Source of the DNA: a phage
Sequence record: PX104378.1
Length of the DNA stretch: 64,000 nt
Strand: one strand, 5' to 3'
Shown here: in pieces, positions 1 through 64,000 of the stretch
Position numbering within the stretch: position 1 is the first letter of the stretch
Layout: every line of letters starts with the position of its first letter
The notes under the pieces: model-generated
What the model saw: only the letters and a program-made list of their open reading frames with translations
What the model was told of the DNA's origin: nothing
The model's database searches: none
Made by a program: the position numbers and the translations under genes

Positions 1-2235
1 GATGATGTTATCGTTACGCCTAAAAAGTTAAATGATTGTGTTGCTACCGAAGCCCGTCGTGGTGTGATGGAAATTGCAACTCAACATGAAACCAACGAAG
101 GTTTAGACGATACTCGCGCAATAACTCCTAAGAAGTTAGAAGAACGTCGCGCGTCCGAGGATCTTGCTGGTATTGCTGAAATTGTTCAGGTAGGCGGTAA
201 TGCTGCCGCTCGAAGGGGTGAAGCTGGCACGGGGATCTATAACATAAACGACCACGCTAAAATCGTTACTCCGCAAAACATCAACGAAGTCAAGGCGACA
301 GAAACTTCCCGTGGTGTTGGCTATCTGGCAACTGACGCGGAAGTGCAAGGGGCTACAGAATCAACCCCGCAAGATGCTTTACTAATCACGACTCGCACGC
401 TAACGAAACGTACTGCTACAGAATCGCGTACTGGTATCGCTGAAATTGCAACTCAGGAAGAAACAAACTTAGGTCAGAGTGATAACCATATCATCACGCC
501 TAAAAAGCTGCATACTCGCCGCGCAACGGAAACTTTACATGGTTTAGCAGAAATTGCAACTCAGCCGGAATTTGACGCAGGTCGTGACGATGCTCGCATT
601 TCTACCCCATTGAAGATTAAAACCTTCTTTGAGAATGCACAGCGTTTGAAAGTAGATCCGACTCAGGGGCTTAACCTTACTGGTGATTTGTGGCAAGGTA
701 TCATGATCAGCGGTCTGGATGCAACCGAAGACACAAAAGGTGTCGCTAAAGTTGCTACTACTCAGCTTACGGATGCTGGTCAAGATGATACTACAATCAT
801 TACTCCTAAAAAGCTGCAAGGCAAAAAGGCCACCGAAGGTAAAGAAGGTATTATCCGAGTTGGTACTCAAGCCGAAACCGTGGCTGGTGTACTGGCTAAT
901 GTAGCAATTTCTCCGAAGAACTTCAAATATGTTGTTCAGACAGAGGATACATGGAAAGCAACCGAAGCGCGTCGTGGTTTCTTGAAAGTTGCTACTCAGG
1001 AAAACTGTTTTGTTGGTGATAATCTGCAAGGTTCTACTCAAGAACTAGGAAACTACCAGCATGACGGAATTGCTGTTACCCCGAAAGGATTAAACTACGC
1101 ACTTGCTAATTTCTTACCTAAGATGGCAACCGCTCAGAATAGTTTGAAATTGGGTAACGTAGAGGCCGCTAAATGGGCGCGTAGAGACATTGACCAGACC
1201 ATTGAGAGCAATTACACGTTTAATAAAAACGTTAACGTGAAGGGCGATTTAGAGTGCTTAAAATCTGGTTCCTTTGAAACTCTGTTTGTGACTAAGAACT
1301 CGACTGATGATCCGAGTAATGGTCATCTGGTGTTGGGTGAGCGTGGAGTTGACGGTCACACCGGAATTACTCTGCACGGCACAACCGCATCGGAAGGTAT
1401 GGAAAACTCATGGTCTATTATCGTTGGTGGTACTGGAACAGCGCAAGTTGTTGATAGTGACGCTATCGCTTTCGGTAAAATCAATGATGGTGGATTCGTC
1501 GAGCATTACGCCTTTGCTATGGAACACAATGGCGACGCGGCAGCATATAGAGACTTTATTGCAGGTCGTAACCTGTATGCGAAACAAGGCGGTTTATACA
1601 TTGTTGACCAGTCTAATCCGGCAATGACTCGTTCCCCAGATGGTATGCTGAATATCGGTCACGGTGGAAGTGTTAATATCAAGGCAGGTTATCAAACGTT
1701 AACTACAGAGATCGCCGGACAGAAATATCAGATCGTACACGCAGGAAACGCAGACGAAGTTCTTAACCGTCAGTTTGTTAAGAATGCTGGCGATACAATG
1801 GTCGGTAAGCTGATTATGGATAATGCGCCTATTGTTTCTGTTAAGCATGAAGCTAGCGCGGCAACCGCTCCGGCAATCGGTAACATCGGTTTCTGGAATA
1901 TGCGCGTTACTACCCAGAACATCAAAGAAACTTATCCAGAGAAGAAAAACGGTACTCTGATGCAATGGGGTACTGACGAGGACGGGCTTACCCAGCTTTG
2001 GTCCCCTGATGGTACTCATAAACATTATATCCGTTCCGGTACTGGTGGTCAATGGACCGCATGGGGTGAAATTTACACCAAACAGAATAAGCCTACCGCT
2101 CAGGAAATCGGGGCAGTAGTTGCAGAAGGTGGTTTAATGAACTCTATGACGGTTCGTGATTGGATCAAAGTTGGTAATGTTAAAATCATCGCCAATAATC
2201 TGACTCGTACCGTAGACTTTATCTGGGAAGACTAA
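1..2235 (+). CDS. 34: Proximal long tail fibre subunit gp34 (5'-truncated by window edge)
   Basis: Frame-1 ORF open from nt 1 (>=744 aa, no start in window). Tandem ~45-aa repeats (ITPKKL..ATE..G[IL]AEIATQ), fibre motif YTKQNKPTAQEIGA; lies upstream of 35-36-37-t as in T4. Confidence 0.6.
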   Translation, partial: DDVIVTPKKLNDCVATEARRGVMEIATQHETNEGLDDTRAITPKKLEERRASEDLAGIAEIVQVGGNAAARRGEAGTGIYNINDHAKIVTPQNINEVKATETSRGVGYLATDAEVQGATESTPQDALLITTRTLTKRTATESRTGIAEIATQEETNLGQSDNHIITPKKLHTRRATETLHGLAEIATQPEFDAGRDDARISTPLKIKTFFENAQRLKVDPTQGLNLTGDLWQGIMISGLDATEDTKGVAKVATTQLTDAGQDDTTIITPKKLQGKKATEGKEGIIRVGTQAETVAGVLANVAISPKNFKYVVQTEDTWKATEARRGFLKVATQENCFVGDNLQGSTQELGNYQHDGIAVTPKGLNYALANFLPKMATAQNSLKLGNVEAAKWARRDIDQTIESNYTFNKNVNVKGDLECLKSGSFETLFVTKNSTDDPSNGHLVLGERGVDGHTGITLHGTTASEGMENSWSIIVGGTGTAQVVDSDAIAFGKINDGGFVEHYAFAMEHNGDAAAYRDFIAGRNLYAKQGGLYIVDQSNPAMTRSPDGMLNIGHGGSVNIKAGYQTLTTEIAGQKYQIVHAGNADEVLNRQFVKNAGDTMVGKLIMDNAPIVSVKHEASAATAPAIGNIGFWNMRVTTQNIKETYPEKKNGTLMQWGTDEDGLTQLWSPDGTHKHYIRSGTGGQWTAWGEIYTKQNKPTAQEIGAVVAEGGLMNSMTVRDWIKVGNVKIIANNLTRTVDFIWED

Positions 2236-2240
2236 TTAAA

Positions 2241-2257
2241 GGGGGGCGAAAGCCCCC
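2241..2257 (+). other. GC-rich stem-loop with GAAA tetraloop between 34 and 35
   Basis: GGGGGC-GAAA-GCCCCC directly after the 34 stop; no T-run. Confidence 0.4.
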
Positions 2258-2269
2258 TATGGGGTTATT

Positions 2270-3409
2270 ATGACACAAGAGATAGAATTACGCAATACTG
2301 GAATTAAGTTTGCGCATTTCGACGAAGACTCTGCGACATTTACCAGCATTTCAGAAAATAACTCTGTAATGTATAAACTTGAGGTTAGAGGATCTAATGC
2401 GGATTCTACCAAACCAGCAAGGATTAGATTTAATGGAGTGGAGATCGTTGGCACTGGCTATGAAAATGGCCTAAATTTTAAAGTTCTTACTCCAACTGGA
2501 CAATTACACGAAGAAAAGGTATTCTATGGTCGCGGTGCTGTTTTGGCAATGCGTGATTATCTTTCTTTGCTGAAAGGTGATTATATCATTGCGATGGCAA
2601 CGCATGGAGAATTGTTTGCAGATCCGGTAAGTGATGATGTATTCTCTAAGCTGGGATCTGTATCATTCCCGAATCACATTTTGTTACAGCAAATGCCTCG
2701 TGTATCATATGCAGCAATTTATTCTACGAAAATGGGTAAAATTGTTTGTGAGGGTATGCAAGCGACCCACGGGGAAGGGCAAGATTCATCTATACAAATT
2801 GAGAAAGTCTATGATACTATAGATGATCTTGCTATAACAGGAACACCACAACGATTTTTAGATTATCCGGTTGAGTATGTTAGCGAAGATGCCGAACATT
2901 TCGAGCTAATACAATGGCCTCATGATGAGATCAGCGCACCACTTGAAGATTTTAACATAAAGACAGGTGACAAACTATCAATATCTTTTGAATTGTTCCG
3001 TGATAGTGCCGCAGCCGCAGCCAACGTAACAGCGCGTTTCTATCACAACTACTTCACCGATGGACAATATAAAACTGGTGTTCGATACAATGCCAGCAAA
3101 AAAGATCAATGGGAAAAGTTTGAAGCCGTCTATACCGTACCGGAAGGAGTTGATAGTGTTACCACTGGTTGCGTTAGATATCCAACCAACTCAAATGAAG
3201 GTATTGTTAAAGTTAGAAACATACTAATAACGCCGATCAGTGGAGTTGTCAAAACGACTGGTCCTACTTCCTTTGGTGTTAACGGTGTTAGAACAACTCA
3301 CATTCAGGATAACGGTGATTTTACTAACCCTGTAATGAGTCTTCTTAAACTACCCAGAGACAATAAACATATCACATCCAACAACTTTAAAGAGTTCGAT
3401 GTTGATTAA
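2270..3409 (+). CDS. 35: Long tail fibre hinge protein gp35
   Basis: 379 aa (T4 gp35 372 aa); position between 34 and 36; followed by hairpin+T-run terminator. Confidence 0.55.
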   Translation: MTQEIELRNTGIKFAHFDEDSATFTSISENNSVMYKLEVRGSNADSTKPARIRFNGVEIVGTGYENGLNFKVLTPTGQLHEEKVFYGRGAVLAMRDYLSLLKGDYIIAMATHGELFADPVSDDVFSKLGSVSFPNHILLQQMPRVSYAAIYSTKMGKIVCEGMQATHGEGQDSSIQIEKVYDTIDDLAITGTPQRFLDYPVEYVSEDAEHFELIQWPHDEISAPLEDFNIKTGDKLSISFELFRDSAAAAANVTARFYHNYFTDGQYKTGVRYNASKKDQWEKFEAVYTVPEGVDSVTTGCVRYPTNSNEGIVKVRNILITPISGVVKTTGPTSFGVNGVRTTHIQDNGDFTNPVMSLLKLPRDNKHITSNNFKEFDVD

Positions 3410-3419
3410 CATTTTTAAC

Positions 3420-3450
3420 AAGCCGATCCATGTGGTCGGCTTTATTTTTA
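3420..3450 (+). terminator. Rho-independent terminator after gene 35
   Basis: AAGCCGA-tccatgtgg-TCGGCTT hairpin followed by TATTTTTAT. Confidence 0.65.
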
Positions 3451-3569
3451 TACAGTTGGTTAAAATGTAACCAAAACGAAGAAAGATCTTTAGAATATAG
3501 AAAATTTGTTTCGGTTAAAAATTAGTCAGTGCCTCCGGCACGTCGCGAAGCGATATTTTGTTAACATTC

Positions 3570-3577
3570 TATAAATA
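3570..3577 (+). promoter_or_regulatory. T4-type late promoter (TATAAATA) upstream of gene 36
   Basis: Exact TATAAATA ~35 nt upstream of the gene 36 ATG. Confidence 0.6.
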
Positions 3578-3610
3578 CTCGGAACTATAACTAATTTTTG
3601 AGGTTACTTT

Positions 3611-5101
3611 ATGGCAGATTTGAAACATGGATCTACTGTAGGTGGATCTCCCATTTGGACGCAAGGAAACTTGACGATCCAGCCAGCGGGGGACCAGCTT
3701 TTCTACAAAGGTCATAAAATCTATACCGCTTTTGATAGACCTTCGGCTACCGATTTTGATGCTGTTAGTGCATCCGAAGGTGGCACATTTCAAAAGCAAG
3801 TTCATTTCGAGGAAGGTTTAAGCGTAGGTAGCGCATCGGCTGGAGAAACCAAAAAGAACGGTATCTTTAAAGGCCAGAGCGATGCCGCTAATTTTGACGG
3901 CGTAAGCTGGGGTTTGCATTCATGGAAGTCAATCGGCTTTGTTAATGCCCGTGATGGCGTTATAATGGCGTATATTGACACCACAACGGGCGAATTTAAG
4001 TCTAAAGGGACTATCGAAGGGACAACCATTAAAGACACTGGTCAACGCGTCTATAGCCCTGTTAATAAACCAACGAATAATGATTTGGATTTAGTTTCCC
4101 GTCGCGGTGATACTCTCACAGGAACATATAATTTAAACACTGTCACTGTTAAACTATCGGTTGATTCGAAATTAATTGCAAGGGAACGTGATTTAATTAA
4201 TTTTGATGCGACTAAGATCTATTATGGTAACGTTCTTGACACGTTGGTCTTCCGAAGTAAAGATGAGCCTACCATTTTTGTTAATGGCAAAGAAGGTCGT
4301 TTTTATCACACCAACAATAAACCAACTAAAGCCGATGTTGGACTAGGCAATGTCACCAATGATGCACAGGTTAAACGTGCTGGTGATATTATGGAAGGTA
4401 ACTTGCAAGCGCCTAGAATGTTGGCGACAAACGATCCTGCTGGTCCTAATGAATTGGTTCGTTTGAGCTACTTTGAGAAAAAATCAATGGTAGCAAATCC
4501 AACAATCATTGGAAACGTTGATTGGAACACTCTTATTAATCGCGGTATCTATCGTGTGGAAAATGCTGGATCAGGTACTAATAAACCGTCTGATAGCTAT
4601 TATAACGGCGTTTTGATGGTATATCGCCCAGAAGATGCGGTCGGTACTCGTCGAATTGTTCAGGTTTATTATCCTGAATCTATTGACCATCCGATGTGCT
4701 GGCGTTCGTGTTCTAATGAATCATGGACTGCATGGAACTATGTAGATCACCGTAAATTAGCCGATATTCGCTATGTTAACGTAACTGGCGATACCATGAC
4801 AGGACCGTTAACTGTTCCTGCTGCAAATGGCGTTAGAACAGCTAAAACTAACTATAACGGGGATAACTGTTATGCGGCGTTAAGCGGTGCTGATGGCACT
4901 GCTATGATTCACCGCATTAGTGATATTAAAGGGACCGAAAAGCTGGGGATCACCCACGACTCAAAGGTCGTGTTTTTCCGTTCTAGAAACAATACTCAAA
5001 CCGTGGACCGCTATCAGCTTTATCATGAAGGCAATAAACCTACTCCGGCTGATGTTGGAGCAGTTCCACTTAATGCGGTGATTGATTTTGGTACTTTCTA
5101 A
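3611..5101 (+). CDS. 36: Long tail fibre distal connector gp36
   Basis: N-terminus MADLKHGSTVGGSPIWTQGN matches T4 gp36 N-terminus; TATAAATA late promoter and GAGG RBS upstream; KPTxADVGA fibre motifs. Confidence 0.7.
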   Translation: MADLKHGSTVGGSPIWTQGNLTIQPAGDQLFYKGHKIYTAFDRPSATDFDAVSASEGGTFQKQVHFEEGLSVGSASAGETKKNGIFKGQSDAANFDGVSWGLHSWKSIGFVNARDGVIMAYIDTTTGEFKSKGTIEGTTIKDTGQRVYSPVNKPTNNDLDLVSRRGDTLTGTYNLNTVTVKLSVDSKLIARERDLINFDATKIYYGNVLDTLVFRSKDEPTIFVNGKEGRFYHTNNKPTKADVGLGNVTNDAQVKRAGDIMEGNLQAPRMLATNDPAGPNELVRLSYFEKKSMVANPTIIGNVDWNTLINRGIYRVENAGSGTNKPSDSYYNGVLMVYRPEDAVGTRRIVQVYYPESIDHPMCWRSCSNESWTAWNYVDHRKLADIRYVNVTGDTMTGPLTVPAANGVRTAKTNYNGDNCYAALSGADGTAMIHRISDIKGTEKLGITHDSKVVFFRSRNNTQTVDRYQLYHEGNKPTPADVGAVPLNAVIDFGTF

Positions 5102-5105
5102 TTTT

Positions 5106-5130
5106 AGCGGGGATTATCTCCCCGCTTTTC
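5106..5130 (+). terminator. Rho-independent terminator after gene 36
   Basis: AGCGGGGA-ttatc-TCCCCGCT followed by TTTTC. Confidence 0.6.
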
Positions 5131-5171
5131 TAAATAATATTATTCTAATAACCGTTTAAGGATTTTATAAA

Positions 5172-7940
5172 ATGGCAGATTTAAGCAGAATCCAATTTAA
5201 ACGCACTAGCACTAAAGGTCGTCGACCTGATGCTGGTACGATGAATCCGGGTGAGTTGGCGATCAACTTAGCCGACCAATATTTGCTTACTAAAAACGAC
5301 TCAGGTGCTATTATCAATTTAAGTTGTCCTCCGGTGTATGACCGCGATGTTACAATGGCTGGTAAAGTTAAAGGTAATAATTATATCTTAAGTAAAACCG
5401 CTAACTATCTGGAAGATCAGACAGCGCGAGATCTTAACTACTTTGGTGCTTTCCGTACCAATGGTCTTGATGGTTTTCTAGAACTAACGCTAAACGTTCC
5501 TCATTCTTCTGGTGTTCAGCATGGTCGAGGATTTACTTTCCAGTATGGTCACACTGGATCGCGAGTAGAAACCTATGGCTATAATAGAGAAGGTCAAAAA
5601 GCATTCAGCTATAAAATGTATCACGAAGGTGATAAACCAACTCCAGGAGAATTGAACGTTTATAGCAAACAAGAAGTAGATAGAATGTTTGTTAAGAACG
5701 TTAAACTTGCTACAGTTCCTGGTGATACAGTTGAAGGCTATTTTAAATTAGCAACTGCAATGATTCCACAAAATGGTCGTAGTGTATTTTTCCGTATTCA
5801 TGGTGGTAACGGATATAACGTTACTGCATACGATCAAGTTGATATTGTAGAAATTGTTATTCGCAGTGGAAATAATCGCCCTAAAGGTGTTAACGTTATT
5901 GCATATCGCCGAAATACAAACAAATCATTTGATGTTTTGGCTGTTAATACTTCTGGTGATAACTATGATATCTATGTGAAATATCAGCGTTACACTGATA
6001 ACGTTATTGTTGAATTTGGTAAAAGTGTTGATGTTAATCTGGTAGTTCATGACGTTCCAGATTTTGTTGCTGAACGTCCTGCTGGTGATAATGTTATTGG
6101 CGGTCGCGCGGTAACTCTTTTCAACACCGAAAATAAACGTGGTGTGTTGAGTTTTGACGATAACACACAAAATAGCTATGATATTGTTCACTTGAGTAAT
6201 GATAAAGGTACTGGACGAAAATATATTCGTAAATTCCGTAGCAACTATAATGAAATGATCTGGCATGAGACTGTTCAAGGTTCCAGTTATCGTCTGGCTA
6301 CTGGTAGCACTGATGCTCAGGAAATTATGACTATTGAATCTAGTAGCTCAATTGCTGGAACTCATAAAGGTAATATTATTTCTGGTCGTATGCTGTTAAA
6401 TGGCGGATCTAATGCCATTACACTACGCCGACCTGCTGGTCAATCTAATCATATTGCGTTTCAAGATAATCGTACTGGAGATATTACCCGTCAAGGATGG
6501 ATCGGTTATGCAAACGCCGATACTGACGTTTTTGAATGGTATAGTGATGTAGGTGGCAGTTCTATTCGTCAACATATCGACGGACAGATCGAATTTCAGA
6601 CAGGTAACATGAAGCGAGTTTATACCAACGGTCAATTCATTTCTTTATATGCTGATGGCTTCCGTACTGTATATGGTAACTATGGATCATGGTGGCGAAA
6701 TGACGGTAGTAACGTTTATCTGATGAGCACAAAATCAGGCGACGCTATGGGTCCGTGGAATACCTTTAGGCCGTTCATATACAGTCTCGCCAATGGAAAC
6801 GTTACTCTAGGTGGTAGCGATGCTGGCAATCATTTAATGCGTCTCAATAATGAAAATCGTCAAGTAGAAATAAATGCAACAACACATTTAGGGTCTCGAT
6901 TATATTGGGAACGTAGCGAAGGATCGGCATCTAGATTTTTTATTAAGAATTGGGGTAATGGAACTTCTCGCGCTCAAGTGTGGGAACTTGCTGACGAGAC
7001 AGGTTATCATGTATATTCTCAGCGAAACGACGCGGGTGTTCTTCAATTCCGTACTGCTGGTAATTTTGAGACTGGTGGTGATGCTCAAGTAAACGGGACT
7101 TTACGTGTCACCAATGTTCTTCGAACAGATAACCAAATTCAGATTTATCGCGATAACAACAAAGAACTCTGGTTTAAGGATGCTAATGGTACTAACCGTG
7201 GTGTTATCTGGGGTGATAGCACAGGTCAAATGCGCATTCGAAACTATAACAGCGGAGAATTTGACCATGTTTTCCAGACTGGTATGATTCGCTTAGAACG
7301 TGGGTATGCAAACGGTAGCGACCGTGGTTTGATTCGCGGAGAAGTACAAGGTGGTGCTTGGTCAGAATGGAAAACTCGCGCTGCTGGCTTATTGGTTGAC
7401 TGTCCAGCTGCTCAAACTTCCGCATATAACGTATGGAAAGCGACCAAATGGGGTTTAGACCACATCGCGGCAATGGGCGTTCATGTTCCTAGTGGTGTTA
7501 TTACTAATGCTATGGCACGTCTTCATATTCATACCACAAACTTTGACTTTAACGCATCTGGTGATTTCCAAGCTGGTCGCAATGGTAACTTTAACGATGT
7601 TTACATTCGCTCTGATGCTCGCCTGAAAATCAATAAGGAAGAGTATAAGGAGAATGCCACCGATAAAGTTAATCGCTTGACGGTATACACCTATGACAAG
7701 GTTAAATCTTTAACCGACCGTACTGTCATTGCTCATGAAGTCGGTATTATTGCTCAGGATCTTGAAAAAGAATTGCCGGAAGCAGTAACAACTTCTAAGG
7801 TCGGCGATCCTGATAAGCCAGAAGAGATCTTAACAATTTCTAACTCTGCTGTCAACGCTCTTTTAATTAAGGCGTTTCAGGAAATGAGCGAAGAATTGAA
7901 AGTCGTTAAAGCTGAACTAGCGGAACTTAAAAAGAATTAA
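5172..7940 (+). CDS. 37: Distal long tail fibre gp37 with C-terminal intramolecular chaperone (S74-type) domain
   Basis: N-terminus MADLSRIQFKR..GELAINL matches T4 gp37; C-terminal ~110 aa carry the SDxxxK autoproteolysis motif (YIRSDARLKINKEEY) typical of endosialidase/T5 pb1 chaperone domains. Confidence 0.8.
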   Translation: MADLSRIQFKRTSTKGRRPDAGTMNPGELAINLADQYLLTKNDSGAIINLSCPPVYDRDVTMAGKVKGNNYILSKTANYLEDQTARDLNYFGAFRTNGLDGFLELTLNVPHSSGVQHGRGFTFQYGHTGSRVETYGYNREGQKAFSYKMYHEGDKPTPGELNVYSKQEVDRMFVKNVKLATVPGDTVEGYFKLATAMIPQNGRSVFFRIHGGNGYNVTAYDQVDIVEIVIRSGNNRPKGVNVIAYRRNTNKSFDVLAVNTSGDNYDIYVKYQRYTDNVIVEFGKSVDVNLVVHDVPDFVAERPAGDNVIGGRAVTLFNTENKRGVLSFDDNTQNSYDIVHLSNDKGTGRKYIRKFRSNYNEMIWHETVQGSSYRLATGSTDAQEIMTIESSSSIAGTHKGNIISGRMLLNGGSNAITLRRPAGQSNHIAFQDNRTGDITRQGWIGYANADTDVFEWYSDVGGSSIRQHIDGQIEFQTGNMKRVYTNGQFISLYADGFRTVYGNYGSWWRNDGSNVYLMSTKSGDAMGPWNTFRPFIYSLANGNVTLGGSDAGNHLMRLNNENRQVEINATTHLGSRLYWERSEGSASRFFIKNWGNGTSRAQVWELADETGYHVYSQRNDAGVLQFRTAGNFETGGDAQVNGTLRVTNVLRTDNQIQIYRDNNKELWFKDANGTNRGVIWGDSTGQMRIRNYNSGEFDHVFQTGMIRLERGYANGSDRGLIRGEVQGGAWSEWKTRAAGLLVDCPAAQTSAYNVWKATKWGLDHIAAMGVHVPSGVITNAMARLHIHTTNFDFNASGDFQAGRNGNFNDVYIRSDARLKINKEEYKENATDKVNRLTVYTYDKVKSLTDRTVIAHEVGIIAQDLEKELPEAVTTSKVGDPDKPEEILTISNSAVNALLIKAFQEMSEELKVVKAELAELKKN

Positions 7941-7982
7941 GGAAAACTCCCAGGGAAGGGAAACTACTAAGGAGAAACGGCT

Positions 7983-8222
7983 ATGGTCTATAATATCGTC
8001 ATTGGTGCTTTGTCTAATTTCGGAATGAAACTATTGTCAAAGTTAATTAGTGAAAAGATGCTCACTAAAATTTTCTTCTACTGCGCTCGTCGTCTTGCGG
8101 CTTATACCAATACGCCAATTGATGATCGTTTCGTGGAAGAACTTTATAAGGAGTTTAATAAAGATCAGTCAGAAGATAGTAACGAGCAAGATAAACCTAG
8201 TGATAGTCAAGTACCTAAATAA
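7983..8222 (+). CDS. Hypothetical 79-aa protein between 37 and t
   Basis: Strong RBS AAGGAGAAACGGCT-ATG; hydrophobic N-terminus, acidic C-terminus; no recognisable homolog. Confidence 0.45.
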   Translation: MVYNIVIGALSNFGMKLLSKLISEKMLTKIFFYCARRLAAYTNTPIDDRFVEELYKEFNKDQSEDSNEQDKPSDSQVPK

Positions 8223-8255
8223 GAGTACACTGTCATAGTTATCTTAGGGCATTAT

Positions 8256-8912
8256 ATGCAAGTTTCTGAAAAAGAGAAAGACTTTGCTATCTCAAATGTC
8301 CTGCGCGCTATTTTCACAACTAAAAGCACGGAGTTGCTCGTACTTCGTGTTTTTGCTGCCGTCGTGTTGTCCATATTAGCATTTGTCGTTTATAGTAAAA
8401 ACGAGTTATTTGCGCTTTATAAAGAGACTCGTTATGAGACTTATGCTCACGTTCTCCAGGTAGAGAAAGACCGCAATTTTGATAATGCAGCACAGGAGCA
8501 GTTACAGATAGTTCATGTGTCGGCTGATGCCGATTTTTCTGCTGTTTTTAGTTTTCGTCCGAAAAACCTAAACTATTTTGTTGATTTGGTGGCATATGAA
8601 GGAAAGCTACCGCATACAATTGACGAAAAGAATTTAGGCGGATTCCCTATCAATAAAACGAGTGAAGAATATCGTAGGCATCTTTTAGGTAAATCCTATT
8701 TTACTGATAAAGATTTCCAGTATATTCCATCGAGGGAGAAAAAATTAGAGAATATCGATATAGGGTTTATGTATTCTTGTCCTATATTCAATCTCGATAA
8801 TGTCTATTCTGGTAGTATCGCCATTGCATGGAGGAATAAACCAGATATTGACATTGAGAATTTAGATACTCTTTGCAATCAATCTGCCAGAATCCTCGGA
8901 AGGATCAGATAA
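8256..8912 (+). CDS. t: Holin t
   Basis: 218 aa, identical length to T4 holin; conserved blocks LEQLQIVHVSADADFSAVFSFRPKNLNYFVDLVAYEGKLP and MYSCPIFNLDNVYSGSIAIAWRN; C-terminal RILGRIR. Confidence 0.9.
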   Translation: MQVSEKEKDFAISNVLRAIFTTKSTELLVLRVFAAVVLSILAFVVYSKNELFALYKETRYETYAHVLQVEKDRNFDNAAQEQLQIVHVSADADFSAVFSFRPKNLNYFVDLVAYEGKLPHTIDEKNLGGFPINKTSEEYRRHLLGKSYFTDKDFQYIPSREKKLENIDIGFMYSCPIFNLDNVYSGSIAIAWRNKPDIDIENLDTLCNQSARILGRIR

Positions 8913-8918
8913 CTTAAA

Positions 8919-8949
8919 GGGGAAGCCTTTCGGCCTCCCCTTCTTTTTT
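8919..8949 (+). terminator. Terminator at the convergence of t and the minus-strand block
   Basis: GGGGAAGCC-tttc-GGCCTCCCC followed by TTCTTTTTT. Confidence 0.65.
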
Positions 8950-9196
8950 ATTGGCGCATAGAAGCCCCTGAATCACATTTTGACGCTGTATGATGAAAAC
9001 ATGTAGCGTACCAGTCATCGGCTTGCTTGTCTTCGTCAGAGAACGCGTAATTTCGTTGTATACCGTTTTCTACTTTGACCAGTGCAATAGCTGTTTCTGG
9101 AAGATCAATCAATCGGACAAAATCACCATCTTCCCATTCTACACGAGCAATATCATAACCCATCTCAAAATAAACAATCGCTTGCTCTAATCTCAT
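8948..9196 (-). CDS. Hypothetical protein
   Basis: 82-aa ORF, first of the minus-strand block convergent with t; ATG start. Confidence 0.45.
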   Translation of the reverse strand: MRLEQAIVYFEMGYDIARVEWEDGDFVRLIDLPETAIALVKVENGIQRNYAFSDEDKQADDWYATCFHHTASKCDSGASMRQ

Positions 9197-9504
9197 TCTG
9201 GAAACTTCCCGTAAATGTTCTCTGCCAACATACGCGCATCGCTAATGATATCTTTCATGCTATGACCGTAGTGTTCAGCCATTGAGTTGACACAATCAAC
9301 AAAGAAATTATAACGGCGACGGTTTAAGATTTCTTCTCTGCTATAGTTTTCATATTTGACGGTCGAGTGTGCTTTCTCGATTGCCTTTATCGCTATATTG
9401 ACTTCATTGATAATGGTTTTAGCATTGTATGCACCACGACGGATCAGGATATTTGTCAATTCTCTTGCAATATCTTGCAATTCTTCATATTCATGTTCAA
9501 ACAT
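9193..9504 (-). CDS. Hypothetical protein
   Basis: ORF-track 9193..9525 trimmed to the ATG preceded by GAGAGG RBS (MFEHEYEEL...). Confidence 0.45.
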   Translation of the reverse strand: MFEHEYEELQDIARELTNILIRRGAYNAKTIINEVNIAIKAIEKAHSTVKYENYSREEILNRRRYNFFVDCVNSMAEHYGHSMKDIISDARMLAENIYGKFPE

Positions 9505-9529
9505 AATCAACCTCTCAAAATACAATCCC

Positions 9530-9862
9530 TTACAGATGAAAACCTGTTACGATCACCGCATCGATCGTACCGCTAGGAATAAACGGTTCGCCCTCTTTTA
9601 TTTCAACTTTGAATTGATGCCATTTCGCTAATACTTCTTCCGGTACACCCAGCGATTCGGCGTCTGCTTTAGTTTCATCCATAATCCAACTAGGCTGCAT
9701 GAGAGCATAGTTTACATAGTCCATTTCTGGTGTCATGTCATCAATGTTAATATATTTGCAGTTGACGCGTTTCAGAATTTCAAATTCTTTATTGTCAACC
9801 TGTACCATGTATAATTCAGTAGTTTCTGGAATCAGTTCCCACACAATCAGTACATTTTTCAT
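9530..9862 (-). CDS. Hypothetical protein
   Basis: 110-aa ORF; ATG start preceded by GAGGTGA. Confidence 0.5.
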   Translation of the reverse strand: MKNVLIVWELIPETTELYMVQVDNKEFEILKRVNCKYINIDDMTPEMDYVNYALMQPSWIMDETKADAESLGVPEEVLAKWHQFKVEIKEGEPFIPSGTIDAVIVTGFHL

Positions 9863-9870
9863 AGTTCACC

Positions 9871-10239
9871 TCACTTAACAAAGATTTTCTTTAATGCTTT
9901 CAGGATCGTTGCTTCCGGCGCTTCTTCCGGTGGAGGAAGCAATTCTACCACTTCCTCTTCCAACTCGATATAGTCTACCAGATATTCTACATAGAATGCA
10001 AGTGCTTCCATGAAATTAGATGCTACATCCGATTCACCACAAGCTCCTACATGCATTGTATAAACATCACTGCGATCAAGTTTGTGGATGCTTCCCAGAT
10101 AGTTTCGGTTATACCAGACTTCCCACACTTTCAGCTTTCCGGTTTTGGTTGCTGTTTTATAATCGGTTTCGTAATGATGCAATTGACGTTGCAAATCATT
10201 GATAATAACACATTTTTCGTAATTGCTTTGAATTTCCAT
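9871..10239 (-). CDS. Hypothetical protein
   Basis: 122-aa ORF, acidic C-terminus; RBS GAGGATTA. Confidence 0.5.
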   Translation of the reverse strand: MEIQSNYEKCVIINDLQRQLHHYETDYKTATKTGKLKVWEVWYNRNYLGSIHKLDRSDVYTMHVGACGESDVASNFMEALAFYVEYLVDYIELEEEVVELLPPPEEAPEATILKALKKIFVK

Positions 10240-10249
10240 GATGTAATCC

Positions 10250-10441
10250 TCACTTATCGTTAAGAAGTTCTAAAACTTTCTGTCGTACTTTGTCAATATT
10301 AGTTGATTCAAAAACTGTACGGTATCCCCAGCGTTGACCGTATGAGCGCGAGCAATCCCCATATCCCCATTGTTCAACCTGATAGTATTCAAGGAATGGG
10401 TGTTGCCGAACTATGATACCATCACGGTTAAAAATTACCAT
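10250..10441 (-). CDS. Hypothetical protein
   Basis: 63-aa ORF; GAGGATTATATT-ATG initiation cassette immediately downstream of a TTGTTGACA box. Confidence 0.45.
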   Translation of the reverse strand: MVIFNRDGIIVRQHPFLEYYQVEQWGYGDCSRSYGQRWGYRTVFESTNIDKVRQKVLELLNDK

Positions 10442-10464
10442 AATATAATCCTCATGTCAACAAC

Positions 10465-10764
10465 TTATTTTCGGTTGTGGTCACGATATGTTTTAAAATA
10501 TCCCTCGTACCACGGTAAAACATCTGGATTTTTACCACTATACAGACCTTTAACCATCATGTCAATAAGACCGTCCGGTGTTTGATAATTACCAGCTTTT
10601 ATAAGCTCTCTGATTAAAATTTCCTTGTATATGTCTTTCGGATCTTCGTAATCAACTTGTATTGTGGTTGTTGTCCCGCTTAATTTGGTTTCTGGAGTAT
10701 CTTGCATCGCCTTCCACCAATCTTTTGTAATCTTCATGCTGTTGAATTTCATAATTATCTGCAC
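10465..10764 (-). CDS. Hypothetical protein
   Basis: 99-aa ORF; start uncertain. Confidence 0.4.
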   Translation of the reverse strand: MQIIMKFNSMKITKDWWKAMQDTPETKLSGTTTTIQVDYEDPKDIYKEILIRELIKAGNYQTPDGLIDMMVKGLYSGKNPDVLPWYEGYFKTYRDHNRK

Positions 10765-11522
10765 CCGTACTGGTCAACATAGGTTTTAGAGTGTCCTTGT
10801 TCGCGGACTTCTAAGCGAATGATATCGCTATCCTGTTCACGCCACACATAATACTTTTTATTTTCTTTCCAGCCGCTAAAAACGATCATTCCGTTGTCAT
10901 CAACTACTCGTTTTGTGTTTGCCTTATGAACATCATTATTGTCGATGTATGTAAAATGGATAATCTGACCATCTTTTACTTTCAGAGTCAATTCACCTGG
11001 ATTGTATTCTTTATAAAAAGGCTGTTCTTTCGGCTTAGTGTTTGCTCCGTCGATATTTTTCCATTTAAAGTGAGATTCACATTGCAAGGTAAACTCGCTG
11101 GTTTGTGGTTTCTTTTCTTTCTTCGGTTGCTCTACCACTTTTTCTTCCTGTTTCGGTTGTTCTTCTTCAACCTTCGCAGAAGTCTCTGAATCGCTTTCTG
11201 ACGCTGTTTCTTCTTTAGGTAATACATTCATCAAGTTTTGGATTTGAGCGTTATATACAGCCTCCAGTGGCTGAATCTGCCCGATATTGATCATTGTATC
11301 ACGAACGGTTTTATTCCAGTTGCGTTGCTCTTGTTTCAGAGACGGATCAATCTTAACAGCCTTAACATATACTTCATGGAGTTTAGAATCCAGTGCGGAG
11401 ATTGACTCATTAGCACAAATAAACTTCTCTGATTTGGTAGTGGCTTTAGCGCAATCGAAGGACGCAGCATTAGCACCGAATGCAGTAGCAGAAAGAACGA
11501 TAGCAGCGATAATGTTTTTCAT
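10755..11522 (-). CDS. Secreted protein with DUF1311 (LprI-like lysozyme-inhibitor) N-terminal domain
   Basis: Signal peptide MKNIIAAIVLSATAFGANA; motif C..A..T..E..IC...LD..L..Y...QRNW...RD typical of DUF1311; K/E-rich linker; GAGGAATATATT-ATG; promoter cassette upstream. Confidence 0.6.
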   Translation of the reverse strand: MKNIIAAIVLSATAFGANAASFDCAKATTKSEKFICANESISALDSKLHEVYVKAVKIDPSLKQEQRNWNKTVRDTMINIGQIQPLEAVYNAQIQNLMNVLPKEETASESDSETSAKVEEEQPKQEEKVVEQPKKEKKPQTSEFTLQCESHFKWKNIDGANTKPKEQPFYKEYNPGELTLKVKDGQIIHFTYIDNNDVHKANTKRVVDDNGMIVFSGWKENKKYYVWREQDSDIIRLEVREQGHSKTYVDQYGCR

Positions 11523-11556
11523 AATATATTCCTCAGTGTTTTGTCTTGATGTGAGT

Positions 11557-11585
11557 ATCTTACTACTCCCTTAATCCGGTGTCAA
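11557..11585 (-). promoter_or_regulatory. Early promoter cassette with spacer stem-loop (PeSL-like)
   Basis: Minus-strand TTGACA-17nt-TAAGAT; GGGAGTA..TACTCCC inverted repeat; upstream of ORF 10755..11522. Confidence 0.5.
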
Positions 11586-11592
11586 CTACTTT

Positions 11593-11748
11593 TTAAATTT
11601 CTTCTACAGTAAAGTCTTCAATGTTGTTGTGCTCGGCGAACGTTGCCAGACCAGCATTCCATGCATCATCCTCAGAGAAGAATACACCGTAACGTTCATA
11701 TCCCTTAGCGCCTTCAAATTTAACCAGTAATTTGTGAGTATGTTTCAT
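11593..11748 (-). CDS. Hypothetical small protein
   Basis: Track ORF 11593..11811 trimmed to the ATG preceded by AGGAGAATCAAA RBS; promoter cassette at ~11780-11808. Confidence 0.5.
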   Translation of the reverse strand: MKHTHKLLVKFEGAKGYERYGVFFSEDDAWNAGLATFAEHNNIEDFTVEEI

Positions 11749-11779
11749 TTTGATTCTCCTTCGTTGTCTTGATGAGTTC

Positions 11780-11808
11780 ATTGTAGGGGATCGCCGATCC
11801 CCTGTCAA
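11780..11808 (-). promoter_or_regulatory. Early promoter cassette with spacer stem-loop (PeSL-like)
   Basis: TTGACA-GGGGATCGGCGATCCCC-TACAAT; the 17-nt spacer is a near-perfect palindrome. Confidence 0.55.
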
Positions 11809-11818
11809 CAACTATTTT

Positions 11819-12031
11819 TTAATTTTTACCCGCTCGTGCATTAATACGCATTTTCTGAATAGCCATGATCTGGCTTACTGCTTCTTCTTTACGTTCTTGC
11901 GTGATAACGTGACCAGATTCCGCAAACTCTCCCGCAACTTCTTCTACGATCTCGCGAACTTGAGAACATCCAAAGATGCGGTTTCCTTCGTAGCTCATAA
12001 ATTCAGTCACTACTTGCTCAATAGATTTCAT
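11819..12031 (-). CDS. Hypothetical protein
   Basis: 70-aa ORF; RBS AGGAGAATCACATG; promoter cassette upstream. Confidence 0.5.
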   Translation of the reverse strand: MKSIEQVVTEFMSYEGNRIFGCSQVREIVEEVAGEFAESGHVITQERKEEAVSQIMAIQKMRINARAGKN

Positions 12032-12064
12032 GTGATTCTCCTTCTTTCGTTTCGGTATGGGAGT

Positions 12065-12093
12065 ATATTACTACTCCCGTTTCTTTACGTCAA
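12065..12093 (-). promoter_or_regulatory. Early promoter cassette with stem-loop (PeSL-like)
   Basis: TTGACG-17nt-TAATAT; GGGAGTA/TACTCCC inverted repeat flanking the -10. Confidence 0.5.
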
Positions 12094-12100
12094 CTGGTTT

Positions 12101-12343
12101 TTAGAAATTTTTCGCTTCTTCTTCGGTCATCATAACCGCGCATTCGTGCATAACTTTGAAAACCGGATCAATCATGTCAAATGCTTCACGGGACAGTTTA
12201 CGAGAAGCGATTTTGATTGCTTCTACGTCTTCTACTACAGGAACAAAAACAGTTTTCAGTTCGTCGAGGACGGCAGCTTCTTTTTCATTCAGGAAGATCC
12301 CAGCGTCGTACAGTGCAACTTCGATAACATTAACTTTAACCAT
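12101..12343 (-). CDS. Hypothetical protein
   Basis: Track ORF trimmed to the ATG preceded by GGAGGAAATAAAA; 80 aa. Confidence 0.5.
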   Translation of the reverse strand: MVKVNVIEVALYDAGIFLNEKEAAVLDELKTVFVPVVEDVEAIKIASRKLSREAFDMIDPVFKVMHECAVMMTEEEAKNF

Positions 12344-12377
12344 TTTTATTTCCTCCAGTTCGTTTCGGTATGGGAGT

Positions 12378-12406
12378 ATAATACTACCGATGACCTTTGG
12401 CGTCAA
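12378..12406 (-). promoter_or_regulatory. Early promoter cassette (PeSL-like)
   Basis: TTGACG-17nt-TATTAT; imperfect inverted repeat TCGGTA..TACCGA. Confidence 0.45.
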
Positions 12407-12608
12407 CTGCTTTTTTATTATTTTCGTGAAAATTTTTCGTCGCCTCATGTGCTTTTCGCTGGGCTTCTTGTTGTGCTTGCTGGCGTGCTGCCTCTTGCGA
12501 TGCCATAACGGAAGCATTTGCGGCAGTTACAGCCGCTACCATCGCTGCGGTATTGGCATTTACAGTACATGCGCTCGCCAACAAAGCAATTGCAATCATT
12601 TTCTTCAT
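12384..12608 (-). CDS. Small secreted protein / putative lipoprotein
   Basis: Signal peptide MKKMIAIALLASAC (lipobox-like ASAC), then Ala/Gln-rich helical region. Confidence 0.5.
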   Translation of the reverse strand: MKKMIAIALLASACTVNANTAAMVAAVTAANASVMASQEAARQQAQQEAQRKAHEATKNFHENNKKAVDAKGHR

Positions 12609-12775
12609 AATTTCCCCTTTAGGTTATCTTCGACCTTCATCCATTCCGCATATTCTTGCGCGGCTACTTTCGGAATTAGGCCGTCTTCGTACATTGCCTC
12701 AAGTAATTCTTCGTCGGTGGGCTTATACCCCAGATAAGCCGCAACCTGATTTTTCCAAATCTTATACCAGTTCAT
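12605..12775 (-). CDS. Hypothetical small protein
   Basis: Track ORF 12605..12844 trimmed to the ATG (MNWYKIW) preceded by GGTGA. Confidence 0.4.
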   Translation of the reverse strand: MNWYKIWKNQVAAYLGYKPTDEELLEAMYEDGLIPKVAAQEYAEWMKVEDNLKGKL

Positions 12776-12779
12776 ATTA

Positions 12780-13052
12780 TCACCAATCAAGAGCGCGTGT
12801 CTCTGCGTCTTCCCATGCTTGATCCATAACAGCCTTGAAAACATATTCTAAGGTATCATCTTTCGAGAATCCGAAGATCTTAGACGGAATATCTTCAATT
12901 GCTACTCCAGCAACTTCCGCATTACGTGCCTGGCAATAATGCAACTCTAAGTTATCGAGATAACGACCGCCTAATTTCTCCATATCGTCCCAGCATTTCC
13001 AGTAACCTACTTTATCGGCAATTGCTAACACTTTGCTGTTTTTGTTGCTCAT
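12780..13052 (-). CDS. Hypothetical protein
   Basis: Track ORF trimmed to the ATG preceded by AAGGAGAATCAAAG; conserved 5'UTR cassette upstream. Confidence 0.5.
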   Translation of the reverse strand: MSNKNSKVLAIADKVGYWKCWDDMEKLGGRYLDNLELHYCQARNAEVAGVAIEDIPSKIFGFSKDDTLEYVFKAVMDQAWEDAETRALDW

Positions 13053-13081
13053 CTTTGATTCTCCTTTTGTTTGGTATGTGT

Positions 13082-13112
13082 GTATTATGCAATGTTTGAT
13101 TATGGAAGTCAA
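13082..13112 (-). promoter_or_regulatory. Early promoter with conserved 5'UTR cassette
   Basis: TTGACT-~19nt-TAATAC followed by ACACACATACCAA..AGGAGAATCAAAG-ATG. Confidence 0.4.
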
Positions 13113-13120
13113 CAACTTTT

Positions 13121-13152
13121 CAAATAAAAAAGCCGACCACAAGGATCGGCTT
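13121..13152 (-). terminator. Rho-independent terminator after ORF 13162..13554
   Basis: Minus-strand AAGCCGATCC-ttgtgg-TCGGCTT followed by TTTTTATTT. Confidence 0.65.
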
Positions 13153-13161
13153 AATAATCAG

Positions 13162-13554
13162 TTACTTACTAAATTTCTTTTTGGCTTCGTCTACTGCATG
13201 AGATGCCAGTACCGCCGCCGCATGTGCGCTTTTATCTGTGTTACAGAGAACACCCAAATAAACATCACGCCAAAGTTTAATCATCTCATAGATCATATCA
13301 ATATCATTTTCTTGTTTGTTGGCGATGCTACTTGTCGTTATCTGGTAAGGCAACGGTTTAATCTGTACTGGATCTGCCATTGGGCTAATCGGTTTCGGTT
13401 CGGTCATAATAGGTGCTGTTGGTGATGTTTTCCATACGCTATCATGCCACGGTTTAATCGTTGTATCGTACAGTTTGTAAGGATTTTTATCTGGATTAAC
13501 CATCCATGCATGATGATTACCCAAACCATTTGAAGTGATGCGTCGTTCAGTCAT
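13162..13554 (-). CDS. Hypothetical protein
   Basis: 130-aa ORF downstream of gene 52; followed by hairpin terminator. Confidence 0.5.
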   Translation of the reverse strand: MTERRITSNGLGNHHAWMVNPDKNPYKLYDTTIKPWHDSVWKTSPTAPIMTEPKPISPMADPVQIKPLPYQITTSSIANKQENDIDMIYEMIKLWRDVYLGVLCNTDKSAHAAAVLASHAVDEAKKKFSK

Positions 13555-13557
13555 AAT

Positions 13558-13761
13558 TTATTTCCTCTCTGAAAACTCTTTCATCAAGTTGTCGATCTTT
13601 GCTCTGTGATCTGGCGTGTTTGTCATCTCTGCTAATTTGCTCAGAGATTCACTGGTGATCCGGTTGGATTCTTCCAGTGTTTCAACGACCATTGGCACAA
13701 TCTTTTTATTTTTGTACACAAATGCAATATAACCGCCTTCTGGATATTCTTTCATAATCAA
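13558..13761 (-). CDS. Hypothetical protein
   Basis: 67-aa ORF, ATGA-type coupling to gene 52 stop. Confidence 0.45.
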   Translation of the reverse strand: MIMKEYPEGGYIAFVYKNKKIVPMVVETLEESNRITSESLSKLAEMTNTPDHRAKIDNLMKEFSERK

Positions 13762-15104
13762 CCCTTCTTAAGTTCTTTAAGATCTTTCTTATATTCTTTC
13801 ATTGCGGTCGTCTTTGTCCAATACTCATATTCACTATGATGTTTATCGGCATCTTTGACCAGTCGATCATACTCTTCTTGAGTAACGCTATACAATGGCA
13901 TAGAAACGAGCTTATCGGCGTATGGACGCAGTTTTTCATGTCCATTGATGGATTGCATTACCTCGGCCTTTTTCTTGCCCTGTATCGCGATTTCGCCCTT
14001 AATTACGCGGTCGATAAATTCGGCTTTAGCCATTGCATAATTGTATGCTTCCAGTGTTTCCGCTTGCATCAATTCAATGCGTTTATCAACATACCCTAAG
14101 CGGATTTCGACGAATCGGCGAATCAGGTCGCTAGCTTTCTCGAATACTTCTACTAAACCACGTTCGTTAACTACTACGATATTCTGGGCTACTAACTGCG
14201 TTAGTTTAAAATCCTTCATGATTTGCTCATGTCGAGCGGATTCATCTTCGCTTTTGAAATAATCACGTTTCAGTGTTACCTCAAATCTGAATCCGTCCTT
14301 AGAGCAACGGTCATTATACGATACAATCAGATCTTTTTCTTCCAGTGCATCCAGTACCGCTACATATTCTTCACGGTCGAACTTATAAGGAACTTCTGAT
14401 ATTGTCAGTTTAGTCTTGCCGTTTAGTTCATATGTACCCTCAAGAATCACACCATCGCGATCATCTCGCGGGATAACTTTACCCGTGAATTTCGGGAATT
14501 GAACACTAGGTTCTTTATCCAGTTTTCCGGCAAGTGCTAGCTCTGTGCATTCAATAAGGCTTTCCAGTGAATGCGGTAAAATGTCAGTTTTATACCCTGT
14601 AGCAATACCACTAATACCATTAGCCAATACCATTGGCACAACTGGCAAGTAGAACGCTGGCGGGATGTGTTCCAGATCTTCGTGCTTAGGTGCGCAATTC
14701 ATATCTTTATAGATTTTAAAGAAGTTTTCATGCACACGAGCAAAGATATAACGTGCCGCACCTGCTTTCTGGACTAAACGCGATCCGAAGTTACCTTGAC
14801 CGTCAAGCAGTGGAGTATTATTGCTCCATGTATTTGCCATGAGTGATCCGGCTTCTACGGCATTAGTTTCCCCGTGGTGATACCCCAACTCAGCGACACC
14901 AGATCCAATATCTGCCATCTTACGGAATTTCTTACGGTCGCCTTTACTCTTTTGCAAAGCACATTCCATAACAAAGCGTTGCACTGGTTTAAGACCATCC
15001 ACTAATTGAGGAATCCCGCGTTCCTCGGCAGAATAGATCGCATATTCCTTAGCTTCATTATGTACAATGCTTTCAAGGCTACGGTAAGTAACTGATTTAT
15101 TCAT
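13758..15104 (-). CDS. 52: DNA topoisomerase II medium subunit gp52 (GyrA-like)
   Basis: Strong match to T4 gp52 (PVQRFV, GYHHGE, LDGQGNFGS, IPPAFYLP, TISEVPYK); start set to the ATG after GAGGTGA (MNKSVTY...), 448 aa vs T4 442 aa. Confidence 0.9.
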   Translation of the reverse strand: MNKSVTYRSLESIVHNEAKEYAIYSAEERGIPQLVDGLKPVQRFVMECALQKSKGDRKKFRKMADIGSGVAELGYHHGETNAVEAGSLMANTWSNNTPLLDGQGNFGSRLVQKAGAARYIFARVHENFFKIYKDMNCAPKHEDLEHIPPAFYLPVVPMVLANGISGIATGYKTDILPHSLESLIECTELALAGKLDKEPSVQFPKFTGKVIPRDDRDGVILEGTYELNGKTKLTISEVPYKFDREEYVAVLDALEEKDLIVSYNDRCSKDGFRFEVTLKRDYFKSEDESARHEQIMKDFKLTQLVAQNIVVVNERGLVEVFEKASDLIRRFVEIRLGYVDKRIELMQAETLEAYNYAMAKAEFIDRVIKGEIAIQGKKKAEVMQSINGHEKLRPYADKLVSMPLYSVTQEEYDRLVKDADKHHSEYEYWTKTTAMKEYKKDLKELKKG

Positions 15105-15111
15105 CTTCACC

Positions 15112-15474
15112 TCATACACGCTTACAAATCACATTCTTTACTTTATCAGATTTATCAGCCCAATCCAATAGCCATTTTAACGGAAGGATTGAAACAATAA
15201 ACGGGGCAGCAATCAAAGCAAACATGATACACCTGATAATCAGGAAAACGCAAGTGACAAAACTAGCGATAGTGATCCCGACAAAACAAAATACCATAGA
15301 AAACAGAGTAATGATATAGAAAGGCCAGAATACCCACTCCCGCATCTTAACGCCTTTGTATTCTCTGAATTGCTTAAAATCTACAAACAACTCTCGGATA
15401 GACGCGTACAGGACTGAAAAATCATCTTTCATTGCTCTGAATGAGCAATCTTCTATTTTAGAATGACCTAGCAT
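15112..15474 (-). CDS. Hypothetical membrane protein
   Basis: 120 aa with two or three hydrophobic helices (WVFWPFYIITLFSMVFCFVGITIASFVTCVFLII...). Confidence 0.5.
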   Translation of the reverse strand: MLGHSKIEDCSFRAMKDDFSVLYASIRELFVDFKQFREYKGVKMREWVFWPFYIITLFSMVFCFVGITIASFVTCVFLIIRCIMFALIAAPFIVSILPLKWLLDWADKSDKVKNVICKRV

Positions 15475-15476
15475 TA

Positions 15477-15770
15477 TTAACCGCCTTTAACCATTGATAC
15501 CGGAATTGTTTTCTGATTTGTGTATAACTGGCCTACTTCAATTTTTTCTTGAATCACCACGACGTTACAATATCCACTGTCTTTAAGTTTTCTGATAATG
15601 ACTCGCTTTTGTTCGTCGGTGATAGGATTGACTGTTCTCACCAATTCACCACAAATAATAGCACCATCTTTACAATTACCAGTAACTTTCATGCTACGAC
15701 CGTGAACAACAACCACGTCACCGTAAATCACATTTTCGTCGTCGTATTTGGTAATAATCGTGACCGTCAT
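15477..15770 (-). CDS. Hypothetical protein
   Basis: 97-aa ORF; RBS AGAGGGAATAACATT-ATG just downstream of a hairpin. Confidence 0.5.
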   Translation of the reverse strand: MTVTIITKYDDENVIYGDVVVVHGRSMKVTGNCKDGAIICGELVRTVNPITDEQKRVIIRKLKDSGYCNVVVIQEKIEVGQLYTNQKTIPVSMVKGG

Positions 15771-15780
15771 AATGTTATTC

Positions 15781-15809
15781 CCTCTAAGAAAGGCCGCGCA
15801 AAGCGGCCT
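15781..15809 (-). terminator. Hairpin (possible terminator/attenuator) upstream of ORF 15477..15770 RBS
   Basis: Minus-strand AGGCCGC-tttgc-GCGGCCT followed by TTCTT; weak U-run. Confidence 0.4.
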
Positions 15810-15816
15810 ATGTTTA

Positions 15817-16143
15817 TTATTGTTCTACAGTATAGCCGTTGTTTTCAAGCCATGCAATAACAATCTTTTCGCCAATTTCATCGAGCATTTCATCAGCGCC
15901 ATATTCTTTAATGAAAGTCGATGGATCATTATTGCTTACTACGTGCTGGATCACAACATGTTCAGGAATTGCGTCTAGCAGTTCACTATGATCATACTCA
16001 TTAACGATATCTTCAACACTAACATTATTAACCAAATCAACATCATCCATAGTCACAGTAACGCGACCGGACGGACGCAATGAATATTGGCTACTTTCAA
16101 CTTCAACATGTGCACTTTCGCAAGTAACTTTAATATCAATCAT
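15817..16143 (-). CDS. Hypothetical acidic protein
   Basis: 108-aa ORF directly downstream of rIIB; RBS GAGGAATTAATT-ATG. Confidence 0.5.
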   Translation of the reverse strand: MIDIKVTCESAHVEVESSQYSLRPSGRVTVTMDDVDLVNNVSVEDIVNEYDHSELLDAIPEHVVIQHVVSNNDPSTFIKEYGADEMLDEIGEKIVIAWLENNGYTVEQ

Positions 16144-16157
16144 AATTAATTCCTCTA

Positions 16158-17150
16158 TTAGTAATGGCTAAAACCTTCGGTTACATCTTCAACCACATAG
16201 TAACGATGACAGCGCATTTTGGCATTCGCATAATCTTTCGGGATACTTACAACGTGACGCGGATCAACTTTGCATTTAATGATTCGGCCTCGCCCACCGC
16301 CATAGTGCGGAATATAGTGTTTCGCTGCAACGTGGAGGCCATTAGAGCAAGTGCGATCATCATCTGGGTCCACGTCTTTACGTTTCATTTTAACCGTGCG
16401 CCCTGGGCTATTATCAAACGTATGCGTAAAGAAATCTTTATAATCAACATCAACACGTTTCCATGCATAGAAACAACCATCTTCCCCGATCTCAATGTCG
16501 TTGTGCTCTAAGAAGTCAAACAGACGATCTACCGCCTTACGGCTAGGATTCTTCTTGCACTTCTCAAAGAAGTTCAGATAGTGCGTATATGGCTTATTCT
16601 CTTTAATCGACTCCACAACTCGACGAGTCAGATTATTATCAAGAACAATATTATGATAATACACAATGCCATTTTCGATACGGAAAGCGCCGTGATAATA
16701 TACTTCAACCGCTTTCTTAATGTCAATCAGCGTAATAGCTTTGATGAAATCATTCTGTTTAATCGCTTCCAGTGCTTCATTAAAGTTAACATGTGATGGA
16801 TCAGCAGTATAAACAATGTCACCACATGTAATAGTAATGAATTTAGATGAGGCTATTGCTACGATTTTTGAGGAAGTAGTTACGGGCTTTTTTGCGCGTT
16901 CACCGCCTTTTCCTTTACTGGTTTTACGGCGTGCTTTACGTTTTTCTAGTGCCTTGCGACCTTCCGCTACTGCGTCTTTCTGAATCAGTAATACACGGGA
17001 GGCAGTGCGACGAGATACACCAAATGCTGCCGCAAGTGCTTCGCGGGTAGTAAACTTACCTTCACCCCACTGTTTAGCCAGTTTGATTTGTTTTGCAGAG
17101 TCCAGACATTGAACGTTACGGTCAGAGACGGTGATTTTTGCTTTAGTCAT
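16158..17150 (-). CDS. rIIB: rIIB protein
   Basis: C-terminal half closely matches T4 rIIB (AVDRLFDFL..DIEI.EDG.FYAWK; TFDNSPG; CSNGLHV; VVSIP.DY.NAKMR; YVVEDVTE); start taken at second ATG (MTKAK) with better RBS spacing. Confidence 0.9.
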   Translation of the reverse strand: MTKAKITVSDRNVQCLDSAKQIKLAKQWGEGKFTTREALAAAFGVSRRTASRVLLIQKDAVAEGRKALEKRKARRKTSKGKGGERAKKPVTTSSKIVAIASSKFITITCGDIVYTADPSHVNFNEALEAIKQNDFIKAITLIDIKKAVEVYYHGAFRIENGIVYYHNIVLDNNLTRRVVESIKENKPYTHYLNFFEKCKKNPSRKAVDRLFDFLEHNDIEIGEDGCFYAWKRVDVDYKDFFTHTFDNSPGRTVKMKRKDVDPDDDRTCSNGLHVAAKHYIPHYGGGRGRIIKCKVDPRHVVSIPKDYANAKMRCHRYYVVEDVTEGFSHY

Positions 17151-17212
17151 ATTATTCATTCCTCTATTAGTTGGGCGACTCTCGCCGCCCGATTCACATC
17201 ATTATACCAGAA

Positions 17213-17344
17213 TTATTTTGCTTCTACAACCTTGCGGATTGTGCGGTCTGATACATTATAGATTCGTGCCAGTTCGCCTTTAGTCAAGCCGCGAGCGTAT
17301 TGTTTACGGATGGTTTCTTTCTGGATAGCGGTCAGTTTAGTCAT
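17213..17344 (-). CDS. 43-aa stand-alone HTH protein resembling the rIIB N-terminus
   Basis: Not in ORF track (<60 aa). ATG preceded by GAGGTGA; MTKLTAIQKETIRKQYARGLTKGELARIYNVSDRTIRKVVEAK; similar to the rIIB N-terminal HTH segment. Confidence 0.5.
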   Translation of the reverse strand: MTKLTAIQKETIRKQYARGLTKGELARIYNVSDRTIRKVVEAK

Positions 17345-17355
17345 AATATCACCTC

Positions 17356-19464
17356 TTAAAATTTAACATTCTTAACCAGTTTCATAAAGTCTTGTGCGCG
17401 TTTGTCGTTATGCAGAATACGATACCAGTTATCTACAATATCATACAGTAACGGGCTATTCTCTTTAAACTTCGCACAAACTGCTTTAATTCGTTCGTTT
17501 GCTGCCGTGAATTTTTCATCACAAATCTTTTTAGTTTCTTCGTCCATAATCCAACGAGTACGAAGGAGTAACTTGGAAACCTCTTTATTATAATGACGAC
17601 CGTACAGTCTGTCAATAAATTCTGGAATACAGCGTTCTAATTCATCGTCATGAAACAACATAGTGATCACACCCAGATATTCGCCATACCCCAGATGATT
17701 GGTCTTAACCTTCTTAGCCAGACCAGCCAGCTTACCGCGAACAAATTCTAGCGCACATTCCAATTGTTCGTCAACGAGATATTTTTGTGTCTCATTACGG
17801 GTAATAATATACTTTGTTACCCCGAAGTAGTCAAGCGCTGTGTGTAATGTATTTTCACTATAGATCGATTGACGGCTACGGCTTTCGAATGCATCACCCA
17901 CGCGGAACATGTGCAAGCCTGATAACTCGCGAATCTCTGCCGCTTTCATGTGATGGCTGGTTTTATGCCAACTGTCACCAATCTTTTCCATGATATACAC
18001 GTTAGGCAGCTTAGGAGTAGCTTCACGCTGTACACGTTCGGCCTTCTCCGGCTTAACTGCTTTAGCACGCAGATCATCGGCCTCGGACACTTTAATCACG
18101 GTCATTTCCGATTCATCATAATACTGTTTGATGTACTCGAAAGTCTCCATATGTTTTTCGTTTCTCTGACGGAACACCAGTACCTTTTTATTGATGCCGT
18201 ATTCTTGGACCATGCCGTTAAGAGTCAGTGCACGTAGTTTCGGTTTATCGGTATCATCAATTACACACAGAATATCTTCTTTATGCATCCATACAAAATG
18301 CGTAATGTTGTATTGACTGCTAACGAAAGCAGGGCGCAATTTACTGATTGTGTGACGAGTACGATACAGAGTATACACCTGTCCTTCTACGTCATTTGGC
18401 GAATCTTTACCCGCATTCACAAACTTATTATAGATTGCTACCGGATCATCCCACTGTCCGATCTTACCCATTTTGCTAATAATATTGCGTTGAGTCGATG
18501 AATACTCGCTCATAAATTGCGCAAGTTTACGCTCTGTTTCAATGCTGGCGATCTTTTCTTTAACCTTTTCCAACATCATTTCATTGATTTCTGCAATGCG
18601 TTTTTCGATGTTCGCTTTAGTCTCAATTGACAAGTGAACTTCTTCACGCGATGGCATCAGGTCCAGATCACCTAACTCGAAATTGATGTAAATGGTCTGG
18701 TGCTGGCGGTTTACAGCTTCTAACCATGTTCCGCGAACATATTCATACGGGATCGGATACTGGATCTTACCCATGATTGCATATACCACATAGGAATCGT
18801 TATCACGTCCATTACACACATAATAATTATCAAAGCTAGGGAAATAATTAATTTCGATGGCATTGATATTAGGTTTGTGTTCCCCAAAATGACGCAGTAC
18901 AAATTGTGCTTCTCGATGCCATGTCTGAATATCTTTTTCCTTCACCGGAATAGTGATTTTCAGACCGTTGTCTTCATAGGTCGGTTCGTCGAAAATCTGC
19001 ACCATTTTCGGCATAGAGTTTTGCACGAATGCAGTAAAGCCATAAGCGCGACCATTGTAGTAGTTTACGATTGTAAAGGTGTCGGTGTAGCTATAAGCAG
19101 ATTTCGCACCTAAACCAAAAGATCCGATATAATCATTAGTCTGGTCTTTGGTTGATTCAAAGTAAACAGTAAACAGTTGTTCTAATTCTTTCTTAGACGG
19201 AATACCCGTACCATAATCACGCACAGAGAAATACGGTTCGATTGCAGTCGGTAAATGAATATCAAACGGACGATCTAAGGTTCCGGCTTCTTTGTGAGTG
19301 TCGGTAGCATTACATGAATACTCACGGACGCAAGCACGCTCACAATATTGATAAGTGTTCTTAGAAAGCACCATAAAAGCCTTGCTACTTGCTTTCAGAG
19401 AAAAATCAACCGCACCGCTCAGGTCACTACCAAATACTTCTTCATTATCAATATGCATTTTCAT
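17356..19464 (-). CDS. rIIA: rIIA protein
   Basis: 702 aa (T4 725 aa); GHKL-ATPase-like N-terminal blocks (YIGSFGLGAKSAYSYTDTFTIVNYY), ..DYFP.FD.YY.., PSREE; GAGGATTATATT-ATG. Confidence 0.9.
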   Translation of the reverse strand: MKMHIDNEEVFGSDLSGAVDFSLKASSKAFMVLSKNTYQYCERACVREYSCNATDTHKEAGTLDRPFDIHLPTAIEPYFSVRDYGTGIPSKKELEQLFTVYFESTKDQTNDYIGSFGLGAKSAYSYTDTFTIVNYYNGRAYGFTAFVQNSMPKMVQIFDEPTYEDNGLKITIPVKEKDIQTWHREAQFVLRHFGEHKPNINAIEINYFPSFDNYYVCNGRDNDSYVVYAIMGKIQYPIPYEYVRGTWLEAVNRQHQTIYINFELGDLDLMPSREEVHLSIETKANIEKRIAEINEMMLEKVKEKIASIETERKLAQFMSEYSSTQRNIISKMGKIGQWDDPVAIYNKFVNAGKDSPNDVEGQVYTLYRTRHTISKLRPAFVSSQYNITHFVWMHKEDILCVIDDTDKPKLRALTLNGMVQEYGINKKVLVFRQRNEKHMETFEYIKQYYDESEMTVIKVSEADDLRAKAVKPEKAERVQREATPKLPNVYIMEKIGDSWHKTSHHMKAAEIRELSGLHMFRVGDAFESRSRQSIYSENTLHTALDYFGVTKYIITRNETQKYLVDEQLECALEFVRGKLAGLAKKVKTNHLGYGEYLGVITMLFHDDELERCIPEFIDRLYGRHYNKEVSKLLLRTRWIMDEETKKICDEKFTAANERIKAVCAKFKENSPLLYDIVDNWYRILHNDKRAQDFMKLVKNVKF

Positions 19465-19478
19465 AATATAATCCTCAC

Positions 19479-19736
19479 TTAATTAAAATCTTCTTTGTCC
19501 ATCTCTGCGTAGATTACATCCCACGCCCATAAATCAATAAACGCATTATATGTCACGGTGCAATCGTTGTCAATCACTTCTTTCGCATATTTCTTGATGT
19601 TTTCGTAGGAAACTTGCGGATCAATTTTGTTCTTCCGAAGGTGCGCATATTCATACCTCAAACATTTCATAAACAGGTCCATCGATTTCTTTTCTCGATG
19701 ACACTTGGCGAACATAAAATCAAAACTTCGACTCAT
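19479..19736 (-). CDS. Hypothetical protein
   Basis: 85-aa ORF; RBS AAGGAGTAGAAA-ATG. Confidence 0.5.
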   Translation of the reverse strand: MSRSFDFMFAKCHREKKSMDLFMKCLRYEYAHLRKNKIDPQVSYENIKKYAKEVIDNDCTVTYNAFIDLWAWDVIYAEMDKEDFN

Positions 19737-19746
19737 TTTCTACTCC

Positions 19747-19941
19747 TTACACATTTTCAATCACCCATTGCAGATGGGCTTCTGCGTCAACCAGTTCAGC
19801 GCGGCTTTTCTCTAAGCACTTGCTGTATTCTTTACGTTCCCAATCAGCAATTTCGTTTTTCAGGACTTCTTCATAGTAAGCAATTACGCCTTTCAGATCG
19901 GAAACTCTACGGCTTGCCAGTTCGATGTAATGGTTACGCAT
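19747..19941 (-). CDS. Hypothetical protein
   Basis: 64-aa ORF; RBS AGGAGAATCAAA-ATG. Confidence 0.5.
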   Translation of the reverse strand: MRNHYIELASRRVSDLKGVIAYYEEVLKNEIADWERKEYSKCLEKSRAELVDAEAHLQWVIENV

Positions 19942-20128
19942 TTTGATTCTCCTTTGTTACTAGATAACGAATTTGGTCTTGCATTGCGATCAGTTCCCAG
20001 CGTGCTACTTTCATCATGGAAACTGACTCTTTGAACATAATATTAGCTTTTTCCTTTTCCCCTGTCAAGTAGATTTCTGAAATTTTTTCACAAAATTTTT
20101 GAGTTTCTTCATTCTTAAACGGTTTCAT
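19934..20128 (-). CDS. Hypothetical protein
   Basis: Track ORF 19934..20182 trimmed to the ATG (MKPFKNE...); promoter cassette at ~20159-20187. Confidence 0.45.
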   Translation of the reverse strand: MKPFKNEETQKFCEKISEIYLTGEKEKANIMFKESVSMMKVARWELIAMQDQIRYLVTKENQNA

Positions 20129-20158
20129 ATAAGTCAACCTTTTGTTTTCGATGGGGAT

Positions 20159-20187
20159 ATTATGATATATCCCCGATCTCATGTCAA
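20159..20187 (-). promoter_or_regulatory. Early promoter cassette with stem-loop (PeSL-like)
   Basis: TTGACA-17nt-CATAAT; GGGGATAT..ATATCCCC inverted repeat with -10 in loop. Confidence 0.45.
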
Positions 20188-20194
20188 CAACTTT

Positions 20195-20494
20195 TTAATC
20201 TTTTTTCAGTGCATCCATTACTCGCGCTGCGATCAGTTCTCGTAAGCACTGATAACCATGATATTTGATGGCAATGTCACGCAGATCATTAACCAGTTCC
20301 CGTACTTCATGGTCTTTCAAATCGTCTCTGTATTTCGATTTAACCGTGTCTTTAGGTGGATTGCGGATAACCTGAAAACCTTGTTCTGCAATCACTGCGG
20401 CTTCGCGCTGGCGTTCATGTTGTACTGTATTTTTGATCAGGTCTGCTTCCATGAACTTTGCCATACTCATCATCATGTTATTCTTTTTGCTCAT
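20195..20494 (-). CDS. Hypothetical protein
   Basis: Track ORF trimmed to the ATG after GAGGATTTAACG (MSKKNNMMM...); promoter cassette overlapping the topo II stop. Confidence 0.5.
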   Translation of the reverse strand: MSKKNNMMMSMAKFMEADLIKNTVQHERQREAAVIAEQGFQVIRNPPKDTVKSKYRDDLKDHEVRELVNDLRDIAIKYHGYQCLRELIAARVMDALKKD

Positions 20495-20528
20495 CGTTAA
20501 ATCCTCATAAAAGAAAAGGGAGACTCCC

Positions 20529-20556
20529 ATTATAGAGAATCTCCCTTGTATGTCAA
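20529..20556 (-). promoter_or_regulatory. Early promoter cassette (PeSL-like) overlapping the topo II stop
   Basis: TTGACA-16nt-TATAAT then GGGAG-T-CTCCC hairpin. Confidence 0.5.
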
Positions 20557-20559
20557 GTG

Positions 20560-22383
20560 TTATGATTGCATCCAAATTTTGCGTTGATCTGCATCTTCAC
20601 TATAGAGCAAATCGAATAGCTCTTTATAGTTTTCCGGCAACGTGATGATCTCCATTACAGGATCGTTGATCACGCGATGATAGTCTGATTCTGTGAGCGA
20701 TGCTAAACCTTTGATATATCGAATGTTGTAACCTTTGATATTATCGCGATCGTTCTCAAAATCTTCTAGGTCATAATACCATCGAACATCATCACCTTTC
20801 TTTGGTTCCGCAATGATAATAGGTGTTTTGATAAACCGGATTCGACCATCTTCGAACAATTCAGGCCAACGTGCAAAGAAAGAGATCAGACTAGGCTTAA
20901 TAGACCCGATCCCGTCAGTATCAGCGTCTGTCATAATCGCAATATTTTTGTATTGCATAACTTCCAATGCATCAACACCAAATTGCAGACCAGTGATCGC
21001 CATGATGTTAAAAATTTCGGCGTTCTTAACGATCTTTGCCTCCGGTTGTTCCCACGTTGTAAGAGTTTTGCCTCGCAACGGGAAACCGCCATGTAAATCT
21101 TGATCACGTACAGAGATCAGATAGTTGATCGCGGAATCACCTTCCGTCAAAAACAGGGTAGTTTCTGCGTCAGTTCCAATAAGGTTAGCTTTAACGTGTT
21201 TTGCTACCTTAGCCCGTTTCGCTGCCTTTGCTGCCTTAGTCGCTGCCGCTTTATCTGCTGCCTCTTTGCGTGCCAGGACTACAGCAATAATAGGCATGAT
21301 AATGTTTTCTTTCTTCGCAATGACTTTAGCCAGTTTTTTAAAATCCAGATCAATGTGTCGCTTGATATCACCAGTTGGATTAGTCAAGCGTTCTTTTGTC
21401 TGTGAATCAAAACGAAGATTAGGCAATTCACGAACAATAAGAATACAGGTCAATCCAGACTTAACCGCAGCTTTAGTAACATCAACCTTATATTCTTTCT
21501 TGATTCGTTTTACAATCTCTTCACAAAGATCATCTGTCACGTAGTCTACGTGCGTTCCCCCGTTTTTGGTAAACAGACCATTAGCAAAGGATACTGATTT
21601 AAAACCTTCTCCCTCGACCGCAGGAACTAGGGCAAGTGAAAAGTTTTTATCTTCAATGACAAACGGATCATCATTGTATAGTTTAGCATAATCCTTGAAC
21701 TTACTAACAATACGTTTACCATTAAACTTAAACGTGATCTTAGGAAAGATTACGCTCAATGATTGCAGACGATCATGAACAATATCTAAAACAGAGTTGT
21801 CCATCATATAACCTTCGAAGTGGTCGAAGTCTGGGCAAAATGTAACCTTCGTTCCCTTCAATTTTGATGGTTTCGACGACCATGTGATATTTTCAGCACC
21901 GTTTGTGCATTGAACGGTCATTTCTGTTTCACCGTCACAGGTCACACCAGTAAACCAATCGCTAAAGAAGTTTGACAACGACGATCCTACGCCGTTCATC
22001 CCTTGCGTTAGTCGATTTGTATCATCAAAGTTAGACCCTGCTTTTGTTCGTGTCCATGCGGCTACAGGTTGCGGAATCTGCGTACCCTCTGGGGTAGTAA
22101 CCATATGTTGAGGAATACCGCGACCATTGTCTGTTACCGTAACAATATTGTTTTGGATATCGACGCTAATCACATTGGCAAATTCAAAGTTAGTGCGGAT
22201 CGCCTCGTCTACAGAGTTGTCGATGATCTCATCAATGATTTTAACCAGTCCAGGAACGTATGAAATTTTTGTCCATTTACCGAACAGGAAACGTTGATGT
22301 TCTTCGTAAGTTGTTGATCCTATATACATTCCTGCACGCTTAAGGACATGTTCACGATCAGATAAAATGCGGAACTCACTCAT
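20560..22383 (-). CDS. 39: DNA topoisomerase II large subunit (GyrB-like; T4 gp39 and gp60 equivalents as one ORF)
   Basis: 607-aa uninterrupted ORF with GyrB ATPase and TOPRIM features (VDNSVDEA, GKGIP, LTEGDSA, IMTDADTDG). Confidence 0.9.
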   Translation of the reverse strand: MSEFRILSDREHVLKRAGMYIGSTTYEEHQRFLFGKWTKISYVPGLVKIIDEIIDNSVDEAIRTNFEFANVISVDIQNNIVTVTDNGRGIPQHMVTTPEGTQIPQPVAAWTRTKAGSNFDDTNRLTQGMNGVGSSLSNFFSDWFTGVTCDGETEMTVQCTNGAENITWSSKPSKLKGTKVTFCPDFDHFEGYMMDNSVLDIVHDRLQSLSVIFPKITFKFNGKRIVSKFKDYAKLYNDDPFVIEDKNFSLALVPAVEGEGFKSVSFANGLFTKNGGTHVDYVTDDLCEEIVKRIKKEYKVDVTKAAVKSGLTCILIVRELPNLRFDSQTKERLTNPTGDIKRHIDLDFKKLAKVIAKKENIIMPIIAVVLARKEAADKAAATKAAKAAKRAKVAKHVKANLIGTDAETTLFLTEGDSAINYLISVRDQDLHGGFPLRGKTLTTWEQPEAKIVKNAEIFNIMAITGLQFGVDALEVMQYKNIAIMTDADTDGIGSIKPSLISFFARWPELFEDGRIRFIKTPIIIAEPKKGDDVRWYYDLEDFENDRDNIKGYNIRYIKGLASLTESDYHRVINDPVMEIITLPENYKELFDLLYSEDADQRKIWMQS

Positions 22384-22486
22384 TATTAAACCTCTTCATA
22401 ACATAACCATAACTTACTGCAACCGCCACAAAGACGGCTGCAACAATCATATTAAAAATTGAGTGATTGTCAAGTATATGACTCAT
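22376..22486 (-). CDS. Putative 36-aa hydrophobic peptide
   Basis: Not in track. ATG overlaps the Zn-ribbon gene stop (TCATGA); its stop overlaps the topo II start; MSHILDNHSIFNMIVAAVFVAVAVSYGYVMKRFNNE. No clear SD. Confidence 0.3.
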   Translation of the reverse strand: MSHILDNHSIFNMIVAAVFVAVAVSYGYVMKRFNNE

Positions 22487-22656
22487 GACACGCGCACATT
22501 TTTATCGTAATACCCGCCATTAATCCCGCGCGGGGCAGTCAATCCCTGTTTGCATTCTTTACCACATTCAGGGCATTCTGCCTTTTCACGCTCGGAAATT
22601 TTGCGGATTTTCTGAAATTGACCGTGTTCTTCACAAGAATAATCATATAATGGCAT
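22483..22656 (-). CDS. FmdB-like zinc-ribbon protein
   Basis: Track ORF trimmed to MPLYDYSCEEHG..CPECG (CxxC...CPxCG zinc ribbon); ATG directly follows the dexA stop. Confidence 0.55.
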   Translation of the reverse strand: MPLYDYSCEEHGQFQKIRKISEREKAECPECGKECKQGLTAPRGINGGYYDKNVRVS

Positions 22657-22657
22657 A

Positions 22658-23326
22658 TTATCCCCTTTGTTTCTTAACTGAATTTGGATCTGGATTTTCT
22701 GGTAGGTCTTCCAGACCCATAGCATAACGTTGTGCATAGATTAGCATAAGAATATCGCGAGCGCAATCATGAATTGCATCATGCGCGATAAATCCGTCTA
22801 GCGTACCCATTGGTAACGGACACTCACACATCCCGCGATGCATCAATGTACGCTCAATGGCGGTGCGAACATCTCGGATGTTCCAGAATCGCACAGGTTC
22901 AAGGCTGAACGTCTCTCGTGTATTGTGTGCACGGCGGATCATATCAACTAGTAACGGAATATCAAACGCATTACCGCGTGACCACATTACTGATTTAACC
23001 GGATCTACTCCTACAGATTCACAGAATGCGTTAAAACGCGCTAAACCTTCTTTAGTTGATACTTCCGTACCATTTGTAATTAATTGCTTTCTCATGCCTT
23101 CTGAGGCGGTATTCTTCCACCATTCAACCACACCATGATCAAAGATCCTTACACCTTTCTGGGAAGGAATATCAAATTTTACCAGAAAGGAATTGTCAAC
23201 CAGTTCTTTAAAAGTCGGTGGATTATGTGGGTCTTCTTTAAATCCGATTGCCGCCATATTGATCACCGCCCCATCAGGCGGATAACCTAAACTTTCAAAG
23301 TCAATCATTAAATCCATTGGAAGCAT
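22658..23326 (-). CDS. dexA: Exonuclease A (DEDD 3'-5' exonuclease)
   Basis: DnaQ-like motifs (MIDFESLG; WSRGNAFDIPLL; HDAIHDCARD); 222 aa vs T4 DexA 227 aa; syntenic between dda and topo II. Confidence 0.8.
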   Translation of the reverse strand: MLPMDLMIDFESLGYPPDGAVINMAAIGFKEDPHNPPTFKELVDNSFLVKFDIPSQKGVRIFDHGVVEWWKNTASEGMRKQLITNGTEVSTKEGLARFNAFCESVGVDPVKSVMWSRGNAFDIPLLVDMIRRAHNTRETFSLEPVRFWNIRDVRTAIERTLMHRGMCECPLPMGTLDGFIAHDAIHDCARDILMLIYAQRYAMGLEDLPENPDPNSVKKQRG

Positions 23327-23327
23327 T

Positions 23328-23570
23328 TTAAATATCCTCCGCGATGTGTCGGAATAACTCCAGATCGTTTTTATCCAGAATGAAACCGCTACAATCAATA
23401 ATTCCTTTACCGTAATTATCGGTTAATAGTCGGTCCGTTGCCATGTATGCGCGTACCTTGTGGTTAAAATTCATTACATGTTGTGTATAGTCACAATGAA
23501 TCTTTTGACGGTTCCACGCGACAATTGATTCAAGATGAATTACCTTAGAGATATCGTTAATAACAACCAT
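23328..23570 (-). CDS. Hypothetical protein
   Basis: 80-aa ORF between dda and dexA. Confidence 0.5.
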   Translation of the reverse strand: MVVINDISKVIHLESIVAWNRQKIHCDYTQHVMNFNHKVRAYMATDRLLTDNYGKGIIDCSGFILDKNDLELFRHIAEDI

Positions 23571-23571
23571 A

Positions 23572-23739
23572 TCAAAAACCTCGCTTAGTGAAATGTTCGA
23601 TCATTTTATTGATACATGCAGCTTCACTATCGCCGGACACGTTCCAGCCGTACAGACCCCATCTAAAGCACATGGTAACAGTTCCATTGTGACGGCTTAC
23701 CGTCACATCATTAAATTCTGGGATACTTCGCATAATCAT
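23572..23739 (-). CDS. Hypothetical small protein
   Basis: Not in track (<60 aa); ATG preceded by GAGGAAATTATT; 55 aa; stop 1 nt before next ATG. Confidence 0.4.
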   Translation of the reverse strand: MIMRSIPEFNDVTVSRHNGTVTMCFRWGLYGWNVSGDSEAACINKMIEHFTKRGF

Positions 23740-23749
23740 AATAATTTCC

Positions 23750-25141
23750 TCAAATATAGTCTACTCGATACCGCGCACGGGTAACACCCACATATAATAA
23801 CTGCATTGCCAATTCAAAGTCAACATTGTCTGTACACATGCAAGGAGTATACAGGAACACGCGGTCTACGCTGATCCCTTGTGACTTATGAATGGTGCAA
23901 GCTGGTAATGCTTTTACATTCAAGAACATACGTTTCATCGTCCAGAAGGAATCCCAATCTGGTTTAAATTTTGGATTCTCTTTCTTCATTTCGCGATATT
24001 GTCCGGCGACCGTATTCAGATAGATAGAGAAAATGTTCTTCTGACGTTGTTCTGTCAGAATGTTGATTTCTACTAAATCCGGTTTATCTGTAGTGATTCC
24101 GACTGCATCTAAACCGACTTTCTGATTTAGGATTTCTTTGTCTTCGTCATCATCGACGCTTTCCACTTTCAGAGTATAGCCTAAAACTGGTTGCGGATCT
24201 ACCCCCGTGCAACGTAATGTAAATTCACGCGGGATGACCTCTTTAACTCGGATCATCTCACCATTGTTAAAAATAACATTGGGAATCTTCTTCCCGCGTT
24301 CATCTCGCATATATTCGATCAACGGTTCCTGAGTAACCAGAATTTCATCTACAATCACTGGTTCATCGGTGTTATAAACGCGCTTACGTACAATTTCATT
24401 TAGTTTTTCGACGCTCTTGTTAGTGTAAGCCAGAATACGGTTTTCTAGAAGGTCTTCCGGCGTTTTAACGGTTTCGAAATAATGCTTCATAAACTCCGGC
24501 AGAGTTGAGCTATGGAATACACCCTCGTTACCGCACTGCTTTTCGAATACCCATTTACCGTTACGGACAGCGGTCGCCACATCAATTATTGGCGCATTAG
24601 ATCGTTTAATCTCTGTAAGTTCTACATTCTGGAATCTTTCATCTGTGAAGAAAGGAGAGATCGACGTTGCACCGCTCGGATCAACTGGTCGTAACTGGTA
24701 CAGATCACCCACGGCAATAATAACAATTCGACCGTTGATACTCTTCATGAGAATATCAAATAGTTTCTTATCGACCATACTCGCTTCATCAACAATGATG
24801 ATCTGAACATCATCTAGTTTAGGAGTATCCTTTTGCTCAAATACTTGAGTATCTTCATAGTTGGTCGGGTTTAGTCGCAGTAGTGCATGTAAAGTAAATG
24901 CTTGACGACCTACCGCCTTACTCAAAACTTTTTTAGCCTGGTGGGTAGGCGTTGCCAAAACCACACCAGTTACACCACGGCGGACCATTTCCTGGACAAT
25001 GAATTTCATCATTGCGGTTTTACCAGTACCCGCCGCACCACGGACAGTTGTATGCTTCTTTTGTTCAATGCGTTTCATTAGAACATCAAAAGCATGTTTT
25101 TGTCCGTCTGTCAACATATCGAAAGTTAATACTCTGCTCAT
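23750..25141 (-). CDS. dda: Dda DNA helicase (SF1)
   Basis: Walker A GAAGTGKT, TPTHQAKK, IIVDEASM, EIKRSNAPIIDVATAVRNGKW, C-terminal LLYVGVTRARYRVDYI, all matching T4 Dda. Confidence 0.9.
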   Translation of the reverse strand: MSRVLTFDMLTDGQKHAFDVLMKRIEQKKHTTVRGAAGTGKTAMMKFIVQEMVRRGVTGVVLATPTHQAKKVLSKAVGRQAFTLHALLRLNPTNYEDTQVFEQKDTPKLDDVQIIIVDEASMVDKKLFDILMKSINGRIVIIAVGDLYQLRPVDPSGATSISPFFTDERFQNVELTEIKRSNAPIIDVATAVRNGKWVFEKQCGNEGVFHSSTLPEFMKHYFETVKTPEDLLENRILAYTNKSVEKLNEIVRKRVYNTDEPVIVDEILVTQEPLIEYMRDERGKKIPNVIFNNGEMIRVKEVIPREFTLRCTGVDPQPVLGYTLKVESVDDDEDKEILNQKVGLDAVGITTDKPDLVEINILTEQRQKNIFSIYLNTVAGQYREMKKENPKFKPDWDSFWTMKRMFLNVKALPACTIHKSQGISVDRVFLYTPCMCTDNVDFELAMQLLYVGVTRARYRVDYI

Positions 25142-25455
25142 TATCCTAAAATCCTCACCTTGCGAACACAGATAGTATTGAGTTCTCGCCGTACCCGTTC
25201 TTTTTCATATTCAGGAATTTTGTATTCTATACCATCCCGAACAATTTCAGAAGACCGGATTATACCAAATTTTCGTTTAGGCACAACCTTGTATTTCGGT
25301 TCACCTGCCAATAGACTCTCACAATAATCTATCTGATCACACATTGACGCTAACGCAGCATCATGAGTTTCGCAAGTTAGGACGCGACCTTTCGCGTCCA
25401 CTGAGTATTGAAAGAATCCGTCTTTATCACGATAACATACAGCAAATACATGCAT
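25141..25455 (-). CDS. Hypothetical protein (position of T4 dda.1)
   Basis: 104-aa ORF, Cys-rich N-terminal half. Confidence 0.5.
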   Translation of the reverse strand: MHVFAVCYRDKDGFFQYSVDAKGRVLTCETHDAALASMCDQIDYCESLLAGEPKYKVVPKRKFGIIRSSEIVRDGIEYKIPEYEKERVRRELNTICVRKVRILG

Positions 25456-26210
25456 TATAAACCTACCTTCGCTTTCATCAATTCAATCCACGACGCATCA
25501 ATCGGAAGCCCGTATTTCACGCGTTCTTTTTGTGCTGGCGTTAAGTTCTCATACTTAGAAAGAGATTCAATCAAAACGCTGGTATATTTTAGCACGATTT
25601 CGGTATTGTTTGCAATAGCCTTGAGTTTTTCCTCTTTCTTGTTGATTTCGCTAAGGGCTTGCTTGAGATCTGCAATTTTCTGATAACGTTCTTCCATACG
25701 GAAGAGAGTATTTTTAATCGCTCGCTCGGCTGCCTCTGCTTTCTCCGGTTCGTTGTGCTTTTTGTGGCGCTCGATTGCTAATTTCTTTTCTTCGATTGCC
25801 ATTTCCTGATTTTTGATGCGATTCTCGTTAAGTTCGATCCACTCGATGTACTTTGCACGTAGGGCGATCTCATCATCAGAAAGTTTACCGTTAGTTCCTA
25901 GTTCCTGGATCTCTTTAAGAGATTCGATAGTGTGATTGCCACGGAAAGAATTGTATTTCAGTTTAACCGGAATTACATTGCCATCAACATATCCCAGATT
26001 GCAATCAATGCGCTCTAAGGAGAGTCCGTCATCACCTTCACCGAAAGCCTCACCTGAATATGCGCAATGAGTCTGACGGTAAATGTTACGCACAGTGACT
26101 AAGCTCATAGAGAAGTCTTTGTTGCGACGTGAAGCGCCAGCCATGATAGAGTTCAGACGGAAAACAACCAGCGCCAATTCTTCGTTAGATTTAAAAGCAA
26201 ACAGTTTCAT
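25455..26210 (-). CDS. Hypothetical protein with C-terminal coiled coil (position of T4 srd)
   Basis: 251 aa; AGGAGAATCAATT-ATG with conserved 5'UTR cassette and promoter upstream. Assignment by position only. Confidence 0.5.
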   Translation of the reverse strand: MKLFAFKSNEELALVVFRLNSIMAGASRRNKDFSMSLVTVRNIYRQTHCAYSGEAFGEGDDGLSLERIDCNLGYVDGNVIPVKLKYNSFRGNHTIESLKEIQELGTNGKLSDDEIALRAKYIEWIELNENRIKNQEMAIEEKKLAIERHKKHNEPEKAEAAERAIKNTLFRMEERYQKIADLKQALSEINKKEEKLKAIANNTEIVLKYTSVLIESLSKYENLTPAQKERVKYGLPIDASWIELMKAKVGL

Positions 26211-26237
26211 AATTGATTCTCCTTAGTTGGTATGTGT

Positions 26238-26269
26238 GTATTATTGTCTATCTGGTTTGTGCTGTCAAC
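26238..26269 (-). promoter_or_regulatory. Early promoter with conserved 5'UTR cassette
   Basis: TTGACA-~20nt-TAATAC ACACATACCAACTAAGGAGAATCAATT-ATG. Confidence 0.4.
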
Positions 26270-26271
26270 AC

Positions 26272-26775
26272 TTAAATTAAAGAAAATTTGTAAATCTCTA
26301 TCAGGTCGCCGTTACATGCGTAAACTTCCTCGATCTCATCAAGGATCATGGTCGTCCCTGTCTTGTATATGCACTCGCGCTCATCCGCCAACATAGCATA
26401 CAAAGACAGTCGAGTAGTCGGATTGTCATACTCTTTAGACACCACTCGATCAATAGCATGTTCGTAATAATTCATGCAAGGCTTGGTAGGTTTTATTGCA
26501 ATAATCTTTCCTGTTGCATAAACATCGGTTGCAAAGTCCTCTGCTGTTGATTGCAGTGGCGTAAAGCTCATAGGACGCTCTACAACGAAAGAATCGCCTA
26601 CAATTAAGGTATCCAGCTTACGGCCTTCTCTTTTGCTCACACCGCGATACAAGGCTTCATGATGCACTAACCGTTCAGTCTTTTCAATCAATCCATTAAG
26701 GATCGACATATCGATATTTTCTTTAGAGTTCATCACTTCATCAATGATGTTAAGTTCTTCTGGTGTAAATTGCAT
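26272..26775 (-). CDS. Putative mono-ADP-ribosyltransferase (ModA/ModB-like)
   Basis: Candidate R-S-ExE triad (LYRGV ... SFTP ... ADERE); position matches T4 modA/modB; start at ATG (MQFTPEEL) after GGAGG. Confidence 0.5.
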   Translation of the reverse strand: MQFTPEELNIIDEVMNSKENIDMSILNGLIEKTERLVHHEALYRGVSKREGRKLDTLIVGDSFVVERPMSFTPLQSTAEDFATDVYATGKIIAIKPTKPCMNYYEHAIDRVVSKEYDNPTTRLSLYAMLADERECIYKTGTTMILDEIEEVYACNGDLIEIYKFSLI

Positions 26776-26807
26776 AATAAAAAGCCTCCAATCTTTCGAC
26801 GGGAGGC
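26776..26807 (-). terminator. Hairpin after gene 56 whose 3' arm contains the SD of the ART-like gene
   Basis: Minus-strand GCCTCC-cgtcgaaagatt-GGAGGC then TTTTTATT-ATG. Confidence 0.45.
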
Positions 26808-26843
26808 ATAATAAAACCATTATAGAGTAGTGTCAACTAATTT

Positions 26844-27368
26844 TTAGTAGCCGCGTTCTTGACGGGCGAAGTTTTCAGCATTTTTCAGATAGTACAGCTT
26901 GAAGATATCCTTAGCGGTTAAACCTAAGCCCAGCATTTTAATCAGCACAAAATGCCAGATATCGATCAATTCCATCGCAATTTCGGTTTTATCGTCATCT
27001 GACAGATCAGCAAATTTACGCGCTCGTGCTTCGCCGTGGTTCTTCTTCCACACTTTAGTAATTGCGCTTGCATCTTTGCCATTTGACATGCCACCCAGGG
27101 CAACATAAAGTTCTCGTGTCTCGTCGTCGATTGCGTCATCCCATAGCTTCATCCAATCAAGGATCTCCCCGCAAGTTTCCAGCTTATCAGGATGCGGCAC
27201 CCACTCAAATTTATCAGCTAGTGCGACCTGTAAGCCTTTTTGCATATCTAACATTACTTGCAGCGGATCTTTGCCGCTAGTGATTGCCTCGGAATACGCA
27301 ATACCAGCTTTAGACATAGTTTCGTCGCTAACCAGACCAGCACAAGAATTAAATTCTGACATATTCAC
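26844..27368 (-). CDS. 56: dCTP pyrophosphatase gp56 (MazG-like)
   Basis: 174 aa; KDPLQVMLDMQ, HPDKLET, ELIDIWHFVL, IFKLYYLKNAENFARQERGY closely match T4 gp56. Confidence 0.9.
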   Translation of the reverse strand: MNMSEFNSCAGLVSDETMSKAGIAYSEAITSGKDPLQVMLDMQKGLQVALADKFEWVPHPDKLETCGEILDWMKLWDDAIDDETRELYVALGGMSNGKDASAITKVWKKNHGEARARKFADLSDDDKTEIAMELIDIWHFVLIKMLGLGLTAKDIFKLYYLKNAENFARQERGY

Positions 27369-27376
27369 CTCATTAA

Positions 27377-28405
27377 TTAAAATTTACAATATTTCATAAA
27401 CCGCATTTTAGCCATCAGACCTTGTACGGTGTTCTCTTTGATATATTCCATGATCTGGTCGCGTGTAGCGCCCTCGTCCTGAATCATGGCGTTAACGTCT
27501 TTAGAATGCCACGGACAACGATCCCACAAAACAATCTTTTCCCCTGCATTGATAAACTTTTCCAGTCGGTGCATTGTATCGGCTGACCGTGGTTCCGCAT
27601 CAAGTACAAACACTCGCTGGTCTGGGAAAGGGATTTCATCTAATCCCAAAGTACCGCCAGTAATTGCACACCCGTTATCAATAAACAATGAATCGATCGG
27701 ACCTTCTAAGAAATACACTGGCTTGCTCGGATCGGCGCGTTCAAGACCATAGACCTTACTCGCTAACTCGTGAGTTTTAATCGTCATATATTTGGTCTTT
27801 CCGTAATCCTTTCTCAATGCTCGCCCCTGAATGGATTCTATCTTGTTCTCACGGTTAAAGATAGGAATCACTAAACGCGGTTCAGGTTGCGGATTCTTAA
27901 AAGTATCAGCCTTAATGTGATTTGCTACCTTTTGCCATTCTCTCGTGAAATACAGAAGATCCCATTTATCGTGGGGAATGCAACGATCACTGACATACTT
28001 TATTATAGGATGATTAGCCGGAAGAGTATCTAATCTCTCGCAGAAAGGCAATGTTTGCACTTTCTTAATCTCCGGCTTTTCTACCTTTTTCAGTGGCTTG
28101 ACCGTGGTGTTCTTGTGGTCGCCTTGTTCCTTCCGTCTCTCCATAAGCCATTCCCTGAATAGGTCCGGCTTATACTGTTTGAGAAATTCACCTAACGGCT
28201 GATTGTAGTTACAGTTGAAACATCCGGCTCGCAAACTATCTTTATAGGTATAGATACGGAATCGCGCTTGAGTATGATTTTTCTTTGAGTCACCGCAGAT
28301 CGGACAACTACAGACCAGCGTAAATGAGCTAGTATGCAACCGTTTAAAATTTCGTTCGCCGTATATGGCTTTTTCCGCTATTTCATAATCTGCGTAGTAA
28401 ATCAT
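27377..28405 (-). CDS. 61: DNA primase gp61
   Basis: 342 aa (same as T4 gp61); zinc motif CPICGDSKKN...CFNCNY; TOPRIM block EGPIDSLF; C-terminal QGLMAKMRFMKY. Confidence 0.9.
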   Translation of the reverse strand: MIYYADYEIAEKAIYGERNFKRLHTSSFTLVCSCPICGDSKKNHTQARFRIYTYKDSLRAGCFNCNYNQPLGEFLKQYKPDLFREWLMERRKEQGDHKNTTVKPLKKVEKPEIKKVQTLPFCERLDTLPANHPIIKYVSDRCIPHDKWDLLYFTREWQKVANHIKADTFKNPQPEPRLVIPIFNRENKIESIQGRALRKDYGKTKYMTIKTHELASKVYGLERADPSKPVYFLEGPIDSLFIDNGCAITGGTLGLDEIPFPDQRVFVLDAEPRSADTMHRLEKFINAGEKIVLWDRCPWHSKDVNAMIQDEGATRDQIMEYIKENTVQGLMAKMRFMKYCKF

Positions 28406-28414
28406 ATTAACCTC

Positions 28415-28618
28415 TTATAGCTCAAATTTCATGAAAGTTCCCACACTTTCATTTTCATTCTCTCCGTTTTCATCTAAGCCAAATTTATAGACACTACCAT
28501 CTGGCGATGTGTAAGAGAATACACGAAAACGGCCTACCGGATCAAGTTCTGTAAATTCATATTCTTTTCCGGCTTCAAAAAGTGCATATGTGCTTTTAAG
28601 ACATTTCATCGTAATCAT
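28415..28618 (-). CDS. Hypothetical protein
   Basis: 67-aa ORF. Confidence 0.45.
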   Translation of the reverse strand: MITMKCLKSTYALFEAGKEYEFTELDPVGRFRVFSYTSPDGSVYKFGLDENGENENESVGTFMKFEL

Positions 28619-28806
28619 TTAAGCGCCACCGACAACAGAATGAGAACTACACCAACATACATTGTGATCTCGGATAACTTTTCTGTTTTTGTTTTGTGTC
28701 CAGATAATCCGAAAACAACAACACCGATAATAGCGGACAGCAAGCCAACGATAAACATGATGATACTAAGCACCGTCTTTCTCCTTCTTGCGTTTTTCTT
28801 TACCAA
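28615..28806 (-). CDS. Hypothetical small membrane protein
   Basis: 63 aa with two hydrophobic helices. Confidence 0.45.
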   Translation of the reverse strand: MVKKNARRRKTVLSIIMFIVGLLSAIIGVVVFGLSGHKTKTEKLSEITMYVGVVLILLSVALK

Positions 28807-28938
28807 CTATACTAGGTCCACGATTGGTAATAGATCCGCTCGTTTCCCCTGCTGCGATCTTCTCAGGATTGCCGCCAGCATCGCCAGCGGTCATATCTTC
28901 TTTGAGTTTATTTTCTTCAACAAACTGTTTAAAGCCAA

Positions 28939-29313
28939 TCATAGAATAATCTCTTTTAGTAAGTCAACAATCTGGTCTTTCGTCAGTTTATCCTGATTCT
29001 CTACAATCTTGATAACACAAGCGTTAACATCTTTGCGAGTCACGCGGGAGATCGTTTTAATACGATGAAACGGTTCGTAGAAATATACTGCTTCATTATA
29101 GAGCGCAGCAATTTTTCGACGCATTTGATCTTTATCAGCCAGAAAAACAATTGCAGTTTTCGGATCTACACCAGCCACATCATAAAGTTCGGCGACTCCC
29201 CAGCGTCCTTCCGGTTCAACCATACCAGCATGTTTACCGTTAATAAAGATAAGAATGTCTCCGTTATTTGCGGTTTTAAATGCTACATCTTCCGGTGTAA
29301 TCATATTTTTCAT
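28939..29313 (-). CDS. Hypothetical protein
   Basis: 124-aa ORF; RBS AAGGAGACTATATT-ATG. Confidence 0.5.
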   Translation of the reverse strand: MKNMITPEDVAFKTANNGDILIFINGKHAGMVEPEGRWGVAELYDVAGVDPKTAIVFLADKDQMRRKIAALYNEAVYFYEPFHRIKTISRVTRKDVNACVIKIVENQDKLTKDQIVDLLKEIIL

Positions 29314-29332
29314 AATATAGTCTCCTTATAGG

Positions 29333-29968
29333 TCAAGCGAACGTAGAAAGCAAATGTTTTGTTTCTTTCAGTTGTCGTTCAAGATCTTTGCGTTTCTCTT
29401 TAAGTTGCATTTTAGCATTGTTTCGCTGTTTTTCAACATCTTTATCGATGTGCTTAGTCCAATTATCAATATCAGAATAAGTTGGCATACCCAATTCTAA
29501 ACCTAATGCGGTTGGATACAGGGTAACAGTCCATAAACCGCTAATCTTCTTAAATAGGTCATGGTGTAGTGTACTACCTACATCTTCCGGTGTCAACTCT
29601 TTTTCTTCTTTCAGTGGTGGGATCTCGTCATATGGTTCCAGTGCATTTACTTTAATATCAGATACCTCATCAAAGAATCCGCGTACATCCGCAGGAAATA
29701 CACAAGCAATTTCCCAACCGTGATCACGCAGAGAAGTAATATTTTTCACTCCCCCACCATGTGTGATGATTGATGTGACATTGCCATCAAGGTCCACCGA
29801 ATTTACGAGAAATGGCTTATCGTCTGTCAGATCATTATAAAACTGTGCTTCGGCTGTAGTCATCTCCAGAAACAGATCTCGGATCGGACGACCATCAGGT
29901 GCGTTACCTTCCTTGAGAGTATAAAAGCGACTTACGATCCATTTTGGCGGTAAAGCATTAGCGATCAT
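29333..29968 (-). CDS. Hypothetical protein
   Basis: 211-aa ORF between 41 and 61; C-terminal K/E-rich coiled coil. Confidence 0.5.
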   Translation of the reverse strand: MIANALPPKWIVSRFYTLKEGNAPDGRPIRDLFLEMTTAEAQFYNDLTDDKPFLVNSVDLDGNVTSIITHGGGVKNITSLRDHGWEIACVFPADVRGFFDEVSDIKVNALEPYDEIPPLKEEKELTPEDVGSTLHHDLFKKISGLWTVTLYPTALGLELGMPTYSDIDNWTKHIDKDVEKQRNNAKMQLKEKRKDLERQLKETKHLLSTFA

Positions 29969-30018
29969 GTTATATCTCCTATCAAATCATTCACCAGCGC
30001 CCCGTAGGGCGCATTTTA

Positions 30019-31431
30019 TTAGAAAGTCATGTTATTTGCTAGCTCGTCGAGTTTTTCGCGTTTCTCGGCTTGCTGTGCGCTTTGTGGTTTAACTTGTGCA
30101 TTCTCCTGATCGGCGATCTGGTTTGGAACTTCATACCAACGCTGATTTCCTTTTTTCACACCAACATTAAACCGTGAATAGTAGTTCTTATCACCGTAAC
30201 GAGATTTAATCTGCTTGAGTAGTTGAACACCCATTTTTGCAAGGTCTTCGGTTTCAATTACACCCAACATAAAATCGGCTGTAGCCGGAAGACCTGCTGA
30301 TTCAGCGGTATCACTCATGTTAAGGTCGGAAGCATCCCAACCAGCACGGGTAGTCTGTGCCGCAGTCCAACCAACAACATCCCACTTAACAAAAAATCCT
30401 CGCAGTTCTTCCGCAATCGCCTTAACTAGTGTGTAACTATTTTCAGAGTATACACGCAAGCGAGACGATGCGCAAATCCCCAGATAGTCAACAATCACAA
30501 CATCAGGTTTAAACTGTTTCTTGAGTCGCAATTCATTCATTAACGCCTCAAAGTGATTGGAGTTCGCGCCACCAGTCGGATACTGCTTGATCATCAATTT
30601 TCCAACCGGACGATCTCCGATCTTCTTATTCTTAACACGCTTCATACGTGCGGAATATTCCGCAAAAGAAACATTACCATTATCCAATTCATCTAATGTA
30701 AGGTCAAGCAAGTTTGCGTCAATACGTTTGGCTACGACATGCTCTGCCATCTCCATTGAGATATACAATACATCATAACCACATTCCATATAATCCGCAG
30801 CAAGAGAACACAATCCAAGCGATTTACCAACGTTTACACCAGCAAGCAACACATTTAGCGTTTTTCTTTCCGCCCCTCCTTTCGTGATTTTGTTCAACAT
30901 CGGCAGTTTAAACGGGATCTTATTCGCTTTAGTCTGATATAGCAAGAATCGTTTTTCGAAGTCATTAAACCAGTCATGACCTACATCAGAATCAAACGTA
31001 ATGGATAGTGCTTCCTGCATGATCTCAGGAATAGCTCCCTCGCCAGGCAATTTCTTATTCTGTTTCTCTTTTGGTAGTTGTGCGTTCGCTTGAATCTCTA
31101 GCGCCCGTGACATTGCATTATACATGGCACGGTCACGAATAAATTTTTCGGTTTCCTTCATTAACCAATCAAGGTCTTCCGGTGTATTCTCAAGCGAATC
31201 AAGAAGAGTTTTAGCCCCTTCATATGTTGTCTGATTGCCTCTCTCCTTGTCTAAAGCAATCTGTAATGCAGTTGGCGTAGGAATATTGGAATATTCGTCT
31301 ACGTGCTTTTTAATCAGCTTATAAATCAGTTTTTCTTCGTCTTCGGTGAAGTAGTCCGCTTTAAGGTGAGGCCATACATTCGTAAAGAATGCGCCATTGT
31401 AAATCAACTGTGAAAAGATAGTTTTAATCAT
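30019..31431 (-). CDS. 41: Replicative DNA helicase gp41 (DnaB-like)
   Basis: 470 aa (T4 475 aa); Walker A LLAGVNVGKSLGL; RecA-like helicase core. Confidence 0.9.
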   Translation of the reverse strand: MIKTIFSQLIYNGAFFTNVWPHLKADYFTEDEEKLIYKLIKKHVDEYSNIPTPTALQIALDKERGNQTTYEGAKTLLDSLENTPEDLDWLMKETEKFIRDRAMYNAMSRALEIQANAQLPKEKQNKKLPGEGAIPEIMQEALSITFDSDVGHDWFNDFEKRFLLYQTKANKIPFKLPMLNKITKGGAERKTLNVLLAGVNVGKSLGLCSLAADYMECGYDVLYISMEMAEHVVAKRIDANLLDLTLDELDNGNVSFAEYSARMKRVKNKKIGDRPVGKLMIKQYPTGGANSNHFEALMNELRLKKQFKPDVVIVDYLGICASSRLRVYSENSYTLVKAIAEELRGFFVKWDVVGWTAAQTTRAGWDASDLNMSDTAESAGLPATADFMLGVIETEDLAKMGVQLLKQIKSRYGDKNYYSRFNVGVKKGNQRWYEVPNQIADQENAQVKPQSAQQAEKREKLDELANNMTF

Positions 31432-31745
31432 ACATAGCCCCCAACTACACGCATAACAAAGGTCTTGAGTTTATACCAGAAAGTTTCTTTTTTCAACTTT
31501 TCTTCTGCTTCTTTGATCTGCGCTGTTAACGCCTTAATGACGTGAGGATATACCACATCACGATCTGACGGCGTGGAGTAGTCGACCACAATACCTTTAG
31601 TGTCTGGATCGTATTCAACATTATGAATATAGACAATATGATGCTCTCCCTCTTCATCAACAATTATCAGTTCCTGAATAACTGTCTTCATTGCTTCTTG
31701 AATCAAGCCGTGTGCTTCTTCTAAACTTGTTGGTTTCTTATCCAT
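31428..31745 (-). CDS. 40: Hypothetical protein (position of T4 gene 40)
   Basis: 105 aa, hydrophobic C-terminus, between uvsX and 41 as T4 gene 40; positional assignment only. Confidence 0.4.
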   Translation of the reverse strand: MDKKPTSLEEAHGLIQEAMKTVIQELIIVDEEGEHHIVYIHNVEYDPDTKGIVVDYSTPSDRDVVYPHVIKALTAQIKEAEEKLKKETFWYKLKTFVMRVVGGYV

Positions 31746-31800
31746 AATATAATCCTCTCTAGATATGAAAAAGGGGCACGTAGCCCCTTTACTACCATTG

Positions 31801-32871
31801 TTATGCTAACATATCTTCGATTTCTTTGTCAACTGCTTCGTCGCTGATCACTTGCCCCAGCTTATAATGATCGTTGATTGCTTCGTTAAACTTATCGTTT
31901 GTCAGAAGTGGTTTCCAGAACTCAATGCTATTGGTTTCTTTAGCACGGAACTTGCGTTCTTCGGTTTCCATCTCTCCGGTCTCAGTATTCAGGATTGAAC
32001 GAGAATACCAGCCGTTTGACGGTTTCACTACCCAGCCTAACTCTACAGCCAACTCCAGCAAACCGGAATAAGGATCGATGCCACCGCTAAATGTTACGCT
32101 AATCGGGAACTTAGATTTTTCTTTAACGGTTCGTGATTTTTCCGCATTCAGGATAAAATCATAACCAGTAATTTCGGTTCCTTCTTTCTGCTGACGACGA
32201 CCAATAATGAAAACTTCATTGGCTGAATACATCGCGCCCGTACCGCCGGACATAACGGTCTTACTAAACATTTCTTGCGTTTCGTAAGTGTGGTTAATAG
32301 CGATGCACGGGATATCATTCATAGTCAGATATGGCGTCACCATACGGAACAAGCCTTTAAGTGCTTTAGCTCGCGTCATATCCTGTGCGGATTTCTCATT
32401 AATCGCGTCTTCAACTTCTTTTTTACTTGCTAAGTTACCGATTGAGTCAATAAAGATGATCACTTTATCTTCACGGGTAATTTGCTCAAGCTGGTTCATG
32501 ATTTCAAATTTAAGTTCTTCGATGTTCTTGATTGGAACATGCACCACGCGATCAGGATCTACACCCATAGATTCCAGATATGCGGAAGTAATACCGAACT
32601 CAGAATCAAAGAACAAACAAGCCGCATCGGGATTCTGTTTCATGTATGCACTAACACAAGTTAATCCCATGTTTGATTTAAAGTGCTTAGACGGACCAGC
32701 AAAGAAAATCAGACCAGATTGAAAGCCTTTTTTAAGATCACCGGAAAACGCAATATTCAGCATCGGGATCTTAGTGCGAGTATTTGTTTTTTCGTTAAAG
32801 AAGCTGGATTTAGACAGTACCGCAGTAGTTTTCAGGGTAGAGTTCTTTTTCAGTTTTTCCAATACAGACAT
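31801..32871 (-). CDS. uvsX: UvsX recombinase (RecA-like)
   Basis: Blocks TKIPMLNIAFSGDL, GPSKHFKSN, IPCIAINHTYETQEMFSKTVM, KSRTVKEKSKF match T4 UvsX. Confidence 0.9.
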   Translation of the reverse strand: MSVLEKLKKNSTLKTTAVLSKSSFFNEKTNTRTKIPMLNIAFSGDLKKGFQSGLIFFAGPSKHFKSNMGLTCVSAYMKQNPDAACLFFDSEFGITSAYLESMGVDPDRVVHVPIKNIEELKFEIMNQLEQITREDKVIIFIDSIGNLASKKEVEDAINEKSAQDMTRAKALKGLFRMVTPYLTMNDIPCIAINHTYETQEMFSKTVMSGGTGAMYSANEVFIIGRRQQKEGTEITGYDFILNAEKSRTVKEKSKFPISVTFSGGIDPYSGLLELAVELGWVVKPSNGWYSRSILNTETGEMETEERKFRAKETNSIEFWKPLLTNDKFNEAINDHYKLGQVISDEAVDKEIEDMLA

Positions 32872-32882
32872 TATTAATACCT

Positions 32883-33110
32883 CTATTCAGTTAATCCGTA
32901 ATACTTTAATTGCTTCATTGTTATTCGATCTTTGTAGTGCTCTTGAATTAACTTTTTCATCGCACCAACATCGATCGTCACAAATACTTCGTTGCTGTGA
33001 TTTCCGTGAACTTTCTTGAAATGCTCTATGCCTTCCTCACGTTCACGTTTAATCTTTTCAATGTCTCTCATAGTATATTTCTCACGTTGGCGGGTATCGT
33101 CACCCAACAC
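32883..33110 (-). CDS. Hypothetical protein
   Basis: 75-aa ORF, the only gene between uvsX and 43. Confidence 0.45.
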   Translation of the reverse strand: MLGDDTRQREKYTMRDIEKIKREREEGIEHFKKVHGNHSNEVFVTIDVGAMKKLIQEHYKDRITMKQLKYYGLTE

Positions 33111-33132
33111 CCGCCATTATACACACTTTATC

Positions 33133-35811
33133 TTAAATGTCAAACAGGTCTGTAAGAGATGCCACTTTTTCATATTGCAGCTTTGCAGCCGTGGTAATGT
33201 TCTCCAGTGGTTTGACGAAAGTCTTATTAAACAACAAAGGCCAGTCTAACCACTTTAACACCTCTGATTCAATTTCCGGCGGAATGCGAGTACCAGACAA
33301 CCAACCAAAACAGATTTCTCCAAACGGATTTCGATCTTTAAGCGGTACGATCATAACCTTCTCGCCTTCACGAATCGGATCTAGTCCGAATTTTCGAGCA
33401 TTACGATTATAACACAATACACTCTTAACCGCATATGGACAACCTTTGATCGGATACCCGTTTGAATCGCTGTATTTCTGTAGGTTGTTTGCAGATGATA
33501 CCGCAGCAACCTCAAGATAGTCAAGTTTTCTAAATTCTTGCTCAAAAATACCGTAGTATTCCTGCAATGACTCTTCACCTTCCTGCAACATACGGCGAAT
33601 ACATTCTTTCAGTGATTTCTGACATGCTTTAGGGGTAGAGCTACGTTGCGTTTCCAAGCCCATGATTTTTAGCTTAGGTTCAGCAAATCGCGTTCCTTCC
33701 ATATCCCAAACATTAAGAGCATAACGCTTTTTACCAGTCCAGAATCCACCGATACCCGCAGATTTCAACGGAGGACCAGCAATTGCCTCACGGTCCATAA
33801 ACATCAAGTGCTCATAGTTGTTCATGTACTCGCATAACTCGCGATATCCCTTGTCGATAATAGGTTCCATTCTATGCTTACCGAAATTATCAAGGAAGTC
33901 AACAAGTTTTTCGGTATCGTCGAAACGGTCTTCCCCGCCAACCTTATCAACAACATTGTTAACCAGCACATAAACGGAGTCAGTATCACAATAACGAACA
34001 TATGCAAAATCAGTTGTTCCGCAAAGCTCGTTTAAGTATTCGTTAATCTTACGCTCAATCCACTGAATTGCAAGCTGACCGAACAGTGTGATCGCACTAG
34101 CGTTACGGAGATCATAAAAACGGAATTTAGGATTCCCCAACGCACCATAAAGGGAGTTGATCAAAACTTTTCGAGAAAGCTGGTTTGTATTGCACAAGAT
34201 CGACTCGTCTTTACATTCTTCCAGCAATTTCTCTAAGGCATCTTTGCTCAATTCAGAAAGCATCGATTTAAACGCTTCATCGAAGTCGTGACGCACTTCA
34301 ACGCTATAGCTAATGGTTCCCCCATAAACATGATTTTCATCGTGTAGAATCGCTTTACATAGTTCAGCATTGCGATCACATGCCAACATCATGTTTTTGT
34401 ACTGCTTACGCTGATCGAATACCTTTTTAATCTCAATCGGTACGATACCATGAATATCTTTTCGATACATCCATCCGTTAGGCGAGCAAGAATACTCATC
34501 ACTAGGACGCGGGGCAGTTTTATTGATGTACTCGTGCATTGGTGCAGCATCAAAAGATCCAGCGATTGTTTCCGGCGAAATGTTAACCTGTCGAATAATA
34601 GATGGATACAGACTTGTTAAGTCAAAGCTCATCATCCAGCGATAAGCATTAGGTACTGGCTCTTTTACAAATGCGCCCGGATATGTCTGCTTAGGCTGTA
34701 TCTTATTTTCCGGTACTACTTTACCCTCAGCTTTCAGAGATCCGAAGATAATAGCATCCCATACTTTCATCGGGTTATAAACATGGTTAAATTTAATCTT
34801 TGCATAGAAACATAGACTATACACAAGATCGATAAATCCACGCTTTTTATCAATCGCCAGTACACGATCAACGTCGCCGATGTTATAATCGATGTAAAGT
34901 TGATGGTTGTCATCACGCAATTTCTTTAACGGACCATCATAATCAACCTTACCGATTCCTGTCTCGTATTCAGCAACATAATCTAATGCATATGTTGGTT
35001 GAGTCGTAAAGCTAAATTTCTTGTATAAGTCAATGTAGTCAAGGCTTTCGATCCCCATGATCGTAAATGCTTCACGCTCGTTGCCAAAATCATCCTGTGA
35101 GATTCGGGATTTAATCTTACCGCACGGGCTTAGACGGTTAGCGGTTCTACTTCCGAACTTATTACTGATACGTTTAATGATATATGGAATATCGAATGTT
35201 TCTGTGTTCCAGCCAGTGAAACCAACGGGTCGGTTTTCCTCAAAGAATCGGATGTATTCTAACAGCAATTCATCTTCTGTATCATAGACGTTATAAACAA
35301 CACGTTCTACAATATCTGGGCGAAGAATAGACTTGCTTGCTTCCCAAGATTCACCGTTTTTTCCTTTCAAATCAAATACAAAGAAACGATCATGTACGGA
35401 ATCATAATGCGTAATTGCATCGATAGGATATTTCGCTTCTTCTGGTTTAGGAAATTCTGGGGCAGTGACCTCAATATCAACCCATGCTACACGGATTTTA
35501 TTTCGGTCATATCGAATCTCTCCTTTATACGTATCGGACAGATAGGAGATGATAAAATCATCCATCCCTAGTGCCTCTTGCCCCATTTCCCCCATCTTTT
35601 TACGCCATTTGTTGGCCTCGTTCATAGATGGGAATTTTTTAGCAATGCAAGGCTTGCCATAGATATCTTTATAATTTGTAATCATGCCAGGCGCGGCATG
35701 ATGAAATAAAGTTGGCGTATATTCAACGTAACGCTCTTGTTCTTGTCCAGCATCATCAATATAACGCTCGTAGATCTTATCACCTACTCGCTCACATGAC
35801 AGAAAATACAT
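33133..35811 (-). CDS. 43: DNA polymerase gp43 (family B)
   Basis: Strong match to T4 gp43 (YGKPCIAKKFPSM, exo motifs, SLYPSIIRQVNISPETI, DTDSVYV, KKRYALNV); start set to ATG after AAGGAG (MYFLS...), 892 aa. Confidence 0.95.
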   Translation of the reverse strand: MYFLSCERVGDKIYERYIDDAGQEQERYVEYTPTLFHHAAPGMITNYKDIYGKPCIAKKFPSMNEANKWRKKMGEMGQEALGMDDFIISYLSDTYKGEIRYDRNKIRVAWVDIEVTAPEFPKPEEAKYPIDAITHYDSVHDRFFVFDLKGKNGESWEASKSILRPDIVERVVYNVYDTEDELLLEYIRFFEENRPVGFTGWNTETFDIPYIIKRISNKFGSRTANRLSPCGKIKSRISQDDFGNEREAFTIMGIESLDYIDLYKKFSFTTQPTYALDYVAEYETGIGKVDYDGPLKKLRDDNHQLYIDYNIGDVDRVLAIDKKRGFIDLVYSLCFYAKIKFNHVYNPMKVWDAIIFGSLKAEGKVVPENKIQPKQTYPGAFVKEPVPNAYRWMMSFDLTSLYPSIIRQVNISPETIAGSFDAAPMHEYINKTAPRPSDEYSCSPNGWMYRKDIHGIVPIEIKKVFDQRKQYKNMMLACDRNAELCKAILHDENHVYGGTISYSVEVRHDFDEAFKSMLSELSKDALEKLLEECKDESILCNTNQLSRKVLINSLYGALGNPKFRFYDLRNASAITLFGQLAIQWIERKINEYLNELCGTTDFAYVRYCDTDSVYVLVNNVVDKVGGEDRFDDTEKLVDFLDNFGKHRMEPIIDKGYRELCEYMNNYEHLMFMDREAIAGPPLKSAGIGGFWTGKKRYALNVWDMEGTRFAEPKLKIMGLETQRSSTPKACQKSLKECIRRMLQEGEESLQEYYGIFEQEFRKLDYLEVAAVSSANNLQKYSDSNGYPIKGCPYAVKSVLCYNRNARKFGLDPIREGEKVMIVPLKDRNPFGEICFGWLSGTRIPPEIESEVLKWLDWPLLFNKTFVKPLENITTAAKLQYEKVASLTDLFDI

Positions 35812-35843
35812 AATATAAACTCCTTCACTTACGAAAGACACTC

Positions 35844-35872
35844 ATTATAGGGGAATCGACTTAGTTTGTCAA
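35844..35872 (-). promoter_or_regulatory. Early promoter cassette upstream of gene 43
   Basis: TTGACA-17nt-TATAAT; flanking inverted repeat ATAGGGG..CCCCTAT. Confidence 0.55.
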
Positions 35873-35893
35873 TACCCCTATCCCATCAGTATC

Positions 35894-36256
35894 TTATCGC
35901 CCGATCTGATATTTCTCGATCAGCGTCCACTCTTCTTTCTGTTTAAAAGACAGTACACGGAAATTATTAACTTCTGTAGTTTCAAAATCACTATCAATCA
36001 GGGTGCATAGATTCCACTGCGCAAGAAGTTTTGCAATATTATTACGGCGCAATTCATCTTCCCACGTCATCTTAACACTACGACCATCTAATTTCAACAA
36101 CTCCTTGAAATGAACGATGTAATAGCGCCCCTTCTTCTGGAGAATATGACAAGACTGATACAGTGTCTTGTCTCGATTGTTGGCAATGCCGCAGCGGGTT
36201 AAAGTCTCCTTAATTTTAAGGAAGTTTTCAGGATTAATCAAATTAATTTCAATCAT
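35894..36256 (-). CDS. regA: Translational repressor RegA
   Basis: 120 aa; KETLTRCGIANNRDKTLYQSCHILQKKGRYYIVHFKE near-identical to T4 RegA. Confidence 0.95.
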   Translation of the reverse strand: MIEINLINPENFLKIKETLTRCGIANNRDKTLYQSCHILQKKGRYYIVHFKELLKLDGRSVKMTWEDELRRNNIAKLLAQWNLCTLIDSDFETTEVNNFRVLSFKQKEEWTLIEKYQIGR

Positions 36257-36257
36257 T

Positions 36258-36836
36258 TTACCACCTTTCTATAATCTTTTTAAGTCGTTTCCTTTCTGTC
36301 TGATTCTTAGTAACACCCGCCAAAAGTTCATCGGTCGCATACGGTTTAATGTGCTTCAATAACTTGTCCATATATCCCTTTTCATTAGCCAAATCGAGAT
36401 AAAATCGGGCGTCATCCATATTTACACAATATGCTTTCGCCGCTGCCATTAAAACCAATTTTTGGTCTAATTCTTCTGTTAGTTTAGCCCATTTACCGTA
36501 TCGTTTCCCCTTAGAAATACTCTGTAAGAGATAATCAAAATGCATTTGATCTGGGAGGCCATGACCGATTAAATTCATCACATACGCGCTATATAGGCAA
36601 TCTGCGTGCTGGGAAAGAGCGGTATTAATCCATCTCTGATTGTATGCAGAATTGTTCCCAACATTAACGCGCTGTTTATCTAAGGTGATATGATCCATCA
36701 GAGCAAATAATGCATTATCGGTTTTCTCGGTGAATGTGTCAGCTAATTCAGACACTTTTTCCCAATCACGAGAGCGCCATGCAATTTCATGCTCGTTTAA
36801 TTGTGTATCATCTTCACCGAAAAATTGACCTAACAT
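36258..36836 (-). CDS. 62: Clamp loader small subunit gp62
   Basis: 192 aa; LNEHEIAW, KGKRYGKWAKL match T4 gp62. Confidence 0.85.
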   Translation of the reverse strand: MLGQFFGEDDTQLNEHEIAWRSRDWEKVSELADTFTEKTDNALFALMDHITLDKQRVNVGNNSAYNQRWINTALSQHADCLYSAYVMNLIGHGLPDQMHFDYLLQSISKGKRYGKWAKLTEELDQKLVLMAAAKAYCVNMDDARFYLDLANEKGYMDKLLKHIKPYATDELLAGVTKNQTERKRLKKIIERW

Positions 36837-37810
36837 TATACGAACTCCAATTCAACCATTAATTGCATTAACAAAAAGACAATGTGAATCTCTTTATCAG
36901 CCGCGTGTGCAAACATCTGATTATTTTCACCGATAATCTCGGTCAGACGAATAATCGACGCTGGCTTAACTTGAGTATACAACTCATTATAAAGTTTCTT
37001 GACAAATTGAGCGTATGTATTGGTATATCGCGGTGCAAGTTTACGCACATTAGCAAACTGTTTAGTTTTAAGTGCTTCCACCACATCAGTTACTTCGGTA
37101 TTGCTACTTTCGATAACCATGCTCAATACGCCAGCATCAATTTTACCATGTTTAGCGTAGCGGTCCAAAAGTTTCATTACGCGTCGGAAGTCTGGGAAGT
37201 TCTGCTTAACCAGTTCCGCTAATACGCGCATTTCTTCTACTGGCACACCTTCTTTATCAAGAATTGCTTTACACCGGACGATCATTTCTTTCATCATGCG
37301 AAGCTGATCATCTTTAGTCGGAGATCCAAACGTGATGGGGTCAAATCGAGATCGTAACGCCGGGATAATACCTTCTAGATCGTTTGCTGTGATGATGAAT
37401 GTCACGTTGTTTGAGTATGCCTCAGAGAAACTACGCAAGTGTCTTTGAGCATCAGCCAGCCCCGCTCGGTCATACTCATCGATAATAACAACTTTGCCTT
37501 TTTCTCGTTTTTCTTCATCAAGTGATACACTCTGCGCAAAGCGTGTAATCTCATCGCGGATAAAATCAATCTTACAATCTGCGCCGTTAACGAACAGATA
37601 ATCAACACCCACATCTTCGCAAAGCGCCTTAGCAACGGTTGTTTTACCAGTACCAGGCGATGGGCTATGCAGAATCATTGAAGGGATTCGGCCTTGCTTA
37701 ACAATCTGCGCGAAGATCTTTTTATCTGCTTCCGGCAGAATACATTCAGAAATTGATTTCGGACGGTATTTCTGTTCCCACTGAAACTCATTTTCATTAA
37801 CACTCAGCAT
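36836..37810 (-). CDS. 44: Clamp loader large subunit gp44 (AAA+)
   Basis: LHSPSPGTGKTTVAKALC Walker A, IIDEYDR, SRF; start set to ATG after GAGAGGTGA (MLSVNENEF...). Confidence 0.9.
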   Translation of the reverse strand: MLSVNENEFQWEQKYRPKSISECILPEADKKIFAQIVKQGRIPSMILHSPSPGTGKTTVAKALCEDVGVDYLFVNGADCKIDFIRDEITRFAQSVSLDEEKREKGKVVIIDEYDRAGLADAQRHLRSFSEAYSNNVTFIITANDLEGIIPALRSRFDPITFGSPTKDDQLRMMKEMIVRCKAILDKEGVPVEEMRVLAELVKQNFPDFRRVMKLLDRYAKHGKIDAGVLSMVIESSNTEVTDVVEALKTKQFANVRKLAPRYTNTYAQFVKKLYNELYTQVKPASIIRLTEIIGENNQMFAHAADKEIHIVFLLMQLMVELEFV

Positions 37811-37837
37811 ATAATCACCTCTCACAAATTACATCAT

Positions 37838-37863
37838 TAAAATGGGGAGTATTTACACTCCCC
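37838..37863 (-). other. Stem-loop in the 45-44 intergenic region
   Basis: Minus-strand GGGGAGT-gtaaat-ACTCCCC followed by ATTTTAAT. Confidence 0.4.
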
Positions 37864-37875
37864 GCAAATATTATA

Positions 37876-38562
37876 TTAGTCGGTGTAGCTGGAGTCAAGG
37901 TCACACGCGATCATATAAGATACGGTTTCACTTGCCAGCCATACAGCCTTACGGCGAGTGAAGCTCAGTTTGTAATCGCCGAAGTCGGTAGCAACCAGTT
38001 TCATGTTATCTTTACGAATAAAGAAATGGAAGTCTGCGGTTCCGGCATATTCGCCCATATCAAGACAAAACATCTCATTAGGATTATTTTTGTCAATCTC
38101 TTCCCAACCTTTGATCATCAGACGACCATCAATCGGAAGAAATTCAAGGCGGTCCACTTTAAGCTGATTGCTCATTTTCATAAGCTGTTTCAGATCGTCG
38201 TTGCTCAGTTCGTAATCTACATCGCTTGCAGGTGGAGTAACTCGGCCTTTCGGTGATACGATAGCGGCAGCACTAGCACCAGGATAATTAATTTTCAGAC
38301 GATCGTTAGACACACGAATGTTTCCGGTGCGGTCATCAACCGTAATATCTGCTTCATCACCTACCAGATTCAGAATACCCAGGAAAGAGTTAAGATCATA
38401 GATCCCGATTTCGTGTTCCAGTTCTTGATTCAGAGTCGCTTCACCATATACAACGTTTGTCATGTTTTTGGTGATCAGGACGTTTCCTTTTTTCAGGATG
38501 ATACCTGGGTTAATAGCGGAAAAATTTTTCAGAGTTGCAATAGTTTCTTTAGTCAGTTTCAT
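37876..38562 (-). CDS. 45: Sliding clamp gp45
   Basis: MKLTKETIATLKNFSAINPGI matches T4 gp45 N-terminus; track's first codon is TTG, so start set to the following ATG. Confidence 0.9.
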   Translation of the reverse strand: MKLTKETIATLKNFSAINPGIILKKGNVLITKNMTNVVYGEATLNQELEHEIGIYDLNSFLGILNLVGDEADITVDDRTGNIRVSNDRLKINYPGASAAAIVSPKGRVTPPASDVDYELSNDDLKQLMKMSNQLKVDRLEFLPIDGRLMIKGWEEIDKNNPNEMFCLDMGEYAGTADFHFFIRKDNMKLVATDFGDYKLSFTRRKAVWLASETVSYMIACDLDSSYTD

Positions 38563-38592
38563 CAAATCACCTTTATCATGTTAATCAATTAA

Positions 38593-38991
38593 TTACGGGT
38601 TTACTTCGTGTTCGTTACGAATCTTGAGCATTTTGTTTTGGAAGTTTTCCGCAGCTTTCTCATCAATAGTATGAGTATATCTGAATCCAATGTATGCTGT
38701 CAAGTATTGTTGCAGAGCATAGACAGTAACAGGATTCTTTGCGGTCTTCTTGCCTTCGAGATATACCAGATCACCGCAAGGTTCAAAAGCAAGTTTACGA
38801 CGAATCACATTATCAACAAACTCATCAACAACAAAATGCCAAATGTTGCTATCGGTTCCAATATCAAAATTAACCACACTGCCACGTTTGACATAATCAA
38901 ACGGTATCGGGAATAGTTTATAGTCAAGTTCGATAAACATTAATTGTTCTTTTAAGCTCATACGTTTCATTCTATCACTTCCCACCAGCAA
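38593..38991 (-). CDS. Hypothetical protein (position of T4 rpbA)
   Basis: 132-aa ORF immediately upstream of 45; start uncertain. Confidence 0.45.
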   Translation of the reverse strand: MLVGSDRMKRMSLKEQLMFIELDYKLFPIPFDYVKRGSVVNFDIGTDSNIWHFVVDEFVDNVIRRKLAFEPCGDLVYLEGKKTAKNPVTVYALQQYLTAYIGFRYTHTIDEKAAENFQNKMLKIRNEHEVNP

Positions 38992-39367
38992 TTGCGATCA
39001 GACGAGTTACTACTACGCTAGCGGCTTCAATCAGCAGTTCATCAGTGTCAATCTGATAACCCTTTTCGAGAATATCTTTACCTCGAATAGTTTTAGCGCC
39101 TTTAGCAATTGAATCATCGTAATACTTGCGCATTGCCGCGATCCATTCTTTTTGCACCATATCATCAATATGTGCGTACAGTTCAAAGCGTGCTTGCTGC
39201 GGGATAACCTTCATTTTAGCTTTCTCACTTTCCGGCATTTGTAGTACCCACGCTTTACGGATCTTGTTCATTGCTCGGTCAAATTCGAGGCTGGTTTTCT
39301 TGTTCTGAATGTCTGCTACAGTAATTTTAGCCAGGTTTGCGGAATTAGTCATAATATTAATCTCCAA
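38975..39367 (-). CDS. Hypothetical protein
   Basis: 130-aa ORF between 46 and 45. Confidence 0.5.
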   Translation of the reverse strand: MEINIMTNSANLAKITVADIQNKKTSLEFDRAMNKIRKAWVLQMPESEKAKMKVIPQQARFELYAHIDDMVQKEWIAAMRKYYDDSIAKGAKTIRGKDILEKGYQIDTDELLIEAASVVVTRLIAIAGGK

Positions 39368-39382
39368 AATAAAATCAGTATA

Positions 39383-39613
39383 TCACGTTCTAAAGTTTGT
39401 TGCAACCCCAGCATCAGGGTAATCAAGTTTATCAAAGTTGGGGACCAGCATGAACTCATGATGGCGACAAGACAACATTTTTGTTATGTCTTCATCGCTG
39501 TATATGCTGTTTTTCATATCCCCCATACTAACTACATATTCTTCACCGGAATATAGATTGATTAATGTATACAATTCTAACTCCGGCTGCGTTACTCTGT
39601 CAAATGTTAACAT
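39383..39613 (-). CDS. Hypothetical protein
   Basis: 76-aa ORF adjacent to 46. Confidence 0.45.
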   Translation of the reverse strand: MLTFDRVTQPELELYTLINLYSGEEYVVSMGDMKNSIYSDEDITKMLSCRHHEFMLVPNFDKLDYPDAGVATNFRT

Positions 39614-41282
39614 TCATTTCAGTGAATCGCCCACGTTTAACCATCTTGAGATGACGGCTAAAATCATCAGGGTTATGGTCACGATGGCTGATAATATACA
39701 CGTTATCATCTAACTTGTCAATGATGGAATCTAGTGCTTTTACGCCTTGAACGTCGGTCGCGCCATCATAGATTTCATCGAGTACCAACAAAGAAATATT
39801 AGTACCAGATACTTTACCAGCAACATCACGCCATGTAAAGAGCATCGCAAGATCAATACGTGCTTTTTCGCCTTGACTGAATGATGTATACGAAAACGAT
39901 TCACGCCCCCGTGATTTTATTGTTTCGTTAAACTCTTCATCTAGCGTAAAGATATAATCCGCTTCCATGATATCAAGATAATACGCAATCCGATCATTGA
40001 AATATGGAATATATTTCTTGACGATAGACGCCTTAACACCGGAATCTTTCAACATTTCTGTTACAAATCCGCGATGATATTTTTCAAGAACTAGCTTTGA
40101 TTTTTCATTGGTAATCTCTACCAGTTCGTGTTCCAGTTTAGCAAGTTCTTCGGAATTGTCAACCCTTTCTTTTTGTAATTCCTGAATTGCTTTCTGGATC
40201 TGTTTGGCACGACCTACAGATGCCGTTAAATTCGCTCTCTGTGACTCTATAGCGCGTTTAATTTCCAAGACCTTAGTTTGTGCTGTCTGGAAAGAATTGG
40301 CTTTCTCTGCGTATTCTACGCGTTTCTCGTCAATAAGAGACAGTTTATGTTCCGCTTGTGCTTTTTGTTCGCGTACAGCCTGATCATTACCCTGAATGAT
40401 CGGTTGTGTGCACGTCGGGCAGACCCCGCCTTTCTCGTGCATATGGATAACACGGTCAAAGTTCTGGATCTGCGCACCAATCTGTGCGATAGCCGTATTA
40501 ATTTTAGCCAATGCCGCGCTAGGATCTTCCGGCATAACAACAGCCAATAGCTCATCGGTCAAGCGCGTCTCTTCGGCTTTAAATGCTTTAGCCGATTCTA
40601 CCTCTTTATCATACATATTCTGTAAACGCTGGAGATTCTCGGCACTCGCCTTGCTAGCGTCTTCTATGTACTTTTTATGAGTGTTGATTTGTTGCTGAAC
40701 GTGATTAGCTTTCATTTCCTGCATTTGGATATTCTGGGTTATCTCGCGCACATACGCTTTATTCAGTTTATCCATTTCGCCTAGCGTAGCAATATCAAGC
40801 AAATCCTCGACCAGTTTACGGCGACCCGCTGCCGGAAGACTCATAAACGGAACATAACCAGCAGTGCCTAAAACAACGATCTGTTTAAAGCTGGCTAGGT
40901 TCATGCCTATGATACCTTCAAAATATTCCTGAAAGTCTTTGGTGCTTGCGCTCTCGTCGATCTTTTGACCGTCGCGATGCACTTCGAATACTTCCGGTTT
41001 TTGACCACGTTTGATATAAAACTCTTTCCCGTCCAGTTCAAACCAGACTTCGACTAACAGTTTCTTTTTGTTGACGCTGTTAATCAATTGGCCTTTCTTG
41101 ATACTACGAAACGGTTTACCGAACAACACAAAGCAAAGCGCCTCGATCATGGTCGATTTACCAGCACCGTTAACACCAGTGATTAGTGTCTTTTTGAATC
41201 CGTCTAGCTGAATCTCAACAGGTTCAGCACCTACGCTCATTATATTTTGATAGCGCAAGGTTTTAAAATTTAACTTTGCCAT
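39600..41282 (-). CDS. 46: Recombination nuclease subunit gp46 (Rad50/SbcC-like)
   Basis: Walker A GVNGAGKST, coiled-coil middle, CPTC zinc hook, signature/Walker B LLVLDEI; start at ATG after GGAGTGGA gives 560 aa, as T4 gp46. Confidence 0.9.
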   Translation of the reverse strand: MAKLNFKTLRYQNIMSVGAEPVEIQLDGFKKTLITGVNGAGKSTMIEALCFVLFGKPFRSIKKGQLINSVNKKKLLVEVWFELDGKEFYIKRGQKPEVFEVHRDGQKIDESASTKDFQEYFEGIIGMNLASFKQIVVLGTAGYVPFMSLPAAGRRKLVEDLLDIATLGEMDKLNKAYVREITQNIQMQEMKANHVQQQINTHKKYIEDASKASAENLQRLQNMYDKEVESAKAFKAEETRLTDELLAVVMPEDPSAALAKINTAIAQIGAQIQNFDRVIHMHEKGGVCPTCTQPIIQGNDQAVREQKAQAEHKLSLIDEKRVEYAEKANSFQTAQTKVLEIKRAIESQRANLTASVGRAKQIQKAIQELQKERVDNSEELAKLEHELVEITNEKSKLVLEKYHRGFVTEMLKDSGVKASIVKKYIPYFNDRIAYYLDIMEADYIFTLDEEFNETIKSRGRESFSYTSFSQGEKARIDLAMLFTWRDVAGKVSGTNISLLVLDEIYDGATDVQGVKALDSIIDKLDDNVYIISHRDHNPDDFSRHLKMVKRGRFTEMNVNI

Positions 41283-41526
41283 TAATCCACTCCGCAATCA
41301 CACATTCCATAATATTAAATGCTAACACATCTTCATCAATGTTGTAAACACTTGCCGCCTTCACTTTAACTAATGTGTCTCTGCGATCTGGCAACATGAT
41401 AACATAATCCAGTGTCGCCGGATCATATGTCATAAAGGGATCAATGTAAATCCCTTTATTCAATGCCAGATATTCGCGAAGACCTTCTATAACCCTGTGT
41501 CTAAGGTAGGTCATCGATAGAATCAT
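41263..41526 (-). CDS. Hypothetical protein
   Basis: 87-aa ORF upstream of 46. Confidence 0.45.
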   Translation of the reverse strand: MILSMTYLRHRVIEGLREYLALNKGIYIDPFMTYDPATLDYVIMLPDRRDTLVKVKAASVYNIDEDVLAFNIMECVIAEWINGKVKF

Positions 41527-42119
41527 TTTAGTTTATGTTCCTCTAAAAATTCTTCAATTTCACCTTGCAGGTCTTCCGCTTGCTGTTCCAGAATATCGCG
41601 AAATTCACCTACAGTCAAGCGGTAATCACATTTCACCAGTCGATGCGGGAGAATATACCCTTTATACATTGTCTCTGACGCTTCCAGGAATACCCCGCTA
41701 TGCATGACAGAGACCCAACCTGTTAGCGTCAATGGGGTATTCGGAAAATAATACTTGCTGGATTGTTTCCACTGGACGAAAGCACCATATACAATCGGAT
41801 TATATTCACCAACCACACTCTTAATAATGGATTCTACTTTGTCTTTTACAAAGTCGCCAATGCCCATAGTCACCATCAACTCTTGTGGGTGAATCACTTT
41901 AAGGTAACGACGGTAGCCGTCATCATACCACAGCTTAACCACTGGCTGACCCCACATTTTAGCAATGCGCGCTTTCAGATAACCATAGATCGGATTCTTG
42001 TAATATGATTGTTTTAGTGTGTATGCGTGCACCAATTCAATAAAATATTCCACTGCTATCGAATCAGGATCAGCCGCGACCATAGTCGTATTCATAATAT
42101 GTTCCTCGTTCAATTTCAT
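41523..42119 (-). CDS. Hypothetical protein
   Basis: 198-aa ORF between 47 and 46. Confidence 0.5.
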   Translation of the reverse strand: MKLNEEHIMNTTMVAADPDSIAVEYFIELVHAYTLKQSYYKNPIYGYLKARIAKMWGQPVVKLWYDDGYRRYLKVIHPQELMVTMGIGDFVKDKVESIIKSVVGEYNPIVYGAFVQWKQSSKYYFPNTPLTLTGWVSVMHSGVFLEASETMYKGYILPHRLVKCDYRLTVGEFRDILEQQAEDLQGEIEEFLEEHKLK

Positions 42120-42387
42120 ATTGTTTCAGGTCTTCTAAAAGTTCATCCACTGCTTGTTTCAGCACATGACGTAGCGTAAAATAATAGCTTTCATCAAATT
42201 CTATTTCCGCGCGAGGAATAGAGCGAAACTTACACTTAACGGTAGTATCAGTGAGTCGCTTTTCGACCATCATCCGAACTTCTTCATGCTCTTTAGAATA
42301 CCATACATCAACGGAGATCCCCTTGCGTCGAGCAAACATAGGCAATGCCGCATTAAATTCCATTACCTTTTGTGCAAGTGTTTTCAT
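42070..42387 (-). CDS. Hypothetical protein
   Basis: 105-aa ORF; start uncertain. Confidence 0.4.
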   Translation of the reverse strand: MKTLAQKVMEFNAALPMFARRKGISVDVWYSKEHEEVRMMVEKRLTDTTVKCKFRSIPRAEIEFDESYYFTLRHVLKQAVDELLEDLKQYEIERGTYYEYDYGRG

Positions 42388-42635
42388 CGTACAGACTCCA
42401 TAGATCCACGGGCAATTACATTCTGGGTAATATCAGCAACCTTACGGGATATGATGTTTGTTAGCCCCTCTTTGGTGATATTTTCACGATCAAATGGGAT
42501 TTCGTCATGAGTCCATAAACCATAGTTAGACCGAAATGATAGCATATACTGACCATCTCGCACAACCTCAAATACATGGATCTTAGTGAATTTCGATAAA
42601 CCTTCGTTGATTTCTTTCAGTGCATTAGTAATCAT
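42384..42635 (-). CDS. Hypothetical protein
   Basis: Track ORF trimmed to ATG after GGAGG (MITNALKEI...); promoter cassette at ~42662-42689. Confidence 0.5.
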   Translation of the reverse strand: MITNALKEINEGLSKFTKIHVFEVVRDGQYMLSFRSNYGLWTHDEIPFDRENITKEGLTNIISRKVADITQNVIARGSMESVR

Positions 42636-42661
42636 AACAACCTCCAATCAATTTTTAGAGA

Positions 42662-42689
42662 GTATAACGGGGATTTCTCCCCGCGTCAA
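42662..42689 (-). promoter_or_regulatory. Early promoter cassette with spacer stem-loop (PeSL-like)
   Basis: TTGACG-c-GGGGAGAAATCCCC-g-TTATAC; just downstream of the gene 47 stop. Confidence 0.5.
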
Positions 42690-43724
42690 CTAACTTTTTG
42701 CGCTATTTACTTCGGCTAAAAGTTCATCAGAAATACGCTTGACCGCCGCAAGTTCATCCGGTTCTAGGTTTTGTTCTTCCAGATATTCGTAAACCATTTG
42801 AATAGTGCTTTTAACCTCAATAACACCAGTTTCCTGTGATGCGCTACTCTCCAGCTTATGGACCACTTTTAGCTTGTGTACAACGGCCTCTAACGCGCTT
42901 TCTAACTTAGTTAACCCATTATCAGCGACCGTTGCGATAAGACGCACACTAAGCCCCTTATAGCGTTCTACATCGATTTTATCATCTGACGGGTAAGTGA
43001 TACGCACATGATAAGTTTTGTCATTCTGGATAAACTCTTTTTTGTGTGTATCGGTATCGAATACCCAAAAACCACGCGGATCGTTTTCGTCACCAGCCGT
43101 TAGTGTGTATGGTGTACCGATATACGTTACGTTACCGCCATCGCTGATAGTATGAAAGTGACCAGAAAACACTTCACGATATTTCTTGAGGAAGTCCGCG
43201 CTATAACCTTCGGATTTTAGCCCTTTATAGAAATAGTAACCAGACAATTCCCAATGGCCTACACAATATTCGCTGAATGAGTTTTGAATAAACTCTAAAA
43301 TCTCTGATTTATTGTCATCACAAAACCACGGGAACAGATCAAATGATACACCATCAAAGGTGACTGTTTCCGGTTTATCAATAACCTTAATGCAATCATA
43401 CTGGCTTAACACTTCACGCGGTGCGTTAGGCTGGATCTTGTTTCGTTTAAACATATCATGATTCCCGACCGTGGTATAACAAGTAATACCAGCCTCTTCC
43501 AGTAGCGGGATAATTTTCGTTCTATTAAAACGCATAGTTGCATGTGTGATTGCTTTTCGGCAATCAAACCAGTCCCCTGTCTGAATCCATGCCTTAATAT
43601 TATGTTTTTTTGAATAATCGACTGCCTTTTTAATAGTATCAAGAATATACTCATGTATCCACGGATCATCGTTGCCGATACCAGTATGCAGATCACCTAA
43701 AAGCAAAATTTTCATATTATACAT
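42690..43724 (-). CDS. 47: Recombination nuclease subunit gp47 (Mre11/SbcD-like)
   Basis: Phosphoesterase motifs (LLLGDLHTG, GDWFD, GNHD, GHFH) and long blocks matching T4 gp47. Confidence 0.9.
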   Translation of the reverse strand: MYNMKILLLGDLHTGIGNDDPWIHEYILDTIKKAVDYSKKHNIKAWIQTGDWFDCRKAITHATMRFNRTKIIPLLEEAGITCYTTVGNHDMFKRNKIQPNAPREVLSQYDCIKVIDKPETVTFDGVSFDLFPWFCDDNKSEILEFIQNSFSEYCVGHWELSGYYFYKGLKSEGYSADFLKKYREVFSGHFHTISDGGNVTYIGTPYTLTAGDENDPRGFWVFDTDTHKKEFIQNDKTYHVRITYPSDDKIDVERYKGLSVRLIATVADNGLTKLESALEAVVHKLKVVHKLESSASQETGVIEVKSTIQMVYEYLEEQNLEPDELAAVKRISDELLAEVNSAKS

Positions 43725-43730
43725 AATCTC

Positions 43731-44285
43731 CTAAAAATTTTTAACACCATATTCACCAAAATAAAGATCAACCGCTTTGTCATAAGCTCTAGCCGCATCT
43801 TCTTCGTTGACATAATACCCAAGAGATATTAGTTTATCATTATTTCGTATTCTTGCAACCCATTTCTTCGTATGTTTATGCCAGCTAACTCCTTTATACT
43901 TGCTTGCTTTATTCTTGTACTTTCCAACGTTACAAGCATTTTTCTTTGCGTCGGACTCTCTAAGATTGCGCGGTGCGTTGTTTAAAGGATTTCGGTCTAT
44001 ATGATCTATAATTTCTGGTTGTGTTCCATGCTCAAGAAACCATACAACACGATGTACATATGGCTTTAAAACCCTCCCATTATCCATAACGATTGCAATT
44101 TGGAGATGATCCTGACTTTTAAAAGTTTTTACTTTATCTCCTGCCTTATAAAACTTTCCTTCGTAATTCTTTCCTCCGGCTCGGCTATTCTTTAAATGAT
44201 AAAGAATACCCTCATCGTCATGTCTATATCTTTCTCTTATAATTCGTTGCGTTTCTTCATCCCACAATTTGGAACGTCTACTCAT
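43731..44285 (-). CDS. HNH homing endonuclease with AP2 DNA-binding domain
   Basis: HNH core HRVVWFLEHG..IDHIDRNPLNNAPRNLR followed by AP2-like YKGVSWHKHTKKWVARI...LGYY..EEDAARAYD. Confidence 0.8.
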   Translation of the reverse strand: MSRRSKLWDEETQRIIRERYRHDDEGILYHLKNSRAGGKNYEGKFYKAGDKVKTFKSQDHLQIAIVMDNGRVLKPYVHRVVWFLEHGTQPEIIDHIDRNPLNNAPRNLRESDAKKNACNVGKYKNKASKYKGVSWHKHTKKWVARIRNNDKLISLGYYVNEEDAARAYDKAVDLYFGEYGVKNF

Positions 44286-44376
44286 AGTCTCTTCCTCTCT
44301 TCGTTTTCGATGCTCTCACTATATCACAGAAAAATAAAAAGGGAAACCCCTTTCAGAGTCTCCCTTATAAAAGCCA

Positions 44377-44664
44377 TTACAGCATACTTAATACCGTTTG
44401 CCGTGTACTAACCCACATAGCAGAAAGCAGTTCTGGCGTGTGTGGCTGTTTGTAGATATCACGCAATTTTCCGATAGCGTAGATATACGCATCACGGTTA
44501 TCATCGATGATAGCTTGTTCAGCCCACCGCTTAAGGCGTGCAATCTCTCGCGAGTTCTTACGCAAGATCTTTTCCGCTTTCTTAGCGGCTTTCGCCTCTA
44601 GTTCTGCTTGTACTTTGTCTACTTCATTCACTACAATCTTGTCATGTTGTTCATCGTAAGTCAT
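44377..44664 (-). CDS. Hypothetical protein
   Basis: 95-aa ORF between 55 and the HNH gene. Confidence 0.5.
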   Translation of the reverse strand: MTYDEQHDKIVVNEVDKVQAELEAKAAKKAEKILRKNSREIARLKRWAEQAIIDDNRDAYIYAIGKLRDIYKQPHTPELLSAMWVSTRQTVLSML

Positions 44665-44665
44665 A

Positions 44666-44899
44666 TTATTTTCCTTCTGGGATATAGTCGATGATTAAAG
44701 AAAACTCATCTTCTGATACATTATAGCTATGTGAGATTGTACCCGTCAAGACCTCAAGATCCGGTGATTTGATATTGCACGGATCGATAATCACCGGAAC
44801 GCCGCAATCTCTCAAAAATAATTTGGCGAAATACGGCACAAGGTCAGTTTCAAACTCTGCTTCTTCCAGCAAACGGGAAATGTTAATTTTCAATCTCAT
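44666..44899 (-). CDS. Hypothetical protein
   Basis: 77-aa ORF immediately downstream of 55. Confidence 0.5.
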
Positions 44900-45416
44900 A
44901 AAATTGGTCCAGGCTAGGCAATTCCTCGGTCAATACATCTTCAACCTTTGGCGCTTTCGGTTTATTGACCGATTCCTCGTAGTTGTTGATCTTATCGTAA
45001 ATGTCCTGTATGAATGCCTCATCAGCAATCTGGCACATATCAGCGTCGCGTTCGTCATATACATGATGCACAAAATATTTGTATTTTGCGGCTGTCGCTG
45101 TTCTCTCTTTTTTAATGCGCTGTACAAAAGCATTAAAGCACGCTTGCGTGATGTAAGCATGAGGATTTTTATACTTTGTCTCGTCAAAATTAATCAAACC
45201 CTTGACCGCCGCTTCGATTCCATCGTCGATCATTTCTTCGCGCCATGTTTGACTATAGCCAGAAAAGTTAAAACGCCGTGATAGATTTTTAGAGATTTGC
45301 ATAATTGCTAGGCCGATTTGGTTGCTCATAGGCACTTGTCGACCTTCGGCTGCAATTCGTTGTTTCCAACGACAAATTTCTTCGTAAAGCTCTTTATTGT
45401 TTACATAATCAGACAC
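44883..45416 (-). CDS. 55: Late sigma factor gp55
   Basis: YVNNKEL; [61 protein letters not shown] near-identical to T4 gp55. Confidence 0.95.
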
Positions 45417-45456
45417 TTCGCACCCTCGCTATTATTTAGGAAATAACCCTTTCGGG

Positions 45457-46926
45457 CTATTCCCCATTGCCATTATACTTTCTTTGCTTAGTTATCCACA
45501 CTCTAACCATCTCTACTGATTCACCGTCAGACGGATCAAGAGTTTTTCCTTTTTTCTTCATGCGGTACTTAAATCCGTTAAATCTTGCATTCTCTTGCTC
45601 GTTAAAGTCGAACATCTTTTTAAATGATTTTCGCCCTTTACGCTCACCACATTCTAGCGGAATCATTCGGTCTGTTATTACATTGGCATTAGGTAGAAAC
45701 GTTTTTAGATAATCTACCAACGCCCAATCAGGAACATATAGATTAACATTCTCCTTGCTCTCGTTGTCTCTCAGGTTACAACGCAAACATAATTGAAATG
45801 CTGGTTCCAGATAATCAGACACATGACGCGCTTTCAAAAACTCATTTGTCGGGAGATCACAACTATTAGCAAGACCTTTTAAAATATCAATCTCCCATCG
45901 TTGAGGGTTAAAGCTGAACATCACCGCAACATTTTTATGATGAATGTAAGAGTTAAGACCATAAGACCCGTAAGGTATCCGCTCACCAATACCATTTGTA
46001 CACGCTTCACGGTCCCGATTCACGGTATAAATGAAGTCATCACCACATTCATTTTTAACCATATCAACAAGACGTTCAAAGGTATTGTTTGTTTCTGACT
46101 GGTGACGCGACCAGCGTTCGGAGTCCGTCATAAGGATGATATTAACTCTATCTGTATTTTTATACTCTTTGAAATATAGTCTGGATTCTAGCGCACTCGG
46201 AACAAAATCGCAATTTGCATAGTATCGTAGATACTTCCCGCTATATGTATCAAAGAGATTTGCACATGCTATCGTAACCTTTTTAAAGTCTCCCCACGTA
46301 CCGTGTTTGTTATCGTTCAAGAAAACAATTTTCGACCCATTCTTCCGGTGTCCTTCGTTATGTTTTACCATAACGTTGATTTTCTTCTCTAATAACGCCT
46401 CATAAAGCCCTCTAAGAGAAGAATCGATCATATCAGTACCATCCTTTGCACTTTCTATCTTTTCTTTGATAGCGGCCTTCTCAGAGTCTTTTAGAACTAG
46501 GTTCTGTAGGCATTCCGATTCGTCGGCGATTGGTTCGCAATGCTTCGTGATAAGTTCAAGATTAGACTTAAACGGATACTCATTAAATTCAACCAGTTGA
46601 GGAACTTCATCAATGTAAAGAGCATATTCACTAAACATTTTTGAACGCTCCATATTAGATAACGCTGTATGTGTGATGAATATCACATCAGCACCATCTT
46701 TAACTGATTGCATTATCGACGCTTGCACTGTCTTAAGGCTTCTTAGTCTGGTGCTATCAATCAAGACAGCACGACCGCCCATTCTTTTAAACTTATTGTA
46801 AGATTGTTCACTTAAAACACGAGATGGCGAAGCAATAACCGCTTTTTCTTTTGTCTCTAGGACGTGGGAAAGTATAGCATCAGTTTTCCCCGCCGCTGGC
46901 AATGCGATTAATGTTTCAATCTTCAT
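45457..46926 (-). CDS. P-loop NTPase of unknown function
   Basis: 489 aa; N-terminal Walker A-like ALPAAGKTD, SF2 motif-Ia-like ASPSRVL, Walker B-like LYIDEV; large C-terminal region without recognised motifs. Confidence 0.6.
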   Translation of the reverse strand: MKIETLIALPAAGKTDAILSHVLETKEKAVIASPSRVLSEQSYNKFKRMGGRAVLIDSTRLRSLKTVQASIMQSVKDGADVIFITHTALSNMERSKMFSEYALYIDEVPQLVEFNEYPFKSNLELITKHCEPIADESECLQNLVLKDSEKAAIKEKIESAKDGTDMIDSSLRGLYEALLEKKINVMVKHNEGHRKNGSKIVFLNDNKHGTWGDFKKVTIACANLFDTYSGKYLRYYANCDFVPSALESRLYFKEYKNTDRVNIILMTDSERWSRHQSETNNTFERLVDMVKNECGDDFIYTVNRDREACTNGIGERIPYGSYGLNSYIHHKNVAVMFSFNPQRWEIDILKGLANSCDLPTNEFLKARHVSDYLEPAFQLCLRCNLRDNESKENVNLYVPDWALVDYLKTFLPNANVITDRMIPLECGERKGRKSFKKMFDFNEQENARFNGFKYRMKKKGKTLDPSDGESVEMVRVWITKQRKYNGNGE

Positions 46927-47213
46927 TAGAAACCCTTACGTCGTGCTTTCTGGCATTTCTTGATCATTTTATCAGAAATTTCGCGCTTAGGTGCAATCTC
47001 TTTCACACCGAAAGCACTAATGCCAAATTCAGAGAGAATATATTCAACCAACAATTCACGCACACGCGCTTTACCGATATTCACGCCGTTATTTTTCAGA
47101 TATGTCTGGCCTTCGACTTGCATCAGATCTAAATCCGCGTCGGTAATATTGATTTCTTCCATGCGCCCAAATCGAGAATAAACCATGTGTGCGATTGCAT
47201 TGTGTACTAACAT
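46926..47213 (-). CDS. Hypothetical protein
   Basis: Track ORF starts at TTG; trimmed to ATG after GAGGAATATATT. Confidence 0.45.
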   Translation of the reverse strand: MLVHNAIAHMVYSRFGRMEEINITDADLDLMQVEGQTYLKNNGVNIGKARVRELLVEYILSEFGISAFGVKEIAPKREISDKMIKKCQKARRKGF

Positions 47214-47234
47214 AATATATTCCTCACTCAAGAA

Positions 47235-47393
47235 TTACTTAATGATACTGACTTTACCAGATCCGTGACAATGAGCGCAACACCCATCACCACGCAATCC
47301 TGTTCCGTTACAGTGTTTACACTTCTTCAACGGTAAAGTCATTATAGCAAATAAAGCAATAATGAACACCGAAACTAAATTCTCAATAATCAT
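47235..47393 (-). CDS. 52-aa membrane-anchored protein with two CxxCxGxG zinc-finger repeats
   Basis: Not in track. ATG preceded by GAGGG; MIIENLVSVFIIALFAIMTLPLKKCKHCNGTGLRGDGCCAHCHGSGKVSIIK. Confidence 0.5.
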   Translation of the reverse strand: MIIENLVSVFIIALFAIMTLPLKKCKHCNGTGLRGDGCCAHCHGSGKVSIIK

Positions 47394-47652
47394 AAATCGC
47401 CCTCAGTTCTTTATAGCCTCCAATGTGCTCGTTGTCAATGAATATCTGGGGGTATACAAACCGGAGGCTCTTTGAGTTTAGCCTCCCCGCCAGTTCTTCA
47501 ATCATATCACGGTCGGGAATAATGTCAACCCCGACCTGCTTGAATACTGGTTTAAGTGTATACGGAATACCCAGATCATCCAGTAGCTTCATTGCACTAA
47601 TACAACCATAACAATGATAAGCCTCTTTCGGTATACCGTATATCTCGATCAT
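47383..47652 (-). CDS. nrdH: Glutaredoxin-like protein (NrdH-like)
   Basis: 89 aa; CxxC active site CYGC near N-terminus; glutaredoxin motif VYPQIFIDNEHIGGYKEL; adjacent to nrd genes. Confidence 0.7.
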   Translation of the reverse strand: MIEIYGIPKEAYHCYGCISAMKLLDDLGIPYTLKPVFKQVGVDIIPDRDMIEELAGRLNSKSLRFVYPQIFIDNEHIGGYKELRAIYDY

Positions 47653-48146
47653 TTCTCAGCCTTTAATCTTTCTAGTTCTTCTTCCAGTTCCTTGATCCGT
47701 TGGTCACGTTCAAAGTCACGCTGTAACTTAGTGGCGAATACTCGTTTAAACTGATTGTAATCATCGATTTTAAACACTTCTTCTTCGCCATAGCGACGCA
47801 CAGAAACTTCGTAGTTGTTGAAAAATTGTTCCAACATTGCATCAGTAGTCAGTTCTGACGACACCACTTTAAAATAACGTTCTTCTGATTGCAAAAACCA
47901 GTTGTGCGCGTATTCCCGTACATCATCAACATCTCGACAGGTGTATGTTTTTCCATCAATTTCAATCGCAGAAACATATTCGATATCTGACGCAATTTTT
48001 TCAAAAGCGATAACTTTAAATGTACGGTCACCGATAAAGTCTGCTATTGCATCATTTGCAACACTGGTTGCAAAGGCTTTCCGCGCTCGCTCGTTTTTCC
48101 ACTGATAGGTCATACCAACAACAAACATATTACCATCAACAAACAT
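47649..48146 (-). CDS. Paralog-family protein (WEVGKTY / DGxTY / ERxYF modules)
   Basis: Shares GMTYQWKNERARKAF, IDGKTYTCRDVDD, EERYFKVV and C-terminal coiled coil with neighbours; start set to ATG adjacent to upstream stop. Confidence 0.5.
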   Translation of the reverse strand: MFVDGNMFVVGMTYQWKNERARKAFATSVANDAIADFIGDRTFKVIAFEKIASDIEYVSAIEIDGKTYTCRDVDDVREYAHNWFLQSEERYFKVVSSELTTDAMLEQFFNNYEVSVRRYGEEEVFKIDDYNQFKRVFATKLQRDFERDQRIKELEEELERLKAEK

Positions 48147-48147
48147 A

Positions 48148-48981
48148 TTACCAACCTCGCTCTTTACCAATCAAAAATTCAACTTCACGACGTTTAATGT
48201 CTTCTTGAAGGTCTTTAATCTTCTGGCGATCTTGCATGATTTCATCCATCTTGTCAAGTGCCGCAATGAAATCATCGAAACGTTCAAAGGTTTTACCTTC
48301 ATTTGCTTCGCCAAATTTAACCATTGTCAGGCCATAACGACTACTAAAAAGACGCTTCAACTGTCCAACGACCTTAGAATCATCGTTCACCTTTTCTTCT
48401 GGTTCTTTCACGGTTTCAACTTCACGAAAATATTTTCGTTCAAGCCCAACAAACCACACAGCATCAACATCATCATCAACACCCGCCGAATGAGGATTAA
48501 ATGTTCCACAAACATTATCATTATTGATGTCGATCATAGTAACGAAACCAACAGAATCAACGGAAGATACCGTAAAAGTCTCATCTCCTATCCAATCAGC
48601 AATTTTACGGTTGATATTAGAACAGTGAGAAAACGTCACTTTTGCGTTTACATCCTTCCAAATATAAGTTTTACCAACTTCCCATTTAGGAGGAACTTCT
48701 TCAACTTCACGAAAGAATTTTATATCAAATGGACTAAACAAATATGTTGACGTCCAAATGTCTTTTCCTGTAGCCGTTTTCGCCGTATGATAAACACCGT
48801 CTAGCTCTATTACATTAATCCAACCATCACCTTCGTTCTCGATGATGGTAAATGGCTTGTCACCAATAGCTGCACTGATATCGCTGTTAAGTGGAGAAAG
48901 AACACCTTCTCCGTTAGTAATAAACTCAGTTTTAGCGTTTTCATCTTTCCAAGTGTAAGTTTTACCAATTTCCCATTTCAT
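48148..48981 (-). CDS. Paralog-family protein (internally duplicated)
   Basis: MKWEIGKTYTWKDENAKTEF and internal repeat WEVGKTYIWKDVNAKVTF; FFREVE / YFREVE motifs. Confidence 0.55.
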   Translation of the reverse strand: MKWEIGKTYTWKDENAKTEFITNGEGVLSPLNSDISAAIGDKPFTIIENEGDGWINVIELDGVYHTAKTATGKDIWTSTYLFSPFDIKFFREVEEVPPKWEVGKTYIWKDVNAKVTFSHCSNINRKIADWIGDETFTVSSVDSVGFVTMIDINNDNVCGTFNPHSAGVDDDVDAVWFVGLERKYFREVETVKEPEEKVNDDSKVVGQLKRLFSSRYGLTMVKFGEANEGKTFERFDDFIAALDKMDEIMQDRQKIKDLQEDIKRREVEFLIGKERGW

Positions 48982-48993
48982 AATATATTCCCC

Positions 48994-49461
48994 TTAACCG
49001 ATTTTATCAAGTTCGTTTAATGCTTTCTCAGCTTCCTGTATAGCTTGCACTCTTTCCGGCATTTTGTCAAGAAAATCTTTCAACTCTTCAAAACTGGAGA
49101 TATGACGCAAGGCGTTAGCACCGATAGCCGCATGTGATTTGCATTCAAAGCGGATTTTATAATTATCCATCGCCAACTTGAGAAGATCAATTAATTTAGA
49201 TTCTTCTGGAATAATAATTTCTTCAAATCTGCTACGGTCATGATCCAGAAACCAACAATATAGACCTACATCGGTTGAACTCATATAAGTTCCATCATGA
49301 AGATAAACAGACCGCACGTATCCTTTTTTCGCATCAACCGACGCAACTTTAAACGGTAATCTCAGATATTTCAAATAATCAACATCATACCATTTTAAAA
49401 AATGGTCTGCATCTTTTACATCTTTCCAGGCATAGGTCTTACCAACTTCCCATTTCAACAT
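48994..49461 (-). CDS. Paralog-family protein
   Basis: MLKWEVGKTYAWKDVKDADHF; helical C-terminal module. Confidence 0.55.
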   Translation of the reverse strand: MLKWEVGKTYAWKDVKDADHFLKWYDVDYLKYLRLPFKVASVDAKKGYVRSVYLHDGTYMSSTDVGLYCWFLDHDRSRFEEIIIPEESKLIDLLKLAMDNYKIRFECKSHAAIGANALRHISSFEELKDFLDKMPERVQAIQEAEKALNELDKIG

Positions 49462-49465
49462 AATA

Positions 49466-50020
49466 TCACCTTTCGTTTTTGATACGTGATTCTAATTGGA
49501 TCATACGGTCGCGCGTTTGTTTGTATTCTCGGATAGCACCGATCCGGCTAGGCATACCATCCAGTACGCTCTTAATACCTTCTAGGGTAGTGATTTTAGC
49601 AATGCTATTATGTAACCCCATCTTATCGATCAACTGAATGTCGTAGGCTTCCATAAGCAGACCCAGACGTTCTAATGTTAAATCCGGTTCTTGTTCTTTA
49701 TCTTCTTCCTTTTCTTCCGGTTCTGGGATTTCTTTGTCAATAGTAGCTTCGGTAAAGAAACGACGCTCACCAGCCCAAAACCACACACCGTAACAGTTAA
49801 TAGGGGATTCTTTTAAAGTCATGGAGTCGAAATCACTACCAATAATAGTAATTTCTCTAACATCACCATCGTCATCAATGTCTTCTACCTTAAACGGGCG
49901 ACCAGCCAACAAGTCCACAATACATCCGTTAATACCCGACGAAAATTTAGTCAGTTCAGCTTTCGACGCTTCGCATTTAATATTGTAGATTTTACCTACT
50001 TCCCATTCCATAATAATCAC
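49466..50020 (-). CDS. Paralog-family protein
   Basis: MEWEVGKIYNIKCEASKAELTKF; ERRFFTEA; helical C-terminal module. Confidence 0.55.
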   Translation of the reverse strand: MIIMEWEVGKIYNIKCEASKAELTKFSSGINGCIVDLLAGRPFKVEDIDDDGDVREITIIGSDFDSMTLKESPINCYGVWFWAGERRFFTEATIDKEIPEPEEKEEDKEQEPDLTLERLGLLMEAYDIQLIDKMGLHNSIAKITTLEGIKSVLDGMPSRIGAIREYKQTRDRMIQLESRIKNER

Positions 50021-50021
50021 C

Positions 50022-50531
50022 TCAAATAATTTTCACTGGAATACTATTAACAATCTTGTATTGTACTTGATTGTCAGACCCCCGCCACGGCTTCTTCGTT
50101 GGCATATCTTTAATATAACGCCCATCGATGAACATGTCAACCGATTCTACAATTTTTCTTTGCTCATCATTCAATTGGTCAAGGGTATAACCAGACCATA
50201 GCCAAATATCTTTATTTGGCATCCATGATTTTACTTCATCGATGATCCGCTGTACACCCTTTAAATTGCGTTTATACAATGGATCGCCACCTAAGAATGT
50301 TAGCCCCTGAATAAAATCAGGTCTAAGCAGATCCAGAATCAACCCCATTGTATCATCGGTGAATGGTTCCCCGTTCTTAGGATTGAGTAGGCTAGCATTA
50401 AAGCAACCATCACATGCGTGTGAACATCCGGTAACGTAAAGGGAGACTCTCACTCCCTCACCGTTAACCATATCACAATCTTTAATATCGGCATAGCGTA
50501 GTTTGCCGTATGTATCAGAACTCATATTCAA
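50022..50531 (-). CDS. nrdG: Anaerobic ribonucleotide reductase activating protein NrdG (radical SAM)
   Basis: 169 aa; cysteine cluster CSHACDGC. Confidence 0.85.
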   Translation of the reverse strand: MNMSSDTYGKLRYADIKDCDMVNGEGVRVSLYVTGCSHACDGCFNASLLNPKNGEPFTDDTMGLILDLLRPDFIQGLTFLGGDPLYKRNLKGVQRIIDEVKSWMPNKDIWLWSGYTLDQLNDEQRKIVESVDMFIDGRYIKDMPTKKPWRGSDNQVQYKIVNSIPVKII

Positions 50532-50667
50532 TTACCCCGAACTCGTTTACAATCTGCGCTTTATAGTAACCACCGCGAGATGCCAATAGATAAGCTGGGC
50601 TTAGGTATTCGTATTCACGGATTTCTACTTGTGCGTTTTCAGTTTCCCAAATCAGTAAAGTCCACAT
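50515..50667 (-). CDS. Hypothetical small protein
   Basis: Track ORF trimmed to ATG after AGGAGAATCAAAT; promoter cassette upstream. Confidence 0.45.
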   Translation of the reverse strand: MWTLLIWETENAQVEIREYEYLSPAYLLASRGGYYKAQIVNEFGVIEYEF

Positions 50668-50709
50668 ATTTGATTCTCCTGTAAAGTTGTATCTCGTCTT
50701 GATGAATAT

Positions 50710-50738
50710 AGTATAGGGGATCTCGCGATCCCCGTCAA
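50710..50738 (-). promoter_or_regulatory. Early promoter cassette with spacer stem-loop (PeSL-like)
   Basis: TTGACG-GGGGATCGCGAGATCCCC-TATACT; spacer palindrome contains GATC. Confidence 0.55.
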
Positions 50739-50742
50739 GCAT

Positions 50743-51291
50743 TTATTTTAAATTTTTTCGAATGTATTCAGACCATTCCTTCCCTGTCAGTTCGGTCCCA
50801 TTCTGGAAACTGAAATATTCATACGGCATCGAGTCAAGATAAAACAGGATCATACATCGCGCCATATAATACCAATCACGATTAAAGTAAACTACGTTAT
50901 CACCAGTACCATCAGCACCTTTATCATAACCATCGCGGGTACGGGCGACCCATTGAATGGTATCATTTTTCTCACGGATAGTAACAGGTTCCCAATATCC
51001 AGCACATCCAGCATGACCACACGAACAAGTAAGGAAATATTGACCTTTTGCTTTGTTGTCATCCCATTCACGATGAATTGGTTTGATTTCGTGAAACATT
51101 GCCAAACAATCATGATTATGCAACACTGGCTTACCATCAATCAATGCATGGAATGTATACAAACGACCCGTAGACAAATAGCTATCCTCACGCTCAACCA
51201 GTTCAATAGCAATCTTTTTAGCTCGTTCTTTGTGTCGTTGTGCTTTACGCTTACGGTTTAATGATTTCATATTCACCTCACACATTATCAA
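50743..51291 (-). CDS. Hypothetical Cys/His-rich protein
   Basis: 182 aa; HNHDC...CSCGHAGCAGYW cluster suggests metal binding. Confidence 0.5.
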   Translation of the reverse strand: MIMCEVNMKSLNRKRKAQRHKERAKKIAIELVEREDSYLSTGRLYTFHALIDGKPVLHNHDCLAMFHEIKPIHREWDDNKAKGQYFLTCSCGHAGCAGYWEPVTIREKNDTIQWVARTRDGYDKGADGTGDNVVYFNRDWYYMARCMILFYLDSMPYEYFSFQNGTELTGKEWSEYIRKNLK

Positions 51292-51827
51292 AGGTCGCGA
51301 TATAGTACATTATGAAAATGAGAACTTGCATTACCAATATTGTAGATAATAAATTCTTCATCCGGCGCTTGCGCTACAAATTGAGTATGAGCAACCGCCA
51401 CAACCTTAAAAATACGATCCGTGATCTTGTGTTTAATTTCTGCCCCTACTTCCATAGGAACATATTCATTTGTTTCTGTTTCAGTCGCAAAACAGCCATC
51501 TTCTTCATAAGCACGAACAAATCGGTCGCACTCAGTACGCTTAACAAATTCAAGAGTATACAATTCTCGTGAATTGTCGGTATAGACCAATACAGAATTA
51601 TTATGATAGCGAATCACATACAGGTTATTATCATCGTCAATTACGCAAAAGCTACGGATTCCTTCGCCTATACTCCAGCAGATATTAACCACGGTTCCTC
51701 TAATAAAAAAACTTTCCTTTAAATTAAAACTAGTCAATGTGCTAGCGTGCATTTTAACAACAACACCATCGCCAATTTCCAGTTTACGAAGTTTAACTTC
51801 TTTGCTCAGTACACAAAACATCATCAT
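51288..51827 (-). CDS. Hypothetical protein
   Basis: 179-aa ORF between nrdD and nrdG. Confidence 0.5.
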   Translation of the reverse strand: MMMFCVLSKEVKLRKLEIGDGVVVKMHASTLTSFNLKESFFIRGTVVNICWSIGEGIRSFCVIDDDNNLYVIRYHNNSVLVYTDNSRELYTLEFVKRTECDRFVRAYEEDGCFATETETNEYVPMEVGAEIKHKITDRIFKVVAVAHTQFVAQAPDEEFIIYNIGNASSHFHNVLYRDL

Positions 51828-51927
51828 GTTGTCCTCTCGTTGTTTTCGATGTGAGCATTATACATTAGCCAATCATGTTGTCAACACCCCAAAACGAAAA
51901 AGCCGACCCTTTCGGATCGGCTGAAAA

Positions 51928-53790
51928 TTACATATGCTTAACGCGGTTTACCATCTCAGAGTGTTTCCCGTGGTTAAATGGACGCAGATCAACAGATCCA
52001 AGATATCCACTAACGCGACGGATAACATTCATTTTTTCCAGATTATCATTACCGCAATCAGGACAAACAAAACCAAACTCGGTCGCTCTCATTTCCTTAG
52101 TAGATCCGCATACATGACACACATCAGAAGGGGTATTAACACCGAAGTAGTGCAATTTATCCATTGCATAGTCTACTACAGTTTCAAGACCTTTCAGGTT
52201 GTTTTTCATGTCTGGGAACTCAACATAAGAGATCATGCCACCGGACGCCAGCCAGTGATAATCTTTCTCAAAGTCGATTTTCTCAAATGGAGTGACTTTC
52301 CGGTCTACGTCAAGGTGGAATGAGTTGGTGTACCAGTCTTTATCGGTAGCACCCTTAACAATACCAAATTGCTCTCGGTCCAGTCGATTAAATCGATAGC
52401 AAAGGCTCTCGGCTGGCGTACCGTAAAGACTAAACCCAAGTCCGGTTTCGTCCTTCCATTTTTCAGTATAATGACGCAAGATCTTAAGAATATGTTTACC
52501 GTATCGCTGCGCATCTTCCGAATCAAACGGATGAACACCAAACAGGACGCTCAATACCTCATGTAAACCAATATATCCAAGAGAGATACTAGCGCGACCA
52601 TCTTTCAACACTTCCAAAATTTCATCGTTTTGATGAATACGGAAAAATGCACCTTCTGTATACAGCACCGGAGCAACATTGGCTTTAGCCCCTTTTAAAG
52701 CGTCTACGCGACTCATGAGCGCATCAAAGCAAATAGGCATACGATTGGCTAGCTCTTGTTCGAATAGCTCAATTCTGCGCATTACAGACGCTTTACCAGC
52801 ACGACGCGCGGCAATAAGGGCAATACGCGGAAGATTCAGAGTCACAACACCTAAGTTATTACGTCCGTCTAATACTTCTTCGCCTTTCTCATTATGCCAA
52901 ACACCCAGGAAGCTACGACAACCCATCGGGCTAACCGGAACACTAGATCCAGTGATACTACGGTTATTCTTCGCAGAGATATAATCAGGGTAAAGACGCT
53001 TACTAGAACATTCCAATGCAAGTTGCTTAATGTCGTAGTTCGGATCTTCCGGTTTAAGGTTTAATCCTTCTTCTAAGAACATCACCAGCTTAGGAAACAC
53101 CGGAGTGATACCATCTTTACCTAAACCTTTAGTTCGAACGTTCAGGATCGCTTTCTGAATCAGTTTTTCTTCCCAGCTAGTACCCATACCAAAGGTTAAA
53201 GTCACAAAAGGCGTTTGACCATTGGTAGAGAACAAAGTGTTGATCTCATATTCCAACGCCTGATATCCGTCTAACGTTTCTTTTTCTGTCTTCTCTTGTG
53301 CATAGAGAGTATCAGCTTTGATTCCGTAGGTTTCGGCATCAGCAAGGTGTTTATGATATGTTTTCTCAACGTATGGCGCTAAAACCTGATCAATGTTTGC
53401 TATGGTAGTTCCGCCATATTGATGACTTGCCACCTGTGCGATAATTTGAGCGGTTACAGCACATGCAACACCGATTGATTTCGGACTTTCGATTTGTGCA
53501 CTACCCAATTTAAAACCATTCTCTAACATGTCTTTGAGATTAACAAGACAGCAGTTAGTAAACGGCATAGCGGGTGCATAATCCATATCATGATAATGAA
53601 TATCACCGTCTACATGCGCTTTATAGATGTGCTCAGGTAACACGGTTTTAGCAATCTGTTTAGACACAGCGCCAGCAATCAGATCTCGACGTGTCGGGAA
53701 TGTTCGCGCGTCTTTGTTCGCGTTCTCTTTGCTTACTTCGTTTTCTTTACCCGTTGCGATCTCTGTAATGTCTTTGATTAGTTTTTCCAT
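51928..53790 (-). CDS. nrdD: Anaerobic ribonucleoside-triphosphate reductase NrdD
   Basis: 620 aa; C-terminal zinc ribbon CHVCG...CPDCG and glycyl-radical region RVSGYLG; uninterrupted ORF. Confidence 0.9.
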   Translation of the reverse strand: MEKLIKDITEIATGKENEVSKENANKDARTFPTRRDLIAGAVSKQIAKTVLPEHIYKAHVDGDIHYHDMDYAPAMPFTNCCLVNLKDMLENGFKLGSAQIESPKSIGVACAVTAQIIAQVASHQYGGTTIANIDQVLAPYVEKTYHKHLADAETYGIKADTLYAQEKTEKETLDGYQALEYEINTLFSTNGQTPFVTLTFGMGTSWEEKLIQKAILNVRTKGLGKDGITPVFPKLVMFLEEGLNLKPEDPNYDIKQLALECSSKRLYPDYISAKNNRSITGSSVPVSPMGCRSFLGVWHNEKGEEVLDGRNNLGVVTLNLPRIALIAARRAGKASVMRRIELFEQELANRMPICFDALMSRVDALKGAKANVAPVLYTEGAFFRIHQNDEILEVLKDGRASISLGYIGLHEVLSVLFGVHPFDSEDAQRYGKHILKILRHYTEKWKDETGLGFSLYGTPAESLCYRFNRLDREQFGIVKGATDKDWYTNSFHLDVDRKVTPFEKIDFEKDYHWLASGGMISYVEFPDMKNNLKGLETVVDYAMDKLHYFGVNTPSDVCHVCGSTKEMRATEFGFVCPDCGNDNLEKMNVIRRVSGYLGSVDLRPFNHGKHSEMVNRVKHM

Positions 53791-53834
53791 TGTATCACCT
53801 ATGAAAAAGCGGGATTTCTCCCGCTCGTTGATAG

Positions 53835-54329
53835 TTATTTTACCAGTTCTGCTAATTCTTTTTCCGCCGCTTCCAGTTCAGCTTTCAGTTGTTTAATCTC
53901 TTGTCGCTTCTTATTAGCGGCTTCCTGCTTACTATTTCGGATAACCTGATCTAGATATGAATCCCACTCATGAATATTTTTGATAATGTAACCGTCAACG
54001 TTCAGAACTTTAATATTAAGAACTTCTTCCAGCTTACTTAAAGAACGTTGTGTTTCGGGGAAGAAATAGTCATATTCACCTCGGTCAAACCAGTAGCGTA
54101 TGCCAGCTTTATCTAAACGACGATGCAATTCATCAAAATCTCTACCATCTTCGACGATGAGTTTGTCTACATCGCCATTACAGTTAACAGAGACTTTGAA
54201 TCTAATATTATCAACCCCACCAAAAACATCAATAAGGATAGTTCCTATCGTGTTATCCGCGCTTCCAGTATCCATAAAAGATTCTAGTTTTTCTTGATTA
54301 GTAACGTACCAAACATCTTGTTTCCACAT
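53835..54329 (-). CDS. Hypothetical protein with C-terminal coiled coil
   Basis: 164 aa; GAGGATTATATT-ATG; promoter cassette at ~54360-54387. Confidence 0.5.
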   Translation of the reverse strand: MWKQDVWYVTNQEKLESFMDTGSADNTIGTILIDVFGGVDNIRFKVSVNCNGDVDKLIVEDGRDFDELHRRLDKAGIRYWFDRGEYDYFFPETQRSLSKLEEVLNIKVLNVDGYIIKNIHEWDSYLDQVIRNSKQEAANKKRQEIKQLKAELEAAEKELAELVK

Positions 54330-54359
54330 AATATAATCCTCTCGTTGTTAAGTGGGAGT

Positions 54360-54387
54360 ATTATAGCATACTCCCTTCGCATGTCAA
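54360..54387 (-). promoter_or_regulatory. Early promoter cassette with stem-loop (PeSL-like)
   Basis: TTGACA-16nt-TATAAT; GGGAGTAT..ATACTCCC inverted repeat encloses the -10. Confidence 0.55.
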
Positions 54388-55562
54388 GCACTAACTTTTT
54401 TCTTTACTGCTTTCACCTTCTGGCGAATTGCTCGAATCTCTTCGATCTCTTTTTCAGTCTCTTTAACAATTTCTTTGCGATTCTGAATATCTGTATCGAG
54501 ATTATCATCAAGTTTAGGCAGCATGTCAATCAAGAACTTTTTAAAGTCTTTCAGGTTTCTGATAACAGCACCTTCACCCATTACCGCCACCCCTACACCA
54601 TCCGGCAGATCGCCAAACAGTTTAACCAGTTCAGACAGATGATCATGATCTTCTAGTGCTTCTTCCGGTTCAGATGGCAGTTCAACAAAGTTATAACGTT
54701 CATCATTGCTGATCAGGTGATACCAGCAAAGCCCGAATGATTTCGGTGTATATTCTACACCATCAATTTCAACCGAGTCAACACTTCCATAATCATCTAC
54801 TTTAGTTACCTTAAATCCTTGTCCCAGCTTTTGAACAATTTCAACAACATGACTTGATACAGTTTCAGCGGTAAACCAATATGGCAAATTATGCTGATTT
54901 GGCTTGTAGCGTTCACCTACTTTAAATCTCTGACCAGCCGCTTGCATAGCATGAAATTGTTGTTTCGTGATTTCCGCGAAGTATTCAAATTCGCCACCAT
55001 CAAACACACAAGCCCATTGTTCACAAAAACGATCTGCCTTAACAGTTTCACCTTTCGCGGTGATCATGGTAGCCGACCCGTGAAATTCTTCTTCAACTAA
55101 AAAGCCATATTCGACAAAATCAACAAGTTTCATGGCTTCTTTGTGCTCTGGATCATGCTCTCCCCAGAATCGCTTAAATTCTTGCAAACCTTCCGGGGTA
55201 AACGAATAGCACTTACCTTTTTCAAAGTAAGTAGGCATTGCATCGTCTTTCTTGTTCATCGCTTCGTATGCCTCTTTTGAGATGCGTTTAAAGTATTTGC
55301 GCTCATTGTGCATAATCATAGTAGCCCAATAATCCACAATATCATTAGCGGAATAAACTACATCTCCAGCTTCAATAGTAATAACATGACCGTGGTCATC
55401 TTTTTCTAATACTTTAAAGCCCTTTTCTACGATTCCAGCAACCCGAATATGACCACGGCGCGAAGCATCGGTCAGAATAATTGAATAGCGAGAAAAGTCT
55501 AGAAACTCATCTTTACCGCCTTCACGGAATGCATAGTAATGCCCTTCAAAGAATTTAGCCAT
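54384..55562 (-). CDS. Paralog-family protein (GFKVL / NERKYFKRI modules)
   Basis: 392 aa; HNERKYFKRISKEAYEAM and IDGVEYTPKSFG shared with 55619..56203 and 56200..56472. Confidence 0.55.
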   Translation of the reverse strand: MAKFFEGHYYAFREGGKDEFLDFSRYSIILTDASRRGHIRVAGIVEKGFKVLEKDDHGHVITIEAGDVVYSANDIVDYWATMIMHNERKYFKRISKEAYEAMNKKDDAMPTYFEKGKCYSFTPEGLQEFKRFWGEHDPEHKEAMKLVDFVEYGFLVEEEFHGSATMITAKGETVKADRFCEQWACVFDGGEFEYFAEITKQQFHAMQAAGQRFKVGERYKPNQHNLPYWFTAETVSSHVVEIVQKLGQGFKVTKVDDYGSVDSVEIDGVEYTPKSFGLCWYHLISNDERYNFVELPSEPEEALEDHDHLSELVKLFGDLPDGVGVAVMGEGAVIRNLKDFKKFLIDMLPKLDDNLDTDIQNRKEIVKETEKEIEEIRAIRQKVKAVKKKVSA

Positions 55563-55593
55563 AATATAATCCTCTCGTTGTTTAGATGGGAGT

Positions 55594-55622
55594 ATCTTAC
55601 TACTCCCGTTTCATCATGTCAA
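55594..55622 (-). promoter_or_regulatory. Early promoter cassette with stem-loop (PeSL-like)
   Basis: TTGACA-17nt-TAAGAT; GGGAGTA..TACTCCC. Confidence 0.55.
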
Positions 55623-56203
55623 GCGTTAAATGACTTTTTAATCTCTTTCAGTTCTTCCACTTTCTCGGCGCTGAATTTAGCGTAGGTATCATGTCGAATA
55701 ATTTCACTTTCAAGAAAGGTTTCCAGTCGAGATCTATTTTCAATAAGGAACTCTTTCAGGTCTTCCGCGTTCTTGACAAAGATTTTATTGTCGGTAATGT
55801 CATCTTCAATCGCAAAGGAGATAGAGCGAACTTTACCAAACAAGTTAATCAGATCTTCCAGAGATTCTTCTTTCTTAACTGGTTTCATTTCTTCAAACTG
55901 CTTTTTAGTGATGCGTTTAAAGTATTTGCGCTCGTTTGCAGCAATCAGAACAGATGCACCTTCATACCCATGAGTTTCTACCAGATACACACGCCCCATC
56001 GCATCAACAGTGAGAACTTTAAAGCCGTTACAAAGCACGTCATACAAGAACTTATTATGTTGCGGACATCGTTTGATAAATTCTGCGGCTGTTTCTGCAC
56101 TACGGAAAGTATAGTAACGACCTCGTTCAAAAACAGCATCATTTGAAGACTTAGCCGGATACAATTTATACGTTTTCTGTACCATAATATAATCCTCTAT
56201 CAT
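55619..56203 (-). CDS. Paralog-family protein
   Basis: 194 aa; NGFKVLTVDAMGRVY, ANERKYFKRITKKQFEEM. Confidence 0.55.
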   Translation of the reverse strand: MIEDYIMVQKTYKLYPAKSSNDAVFERGRYYTFRSAETAAEFIKRCPQHNKFLYDVLCNGFKVLTVDAMGRVYLVETHGYEGASVLIAANERKYFKRITKKQFEEMKPVKKEESLEDLINLFGKVRSISFAIEDDITDNKIFVKNAEDLKEFLIENRSRLETFLESEIIRHDTYAKFSAEKVEELKEIKKSFNA

Positions 56204-56472
56204 TTCACTAATTGAACAGCACGGAACAGAATGCGCTCACACGGAAGCAGCATAAATTCCCAACGCGGATCAAAGTCTTTAGCGGTGTATGTTTTCCCAT
56301 CAACCGAGATTTCACTTACATAACCAACAGGTGACACTTTAAGAACAGTAAACCCATTCTTGATGACTTCGTAGGTATCTTTCACCCCTTCGTATTCATC
56401 ATCTAAGAAGTCTTTATGTGCTTGCTCAGATTTAAAAACATAGGCCACACCGGATTTAAACATCTTACGCAT
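56200..56472 (-). CDS. Paralog-family protein (single module)
   Basis: Track ORF trimmed to ATG after AAGGAGAATCAACA; NGFTVLKVSPVGYV, VDGKTYTAKDFD. Confidence 0.5.
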   Translation of the reverse strand: MRKMFKSGVAYVFKSEQAHKDFLDDEYEGVKDTYEVIKNGFTVLKVSPVGYVSEISVDGKTYTAKDFDPRWEFMLLPCERILFRAVQLVK

Positions 56473-56503
56473 TGTTGATTCTCCTTCTTGATTAGATGGG
56501 AGT

Positions 56504-56532
56504 ATTTTACTACTCCCATTTCTTATTGTCAA
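56504..56532 (-). promoter_or_regulatory. Early promoter cassette with stem-loop (PeSL-like)
   Basis: TTGACA-17nt-TAAAAT; GGGAGTA..TACTCCC. Confidence 0.55.
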
Positions 56533-56535
56533 CTA

Positions 56536-57024
56536 CTATCTTAATCTTTGTATAAATTGTTTCTTATACTTCTTCGTGATCTCTTCTCTTGTATCAGCGT
56601 CGCAGTAATCGAAACATTCCGCGTCCATAATAGCAACCATCTCCGCGCGTGTCAAGCGTGAAAATCGTTTTACTTTATCAACAGCATACTGAGGATGTAA
56701 ATGATTGTTGGTGTAGTCTCCTTTGATGTAATTAACATAGTTTGTAGCCCAAACAACGAAATCAGCACCTAAAGCACCAACACCAAACCGTTTAAAGTCT
56801 CCGGTCAACGATCCTTCTAGGCGGTTGCAACACGAATGAAGCAATCCCCTTACGCGGCCTTGCCCTTTACCATCTAGATCGTGGTCGTGGTCAAGATGGT
56901 TTTTGCTCATATCCTCAAAAAGTGGCAATTGACAAAGGGGGCAAATGCCCCCCTGTTTTTCGAATAGTTCTTGTTTGTACTCTTTAGCACTCTTAGCAGT
57001 CAGTAACATAAATTCACCCTCCAA
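56536..57024 (-). CDS. 49: Endonuclease VII (Holliday junction resolvase) gp49
   Basis: HLDHDHDLDGKGQGRVRGLL, NHLHPQY, FSRLTRAEM match T4 Endo VII; Cys cluster CPLCQ. Confidence 0.9.
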   Translation of the reverse strand: MEGEFMLLTAKSAKEYKQELFEKQGGICPLCQLPLFEDMSKNHLDHDHDLDGKGQGRVRGLLHSCCNRLEGSLTGDFKRFGVGALGADFVVWATNYVNYIKGDYTNNHLHPQYAVDKVKRFSRLTRAEMVAIMDAECFDYCDADTREEITKKYKKQFIQRLR

Positions 57025-57033
57025 AGAAGGTAT

Positions 57034-57327
57034 TTAACCATTAATCTTGTTTTTGACTACAAAGGATCGGAACTCATCAAAGCCACCAATATAATCACCA
57101 TTATAGAAAATCTGCGGCATGGTGGCAATAACTTCTACCCCTGCGCGATCCTGAATGTCGGCAATGATAGAATCAATCTTTACCGGACGACCGTTTTCGT
57201 CTACACCATCATTAACCGGAATGTAGATGTAAGGGATCTTACGCGATTCACAAAGGCGCTTTGCATTCTGGCAATACTTACAGTTGTAACCTTCAAAACC
57301 AAAAATTTCTACCATGTTATACCTCAA
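57034..57327 (-). CDS. nrdC: Thioredoxin/glutaredoxin NrdC
   Basis: 97 aa; active site CKYCQNAKRL (T4 CVYCDNAKRL); MPQIFYNGDYIGGFDEF. Confidence 0.85.
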   Translation of the reverse strand: MRYNMVEIFGFEGYNCKYCQNAKRLCESRKIPYIYIPVNDGVDENGRPVKIDSIIADIQDRAGVEVIATMPQIFYNGDYIGGFDEFRSFVVKNKING

Positions 57328-58136
57328 TCTACGTTAGTTACATAAACTTCTTGCGTATCAGAAGACTTACCACCTGAACGATCTAGGCAATAGGTCTTAT
57401 TCAACAGGACGCAGTTTAAATCATTCCGCTTGATAAAGTCAAGGAGATGATCATTTACCTTTCCCTTATGATGTGTGACATTACTGATACCAAACTGAAA
57501 ACCACGCGCCATAATAGATTCTACCCACTGATAGAATTTAATCTCTTCCTCGTCACTCCAAAACTTATTATATTCCGCAGAAGTGATAAGGTATGGAGGG
57601 TCCAAATAAACGAAATCACCCGGCAAGATCTCGATCTCGTCATATCGTCCAGAAGTAAAATTGATTCGACCGTCTTTGTTTTCTTCCTTAAAATTCAGGA
57701 CACGCTCTACCGCGTTTTCGTTAAAAGTCCGGCGACCAAAATTAGCATTAAATTCGCCCTTCCGGTTATGGCGGTTAATGTTGCTAAAACTATGTTGAAT
57801 CAACACAAACAGAGATAGCGGATCTGGATTCTCGTTATACTTCTTGCGGAATGCCATGTAAGCATCTTTATCATCACGAGACAAACCATTTTCGGCAATA
57901 ATCCGCTTGATCGTAGAAACCGGATCAGGACACTCGTCAATCGCTTTGTACGCTTCAATTAAGCGGTGATCATAGTCATTAGCCAGCACATCCCCTTCGA
58001 CGTACAGAGACACGCTCAAGCCGCCACAAAAGGCATCAACAAAGCGGTTATAGTGCTTAGGGAAATACTTACTAACACCCGGCAATAACTTTTCCTTATT
58101 GCCAGTATAGGGAATTAAACCTAATGCTTTCTTCAT
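57324..58136 (-). CDS. dam: DNA adenine methyltransferase Dam
   Basis: YTGNKEKLLP, FVDAFCGGLSVSL (motif I), LPGDFVYLDPPYLITSAEYNKFWSDEEE (motif IV DPPY) match T4 Dam. Confidence 0.9.
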   Translation of the reverse strand: MKKALGLIPYTGNKEKLLPGVSKYFPKHYNRFVDAFCGGLSVSLYVEGDVLANDYDHRLIEAYKAIDECPDPVSTIKRIIAENGLSRDDKDAYMAFRKKYNENPDPLSLFVLIQHSFSNINRHNRKGEFNANFGRRTFNENAVERVLNFKEENKDGRINFTSGRYDEIEILPGDFVYLDPPYLITSAEYNKFWSDEEEIKFYQWVESIMARGFQFGISNVTHHKGKVNDHLLDFIKRNDLNCVLLNKTYCLDRSGGKSSDTQEVYVTNVD

Positions 58137-58567
58137 TATCCCTTCCTCAAATAAGTTCGCTCAATCTCTACCAGTTCGAAAAATTCTTGCCAGTCGCAAG
58201 GAAAATTGCAGTTTCCAAAATGATCCTCTTTGTAAAGTTCTTTACCGGATGACAGCTTAATATCTGTTACGCTGTAGTATCCGCAACAATCGCAATCACC
58301 CTCTGTATATTCTGTTTTGGTAGGAATATCCATCATTGCCAGATACAAAGGTACATCGTCTTGCTCAAAGTTCATGTAACCTTCATGGTCGAATGAAACA
58401 AAGTTATCATCGCCACCGAAAGGGATATAATGGTCATAATCGGTTACAGGTTGACCGTGTAATTCCCATTCTACAATTTTAACATTACCGCTAAACTTGA
58501 TACCCATAATTTCAACAAGAAAATGAGTATCGTCAATGTAAATCTTACTAGGAGTTGGATAAACCAT
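58136..58567 (-). CDS. Hypothetical Cys-rich protein
   Basis: 143-aa ORF; ATGA-overlap with dam. Confidence 0.5.
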   Translation of the reverse strand: MVYPTPSKIYIDDTHFLVEIMGIKFSGNVKIVEWELHGQPVTDYDHYIPFGGDDNFVSFDHEGYMNFEQDDVPLYLAMMDIPTKTEYTEGDCDCCGYYSVTDIKLSSGKELYKEDHFGNCNFPCDWQEFFELVEIERTYLRKG

Positions 58568-58577
58568 TATATAATCC

Positions 58578-58874
58578 TCATATCTCAGAGAATAGAATCT
58601 CTGTTAGCTTCACTGACTGCTCTCTGAATGTTAGCGTATACTCGAAAGGAAAGTCAACACCTAATTTCAGAAGAGAATAGCCTACCGCCTCTTTATGCTT
58701 ATCGGTTAGGGCGATCCTAACCAATTCCCGTTGAATCTCTTTAGGCGGTGAATGGATAGTAACACGGGTATCGTGTAATGTCCAGTCACCATTACGAATC
58801 AAGATTAACGGTTTATCGTCATTAAAGATCACCGACCCCTTTCCGGTCGGTGAGTGTTTTATACTAATCATCAA
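58578..58874 (-). CDS. Hypothetical protein
   Basis: 98-aa ORF. Confidence 0.45.
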   Translation of the reverse strand: MMISIKHSPTGKGSVIFNDDKPLILIRNGDWTLHDTRVTIHSPPKEIQRELVRIALTDKHKEAVGYSLLKLGVDFPFEYTLTFREQSVKLTEILFSEI

Positions 58875-59085
58875 ATTCTAAGAAATATTCTGGAACGATA
58901 TAACCGTTAAAGTCATTGCACTTATAAAAATGTGGTGCATTTAATGCTGGATGAGCATTAGTAAAGAGTTTACCCTCTAGAAACAGAATGTAATTAATAG
59001 GTCTAATACCGACAGAATCAGGATCTAAACCTTTTTCTTTCAGTTCAGCCAGCGTTAAAACTCGTCCAGATCGTAACTTAGCCAT
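58864..59085 (-). CDS. Hypothetical protein
   Basis: 73-aa ORF. Confidence 0.45.
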   Translation of the reverse strand: MAKLRSGRVLTLAELKEKGLDPDSVGIRPINYILFLEGKLFTNAHPALNAPHFYKCNDFNGYIVPEYFLEFDD

Positions 59086-59371
59086 GATTTACCCCCAATT
59101 CATCAAGATTATGTCGCAGCATTTCAGAGTATTTTTCTACTTCCTTGATCTTAGTGTGGATCTCCACGATCTCATCTTCACTATCAGAAAGTTTAATGGC
59201 AATTGCTAGCGTGCTTTTACCAGCTTTCATAGTCTCTTTCCGTTCAACCAATAGATCCGCGTGTTTCAGTAGCAGTTCTTCACGTCGAACATAAGCGACG
59301 GTCAAAGCCTCATCAGCGATTTCTAAAGCATTTTCAGCAACACCAACAACCATTTTACGAGTAGACAGCAT
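59078..59371 (-). CDS. Hypothetical protein
   Basis: 97-aa ORF. Confidence 0.45.
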   Translation of the reverse strand: MLSTRKMVVGVAENALEIADEALTVAYVRREELLLKHADLLVERKETMKAGKSTLAIAIKLSDSEDEIVEIHTKIKEVEKYSEMLRHNLDELGVNHG

Positions 59372-59385
59372 AAATTCACCTCACA

Positions 59386-59694
59386 TTATTTCACGTTAAC
59401 GCCGTCATCAATCCAGCCGACGCTATTTTGTTTAACAGTTTTACCATAGGATGCATACTTAATCAAGCATGGTTTAACATCATTATCAAATCTTCCTAAA
59501 CGTACTCCCAAATCAGGAATATCCATGTATGCGGCTTTATATCCCCATGTGCCGTATTCAGAATCAATCTCAACCGGACGGCCTTTAAAAGCATACACTA
59601 CACCGTGACGGTCAACGATAACATAGCGATAGCCAGCCGGAAGATACACAGTTTCGCCGTAAACTTTAACTGGAGTAGCAGAAGAGATAAACAT
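59386..59694 (-). CDS. Hypothetical protein
   Basis: Track ORF trimmed to ATG after GAGGATTATATT; promoter cassette at ~59729-59757. Confidence 0.5.
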   Translation of the reverse strand: MFISSATPVKVYGETVYLPAGYRYVIVDRHGVVYAFKGRPVEIDSEYGTWGYKAAYMDIPDLGVRLGRFDNDVKPCLIKYASYGKTVKQNSVGWIDDGVNVK

Positions 59695-59728
59695 AATATA
59701 ATCCTCACATCGTTCATTTGATGCGGTC

Positions 59729-59757
59729 ATTATATGATAACCGCATTTTCATGTCAA
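59729..59757 (-). promoter_or_regulatory. Early promoter cassette (PeSL-like)
   Basis: TTGACA-17nt-TATAAT; imperfect inverted repeat GCGGT..ACCGC around the -10. Confidence 0.5.
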
Positions 59758-59763
59758 CAGTTT

Positions 59764-60138
59764 TTAAAAATCTTCTTCCGGTTTATATCGACCGTCATCG
59801 ACTGGTTTTGGACTGAATCCGGTATGTTTGCGCGGCTTCGCTTCCGGTTTCCCCGCGATCGATAGTCCAAGCCATTTAAGAAGTTTGTATGAGTAAGCGA
59901 TGGTCACAACTACCCACGTTAAAGGCCATACAATAGAACAAATGGCATATGCTCCGGTATCGACCTCTTTGGTGTCCTTATCGAATCTGGCATACAAGCA
60001 AATTATAAGATAGGTGATCATTGCACCAGTAGGCCAGATATAAAGAACATTAACAATATCTTGTGTTGTCACGTTATCCTCCTTACATGTCTTGCAGTGC
60101 ATAAAAGCATTTTTCTTCGTAGTCATAGAAAATGTCAA
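59764..60138 (-). CDS. Hypothetical membrane protein
   Basis: 124 aa with two predicted TM helices and basic C-terminal tail. Confidence 0.5.
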   Translation of the reverse strand: MTFSMTTKKNAFMHCKTCKEDNVTTQDIVNVLYIWPTGAMITYLIICLYARFDKDTKEVDTGAYAICSIVWPLTWVVVTIAYSYKLLKWLGLSIAGKPEAKPRKHTGFSPKPVDDGRYKPEEDF

Positions 60139-60361
60139 AGTATGCTTTTTCTACATACTCGCCATTGATCCAAGCGGCAGTAACAATCAGAGTGGTCCAG
60201 TTAGATCCGCTCTCAACCGTAAAGGTTTTAATACCCAGCTTCGCTGCTAAGTCGAACGCAAACCGGACGCAACCACGGCAGGAAGTGATATTGGAAGTTT
60301 TGATTTTGATGCCACCGCGAGTTTTAGAAATTTCTACTTTAGCGAAAGACAGGTTGCTCAT
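60083..60361 (-). CDS. Hypothetical protein
   Basis: 92 aa; AGGAGAATCAAA-ATG; promoter cassette at ~60404-60432. Confidence 0.5.
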   Translation of the reverse strand: MSNLSFAKVEISKTRGGIKIKTSNITSCRGCVRFAFDLAAKLGIKTFTVESGSNWTTLIVTAAWINGEYVEKAYFDIFYDYEEKCFYALQDM

Positions 60362-60403
60362 TTTGATTCTCCTTAAGAAAGTGTGTTTCGTTTTGATGTG
60401 TGT

Positions 60404-60432
60404 AGTATAGGGGATACGTGATCCCCTGTCAA
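60404..60432 (-). promoter_or_regulatory. Early promoter cassette with spacer stem-loop (PeSL-like)
   Basis: TTGACA-GGGGATCACGTATCCCC-TATACT; conserved 5'UTR to AGGAGAATCAAA-ATG. Confidence 0.55.
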
Positions 60433-60440
60433 CAACTTTT

Positions 60441-60770
60441 TTATGATTTTAGTGAATTAACTACTACATCAAAATGATGTACAGAGCACACCTTACGAAA
60501 CACGTATTCATCATGTTTAGGAATCTCCCCTAACCTCTCTATTTCGCTCGCTAACACGATAAACCGTTTATCCGGTACATTTACCTTATATGCTTCAACA
60601 ACGCACGGAAAACGCGTTTTAGCGAGTTCGGGATAGTTTTCTGACTCCATCAGGACAATGAATACTCTGTTACATTGATTGTAGAATCCTGTTTTTGATT
60701 TCATTAAGTTTTCTTCTCTGTGCAATTCGTGCAATCTTCCTTTCATGATTTCGTTGGTTCTTGTCTTCAC
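60441..60770 (-). CDS. Hypothetical protein (start uncertain)
   Basis: Track ORF begins at GTG and overlaps the upstream ORF by ~100 nt; true start probably an internal ATG. Confidence 0.35.
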   Translation of the reverse strand: MKTRTNEIMKGRLHELHREENLMKSKTGFYNQCNRVFIVLMESENYPELAKTRFPCVVEAYKVNVPDKRFIVLASEIERLGEIPKHDEYVFRKVCSVHHFDVVVNSLKS

Positions 60771-61011
60771 AGTTTACCCATTCAACAAGATCTTTACCTA
60801 ACTCGAAAGCCCATTCTCGGTCTTGCTTTACGTTTTGTAGGTATGGACTTTCCGACACTCTACGAAGTGATGTTGTCGTAACAAGAATGATCCCAGGAAT
60901 GGTCGGATGTTCCTTTCCATATACAATAGGACGCGAGTCACTATCAATACCCTGTAAGAAAGTGTATCCTGAATCACTTAGAATCATATACATTTTCATT
61001 TCACACATCAC
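60670..61011 (-). CDS. Hypothetical protein
   Basis: 113-aa ORF. Confidence 0.4.
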   Translation of the reverse strand: MMCEMKMYMILSDSGYTFLQGIDSDSRPIVYGKEHPTIPGIILVTTTSLRRVSESPYLQNVKQDREWAFELGKDLVEWVNCEDKNQRNHERKIARIAQRRKLNEIKNRILQSM

Positions 61012-61265
61012 AGCTTCCTCAACCAGTTATTAAAGCGAGCAAACCATGATGCTTTTCGTGCTTCTTTTACTTTATGTGCACGAAAACCACTGAAACACCA
61101 TTCATAATCATCACCGAAACATGATTCAACAGGAACACCCGCATTTCGTAGTTCTCTGGTCTTTATCATGAATCCTTGACATAAGGGGCGACCTTCAACA
61201 ATGATAGGAAGTTTAACTTTTTCCATGAAAGTATACCCAGCACGGTCAATAATTTCAATCTTCAT
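61008..61265 (-). CDS. Paralog-family protein (KIEIID...FM..VKLPIIVEG)
   Basis: 85 aa; N-terminus shared with 61284..61481 and 63607..63828. Confidence 0.5.
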   Translation of the reverse strand: MKIEIIDRAGYTFMEKVKLPIIVEGRPLCQGFMIKTRELRNAGVPVESCFGDDYEWCFSGFRAHKVKEARKASWFARFNNWLRKL

Positions 61266-61283
61266 AATATAATCCTCAATTAG

Positions 61284-61481
61284 TTATACTGCCCATGCTT
61301 CATTTGCACGAAAACACCATTCATACTCAGGAAAATAACCTTTAATTGGTACGCCAGCTTTTTGTAGTTCCTGCGTTTCTACAAGATAATCAAGCCCATA
61401 TCGACGACCTTCCACAATAATAGGAAGTTTAACGCCATTCATGAAAGAAAATCCACCATCATCAATAATTTCAATTTTCAT
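61284..61481 (-). CDS. Paralog-family protein (KIEIID...FM..VKLPIIVEG)
   Basis: 65 aa; MKIEIIDDGGFSFMNGVKLPIIVEGR. Confidence 0.5.
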   Translation of the reverse strand: MKIEIIDDGGFSFMNGVKLPIIVEGRRYGLDYLVETQELQKAGVPIKGYFPEYEWCFRANEAWAV

Positions 61482-61725
61482 TTACATTATCTCCATAGAT
61501 CTTTCCATCAATATCAATTTCACCAGCGCGAACATCTAGGATAAGATGTGGTAGGTGAATGCAGTTTTCCCAACCTACTCGCTTCATTTCTGCTACAGTA
61601 ACGTAAGCCCATCCGTTCGCTGTAATAAAGTCTACTTCAACCTTGAGAGGAAAGCAAGACTTTTCTATGTCTTCGAATCCGACAATGTGTTTTGTTGTTG
61701 AATATGGAATATATCCGGTGATCAT
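61471..61725 (-). CDS. Hypothetical protein
   Basis: 84-aa ORF. Confidence 0.45.
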   Translation of the reverse strand: MITGYIPYSTTKHIVGFEDIEKSCFPLKVEVDFITANGWAYVTVAEMKRVGWENCIHLPHLILDVRAGEIDIDGKIYGDNVNEN

Positions 61726-62183
61726 TTTGTGATCTCCTTATACTCAACACGCCATAAACGGGTCGCCCATGATAAACGCTCATAACGCTGGCAGAAATCA
61801 GACCATAGATATTGTGTACCGTCTTGCATAGTTGAAATATGCGTTTTCTCTCCTACTTTCACGAATGAAGTATTCGATTTTGTGATCTCGACCGGAGTAT
61901 ATCCGAAAGCTGGTTCCAAGTCAACATCTGAACTAAATGCCAATTTAACAGAATTTGTTTTTTTGACCGCTGTCCGGTTTCCTTCTGGGTATAGCACAGC
62001 AGGTTTAGCGCCTAAGCGGATAAACTCAGTGTTTTTAATGAACAGAATATCATGATAACCGTCATATTCCGACACTTCCATAGTAACAGGAAAATCGACA
62101 TGTTCTAAACCTGGTAGATCTCGCATATCATGAAATGTAGCCATCAACTTTTTCATCTTGTATTCCTCACTCTTCTGTTTCAT
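61722..62183 (-). CDS. Hypothetical protein
   Basis: 153-aa ORF. Confidence 0.5.
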   Translation of the reverse strand: MKQKSEEYKMKKLMATFHDMRDLPGLEHVDFPVTMEVSEYDGYHDILFIKNTEFIRLGAKPAVLYPEGNRTAVKKTNSVKLAFSSDVDLEPAFGYTPVEITKSNTSFVKVGEKTHISTMQDGTQYLWSDFCQRYERLSWATRLWRVEYKEITK

Positions 62184-62403
62184 TTCTTTTATATGGTACT
62201 ATAACAGGATTAATACAGCAAGCACCAATTACGTTATGAGCACCACAATTTAAGCATTTATAGTCATGGAACTTATTAAGGAATCGACCAAACTCATAAC
62301 CGACTAGCGCCGCATGTACTTGAGTCTCGATCTCATCCATATCAGCCAATGTTTTAACCTTCATAGTATAATCCTCAAATGGTAGTTTTGCGAAGATGGT
62401 CAT
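62167..62403 (-). CDS. Hypothetical Cys-containing protein
   Basis: 78 aa; CLNCGAHNVIGACC cluster. Confidence 0.45.
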   Translation of the reverse strand: MTIFAKLPFEDYTMKVKTLADMDEIETQVHAALVGYEFGRFLNKFHDYKCLNCGAHNVIGACCINPVIVPYKRNETEE

Positions 62404-62665
62404 TACATGCTTTTAATGCATCAGTCGCGGTGTCATAGCGAGTATTATCATAGCACCAGTAACCATCTGTCAACTGATAAATCAATCCATCCCTTTTAGC
62501 TTCGATGAAAGATAACTCTTTGAAAGTTTCTACTTTCTTTGCTGATACTCCACGGTCACGGCGCTTATAGAGTTTAGCTAAAATGCGTTCAGCTTGTTCC
62601 TCTTTATCACCAGACAGATCCCAAATAATGTTGCGGATATGTTTGATTAATTGTTCAGTGGTCAT
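62375..62665 (-). CDS. Hypothetical protein
   Basis: 96 aa; AAGGAGAATCAAAG-ATG with conserved 5'UTR cassette and promoter. Confidence 0.5.
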   Translation of the reverse strand: MTTEQLIKHIRNIIWDLSGDKEEQAERILAKLYKRRDRGVSAKKVETFKELSFIEAKRDGLIYQLTDGYWCYDNTRYDTATDALKACNDHLRKTTI

Positions 62666-62694
62666 CTTTGATTCTCCTTAGTTGGTATGTGTGC

Positions 62695-62722
62695 ATTATA
62701 GCACTATGATTTTCATTGTCAA
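62695..62722 (-). promoter_or_regulatory. Early promoter with conserved 5'UTR cassette
   Basis: TTGACA-16nt-TATAAT GCACACATACCAACTAAGGAGAATCAAAG-ATG. Confidence 0.5.
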
Positions 62723-62726
62723 CAAC

Positions 62727-62760
62727 TAAAAACAAAAAAGGCTATCCAGAAGGATAGCCC
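62727..62760 (-). terminator. Rho-independent terminator after the glycine-rich gene
   Basis: Minus-strand GGCTATCC-ttct-GGATAGCC followed by TTTTTTGTTTTT. Confidence 0.65.
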
Positions 62761-62766
62761 ATAAAA

Positions 62767-63552
62767 TTACACGCGAGCACCGTAGATCGTGCCTACTTTA
62801 TCCCAGCGTGGAGCATTACCAGTAACAGCCTTACCAGCCGCACCACCAGAGTGAACAGTTCCTCCAGTACCACCTTGAATATATGAAGATTTGCCAGCAG
62901 ATCCCAAATCTCCACCATTTCCTCCATAGTGAACCCCAGAAACAGTGCCTTTACCTGGGGCAGAAATTGTACCAGCAGATGCTGCCGCTGCGCCGCCTCC
63001 TGCCTTACCAGCCGCACCAAATGGACGGCCTCCGCCGCCGCCAAATATCATATCCATTTGAGGGAAAGGATGGTATCTAGCACCAGCACCGCCACCACCA
63101 CCACCACCAATAATACCATTATTGTTTATTCTTAAACGAGTTCCAATTCCGTTATTTATTGCATTTCCTCCTGCTCCGCCAGCAGAGTTACTTCCGCCAT
63201 TTCCTCCCCGACCTAATACATGAACACCAGAGTTAATAATGAGTGTTACATATTCGTTTGTTAGTGAGCTAGGGAAATCAAGACAAGGAACGCCAGTAGA
63301 ATGGGAAACAATATTACCGGTGATAGTAATTACTACCGGAGTAGATCCTTGTGCTTTCATCCAGTTAATAAGAGTGTCTTTATTGTAAGAGTTACTAGCG
63401 CCAATGCTATAATGAATCTCTTTAGAACGTCCGACCATCGCTGACATATACGCCGGACGACCTAAGCGTACAGCTTGCATTGCGGCGCTCATCCACCGTT
63501 GACCAGTCTCAGCAACAGCCGATGATCCGACCCAACCTGCTTTAATTGCCAT
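62767..63552 (-). CDS. Glycine-rich repeat protein
   Basis: 261 aa; C-terminal ~150 aa dominated by GGxGG/GGNGG runs; followed by hairpin terminator. Confidence 0.55.
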   Translation of the reverse strand: MAIKAGWVGSSAVAETGQRWMSAAMQAVRLGRPAYMSAMVGRSKEIHYSIGASNSYNKDTLINWMKAQGSTPVVITITGNIVSHSTGVPCLDFPSSLTNEYVTLIINSGVHVLGRGGNGGSNSAGGAGGNAINNGIGTRLRINNNGIIGGGGGGGAGARYHPFPQMDMIFGGGGGRPFGAAGKAGGGAAAASAGTISAPGKGTVSGVHYGGNGGDLGSAGKSSYIQGGTGGTVHSGGAAGKAVTGNAPRWDKVGTIYGARV

Positions 63553-63606
63553 AAAGTTTCCTCACAAGAAAAGCCCCATTTAAGGGGCATTGATTAATAA
63601 TATTAC

Positions 63607-63828
63607 TTAGATGACCTCTGCTTCACCATTCAGGAAGAAAGACCATGTTTTGTTAGGACAGCGAAGCGCCCATGATTCAGCAGTTTTAACACCAGCTTCG
63701 AACAATTGACGGCTGGTTACTTTAGCCATACCATCTTCGATGGCAACGTTTTCAATAATCATCGGGTACTTAGCGCCACGCATGAAACCGAAGCCAGCGG
63801 AAGATTTGATAATTTTAACAGTTGCCAT
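63607..63828 (-). CDS. Paralog-family protein (KIEIID-type)
   Basis: 73 aa; MATVKIIKSSAGFGFMRGAKYPMIIENV resembles 61008..61265 and 61284..61481. Confidence 0.5.
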   Translation of the reverse strand: MATVKIIKSSAGFGFMRGAKYPMIIENVAIEDGMAKVTSRQLFEAGVKTAESWALRCPNKTWSFFLNGEAEVI

Positions 63829-63867
63829 TTTTGATTCTCCTAGAAAGTGTATCTCGTTTCGATGTGT

Positions 63868-63899
63868 GTATTATGCAATAACACCGGATCACTGTCAAC
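63868..63899 (-). promoter_or_regulatory. Early promoter with conserved 5'UTR cassette
   Basis: TTGACA-~20nt-TAATAC ACACATCGAAACGAGATACACTTTCTAGGAGAATCAAAA-ATG. Confidence 0.4.
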
Positions 63900-64000
63900 A
63901 CTTTCTAAGAAAAATTTTAAATTAATCGAATATAGCCCAGAATTTCAGCACCTTTAGCCAGTCCTAAAACTTCCCATTCAAGGTCGCCGTAGTCATAATT

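Follow-up and report, generated by a model that had tools for sequence, protein, structure and literature searches.

The long tail fibre encoded in the window, the 64,000-nucleotide stretch of phage DNA (PX104378.1) analysed here, most probably ends in an ordinary T2/S16-type tip in the RB49-like (Krischvirus) layout, with a self-cleaving chaperone on gp37 and a displaced gene for the gp38 adhesin, a reading to which a probability of roughly 90% is assigned. It is based on both domains and both genes, an invariant Ser/Lys dyad, the fold of the chaperone, synteny that is conserved among relatives and the way variability is distributed among them, and the whole fibre-tip arrangement is already known. 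Extrapolating cleavage, gp38 docking and receptor binding to this phage, in part from its relatives, gp37 would be made as a 922-aa precursor in which residues 814-922 (Peptidase_S74) assist folding of the trimeric beta-helical distal fibre. The chaperone would then cut itself off at Arg813/Ser814 via a Ser814/Lys819 dyad, exposing the end of mature gp37, on which one gp38 monomer would dock through its conserved N-terminal helical domain. Finally, the hypervariable loops of gp38, held by glycine-rich motifs, would bind the host receptor and set the host range.

The window belongs to a Krischvirus, one of the RB49-like relatives of T4. Over 25-kb stretches its DNA is 95-97% identical to that of JK32, GEC-3S, RB49 and ELT4, and the phage collection contained no identical record. 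Comparisons within the genus were made among nine Krischvirus, namely the window, JK32, RB49, Brandy49, E26, GEC-3S, JEP8, ECD7 and Delraymugoa. The window pairs a gp38 of the Brandy49 type with a short gp37 of the JK32/GEC-3S type (922 aa; the RB49, E26 and ECD7 proteins have 979-981 aa). Its gene 37 is 96.9% identical in DNA to that encoding JK32 gp37, and the protein matches phrog_1699 ('long tail fiber protein distal subunit', E=1.6e-180). The gene and its parts are as follows:

5172..7940, + strand: gene 37, long tail fibre distal subunit precursor (922 aa plus stop; ORF list, translation)
5172..7610, + strand: predicted mature gp37 (aa 1-813; region-wise identity, Pfam Gp34_trimer)
7608..7613, + strand: predicted autocleavage site Arg813/Ser814, DVYIR^SDARLKI (alignment to S16 and T2-like sites)
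7611..7937, + strand: intramolecular chaperone domain (Peptidase_S74, aa 814-922, 109 aa; PF13884, dyad, fold)

An S74-type chaperone signature in the last ~110 aa of gp37, at 7600-7940, had been proposed in an earlier note on this DNA, together with a Pfam check, and profile, dyad, fold and alignment to the S16 site all bear out both the domain and its position. PF13884 covers aa 814-873 over its full length (profile positions 1-58 of 58) with an E-value of 1e-11 and 45.4 bits (cut-off 22), a match far beyond chance. The segment NDVYIRSDARLKINKEEY (aa 808-825) contains Ser814 (nt 7611-7613) and, in S-x4-K spacing, Lys819; both residues, along with V810, R813, D815 and L818, do not vary among 34 homologues, each with a PF13884 domain. 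The homologue search, made with aa 700-922, gave 37 matches, mostly fragments, which suffices for an alignment and not for a census. Across Krischvirus the chaperone domain is 96-99% identical and is the best-conserved part of gp37, implying strong selection. An AF2 model of the gp37 C-terminal region reached a pLDDT of 79.5, with blocks of the chaperone domain mostly at 86-95 and two at 78-79. Foldseek against the PDB returned three intramolecular chaperone structures, each with a probability of 0.98-1.0: the MyRF ICA (7DC3, 1.7e-5), endosialidase (3GW6, 1.3e-3) and GA-1 gp12 (3GUD, 1.4e-2); beyond these, no match fell below E=0.4. For the mature gp37 tip, Foldseek did not recover the S16 gp37 structure (6F45_A), presumably since the trimer is interdigitated and cannot be compared with a model of a single chain. 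Together, these observations support the view that gp37 ends in an intramolecular chaperone of the S74 type that has the Ser/Lys dyad.

The position of the predicted cut follows from relatives. When the C-terminal 222 aa of gp37 were searched alone with phmmer, and only then, a match to S16 gp37 (6F45_A) surfaced, starting at aa 805, in which SDARLK aligns to SDRRIK. S16 gp37 is reported to release this domain by autoproteolysis once the trimer has formed; the cut, at DLNVS^SDRRIKK, removes the last 113 residues and exposes the gp38 docking surface, and the T2-like cleavage site is DVYIR^SDGRLKI (PMC7917993). RB49 gp37 has also been stated to have a self-cleaving chaperone (PMC9569957). Because DVYIR^SDARLKI aligns with the S16 cleavage site, the window gp37 is predicted to cut itself between Arg813 and Ser814.

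The adhesin is encoded 54.8 kb downstream of gene 37, on the opposite strand:

62767..63552, - strand: gene 38, T2/S16-type tail fibre adhesin (261 aa plus stop; Pfam, PDB match, synteny)
63208..63552, - strand: gp38 N-terminal part (aa 1-115), with the gp37-attachment domain (Gp38_N, aa 1-40; conserved)
62770..63207, - strand: gp38 C-terminal glycine-rich motif and hypervariable loop region (aa 116-261), predicted receptor-binding part

Among the ORFs of the window it alone has multiple glycine-rich motifs, and its product has seven Gly-run motifs. Pfam assigns GP38 (PF05268, 2.8e-70) to aa 45-261 over the full profile and Gp38_N (PF21721, 4.3e-18) to aa 1-40. The match to S16 gp38 (PDB 6F45_D, 2.8e-50) is full-length, aa 1-259 against 1-247, and a GFP-gp38 fusion (9V85) is matched at 2.6e-31. 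All eight relatives have gene 38 at the same displaced locus, and the syntenic gene is annotated '38' or 'tail fiber adhesin' in RB49, JK32 and ECD7. The displacement is a known, already published Krischvirus arrangement: g38 of RB49 was described as 'displaced elsewhere', its place being taken by a small ORF (Trojet 2011; PMC3157838), and gp38 was placed about 55 kb downstream of gp37 in Krischvirus (bioRxiv 10.64898/2026.04.02.716166). Adjacency of genes 37 and 38 is a usual rather than a defining feature of T2/S16-type gp38, and the two genes are not adjacent here. The claim in the earlier note that there is no gp38 adhesin gene thus holds for the slot next to gene 37 and fails for the window, which contains a full-length gene 38; the note had named as counter-evidence a homologue of gp38 at another genomic site that serves as the adhesin, and the gene seen here, its shared locus in the eight relatives and the literature on RB49-like phages supply it.

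The genes directly downstream of gene 37 are in the order that had been noted earlier, gene 37, a 79-aa ORF and holin t:

7983..8222, + strand: 79-aa ORF 'Dc5' (phrog_402, unknown function), in the slot held by gene 38 in T2/T4
8256..8912, + strand: holin t (PF11031 Phage_holin_T, E=1.7e-61; phrog_860 holin)

The small ORF, annotated Dc5 in RB49, JK32 and ECD7 and 96-100% identical across Krischvirus, is unrelated to gp38 and is not a gp38 homologue. It has no match in the Pfam or NCBIfam libraries, while its homologues carry a precomputed PF26925 tag. Its AF2 model consists of three helices at a pLDDT of 58.7, a quality insufficient for fold searching, and a hydropathy that peaks at 1.3 over 19 aa is too close to the border to justify a transmembrane call. 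That Dc5 travels with S74 domains was ruled out, as the Felix O1 fibre 5' of a Dc5 homologue is without an S74 domain.

Variation in gp38, which is 81-99% identical among Krischvirus, is concentrated in its C-terminal part. Residues 1-115 are 92-99% identical among the nine phages; residues 116-261 show 68-74% identity and indels relative to JK32, RB49, GEC-3S, E26, JEP8 and ECD7, and the variable loops sit between conserved Gly runs in the nine-phage alignment. The same region is 100% identical to that of Brandy49, with two substitutions across the entire gp38, and a Brandy49-like recognition pattern is therefore expected. Brandy49 was reported to have the broadest host range of its set and to be O-antigen-independent (PMC9569957).

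In the S16 structure, gp38 caps the end of mature gp37, which is not exposed (PMC6851490), and gp38 plugs into gp37 with three tryptophans at the apices of its helices alpha1-3. Residues W20, W36 and W62 of S16 gp38, probably the tryptophan 'prongs' that anchor it to gp37, align to W20, Y35 and T60 in the window protein, with W64 four residues past T60. On this assignment two of the three prongs would not be conserved, and the gp37-gp38 interface may differ in detail. It is also conceivable, though unlikely, that the Krischvirus joint uses anchoring residues other than those of S16, with Y35 and W64 replacing two tryptophans. The gp38 N-terminus did not visibly co-vary with the tip of gp37 in the nine-phage alignment; JK32 and GEC-3S, for example, have identical gp37 tips (aa 751-813) and differ at gp38 residues 4-5 (IK vs SS).

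In mature gp37, Pfam finds Gp34_trimer at aa 434-537, and region-wise identity among the nine Krischvirus delimits a mosaic shaft module at aa 376-750. Within it, aa 551-700 show 31-38% identity and a 52-56-aa indel relative to five of the eight relatives, and aa 701-750 are 47-54% identical to one clade. Because both segments are strongly variable, variability alone does not speak against a gp37 contribution to host range. The following residues, aa 751-813, are 70-100% identical among the nine phages and, after the S16 structure, probably form the gp38-docking end. Gp34_trimer and Peptidase_S74 are the only Pfam matches in gp37, with none to gp37_C or gp37_trimer, both of which are present in the Felix O1 fibre in the same scan. 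Pfam likewise gave no binding domain in aa ~551-750, and a PDB sequence search with whole gp37 recovered gp34-like shaft repeats only.

Findings in related phages point to gp38 as what sets the host range. It is the receptor-binding protein of RB49-like phages (PMC9569957), and the receptor used by Krischvirus is determined by the gp38 variant (PMC12032242). Host-range mutants of RB49 carried E230K or E230K+Y231S in gp38, and none mapped to gp37 (Efimov 2022; PMC9569957).

An unlikely view, though the best placed of the alternatives, is that gp38 is the main adhesin and the gp37 module at aa ~551-750 is a second determinant, making, for example, lateral contacts with O-antigen or LPS. The two module types of aa 551-700, with the low identity and indel given above, do not track the gp38 type and appear to be exchanged independently of it. 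Moreover, recognition of several O-antigens by the small gp38 was called 'counter-intuitive' in the RB49 paper (PMC9569957), and a 2026 preprint reported porin-specific k-mers in Gp37 as well as Gp38 of Straboviridae. If true, a second determinant in gp37 would help to explain how RB49-like phages handle several O-antigen types with one small adhesin. Against it, shuffling of shaft modules, common in T4-like fibres, is mostly interpreted as structural mosaicism (PMC3157838), no binding domain was recognised in the module by Pfam, and the known RB49 host-range mutants lie only in gp38 (PMC9569957).

The earlier note had located specificity in the gp37 tip itself (aa ~700-813), which would bind the receptor as in T5 pb1 or an endosialidase tailspike, without a separate adhesin. 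That proposal is now very improbable, even though the S74 domain exists, gene 37 is not followed directly by a gp38-like gene and aa 701-750 are fairly variable among relatives. An intact gene 38 is present in the window at a locus shared by all eight relatives, the RB49 mutations map to gp38 (PMC9569957), and the S16 gp37 end is capped by gp38. In addition, near-identical or identical gp38 proteins occur with differing gp37 modules: GEC-3S and E26 differ by one gp38 residue in the loop region, and the window and Brandy49 have identical gp38 loops. An uncleaved S74 domain, kept on the virion fibre as an inactive remnant, is scarcely to be expected, given a dyad and surrounding residues that are invariant in the homologues and the high conservation of the chaperone; judging from S16, a retained domain would also block the surface on which gp38 docks.

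Returning to gp38 as the adhesin, its displaced gene is flanked by two DNA elements:

62695..62760, - strand: terminator-like hairpin followed by a perfect sigma-70 promoter, a PeSL-type element, just 3' of gene 38
63573..63588, - strand: terminator-like hairpin immediately 5' of gene 38 (GCCCC-TTAAAT-GGGGC, then TTTTCTT)

In the first, which resembles PeSL elements as defined previously (PMC4122927), the hairpin occupies 62760..62739 and the promoter, TTGACA-16-TATAAT, 62722..62695. No late promoter TATAAATA with at most one mismatch was found in the 350 nt upstream of gene 38, so co-expression with gene 37 is an assumption. Gene 38 may be read early, from a sigma-70 promoter at 63898..63870 and through the upstream hairpin, or late, from a promoter of unrecognised type.

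For host-range prediction or engineering, the gp38 loops (62770..63207, - strand) would be the target rather than the gp37 tip. More generally, the lack of an adhesin gene beside the fibre gene of a T4-like genome does not mean that the adhesin is absent, as gene 38 can move into a hyperplastic region.

Among known systems, T4 has a homologous fibre position and N-terminal parts, and holin t likewise lies downstream. In T4, however, the receptor-binding tip belongs to gp37 and gp38 serves as a chaperone, whereas the window gp37 is without gp37_C or gp37_trimer. Endosialidase (K1F endoNF), GA-1 gp12 and T5 pb1 share with the window gp37 the PF13884 domain, the Ser-Lys dyad, the C-terminal placement after a trimeric beta-helix and the fold. 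In these proteins the processed fibre or spike itself binds the receptor, whereas cleavage in the window phage would prepare the surface on which a separate adhesin docks. The fibres of S16 (PDB 6F45) and of the T2/T6 type have in common with the window the autocleaving C-terminal chaperone of gp37 (cleavage being predicted here), the S-D-x-R-[IL]-K motif, and a gp38 monomer built of an N-terminal attachment domain and a domain of polyglycine and hypervariable loops. The window differs from S16 in that genes 37 and 38 lie apart and in that mature gp37, ahead of the cut, has no detectable similarity to its S16 counterpart. RB49 and the other Krischvirus share both the 37/Dc5/t gene order and the displaced gene 38 locus, and the 54.8 kb that separate the two genes here agree with the published 'approximately 55 kb'.

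A scan of all six frames of the window for glycine-rich motifs returned a single ORF, gene 38, on the opposite strand from gene 37:

62767..63552, minus strand: gene 38, 261 aa; Pfam GP38 2.8e-70 (full profile), Gp38_N 4.3e-18
5172..7940, plus strand: gene 37, 922-aa ORF; long tail fibre distal subunit, phrog_1699, E=1.6e-180

Its product aligns end to end with gp38 of Salmonella phage S16, a receptor recognition protein (PDB 6F45 chain D, 2.8e-50). All eight relatives examined carry gene 38 at the same locus; RB49, JK32, ECD7 and others have it annotated as '38' or 'tail fiber adhesin'. Genes 37 and 38 lie 54.8 kb apart in the window, and Krischvirus gp38 has been placed 'approximately 55 kb downstream of gp37' (2026 preprint, bioRxiv 10.64898/2026.04.02.716166). 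For RB49, Efimov et al. state that gp37 has a self-cleaving chaperone and that a gp38 monomer attaches once this chaperone is removed, and they show that host-range mutants carry E230K or E230K plus Y231S in gp38 (PMC9569957); the receptor used by Krischvirus is set by the gp38 variant (PMC12032242). The combination of chaperone and displaced gp38 is thus already described for this genus. The earlier note had reported no gp38 adhesin gene and placed receptor specificity, as probable, in the gp37 tip. A gp38 homologue elsewhere acting as the adhesin was what the note itself named as refuting it; a full one is encoded in the same window, and the role of gp38 is documented in RB49, including by the mutations, so both claims fall.

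Megablast matched the gene 37-to-t region to 84 phage records, the best being RB49-like Krischvirus over the entire query (JK32, 96.9%; GEC-3S, 95.9%), and two 25-kb stretches of the window were 95-96% identical to ELT4, RB49 and others, with no identical record. Because the closest records are Krischvirus and none is identical, the phage is a new isolate within a genus that is well studied.

Genes for gp34 (partial), gp35 and gp36 precede gene 37. Next after it come Dc5, an ORF of 79 aa, and then holin t (PF11031, E=1.7e-61), the downstream order that had been read from the sequence. The late-promoter motif TATAAATA has its sole exact copy in the 64 kb 34 nt 5' of the gene 36 start, fewer than chance would give (1 observed vs 5.9 expected), and TCTAAATA lies 36 nt 5' of the gene 37 start (sites for the two motifs: 3570-3577 and 5129-5136, plus strand). 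In phage Brandy (MZ504876.1), gene 37 (L003:301-3230) carries two overlapping CDS annotations (301-1938; 1884-3230); the split reflects a frameshift that is either genuine or due to an error in sequencing.

The S74-type signature noted at the gp37 C-terminus was correctly located: it spans aa 808-825 and includes both Ser814 (nt 7611-7613) and Lys819. The profile check proposed for it was positive: Pfam Peptidase_S74 (PF13884) matches aa 814-873 far beyond chance (E=1e-11; 45.4 bits, gathering score 22 bits). PF13884 was present in 37 of 37 database homologues of aa 700-922, and V810, R813, S814, D815, L818 and K819 were invariant in a 34-sequence alignment. An AlphaFold2 model of aa 700-922 had a mean pLDDT of 79.5, most 10-residue blocks of its chaperone part scoring 86-95 and two 78-79. 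Its significant Foldseek matches in the PDB were all intramolecular chaperone structures (MyRF ICA 7DC3, 1.7e-5; endosialidase 3GW6, 1.3e-3; GA-1 gp12 3GUD, 1.4e-2), the next hit having E=0.4. One database protein of 303 aa, from an assembly of E. coli (P0020), contains both gp38 domains and PF13884, aligning as a gp38-like N-terminus and a chaperone-domain C-terminus; the likely explanation is chimerism or misassembly of an ORF whose source is a T2-like prophage or a contaminant contig.

Aligning the window's gp37 and gp38 with their counterparts in eight Krischvirus genomes located the variable regions.

Identity to the window proteins by region
gp37 aa 814-922 (chaperone): 96-99%, highest conservation in the protein
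gp37 aa 751-813 (mature gp37 end): 70-100%
gp37 aa 701-750: 47-100%
gp37 aa 551-700: two module types, 31-38% with a 52-56-aa indel vs five relatives, 77-99% vs JK32, GEC-3S and JEP8
gp38 aa 1-115 (N-terminal part): 92-99%
gp38 aa 116-261: 68-74% vs most relatives, 100% vs Brandy49; variation in loops between conserved glycine runs

The distal gp37 shaft is mosaic at aa 376-750 (6297-7421), and the aa 551-700 module types yield two forms of the protein, of 922 aa and 968-981 aa. These modules assort independently of gp38 type: gp38 is almost identical in GEC-3S and E26 (one residue differs in the loop region) but their gp37 modules are different, and the window and Brandy49 have identical gp38 loops but different gp37. 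Window gp38 is 99.2% identical to that of Brandy49 (only A14S and H84Q differ), and its gp37 is nearest to JK32 and GEC-3S (~99% at aa 551-700). The window is a recombinant combination of a JK32/GEC-3S-like gp37 and a Brandy49-like gp38. The variability pattern fits a conserved joint, formed by the gp37 end and gp38 N-terminus, bearing an adhesin head that can be exchanged. The same pattern leaves slight room for an effect of the gp37 shaft module on host range, which we consider very unlikely.

Gene 38 is surrounded by small early-type ORFs on the minus strand (62695-63900) and is bracketed by two hairpins:

63588..63573, minus strand: terminator-like hairpin 5' of gene 38
62760..62739, minus strand: terminator-like hairpin 3' of gene 38, then a perfect TTGACA-16-TATAAT promoter

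Because the downstream hairpin is followed by this promoter, the element is of the PeSL shuffling type. No TATAAATA late promoter with up to one mismatch was found upstream of gene 38; the nearest promoter-like site there is of sigma-70 type (63898..63870).

Dc5 belongs to phrog_402, a PHROG of no assigned function, and searches of Pfam, NCBIfam and PHROGs linked it to neither gp38 nor any chaperone. Its database homologues are tagged PF26925, which gave no match in the local Pfam scan, and its structure model was poor (pLDDT 58.7). The family has the conserved core SE..(x)FF..A....T.T..DD.F:

7983-8222 of the window, plus strand: Dc5
L017:2992-3186, L018:3004-3213 and L020:2501-2686: family members in other phages

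In Krischvirus, Dc5 lies before holin t; homologues at 31-48% identity lie directly 3' of the tail fibre gene in Felix O1 (Felixounavirus) and, in two Vibrio phages, directly 3' of a GH108 endolysin. Coupling of Dc5 to the S74 domain is ruled out because the Felix O1 fibre, when scanned, lacked that domain. A possible role in lysis is hinted at, since Dc5 precedes holin t and follows endolysins elsewhere.

In the proposed pathway, gp37 would be synthesised as a precursor, and its S74 domain would nucleate folding of the trimeric beta-helix and then cut at Arg813|Ser814 via the Ser814/Lys819 dyad. The end thus exposed would be capped by one gp38 monomer, attached by its N-terminal helical domain, and the gp38 loops would bind the receptor. 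Of this scheme, the domains, dyad, fold and synteny were observed here, and the steps after synthesis are modelled on work with S16, T2 and RB49. In S16, cleavage is reported at DLNVS^SDRRIKK, removing the last 113 residues of gp37 and exposing the gp38 docking surface, and T2-like Yersinia phages have DVYIR^SDGRLKI (PMC7917993). In a phmmer alignment, window gp37 aa 805-920 matched the fragment of S16 gp37 in 6F45, with SDARLK over SDRRIK. Because the window carries DVYIR^SDARLKI, its gp37 is predicted to be cut at Arg813|Ser814, freeing 109 residues. Three tryptophan prongs of S16 gp38 plug into gp37, and W36 and W62 are, by our inference, two of them. They align with Y35 and T60 of window gp38 (aa 20-64; 63361-63495, minus strand), in which residue 64, one helical turn past T60, is a Trp; only W7 and W20 are kept between the two proteins. 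Because of these replacements, the gp37-gp38 joint of Krischvirus may differ in detail from that of S16.

Follow-up and report, generated by a model that had tools for sequence, protein, structure and literature searches.

The interval between the holin gene t and gene 52 (positions 8948–13761 of the 64,000-nucleotide stretch of phage DNA analysed, referred to here as the window) is the known variable accessory-gene block of RB49-type coliphages, located where T4 carries asiA and motA. It is highly probable that the block as a whole represents a hyperplastic region of the RB49 (Krischvirus) type, with 15 genes, promoter/stem-loop cassettes (PeSLs), no MotA or AsiA, and the mechanisms proposed below for o1 and o7. 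An accessory block at this site is ordinary for the RB49-type lineage, and the absence of motA and middle promoters in this type is already published rather than new. Two genes go beyond the published RB49 work: o1, a Tad2-like candidate, and o7, a hypervariable-barrel protein that E. coli prophages share.

Fifteen small genes between t and gene 52

The flanking genes are holin t (8256–8912, plus strand; Pfam Phage_holin_T, E 1.7e-61) and the topoisomerase gene 52 (13758–15119, minus strand; Pfam DNA_topoisoIV, E 1.1e-68). A megablast search with the window returned 63 phage records with 90–99% identity. Every fetched relative with a resolved lineage is a Krischvirus (the lineage field of the ELT4 record reads just 'Viruses'), and the t and 52 flanks are common to them. 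The window evidently derives from a Krischvirus of the RB49/GEC-3S type, with ~95% identity to ~60 sequenced phages. The preliminary description had counted about 14 small genes at 8948–13761; the coordinates are exact, and we count 15 ORFs of 51–255 aa, named o1–o15, every one on the minus strand. Their start codons were corrected from PHROG alignments and the annotation of relatives.

Trained on the long ORFs of the window, a gene caller based on codon usage picks all 15 ORFs with positive scores and rejects longer ORFs on the opposite strand. A Shine-Dalgarno motif is present at 13 of the 15 (o6 and o12 have no obvious site), and PHROG families are matched by 13 of the 15. The pN/pS value, pooled against eight relatives, is 0.03–0.30 in 12 ORFs, which indicates purifying selection on these 12, and 0.68 in o15; o7 and o14, which have no usable gapless relatives, were left out. 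The codon-usage scores, the rejected opposite-strand ORFs and the low pN/pS values, together with tight packing with hardly any gaps and the same ORF boundaries across nine genomes, argue against a reading in which many ORFs are spurious and the interval is mostly non-coding spacer or decaying pseudogenes. Such a reading is hardly credible, even though no function is assigned to 13 ORFs, several ORFs measure just 51–65 aa, o15 has a pN/pS of 0.68, and o6 and o12 have no obvious Shine-Dalgarno site. By these measures, all 15 small ORFs on the early-gene strand are real accessory genes. The 13 genes besides o1 and o7 remain ORFans with no assignable function. Anti-defence or superinfection-exclusion roles, which had been suggested for the block, gain indirect support for o1 and o7 and are still a guess for the other 13.

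Starting from gene 52, o15 (13558–13755; 65 aa; phrog_15105) begins 3 nt past the gene 52 stop codon and is 74–92% identical among relatives, and o14 (13162–13554; 130 aa; phrog_15644, E 3e-85) is found in 9/9 loci with 90–93% aa identity. These are followed by o13 (12780–13052; 90 aa; phrog_7287; pN/pS 0.04), o12 (12605–12775; 56 aa; phrog_8655; pN/pS 0.10) and the Ala/Gln-rich o11 (12384–12608; 74 aa; pN/pS 0.08), which has no PHROG or Pfam match. With its predicted N-terminal signal peptide (N-terminus MKKMIAIALLASACTVNA|N), o11 is a predicted small exported protein; it is present in 7/9 loci, the window counted, and missing in pEJ01 and phiS. The single-gene cassette of o10 (12101–12343; 80 aa; pN/pS 0.03), also missing in pEJ01, starts with the ATG at 12343, downstream of the promoter P_o10 and a GGAG Shine-Dalgarno. 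o9 (11819–12031; 70 aa; phrog_14966; pN/pS 0.21) occurs in 9/9 loci, and o8 (11593–11748; 51 aa; phrog_19699), a single-gene cassette with promoter cassettes on both flanks, in 5/9.

Beyond o7, o6 (10465–10752; 95 aa; phrog_15915) exists as two alleles, with 45% identity in GEC-3S and SSG23 and 89–96% in the other relatives, and o5 (10250–10441; 63 aa; phrog_6957; pN/pS 0.13) has a Shine-Dalgarno motif. In tblastn searches, o4 (9871–10239; 122 aa with an acidic C-terminus; phrog_1594; pN/pS 0.09) matches 59 records, exclusively Krischvirus, with at least 95% identity. The same search with o3 (9530–9862; 110 aa; phrog_4658; pN/pS 0.06) matches 250 phage records, 191 of these below 60% identity, including RB43 and T4-like phages of Klebsiella, Enterobacter, Cronobacter and Citrobacter; o3 is evidently conserved outside the genus Krischvirus too. 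o2 (9193–9504; 103 aa, helix-rich by composition; phrog_9457) is an allelic hot-spot, which is 99–100% identical in Skers and pEJ01 and just 52–74% identical in the other relatives, where an extra 41-aa ORF and a 110-aa paralogue are found.

Promoter cassettes and the exchange of genes

The observation that several ORFs have their own promoter cassette is confirmed by five aligned cassettes, upstream of o13, o10, o9, o8 and o7, with the layout AAAA..GTTGAC-N17-TAnnAT-..-SD-ATG. The motif GTTGAC-N17-19-TANNNT is seen 25 times in the window versus 2.15 expected (12-fold), 24 of the 25 on the minus strand. All five promoters lie on the minus strand. P_o13 (13084–13112; TTGACT-17-CATAAT) has an annotated promoter at the equivalent position in GEC-3S, and P_o10 (12378–12406; TTGACG-17-TATTAT), located inside the o11 3′ end, is 97% identical to P_o9 (12065–12093; TTGACG-17-TAATAT) across a 29-nt stretch (repeat family D1). 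The stem-loop of P_o9 covers the −10 element (−11.9 kcal/mol, z −3.8), as does the weak one of P_o7 (11557–11585; TTGACA-17-TAAGAT; fold z −1.6). P_o8 (11780–11808; TTGACA-17-TACAAT) carries a GGGGATC..GATCCCC stem-loop within the spacer (−12.8 kcal/mol, z −3.4), which fits the commonest PeSL class, where the stem-loop sits between the −35 and −10 elements (PMC2839356). Three of the five cassette stem-loops have z ≤ −3.4 and two are weak (z −1.1 and −1.6). Hyperplastic regions with such cassettes were described in RB49 and phi1 by Arbiol et al. (2010; PMC2839356), and the promoter and terminator activity of PeSLs was demonstrated experimentally in these phages; judged by their sequence, our five cassettes are the published PeSL elements.

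A minus-strand intrinsic terminator (13130–13152), predicted from a nine-pair stem followed by a T-run (−12.7 kcal/mol, z −3.9) and annotated as a terminator in GEC-3S, lies directly upstream of P_o13 and evidently ends the gene 52-o15-o14 transcript. Between the convergent t and o1, the stem-loop at 8916–8943 (−23.2 kcal/mol with z −4.5 when folded as the minus strand, −16.8 kcal/mol with z −2.6 as the plus strand) is a predicted bidirectional intrinsic terminator, which GEC-3S annotates on both strands.

The 15 genes would be organized into approximately six transcription units. o15 and o14 would be transcribed by read-through from gene 52 up to the terminator, the terminator-promoter cassette next to it would drive o13-o12-o11, three single-gene cassettes would serve o10, o9 and o8, and the last cassette would drive the seven-gene run from o7 to o1, which would end at the bidirectional terminator that also serves the convergent holin gene. 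In each cassette, a sigma-70 promoter close to consensus follows an AT-rich tract, with a stem-loop that lies between its hexamers or over them, and precedes a Shine-Dalgarno site and the ATG; host sigma-70 RNA polymerase would fire the cassettes immediately upon infection. The conserved ~70-nt cassette sequence may also provide recombination sites, at which related phages acquire, lose or exchange individual ORFs; T4's asiA-arn-motA slot is filled with other cargo in Krischvirus.

The hyperplasticity of the region is apparent from nine Krischvirus loci, in which alleles of o2, o6 and the C-domain of o7 have been replaced, with sharp identity steps there, and in which o8, o10, o11 and three extra ORFs are present in some loci and absent from others. 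Each presence/absence event (o8, o10, o11, x86/x106 and x68) adjoins a promoter cassette. This adjacency, the near-identity of P_o9 and P_o10, and the experimental support for the PeSL mechanism in RB49 and phi1 (PMC2839356) speak against an 'accessory island' of anti-defence and exclusion genes shaped by diversifying selection, in which whole blocks are taken up from unrelated mobile elements through illegitimate recombination and PeSL-mediated homologous shuffling among T4-like phages is not the main process. That process, which we consider unlikely, is favored by the breakpoints of the o2, o6 and o7-domain swaps, which lie in or between genes with no cassette adjacent, and by the 5′ 380–420 nt of o7, which are 93–96% identical to an E. 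coli prophage gene and point to exchange with temperate elements. Illegitimate acquisition and PeSL shuffling are not mutually exclusive.

AsiA, MotA and middle-mode control

No AsiA or MotA had been recognised in the interval, and a lineage without MotA/AsiA middle-mode control had been proposed; both statements stand. Pfam scans of the 15 ORFs at E ≤ 0.1 give no AsiA or MotA, and phmmer with AsiA and MotA yields no significant match among them. o2, the best positional candidate, is ruled out as AsiA by an hhalign probability of 1.3% against the AsiA alignment. A whole-genome profile search for asiA and motA, which the preliminary description had set as the refutation test, found no homologue in a composite genome made of the window and the remainder of GEC-3S (~200 ORFs Pfam-scanned altogether): at E ≤ 0.05, the 183 further ORFs (55–270 aa) match none of AsiA, MotA_activ and MotCF. 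Neither asiA nor motA appears in the GEC-3S annotation, and the 3 Mot-box promoters seen are what chance predicts (3.1 expected). The negative searches and unenriched Mot-boxes indicate that the initial interpretation is right. Nolan et al. (2006; PMC1524935) reported that RB49 has no motA ortholog and no middle-promoter consensus, with Desplats 2002 cited in the relevant passage, and listed AsiA orthologs solely for phages other than RB49. Taken with this literature, the searches and Mot-box counts support a Krischvirus lineage that probably lacks the MotA/AsiA middle-mode apparatus.

It is very unlikely that one small ORF encodes an AsiA or MotA that is analogous or has diverged strongly, with a middle-mode-like sigma appropriation unrecognisable by sequence. 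Helix-rich o2 does lie almost at the T4 asiA position, shares a 10-residue (F/Y)SRE(D/E)I motif with AsiA and is a nominal phmmer match of T4 AsiA at E 8 (one of four non-significant matches, E 4.1–8), and Aeh1 and KVP40, which have AsiA without a known MotA, indicate that partial systems exist (PMC1524935). However, a match at E 8 in a set of 3520 ORFs amounts to noise, the hhalign, Pfam and Mot-box results are all negative, and two earlier studies likewise did not find motA, according to the relevant passage of PMC1524935. Moreover, o2 is replaceable (alleles just 52% identical, with an existing paralogue), which is unlike a core regulator.

o1, o7 and the block compared with known systems

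o1 (8948–9196; 82 aa; pN/pS 0.04), present in 59/59 Krischvirus records, is a candidate Thoeris-signal sponge, a minimal protein resembling Tad2 (SPO1 gp34.65; DUF2829), the anti-Thoeris gcADPR sponge. It exceeds the gathering cutoff of the Pfam Tad2-like family PF11195 (27.1 bits versus 25; E 6.4e-6), and its AF2 model (pLDDT 72.7) has SPO1 Tad2 with gcADPR (8smf_H; E 7.6e-3, prob 1.0, TM 0.56/0.60) as the sole notable Foldseek match in the PDB, the next having E 0.87. The predicted order of α1, β1–4, a short helix and β5 is the published Tad2 topology. In the best local alignments, W21, S53 and D56, which are invariant across the o1 family, stand opposite the SPO1 Tad2 ligand residues W25 (the first pocket Trp), S76 and D79 (the helix Ser and Asp). 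Unlike Tad2, o1 has a core of ~67 aa rather than 89 aa, a nearly missing β2-β5 insertion and three substitutions (N26, the phosphate-binding Asn, to E22; W73 to Y50; T78 to E55), which make gcADPR binding doubtful. Sequence and profile searches with o1 matched no PDB chain; the pairwise comparison with SPO1 Tad2 (z 1.4–2.3) is not significant alone, and hhalign gives E 0.03 over 24 residues. The family is tiny, limited to Krischvirus and few relatives, and very shallow (~five true relatives among 1.84 billion representatives).

The odds are slightly short of even that o1 has the DUF2829 fold but is no immune-signal sponge and binds another ligand or a protein partner. The three altered positions contact gcADPR in the published structure, o1 has almost no β2-β5 insertion, a Klebsiella phage relative stops directly past the last Trp, binding to something else was once proposed for the DUF2829 protein AcrIIA7, and the Tad2 literature predicts some homologues without gcADPR binding. 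The same literature reports that 4/5 tested Tad2 homologues from distant phyla inhibit Thoeris, which, with the invariant W21, S53 and D56 and the strong purifying selection, favors a sponge: o1 most likely oligomerises and would sequester a gcADPR-type nucleotide immune signal in an altered pocket.

o7 (10755–11522; 255 aa) has a signal peptide and an LprI/DUF1311 domain, which an acidic linker joins to a disulfide β-barrel (nt 10758–11102) that is hypervariable between alleles. It looks like a secreted LprI-domain protein, as predicted from sequence, with a swappable binding domain; after periplasmic export, the constant LprI domain would bear the hypervariable, disulfide-closed barrel. The barrel most likely binds a variable periplasmic target, e.g. 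a host peptidoglycan hydrolase or one from a superinfecting phage, which by analogy would give Spackle-like exclusion. T4 Spackle (gp61.3), a small helical protein of the periplasm, confers superinfection exclusion by inhibiting the gp5 tail lysozyme. The likeness lies just in the proposed principle, an early secreted phage protein blocking a periplasmic peptidoglycan hydrolase; it is an analogy and not membership, with no sequence or fold kinship claimed.

M. tuberculosis LprI combines an LprI domain with an MliC domain, whereas o7 is not a lipoprotein and has no MliC match in Pfam. No SxSGAxY-type motif, an MliC/PliC signature, was seen in the o7 barrel, which sets it apart from the MliC/PliC/PhiA/ACP inhibitors of peptidoglycan hydrolases. 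Barrels of a generic kind, namely Cap15, outer-membrane proteins, designed barrels and lipocalins, reach scores as good as those of the inhibitors. The long acidic linker distinguishes o7 from both M. tuberculosis LprI and MliC-type inhibitors, and the hypervariability of its barrel is, to our knowledge, no known property of MliC/PliC. In Salmonella ScwA, the LprI domain by itself conferred no lysozyme resistance.

The T4 interval between t and 52 indeed contains asiA, arn and motA, as had been stated (order t-asiA-asiA.1-arn-arn.1-4-motA-motA.1-52 in NC_000866). The two intervals have identical flanking genes and orientation and a run of small early genes; among those of T4 are arn, an anti-defence gene directed against McrBC, and motA.1, which is predicted to encode a periplasmic peptide. 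However, they have zero genes in common, and the T4 block carries both middle-mode transcription factors that are missing from the Krischvirus lineage. In contrast, the PeSL regions of RB49, phi1 and JSE (PMC2839356; Comeau et al. 2014, PMC4122927) share the genus, the locus and ~95% DNA identity with our phage; their small early-strand ORFans often come with an upstream AT-rich tract, sigma-70 promoter, stem-loop and Shine-Dalgarno site, and close relatives differ by ORF insertion, deletion or replacement beside cassettes. There is no difference in kind from these regions; this phage has its own allele combination, in which o2 is of the Skers/pEJ01 type, the 41-aa ORF and the paralogue are both missing, and the o7 barrel belongs to a rare class.

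Gene content and plasticity of the interval between t and gene 52

The interval at 8948-13761 contains 15 small minus-strand ORFs (o1-o15; 51-255 aa), in which o1 adjoins the holin gene t and o15 adjoins the topoisomerase gene 52; the coordinates of the preliminary description are exact, and its figure of about 14 ORFs rises to 15. The minus-strand gene run has gene 52 (13758-15119, minus strand; Pfam DNA_topoisoIV, E 1.1e-68) at its upstream end and converges on three plus-strand genes, which are the long-tail-fibre gene 37 (5172-7940), a 79-aa ORF (7983-8222) and t (8256-8912; Pfam Phage_holin_T, E 1.7e-61). The sign of the GC skew flips at ~8900, as expected where the coding strand switches. 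A megablast search with the interval returned 63 phage records at 90-99% identity. The fetched records with a resolved lineage all belong to Krischvirus, the RB49, phi1, JSE and GEC-3S group of 'pseudo-T-even' coliphages, and have the t and gene 52 flanks in common. At the same position, T4 shows the order t-asiA-asiA.1-arn-arn.1-4-motA-motA.1-52, so the comparison with T4 from which the preliminary description started is correct.

Three lines of evidence establish o1-o15 as genes. After correction of the start codons by PHROG alignments and the annotation of relatives, all 15 ORFs are selected by a caller that scores codon usage and was trained on long ORFs of the window itself; it rejects longer opposite-strand ORFs, e.g., 11750-12508 (plus strand), which are favoured by a length-based caller. 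A Shine-Dalgarno motif is located 5-12 nt before the ATG in 13 of the 15 ORFs. The pooled pN/pS against eight relatives is 0.03-0.30 in 12 ORFs and 0.68 in o15, with o7 and o14 excluded because they gave no usable gapless matches. Neither a tRNA (ARAGORN) nor an Rfam family (E≤0.1) was detected in the interval.

To map plasticity, the interval was compared in nine Krischvirus loci. o1, o3, o4, o5, o9 and o12-o15 are present in all nine. o2 shares 99-100% identity with its counterparts in Skers and pEJ01 and 52-74% with those in the other loci, and the RB49-type o2 allele is followed by an extra 41-aa ORF and a 110-aa o2 paralogue. GEC-3S and SSG23 carry an o6 of 45% identity, and all eight relatives have a C-terminal half of o7 that differs from that of the window. 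Three ORFs of the window (o8, o10 and o11) and three that the window lacks (x86/x106 and x68, of 86/106 aa and 68 aa) are variably present, and each gain or loss adjoins a promoter cassette, whereas the allele swaps at o2, o6 and o7 have no bounding cassettes. The label 'hyperplastic' is justified because the nine loci show both allele replacement, at three places, and presence or absence of whole ORFs. The 110-aa paralogue (RB49-type genomes; stretch L007, 1446-2216) is ~35% identical to the o2 of the window (9193-9504, minus strand). Together, o2 and this paralogue suggest a tandem duplication in RB49-type genomes, which would be absent in the window, Skers and pEJ01. An additional ORF, situated between o9 and the next cassette, encodes 86 aa in Skers (L006, 4075-4335) and 106 aa in kaaroe (L011, 4296-4616); within the kaaroe copy, a stretch is duplicated (KAYPHMVL..KVYPHMVL) and carries a repeat_region annotation.

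Promoter cassettes and the missing middle mode

The promoter cassettes noted previously are borne out as five near-consensus sigma-70 promoters on the minus strand, located upstream of o13, o10, o9, o8 and o7 with the -35 element starting at 13112 (P_o13), 12406 (P_o10), 12093 (P_o9), 11808 (P_o8) and 11585 (P_o7). All five can be aligned to a common order of AAAA, GTTGAC, a 17-nt spacer, TAnnAT, ~25 nt, a Shine-Dalgarno motif and the ATG; the hexamers are TTGAC(A/G/T)-17-TAnnAT or CATAAT, and AAAA precedes each of them. P_o8 holds a GGGGATC/GATCCCC stem-loop within the spacer, P_o9 a stem-loop over the -10 element, and a terminator hairpin (13152-13130, minus strand) precedes P_o13. The fold z-scores of these three are -3.4 to -3.9; P_o10 (z -1.1) and P_o7 (z -1.6) have weak stems only. 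A GGGG..CCCC spacer stem-loop like that of P_o8 occurs at at least two further sites (42661-42690 and 60404-60433). The motif GTTGAC-N17-19-TANNNT has 25 occurrences in the window (2.15 expected), of which 24 are on the minus strand, and its density is ~1 per kb within the interval (five cassettes in 4.8 kb), compared with ~0.3 per kb elsewhere in the window. Of the T4 late-promoter motif TATAAATA, the window contains a single copy, which lies outside the interval, and therefore no overlap of early and late promoters is visible there.

This anatomy is that of the PeSL (promoter-early stem-loop) element of Arbiol et al.: near-consensus hexamers with an AT-rich tract before them, a stem-loop that lies between, over or just ahead of the hexamers, repetition upstream of ORFans, and indels bounded by cassettes are all found. 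RB49 and phi1 carry ~50 PeSLs per genome, mostly in hyperplastic regions; the promoter and terminator activity measured by lacZ fusions is that of other PeSLs of phi1/RB49, not of the cassettes described here (Arbiol et al., 2010, PMC2839356). A strong hairpin at 8916-8943, predicted by folding and annotated in GEC-3S as a bidirectional terminator, serves both o1 and t. With these elements, the interval would be transcribed as a unit running from gene 52 through o15 and o14 to a terminator, a unit o13-o12-o11, three putative single-gene units (o10, o9 and o8), and a unit from o7 to o1 that would end at the bidirectional terminator. P_o10 (12378-12406, minus strand) overlaps the last codons of o11 (12384-12608). 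Some records (SSG23) have a 138-aa ORF annotated across o10 and P_o10 instead, which is probably a wrong start.

That the interval holds neither AsiA nor MotA withstood searches at several levels. None of the 15 ORFs matches the Pfam families AsiA (PF09010), MotA_activ (PF09114; activation domain) or MotCF (PF09158; DNA-binding domain) at E≤0.1. The whole-genome check for motA and asiA covered a further 183 ORFs (55-270 aa) of the window and of the part of GEC-3S that does not overlap it, packed as polyproteins for Pfam; neither gene was matched at E≤0.05, while RegA, RpbA, gp59, DsbA, Acb1 and other T4 families were recovered. phmmer searches with T4 AsiA, MotA and 11 T4 neighbours against 3520 six-frame ORFs (window plus ~160 kb of GEC-3S) yielded nothing significant; the best E was 4.1 for AsiA and 0.096 for MotA, the latter on the signal peptide of o11. 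Neither of the two is named in the annotation of GEC-3S. o2 was considered as a divergent AsiA for its helix-rich composition and its location near the position of asiA, and was rejected since the o2 family, compared with an AsiA alignment by hhalign, reached a probability of 1.3%. The search for AsiA homologues added little beyond Pfam because only close relatives of at least 59% identity were returned. Mot-box promoters (TGCTTnA-N11-13-TAnnnT) are not in excess, with three in 64 kb versus 3.11 expected. Pfam, phmmer, hhalign, annotation and the Mot-box count thus all speak for a lineage without MotA/AsiA middle-mode control, as had been proposed. This absence is textbook knowledge for the RB49-type lineage and already published: neither a motA ortholog nor a middle-promoter consensus was found in RB49, and AsiA orthologs are given only for RB69, 44RR, Aeh1 and KVP40 (Nolan et al., 2006, PMC1524935, who cite Desplats, 2002, for the same absence in RB49).

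The earlier observation is accurate and was correctly interpreted, but neither goes beyond what has been published on RB49-type phages; among regions of this known kind, the locus is ordinary. Publications of 2002-2010 already cover the missing MotA-dependent middle mode and the cassette-driven plasticity of ORFans, and the window shares ~95% identity with dozens of Krischvirus genomes already sequenced. The practical value lies in an annotated parts list for a locus that is called 'hypothetical protein' in every database record. Since phages of this genus serve in therapy cocktails, and phi1 was isolated for this use, it is of some applied interest which accessory genes vary among isolates. 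Two modest leads are new: o1 can be assigned as Tad2-like, and o7 is built as a mosaic that is shared with prophages.

A Tad2-like protein and the remaining ORFs

o1 (82 aa) matches the Pfam family Tad2-like/DUF2829 (PF11195) at 27.1 bits versus a gathering threshold of 25 (E 6.4e-6), and the match spans positions 1-71 of the 73-position profile; P0001, a close o1 homologue, matches PF11195 too. The AF2 model of o1 (pLDDT 72.7) consists of a helix (residues 3-11), four strands, a second helix (residues 54-58) and a final strand (residues 63-68), which is the order of elements in the published Tad2 topology. Sequence and profile searches of the PDB with o1 gave no match, and the top PDB match of the model in Foldseek is 8smf_H, SPO1 Tad2 with 1''-3' gcADPR (E 7.6e-3, prob 1.0, TM 0.56/0.60), followed by a runner-up at E 0.87. 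Pairwise local alignments of the two halves of o1 with SPO1 Tad2 (gp34.65, extracted from the SPO1 genome) are not significant alone and served only to set the register, in which the pocket residues W21/W25, S53/S76 and D56/D79 (o1/SPO1) appear kept, N26, W73 and T78 of SPO1 appear changed to E22, Y50 and E55 in o1, and W62 of o1 lies opposite W85 of SPO1 Tad2. We conclude that o1 has the fold of and belongs to the Tad2/DUF2829 family, with a pocket that appears only half conserved.

The gene is found in 59 of 59 Krischvirus records and is under strong constraint, with a pN/pS of 0.04. Homologues are few: a word-indexed search returned 2 matches and an exhaustive search 8 among 1.84 billion representatives, of which ~5 are true relatives. 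P0003, P0007 and P0008 were rejected as relatives because they are long FN3-like/repeat proteins whose E-values, down to 2e-14, arise from summed weak repeats. Outside Krischvirus, the phage collection contains a single relative of o1, a 68-aa ORF of Klebsiella phage VLCpiP4b (L013, 1453-1659), an N4-like phage, in which it lies between two tail-protein genes and stops right after the last conserved Trp.

An ORF of GEC-3S annotated as 'RNA ligase' (61090-61554; L004, 11090-11554) matches Pfam Acb1, the anti-CBASS phosphodiesterase, at E 5e-50, and therefore the lineage has a known anti-CBASS gene, outside the window. Given this pocket, o1 may sequester another signal or may be no sponge. If o1 is a sponge, it would suggest counter-defence against TIR/Thoeris-type signalling, beside the Acb1 homologue against CBASS. 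Further ORFs of the composite genome formed by the window and the rest of GEC-3S (L005, GEC-3S ~116-124 kb, and L004) match GmrSD_N (E 9e-19), Macro (2e-5), CYTH (7e-6) and TnsA-like endonuclease N-terminal (3.5e-20) domains, and some of them could likewise have accessory or anti-defence roles.

Within the interval, o3 (9530-9862, minus strand) also occurs in 191 non-Krischvirus T4-like phages at 34-42% identity, including RB43 and phages of Klebsiella, Enterobacter, Cronobacter and Citrobacter. This conservation across other genera, unlike that of its neighbours, hints at a more general function. o4 is found in Krischvirus only, and o11 is predicted to be a small exported Ala/Gln-rich protein. 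The remaining ORFs have no match in Pfam, the functional categories of PHROG, NCBIfam, PADLOC (ten ORFs searched in each of the latter two) or the PDB sequences, and PDB sequence searches with o2, o3, o4, o7 and o14 returned noise only (E>0.3).

o7, an exported protein with a variable C-terminal domain

o7 (255 aa; 10755-11522, minus strand) consists of a predicted SPase-I type signal peptide, an LprI/DUF1311 domain (residues 24-76; PF07007, 26 bits versus a gathering threshold of 22), an acidic linker, and a C-terminal domain that is flanked by two conserved Cys. C24 and C36 are invariant, and the E. coli homologues are named 'LprI family' by NCBI. Across 21 cluster representatives, residues 1 to ~125 hardly vary, in contrast to the ~105 C-terminal residues, which sort into at least five highly dissimilar classes. 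The class of the window is found in only one of 57 phage records (UPWr_E1), and the other records are 30-37% identical in this part. In 26 of 5426 complete E. coli chromosomes, a gene matches the first 380-420 nt of o7 at 93-96% identity; in strain H2, this gene is located at a prophage end, beside hicAB. The signal peptide, LprI domain and linker of the mosaic are thus almost unchanged, also in the DNA, between the virulent phage and a gene at the end of an E. coli prophage (L016, 9001-9771). A constant carrier, a variable putative barrel and exchange with prophages give o7 the look of an arms-race gene.

Lysozyme inhibitors of the MliC/PliC type were considered for the putative barrel. As a sequence member of this family (PF09864), o7 was rejected, with no Pfam MliC match at E≤0.1. 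A motif of the SxSGAxY type, which is conserved in the inhibitor loops of MliC/PliC, was not seen when the sequence of this part was inspected by eye. Foldseek against the PDB gave weak lipocalin/FABP matches only, and unrelated barrels score alike. Tentatively, and with more doubt than confidence, we suggest that o7 could be a periplasmic binder of a variable target, likeliest a peptidoglycan hydrolase, with a role in excluding other phages. A wider scheme is rather improbable. In that scheme, o7 would represent an unrecognised 'moron' family of virulent T4-like phages and E. coli prophages, in which a constant exported LprI carrier presents rapidly swapped lipocalin/PliC-like barrels against different periplasmic targets (e.g., the tail lysozyme or transglycosylase of a competitor) and confers allele-specific superinfection exclusion; o1, as a minimal Tad2 whose pocket has Glu in place of Asn and Tyr in place of Trp, would sequester a Thoeris or other signal other than 1''-3' gcADPR. 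The known system that o7 resembles is LprI of M. tuberculosis, which has the same domain plan: it combines an LprI and an MliC domain, and the inhibition is carried by the MliC part (PMC7933661).

Follow-up and report, generated by a model that had tools for sequence, protein, structure and literature searches.

The gene at positions 10755..11522 (minus strand, as are all features below) of the 64,000-nucleotide stretch of DNA analyzed here, hereafter the window, raises the question of what a virulent phage gains from a small protein of which one half is almost invariant and the other half is replaced wholesale between close relatives. The window belongs to an RB49-like coliphage, a Krischvirus. 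The open reading frame, which has an ATG start and encodes 255 residues plus a stop codon, is a real gene; its product, the ortholog of RB49p262 and JSE_00265 (EpJSE_00265), matched PHROG 14799 across its full length with an E value of 3.6e-122. Homologs were found in 61 RB49-like records, counted by organism name, in a database with about 60–63 Krischvirus records, and almost every Krischvirus has the gene. In PGAP annotation, the E. coli copies are called 'lysozyme inhibitor LprI family protein', UniProt gives the RB49 ortholog a name of the same kind, and a DUF1311 hint for an RB49 ORF was tabulated already in 2006 (E = 0.2; PMC1524935). The constant N-terminal domain with interchangeable C-terminal cassettes, the orphan character of the C-terminal barrel, and the sharing of the gene between virulent Krischvirus and an E. 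coli prophage are new.

A Shine-Dalgarno sequence, GAGGA (11530..11534), was read from the sequence 7 nt 5' of the ATG. A candidate sigma-70-like early promoter, TTGACA-17 nt-TAAGAT (11557..11585), matched the consensus at 10 of 12 positions. Taken together, the sites of the promoter scan were not enriched (6 found, 7.2 expected from shuffles), but a promoter is annotated in the GEC-3S record at the position equivalent to the candidate. The gene had the same orientation as the early genes 52 and rIIB and was located between 52 and t, with the holin gene t ~1.8 kb away, tail-fibre genes nearby, and small phage ORFs as its Krischvirus neighbours. The early-gene context claimed in a preliminary description of this DNA was borne out by the promoter-like site and the co-orientation with 52 and rIIB; it is read here as an accessory gene that the virulent phage expresses early.

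The same description had assigned to the protein a signal peptide, a DUF1311 domain, a K/E-rich linker and a second domain of ~110 residues, and this layout was recovered. The signal peptide (residues 1–19, MKNIIAAIVLSATAFGANA/A; 11466..11522) was of the SPase I type according to its hydrophobicity profile and AXA site. Its n/h/c organization consisted of an n-region of MK, a 13-residue hydrophobic core with a peak Kyte-Doolittle value of 2.47, and a c-region, GANA/A, obeying the -3/-1 AXA rule. There was no lipobox before Cys24, and residues 1–21 had AlphaFold2 pLDDT values below 50. These sequence rules predict export of the protein to the periplasm or envelope.

The constant N-domain (residues 20–103; 11214..11465) was of the DUF1311/LprI N-terminal type. 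Residues 24–76 scored 26.0 bits with Pfam PF07007 (LprI), whose gathering score is 22 (E = 1.2e-5); the match was significant but partial, being limited to profile positions 1–71 of 106. Cys24 and Cys36 were its only cysteines, whereas the distant relative P0021 has four in the same region, and further conserved cysteines have been reported for members of the DUF1311 family (PMC7933661). Judged by its sequence, the N-domain is a shortened DUF1311 variant that lacks both the C-terminal end of the profile and the additional conserved cysteines of a full-length domain. Four helices (residues 30–37, 39–58, 62–80, and 84–98) were predicted by AlphaFold2 with moderate confidence (pLDDT 50–70). Across 15 Krischvirus loci, the domain had an identity of 96% or more, and it differed from that of RB49 by 13 synonymous and 0 nonsynonymous codons. 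The following K/E/P-rich linker (residues 104–140; 11103..11213) was assigned as disordered from its composition and from pLDDT values below 50 for residues 104–136, and its length differed between alleles. Residues 104–142 included 12 Asp/Glu and 7 Lys/Arg among 39 positions. The Sec signal peptide with its AXA site, together with a pair of cysteines in each domain, fits the oxidizing periplasm.

The variable C-domain (residues 141–255; 10758..11102) is of allele type A in the window and contains the invariant residues Cys148, Gly159, and Cys254. AlphaFold2 predicted an all-beta structure of nine strands for residues ~141–254, with pLDDT of about 90. Cys148 was placed in the first predicted strand (residues 141–157) and Cys254 in the last (residues 246–254), and the barrel may be stapled by a Cys148–Cys254 disulfide from the first to the last strand. 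The fold is predicted to be a small barrel of the MliC/PliC/ACP type. MliC, PliC, and ACP have a conserved beta1-beta8 disulfide (PMC5507604), and the barrel of PhiA is likewise disulfide-stabilized (PMC8334348). These periplasmic inhibitors of peptidoglycan hydrolases resemble the predicted structure of the phage C-domain in being small barrels with cysteines in the first and last strands.

The C-domain was an orphan barrel in terms of sequence. An exhaustive hmmsearch against 1.84e9 (1.84 billion) representative proteins gave no relatives outside its own family, and three of the six matches below an E value of 1e-3 were repeat-protein artefacts. None of 14 C-domains matched MliC (PF09864) at E ≤ 10, none of the Pfam families matched the C-domain, and a profile search of PDB sequences gave no match, with MliC, PliC, ACP, and PhiA all absent. 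The MliC motifs SxSGAxY (SGxxY) and YxxxTKG, which enter the lysozyme active site (PMC5507604, PMC8334348), were found in 0 of 35 family proteins by a regular-expression scan for SxSGAxY, YxxxTKG, and SGxxY. A fold search of BFVD returned the RB49 ortholog and small phage proteins, mostly uncharacterized, of which two were annotated as lipoproteins. Within the family, two deep C-domain groups were aligned by hhalign with a probability of 2.8% and over only the first 22 residues. The JSE-type C-domain was also predicted to be all-beta (pLDDT 60–84), and the two groups may share a fold, with their homology unproven.

The C-domain was found to be a replaceable cassette (gene nt 403–766; 10757..11120) with sharp breakpoints at the linker end and the stop codon. 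When the window allele was compared with those of RB49, KFS-EC, JSE, and PHB13, DNA homology stopped at gene nt 402–415 and resumed at the stop codon, at nt 767 (RB49, KFS-EC, and PHB13) or nt 771 (JSE). The cassettes fell into at least eight discrete types, with C-domain identities of 97–100% within a type and 2–40% between types, the maximum of 40% being that among 15 Krischvirus loci. A near-invariant N-domain joined to discrete C-domain cassettes is what would be expected if the C-domain determined specificity in a conflict system. Diversification similar to that by a DGR was rejected; no second copy of the cassette, as a template, was present in the 64-kb window, and the alleles were discrete rather than graded.

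The type of C-domain varied independently of the tail fibre, holin, and gp5 of the phage itself. In 15 genomes, it showed no correlation with the gp37 tip (last 250 residues; Mantel r = -0.03, p = 0.50), and a link to the phage's own receptor, as for Llp or Cor, was rejected. The gp37 tips of the window phage and GEC-3S were 100% identical with C-domains only 34% identical, and the tips of eight phages with the same C-domain were 43–100% identical. Holin T was 97–100% identical whatever the allele (Mantel p = 0.20). There was no association of the C-domain with holin T, p252, p256/257, p264, or p267; the only association was with the adjacent gene p261 (r = 0.33, p = 0.016), because of physical linkage. 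The idea that the alleles track the phage's own gp5 lysozyme was rejected as well, since gp5 hardly varies across the genus, with an identity of at least 99% among 58 Krischvirus records. As gp5 is this constant while the C-domain varies, any gp5 target would therefore come from other phage genera.

The same gene was present in an E. coli prophage of the siphovirus type, inserted in hicB. It was the terminal cargo gene of this prophage and was followed by a terminator-like hairpin; it adjoined the tail tube gene, and its neighbours on the E. coli side were the prophage end and hicB. The carriers were clinical and animal isolates. No T-type holin was found in the prophage region examined. The prophage copy is presumably expressed in lysogens. 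Terminal positions of prophages commonly hold exclusion genes, and the carriage of the same gene by E. coli prophages suggests a periplasmic protective or exclusion factor.

The reading preferred here, with a probability of roughly 40%, is that the protein would bind or inhibit incoming muralytic or envelope-crossing proteins in the periplasm, in superinfection exclusion or immunity, and superinfection exclusion is proposed as the leading idea. DUF1311 proteins are predicted or validated to confer immunity against cell-wall-targeting T6SS effectors (PMC9796082, PMC12135965, PMC12981562). An inhibitor or immunity role is plausible because such DUF1311 immunity proteins are known and the barrel is predicted to be of the MliC/PliC/ACP type. 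The preferred reading is further favoured by the order of DUF1311 and barrel, which parallels M. tuberculosis LprI (DUF1311 + MliC), by the cassette structure, by the terminal place in the prophage, by the candidate early promoter and wide occurrence in Krischvirus, and by the lack of a Spackle homolog in the window. Counting against it are the lack of MliC/PliC sequence similarity and motifs, the constancy of gp5, the occurrence of Spackle beside a DUF1311 two-domain protein in phage F48, and the moderate confidence of the N-domain model. The product would be a soluble periplasmic protein of two modules joined by a flexible linker. The helical DUF1311 module, kept almost unchanged in both settings, would provide a common service, perhaps by attaching to a conserved component of the host envelope or by self-associating. 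Specificity would lie in the variable barrel, which would bind and neutralize a protein arriving in the periplasm from outside, most probably a peptidoglycan hydrolase or some other part of a competing phage's injection machinery that passes through the periplasm. Superinfection or lysis from without would be blocked as by T4 Spackle. That the protein binds or inhibits, what it targets, and that it excludes other phages are our inferences.

A broader and more tentative proposal is that virulent and temperate coliphages have in common a cassette-switching periplasmic exclusion or immunity system. In this system, a constant DUF1311 docking module would carry interchangeable orphan barrel 'warheads', each directed against a different envelope-penetration protein of a rival phage or a different toxin that bacteria aim at the cell wall; specificities would be reshuffled between phage lineages by recombination at the linker and stop codon. 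If the barrel alleles determine specificity against rival phages or toxins, they would form a simple, modular, and naturally polymorphic system by which phages police the periplasm, spanning lytic and temperate lifestyles. It would then bear on the design of E. coli phage cocktails, Krischvirus phages being in therapeutic use, and it would give the widespread DUF1311 a clearer role as the constant carrier of variable periplasmic binding domains.

T4 Spackle (gp61.3), which is described as an inhibitor of the gp5 tail lysozyme that thereby blocks superinfection (PMC7677548), is, like the phage protein is predicted to be, an early, secreted, soluble periplasmic protein of a T4-type phage. However, the two had no sequence similarity, and Spackle consists of one small domain (97 residues) without DUF1311. 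Its locus is between genes 41 and 61, whereas the gene in the window is between 52 and t. The Spackle family was not found in a Pfam scan of the 255-residue protein, and tblastn with the T4 and F48 Spackle sequences gave no homolog in the window, including the syntenic 41–61 interval. A weak tblastn match was spurious, being inside the helicase gene 41, and no ORF resembling Spackle was present between 41 and 61. No paper naming both RB49 and Spackle was found in the literature. Klebsiella phage F48 has both Spackle and a DUF1311 two-domain protein, and therefore the phage protein is not a simple Spackle substitute.

An unlikely reading, which nevertheless survived better than the other alternatives, takes the protein for an orphan immunity factor against bacterial toxins that attack peptidoglycan (T6SS effectors or bacteriocins); the phage or prophage would arm its host with it against neighbouring bacteria, and the barrels would be matched to different toxins. 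DUF1311/LprI proteins with signal peptides adjoin lysozyme-like T6SS effectors, and in EHEC the DUF1311 protein Etsi4 confers immunity to its cognate cell-wall effector, Etse4. Etsi4 and the orphan immunity genes of Pantoea share the signal peptide and DUF1311 with the phage protein and act in the periplasm against cell-wall toxins; prophage cargo and discrete polymorphic alleles are both typical of immunity genes. However, T6SS immunity genes adjoin their effectors in T6SS clusters, whereas the phage protein has an additional variable barrel and a phage context, and no effector gene was adjacent in either the Krischvirus or the prophage setting. In the described cases DUF1311 provides the immunity, whereas here it is the part that does not vary, and it is doubtful whether a virulent phage, whose infection cycle is short, would benefit. 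PADLOC, whose library is without T6SS immunity coverage, gave no match.

Improbable in comparison with exclusion is a modulator of host or phage cell-wall hydrolases, acting on envelope integrity or lysis timing in the manner of ScwA on MltD or as an accessory to lysis inhibition. In Salmonella, the soluble DUF1311 protein ScwA of the periplasm increases the amount of the lytic transglycosylase MltD, and overproduced ScwA causes lysis (PMC7933661). The proximity of holin t and the invariant N-domain, which suggests a conserved host-derived partner, point in the same direction. However, a housekeeping host target would leave at least eight very different C-domain alleles unexplained. The role in lysis inhibition considered in the preliminary description is not favoured, given the near-identity of holin T across phages with different C-domains and the presence of the same protein in an unrelated siphovirus-type prophage with different lysis genes and without a T-type holin in the region examined.

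Quite doubtful, too, is an inhibitor of animal lysozyme (c-type or g-type) resembling LprI/MliC, which would serve E. coli as a lysogenic-conversion factor for gut survival and be carried only as a passenger by the virulent phage. The lysozyme inhibitor LprI (Rv1541c) of M. tuberculosis is exported, as the phage protein is predicted to be, and has an N-terminal DUF1311 followed by a small beta barrel, eight-stranded in LprI and predicted in the phage protein (PMC7933661). The predicted fold resembles that of MliC/PliC/ACP, as does the placement of the cysteines in the first and last strands (strand 1 and strand 8 in those inhibitors), ACP inhibits lysozyme without the MliC motifs (PMC5507604), and the prophage cargo occurs in clinical and animal isolates. 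However, LprI is lipid-anchored and its barrel is a recognizable MliC (PF09864), whereas the phage protein has no lipobox and no MliC signal or motifs, and differs further in its long K/E linker and allelically replaceable barrel. Animal lysozymes are few and conserved, which leaves the allelic diversity unexplained, and a gene kept by essentially all Krischvirus genomes, behind a candidate early promoter, is unlikely to be a mere passenger. E. coli already possesses Ivy, MliC, and PliG. The preliminary description was partly supported: its structural statements all stood, whereas DUF1311 is only weakly tied to lysozyme inhibition, because the inhibition by LprI is attributed to its C-terminal MliC domain and not to DUF1311, and periplasmic ScwA gives no lysozyme protection (PMC7933661). 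Known cases do not support DUF1311 by itself as a lysozyme inhibitor; purified PhiA showed no inhibition in vitro (PMC8334348). If the protein were only such a passenger, the result would be a routine refinement of annotation.

Masking of the phage's outer-membrane receptor, whose periplasmic face the barrel would bind to inactivate it for later phages as with T5 Llp or phi80/N15 Cor, is the least probable reading: periplasm-facing exclusion proteins acting on receptors are described for virulent and temperate coliphages (PMC9586334), tail-fibre genes are nearby, and small secreted or lipoprotein barrels of other phages are weak BFVD structural neighbours, but the C-domain type was independent of the gp37 tip and the protein lacks a lipobox.

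A constant DUF1311 carrier with an exchangeable binding domain, as the exclusion reading proposes, would have a parallel in PHROG 4675 (Klebsiella phage F48 gp108, Aeromonas phage AS-sw gp009, lambdoid ev099 gp35, and SSU5_101), found in virulent T4-type and temperate phages. These proteins and the phage protein have the same plan, a signal peptide, a DUF1311 N-domain with ASFDC..KA..E..IC, a charged linker, and a C-domain with two cysteines. A DUF1311 that carries a second domain is common to phage F48, Aeromonas phages, lambdoid phages, and SSU5, as well as to M. tuberculosis LprI. The C-domain of PHROG 4675 is of a different family, and only the N-half matched the phage protein (1e-25), with the N-domains 37–49% identical.

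The window was derived from a T4-type coliphage of the RB49/JSE-like genus Krischvirus, and the DNA around 10755..11522 was 95–97% identical to ELT4, FL38, W115, RB49, and about 60 other records. The ORF read from the window sequence occupied exactly 10755..11522 (-), as in the preliminary description, with an ATG start and 255 aa, and was the counterpart of RB49p262 / EpJSE_00265. The gene was located in a leftward early-gene block, with the topoisomerase gene 52 on one side and the holin t and gp37 tail-fibre genes on the other, and its flanking genes showed 96–100% protein identity. The full length of the protein matched PHROG 14799, a family of unknown function (E 3.6e-122), and homologs occurred in 61 RB49-like records, counted by organism name, versus about 60–63 Krischvirus records in the collection. 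These matches indicate that the ORF is a real gene, near-universal in Krischvirus. Databases already list both the gene and its DUF1311 label: the LprI name was given by PGAP and UniProt, and a weak DUF1311 match of an RB49 ORF was listed in 2006 (PMC1524935).

Upstream of the ATG were a promoter-like site, TTGACA-17-TAAGAT, and a Shine-Dalgarno sequence, GAGGA, and the GEC-3S record has a promoter annotated at the equivalent place. The promoter scan overall gave no enrichment over shuffles.

The predicted signal peptide, MKNIIAAIVLSATAFGANA with cleavage before Ala, combined, by a rule-based call, a basic n-region with a hydrophobic core of 13 residues and an AXA site for cleavage, and inspection of this region of the 255-aa protein showed no lipobox before Cys24. 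The Pfam profile PF07007 (LprI) scored 26.0 bits, above its gathering score of 22 (E 1.2e-5), with a partial alignment covering only profile positions 1–71 of 106. The DUF1311 domain contained a single Cys pair (24, 36); four Cys occupy this region in a distant relative. In the AlphaFold2 model, built from 21 homologs, the N-domain formed four helices (pLDDT 50–70), and residues 104–136 of the K/E/P-rich linker (residues 104–142) were disordered. Residues 141–254 formed an all-beta domain of nine strands with pLDDT of about 90. The signal peptide, DUF1311 domain, charged linker, and second domain of the preliminary description were all confirmed.

A profile built from 14 C-domains matched no Pfam family and no PDB sequence, and HMMER, run exhaustively against 1.84 billion representative proteins, returned only its own family and three matches rejected as repeat-protein artefacts. 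The MliC, PliC, and ACP proteins fold into barrels of eight strands, in which a disulfide linking strands 1 and 8 is conserved; PhiA shares this fold, likewise stabilised by a disulfide (PMC5507604, PMC8334348). The only invariant C-domain residues were Cys148, Gly159, and Cys254, with Cys148 in the first and Cys254 in the last predicted strand. None of the 35 family proteins examined contained the motifs of MliC/PliC, SxSGAxY (or SGxxY) and YxxxTKG, which rejected MliC/PliC family membership. The modelled C-domain thus appears to resemble periplasmic peptidoglycan-hydrolase inhibitors at the fold level only.

In the 21-homolog alignment, residues 1–106 were nearly invariant. Among 15 loci (the window and 14 further Krischvirus genomes), the mature N-domains were 96–100% identical, and the C-domains fell into discrete types, with 97–100% identity inside each type. 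Type A was found in the window and UPWr_E1, type B in RB49 and seven others, and type C in PHB13, GEC-3S, and Phi1. Types A, B, and C were mutually 33–40% identical, and the JSE type was at most 21% identical to them. A fifth type, D, was found at this locus in a Krischvirus-like metagenomic contig of 174.8 kb, and at least eight types were counted at a 60% identity threshold with database and prophage copies included. Type frequencies among sequenced Krischvirus, estimated from identity bands of the homolog search, were about 44 records for type B, by far the commonest, and about 12 for type C, with A and E1 rare. DNA homology with other alleles ended at gene nt 402–415, the linker end, and restarted at nt 767–771, the stop codon. 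Compared with RB49, the N-part carried 13 synonymous and no nonsynonymous codon differences and is thus under strong purifying selection. Profile-profile homology was not detected between the two deepest C-domain groups (hhalign probability 2.8%), and the JSE-type C-domain was also predicted to be all-beta, with eight strands (pLDDT 60–84). A diversity-generating retroelement was excluded because the 64-kb window contained no second cassette copy.

A homolog was present in 51/5426 complete E. coli genomes, chromosomal in every case, and in nine IMG/VR proviral contigs of about 23–36 kb from E. coli isolates, with N-domains 95–98% identical. The match between proviral and Krischvirus DNA was limited to the first ~385 bp of the gene (96–97%, starting 5 nt before the ATG), apart from a short patch of 77–79% identity just beyond the stop codon. 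The prophage alleles A′, D, and E2 were related to, and distinct from, Krischvirus A, D, and E1 (identity 52–60% or more), and GC was 35–41% across all gene copies. In strain 14EC017, the gene was the last in a ~38-kb prophage splitting hicB, followed by a strong terminator-like hairpin, with a serine recombinase at the opposite end. This AT-rich prophage (41–43% GC) occupied chromosome positions 2556570..2594956 within the antitoxin gene hicB, and its tail genes carried IS1 and IS4 insertions. The literature searched described neither an orphan barrel in an LprI-like architecture of two modules, nor sharply bounded allelic cassettes, nor gene sharing between virulent and temperate coliphages.

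Because the invariant N-domain would have to operate in phages of two unrelated backgrounds, its expected partner is either a component of the host envelope or another copy of the protein. Judged from the sequence comparisons, the barrel varies across the population in the manner of a conflict specificity determinant: its alleles are discrete, ancient, and recombining. Being expressed early by a virulent phage and carried as terminal cargo by a prophage are together typical of exclusion and immunity genes (T4 Sp, Imm; P1 Sim; T5 Llp; phi80 Cor). On these three features we tentatively favour, with a probability of about 0.4, a binder or inhibitor directed against rival phages: the secreted protein would bind or inhibit, in the periplasm, a muralytic or envelope-crossing protein entering from a rival phage. 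PADLOC gave no matching model.

DUF1311 proteins are predicted immunity proteins against lysozyme-like T6SS effectors (PMC9796082, PMC12135965), and EHEC Etsi4 is the cognate immunity protein to a cell-wall effector (PMC12981562); a putative orphan immunity against bacterial cell-wall toxins is possible but rather unlikely. Salmonella ScwA, a soluble periplasmic DUF1311 protein, does not protect against lysozyme and governs how much of the lytic transglycosylase MltD is present (PMC7933661), and a comparable modulation of host or phage cell-wall hydrolases is doubtful for the phage protein. In M. tuberculosis LprI, composed of a DUF1311 and an MliC domain, lysozyme inhibition is credited to the MliC part (PMC7933661). 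The phage protein thus repeats the DUF1311-then-barrel order of LprI rather than bearing a mere inhibitor signature. Inhibition of animal lysozyme appears improbable. Receptor masking, by which the C-domain should covary with the receptor-binding tip, is the least probable, since no covariation with the gp37 tip was found (Mantel r = -0.03, p = 0.50) and the window phage and GEC-3S shared identical tips with C-domains only 34% identical.

A holin/antiholin role predicts a link to holin T, which was 97–100% identical whatever the allele (p = 0.20), and the prophage region examined had no T-type holin. The observation itself was confirmed, and its interpretation as lysis inhibition or superinfection exclusion was partly supported, with lysis inhibition not favoured. 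Tracking of the genus's own tail lysozyme was excluded by gp5, which was at least 99% identical in 58 records (JSE 99.3%) and 95–99% in two more. The gp5 gene of RB49 is located at 1651..3453 of its fetched region (L037); its next relatives, in Klebsiella and Enterobacter phages, were below 60% identical, so that the genus boundary was sharp and the collection contained no intermediates.

PHROG 4675 was a sister family that shared the signal peptide, the DUF1311 domain, and the charged linker and had a different two-Cys C-domain; it was found in Klebsiella and Aeromonas T4-type phages, lambdoid ev099, and SSU5. Its members were located at 2501..3253, 2474..3193, 2501..3199, and 2501..3199 of four comparison loci (L027, L028, L029, and L030, respectively). 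They include Aeromonas phage AS-sw, the ev099 copy between ea22 and xis/int, and the plasmid-phage SSU5. Klebsiella phage F48 encodes both a PHROG 4675 protein and, nearby, Spackle. No Spackle homolog was found in the 64-kb window, including the syntenic 41–61 interval. This primase-helicase interval, 28405..30019 (-), the site of T4 sp (61.3), contained ORFs of 67, 63, 58, 124, and 211 aa, none Spackle-like; the 63-aa ORF (28615..28806) had two predicted transmembrane segments.

Among the neighbouring genes, p261 alone showed a weak association with the C-domain type (r = 0.33, p = 0.016), which physical linkage would account for. This RB49p261 homolog, directly downstream at 10465..10764 (-), belonged to PHROG 15915, lacked a signal peptide, and had two allele classes about 48% identical; its first ~77 nt recurred downstream of the prophage copies with 77–79% identity. 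The 110-aa single ORF at 9193..9525 (-) replaced RB49 p256, p256.1, and p257 with only 32–53% identity. Its form, shared with the comparison loci L003 and L012 and with Skers and Makalu002, varied independently of which p262 allele was present (Mantel p > 0.6) and, from these comparisons, represents a second discrete allelic replacement in the early block. The distal tail-fibre gene gp37, 5172..7937 (+), was strongly mosaic in Krischvirus, with the last 250 aa 22%–100% identical; the window tip was 100% identical to GEC-3S and 74% to RB49, and some relatives had an extra gp38-like adhesin gene instead. The 82-aa ORF at 8948..9196 (-), beside holin t, scored 27.1 bits with the Pfam profile PF11195, 'Thoeris anti-defense 2-like' (Tad2-like), above the gathering cut-off of 25 (E 6.4e-6), and is a candidate anti-defence gene of the same early block.
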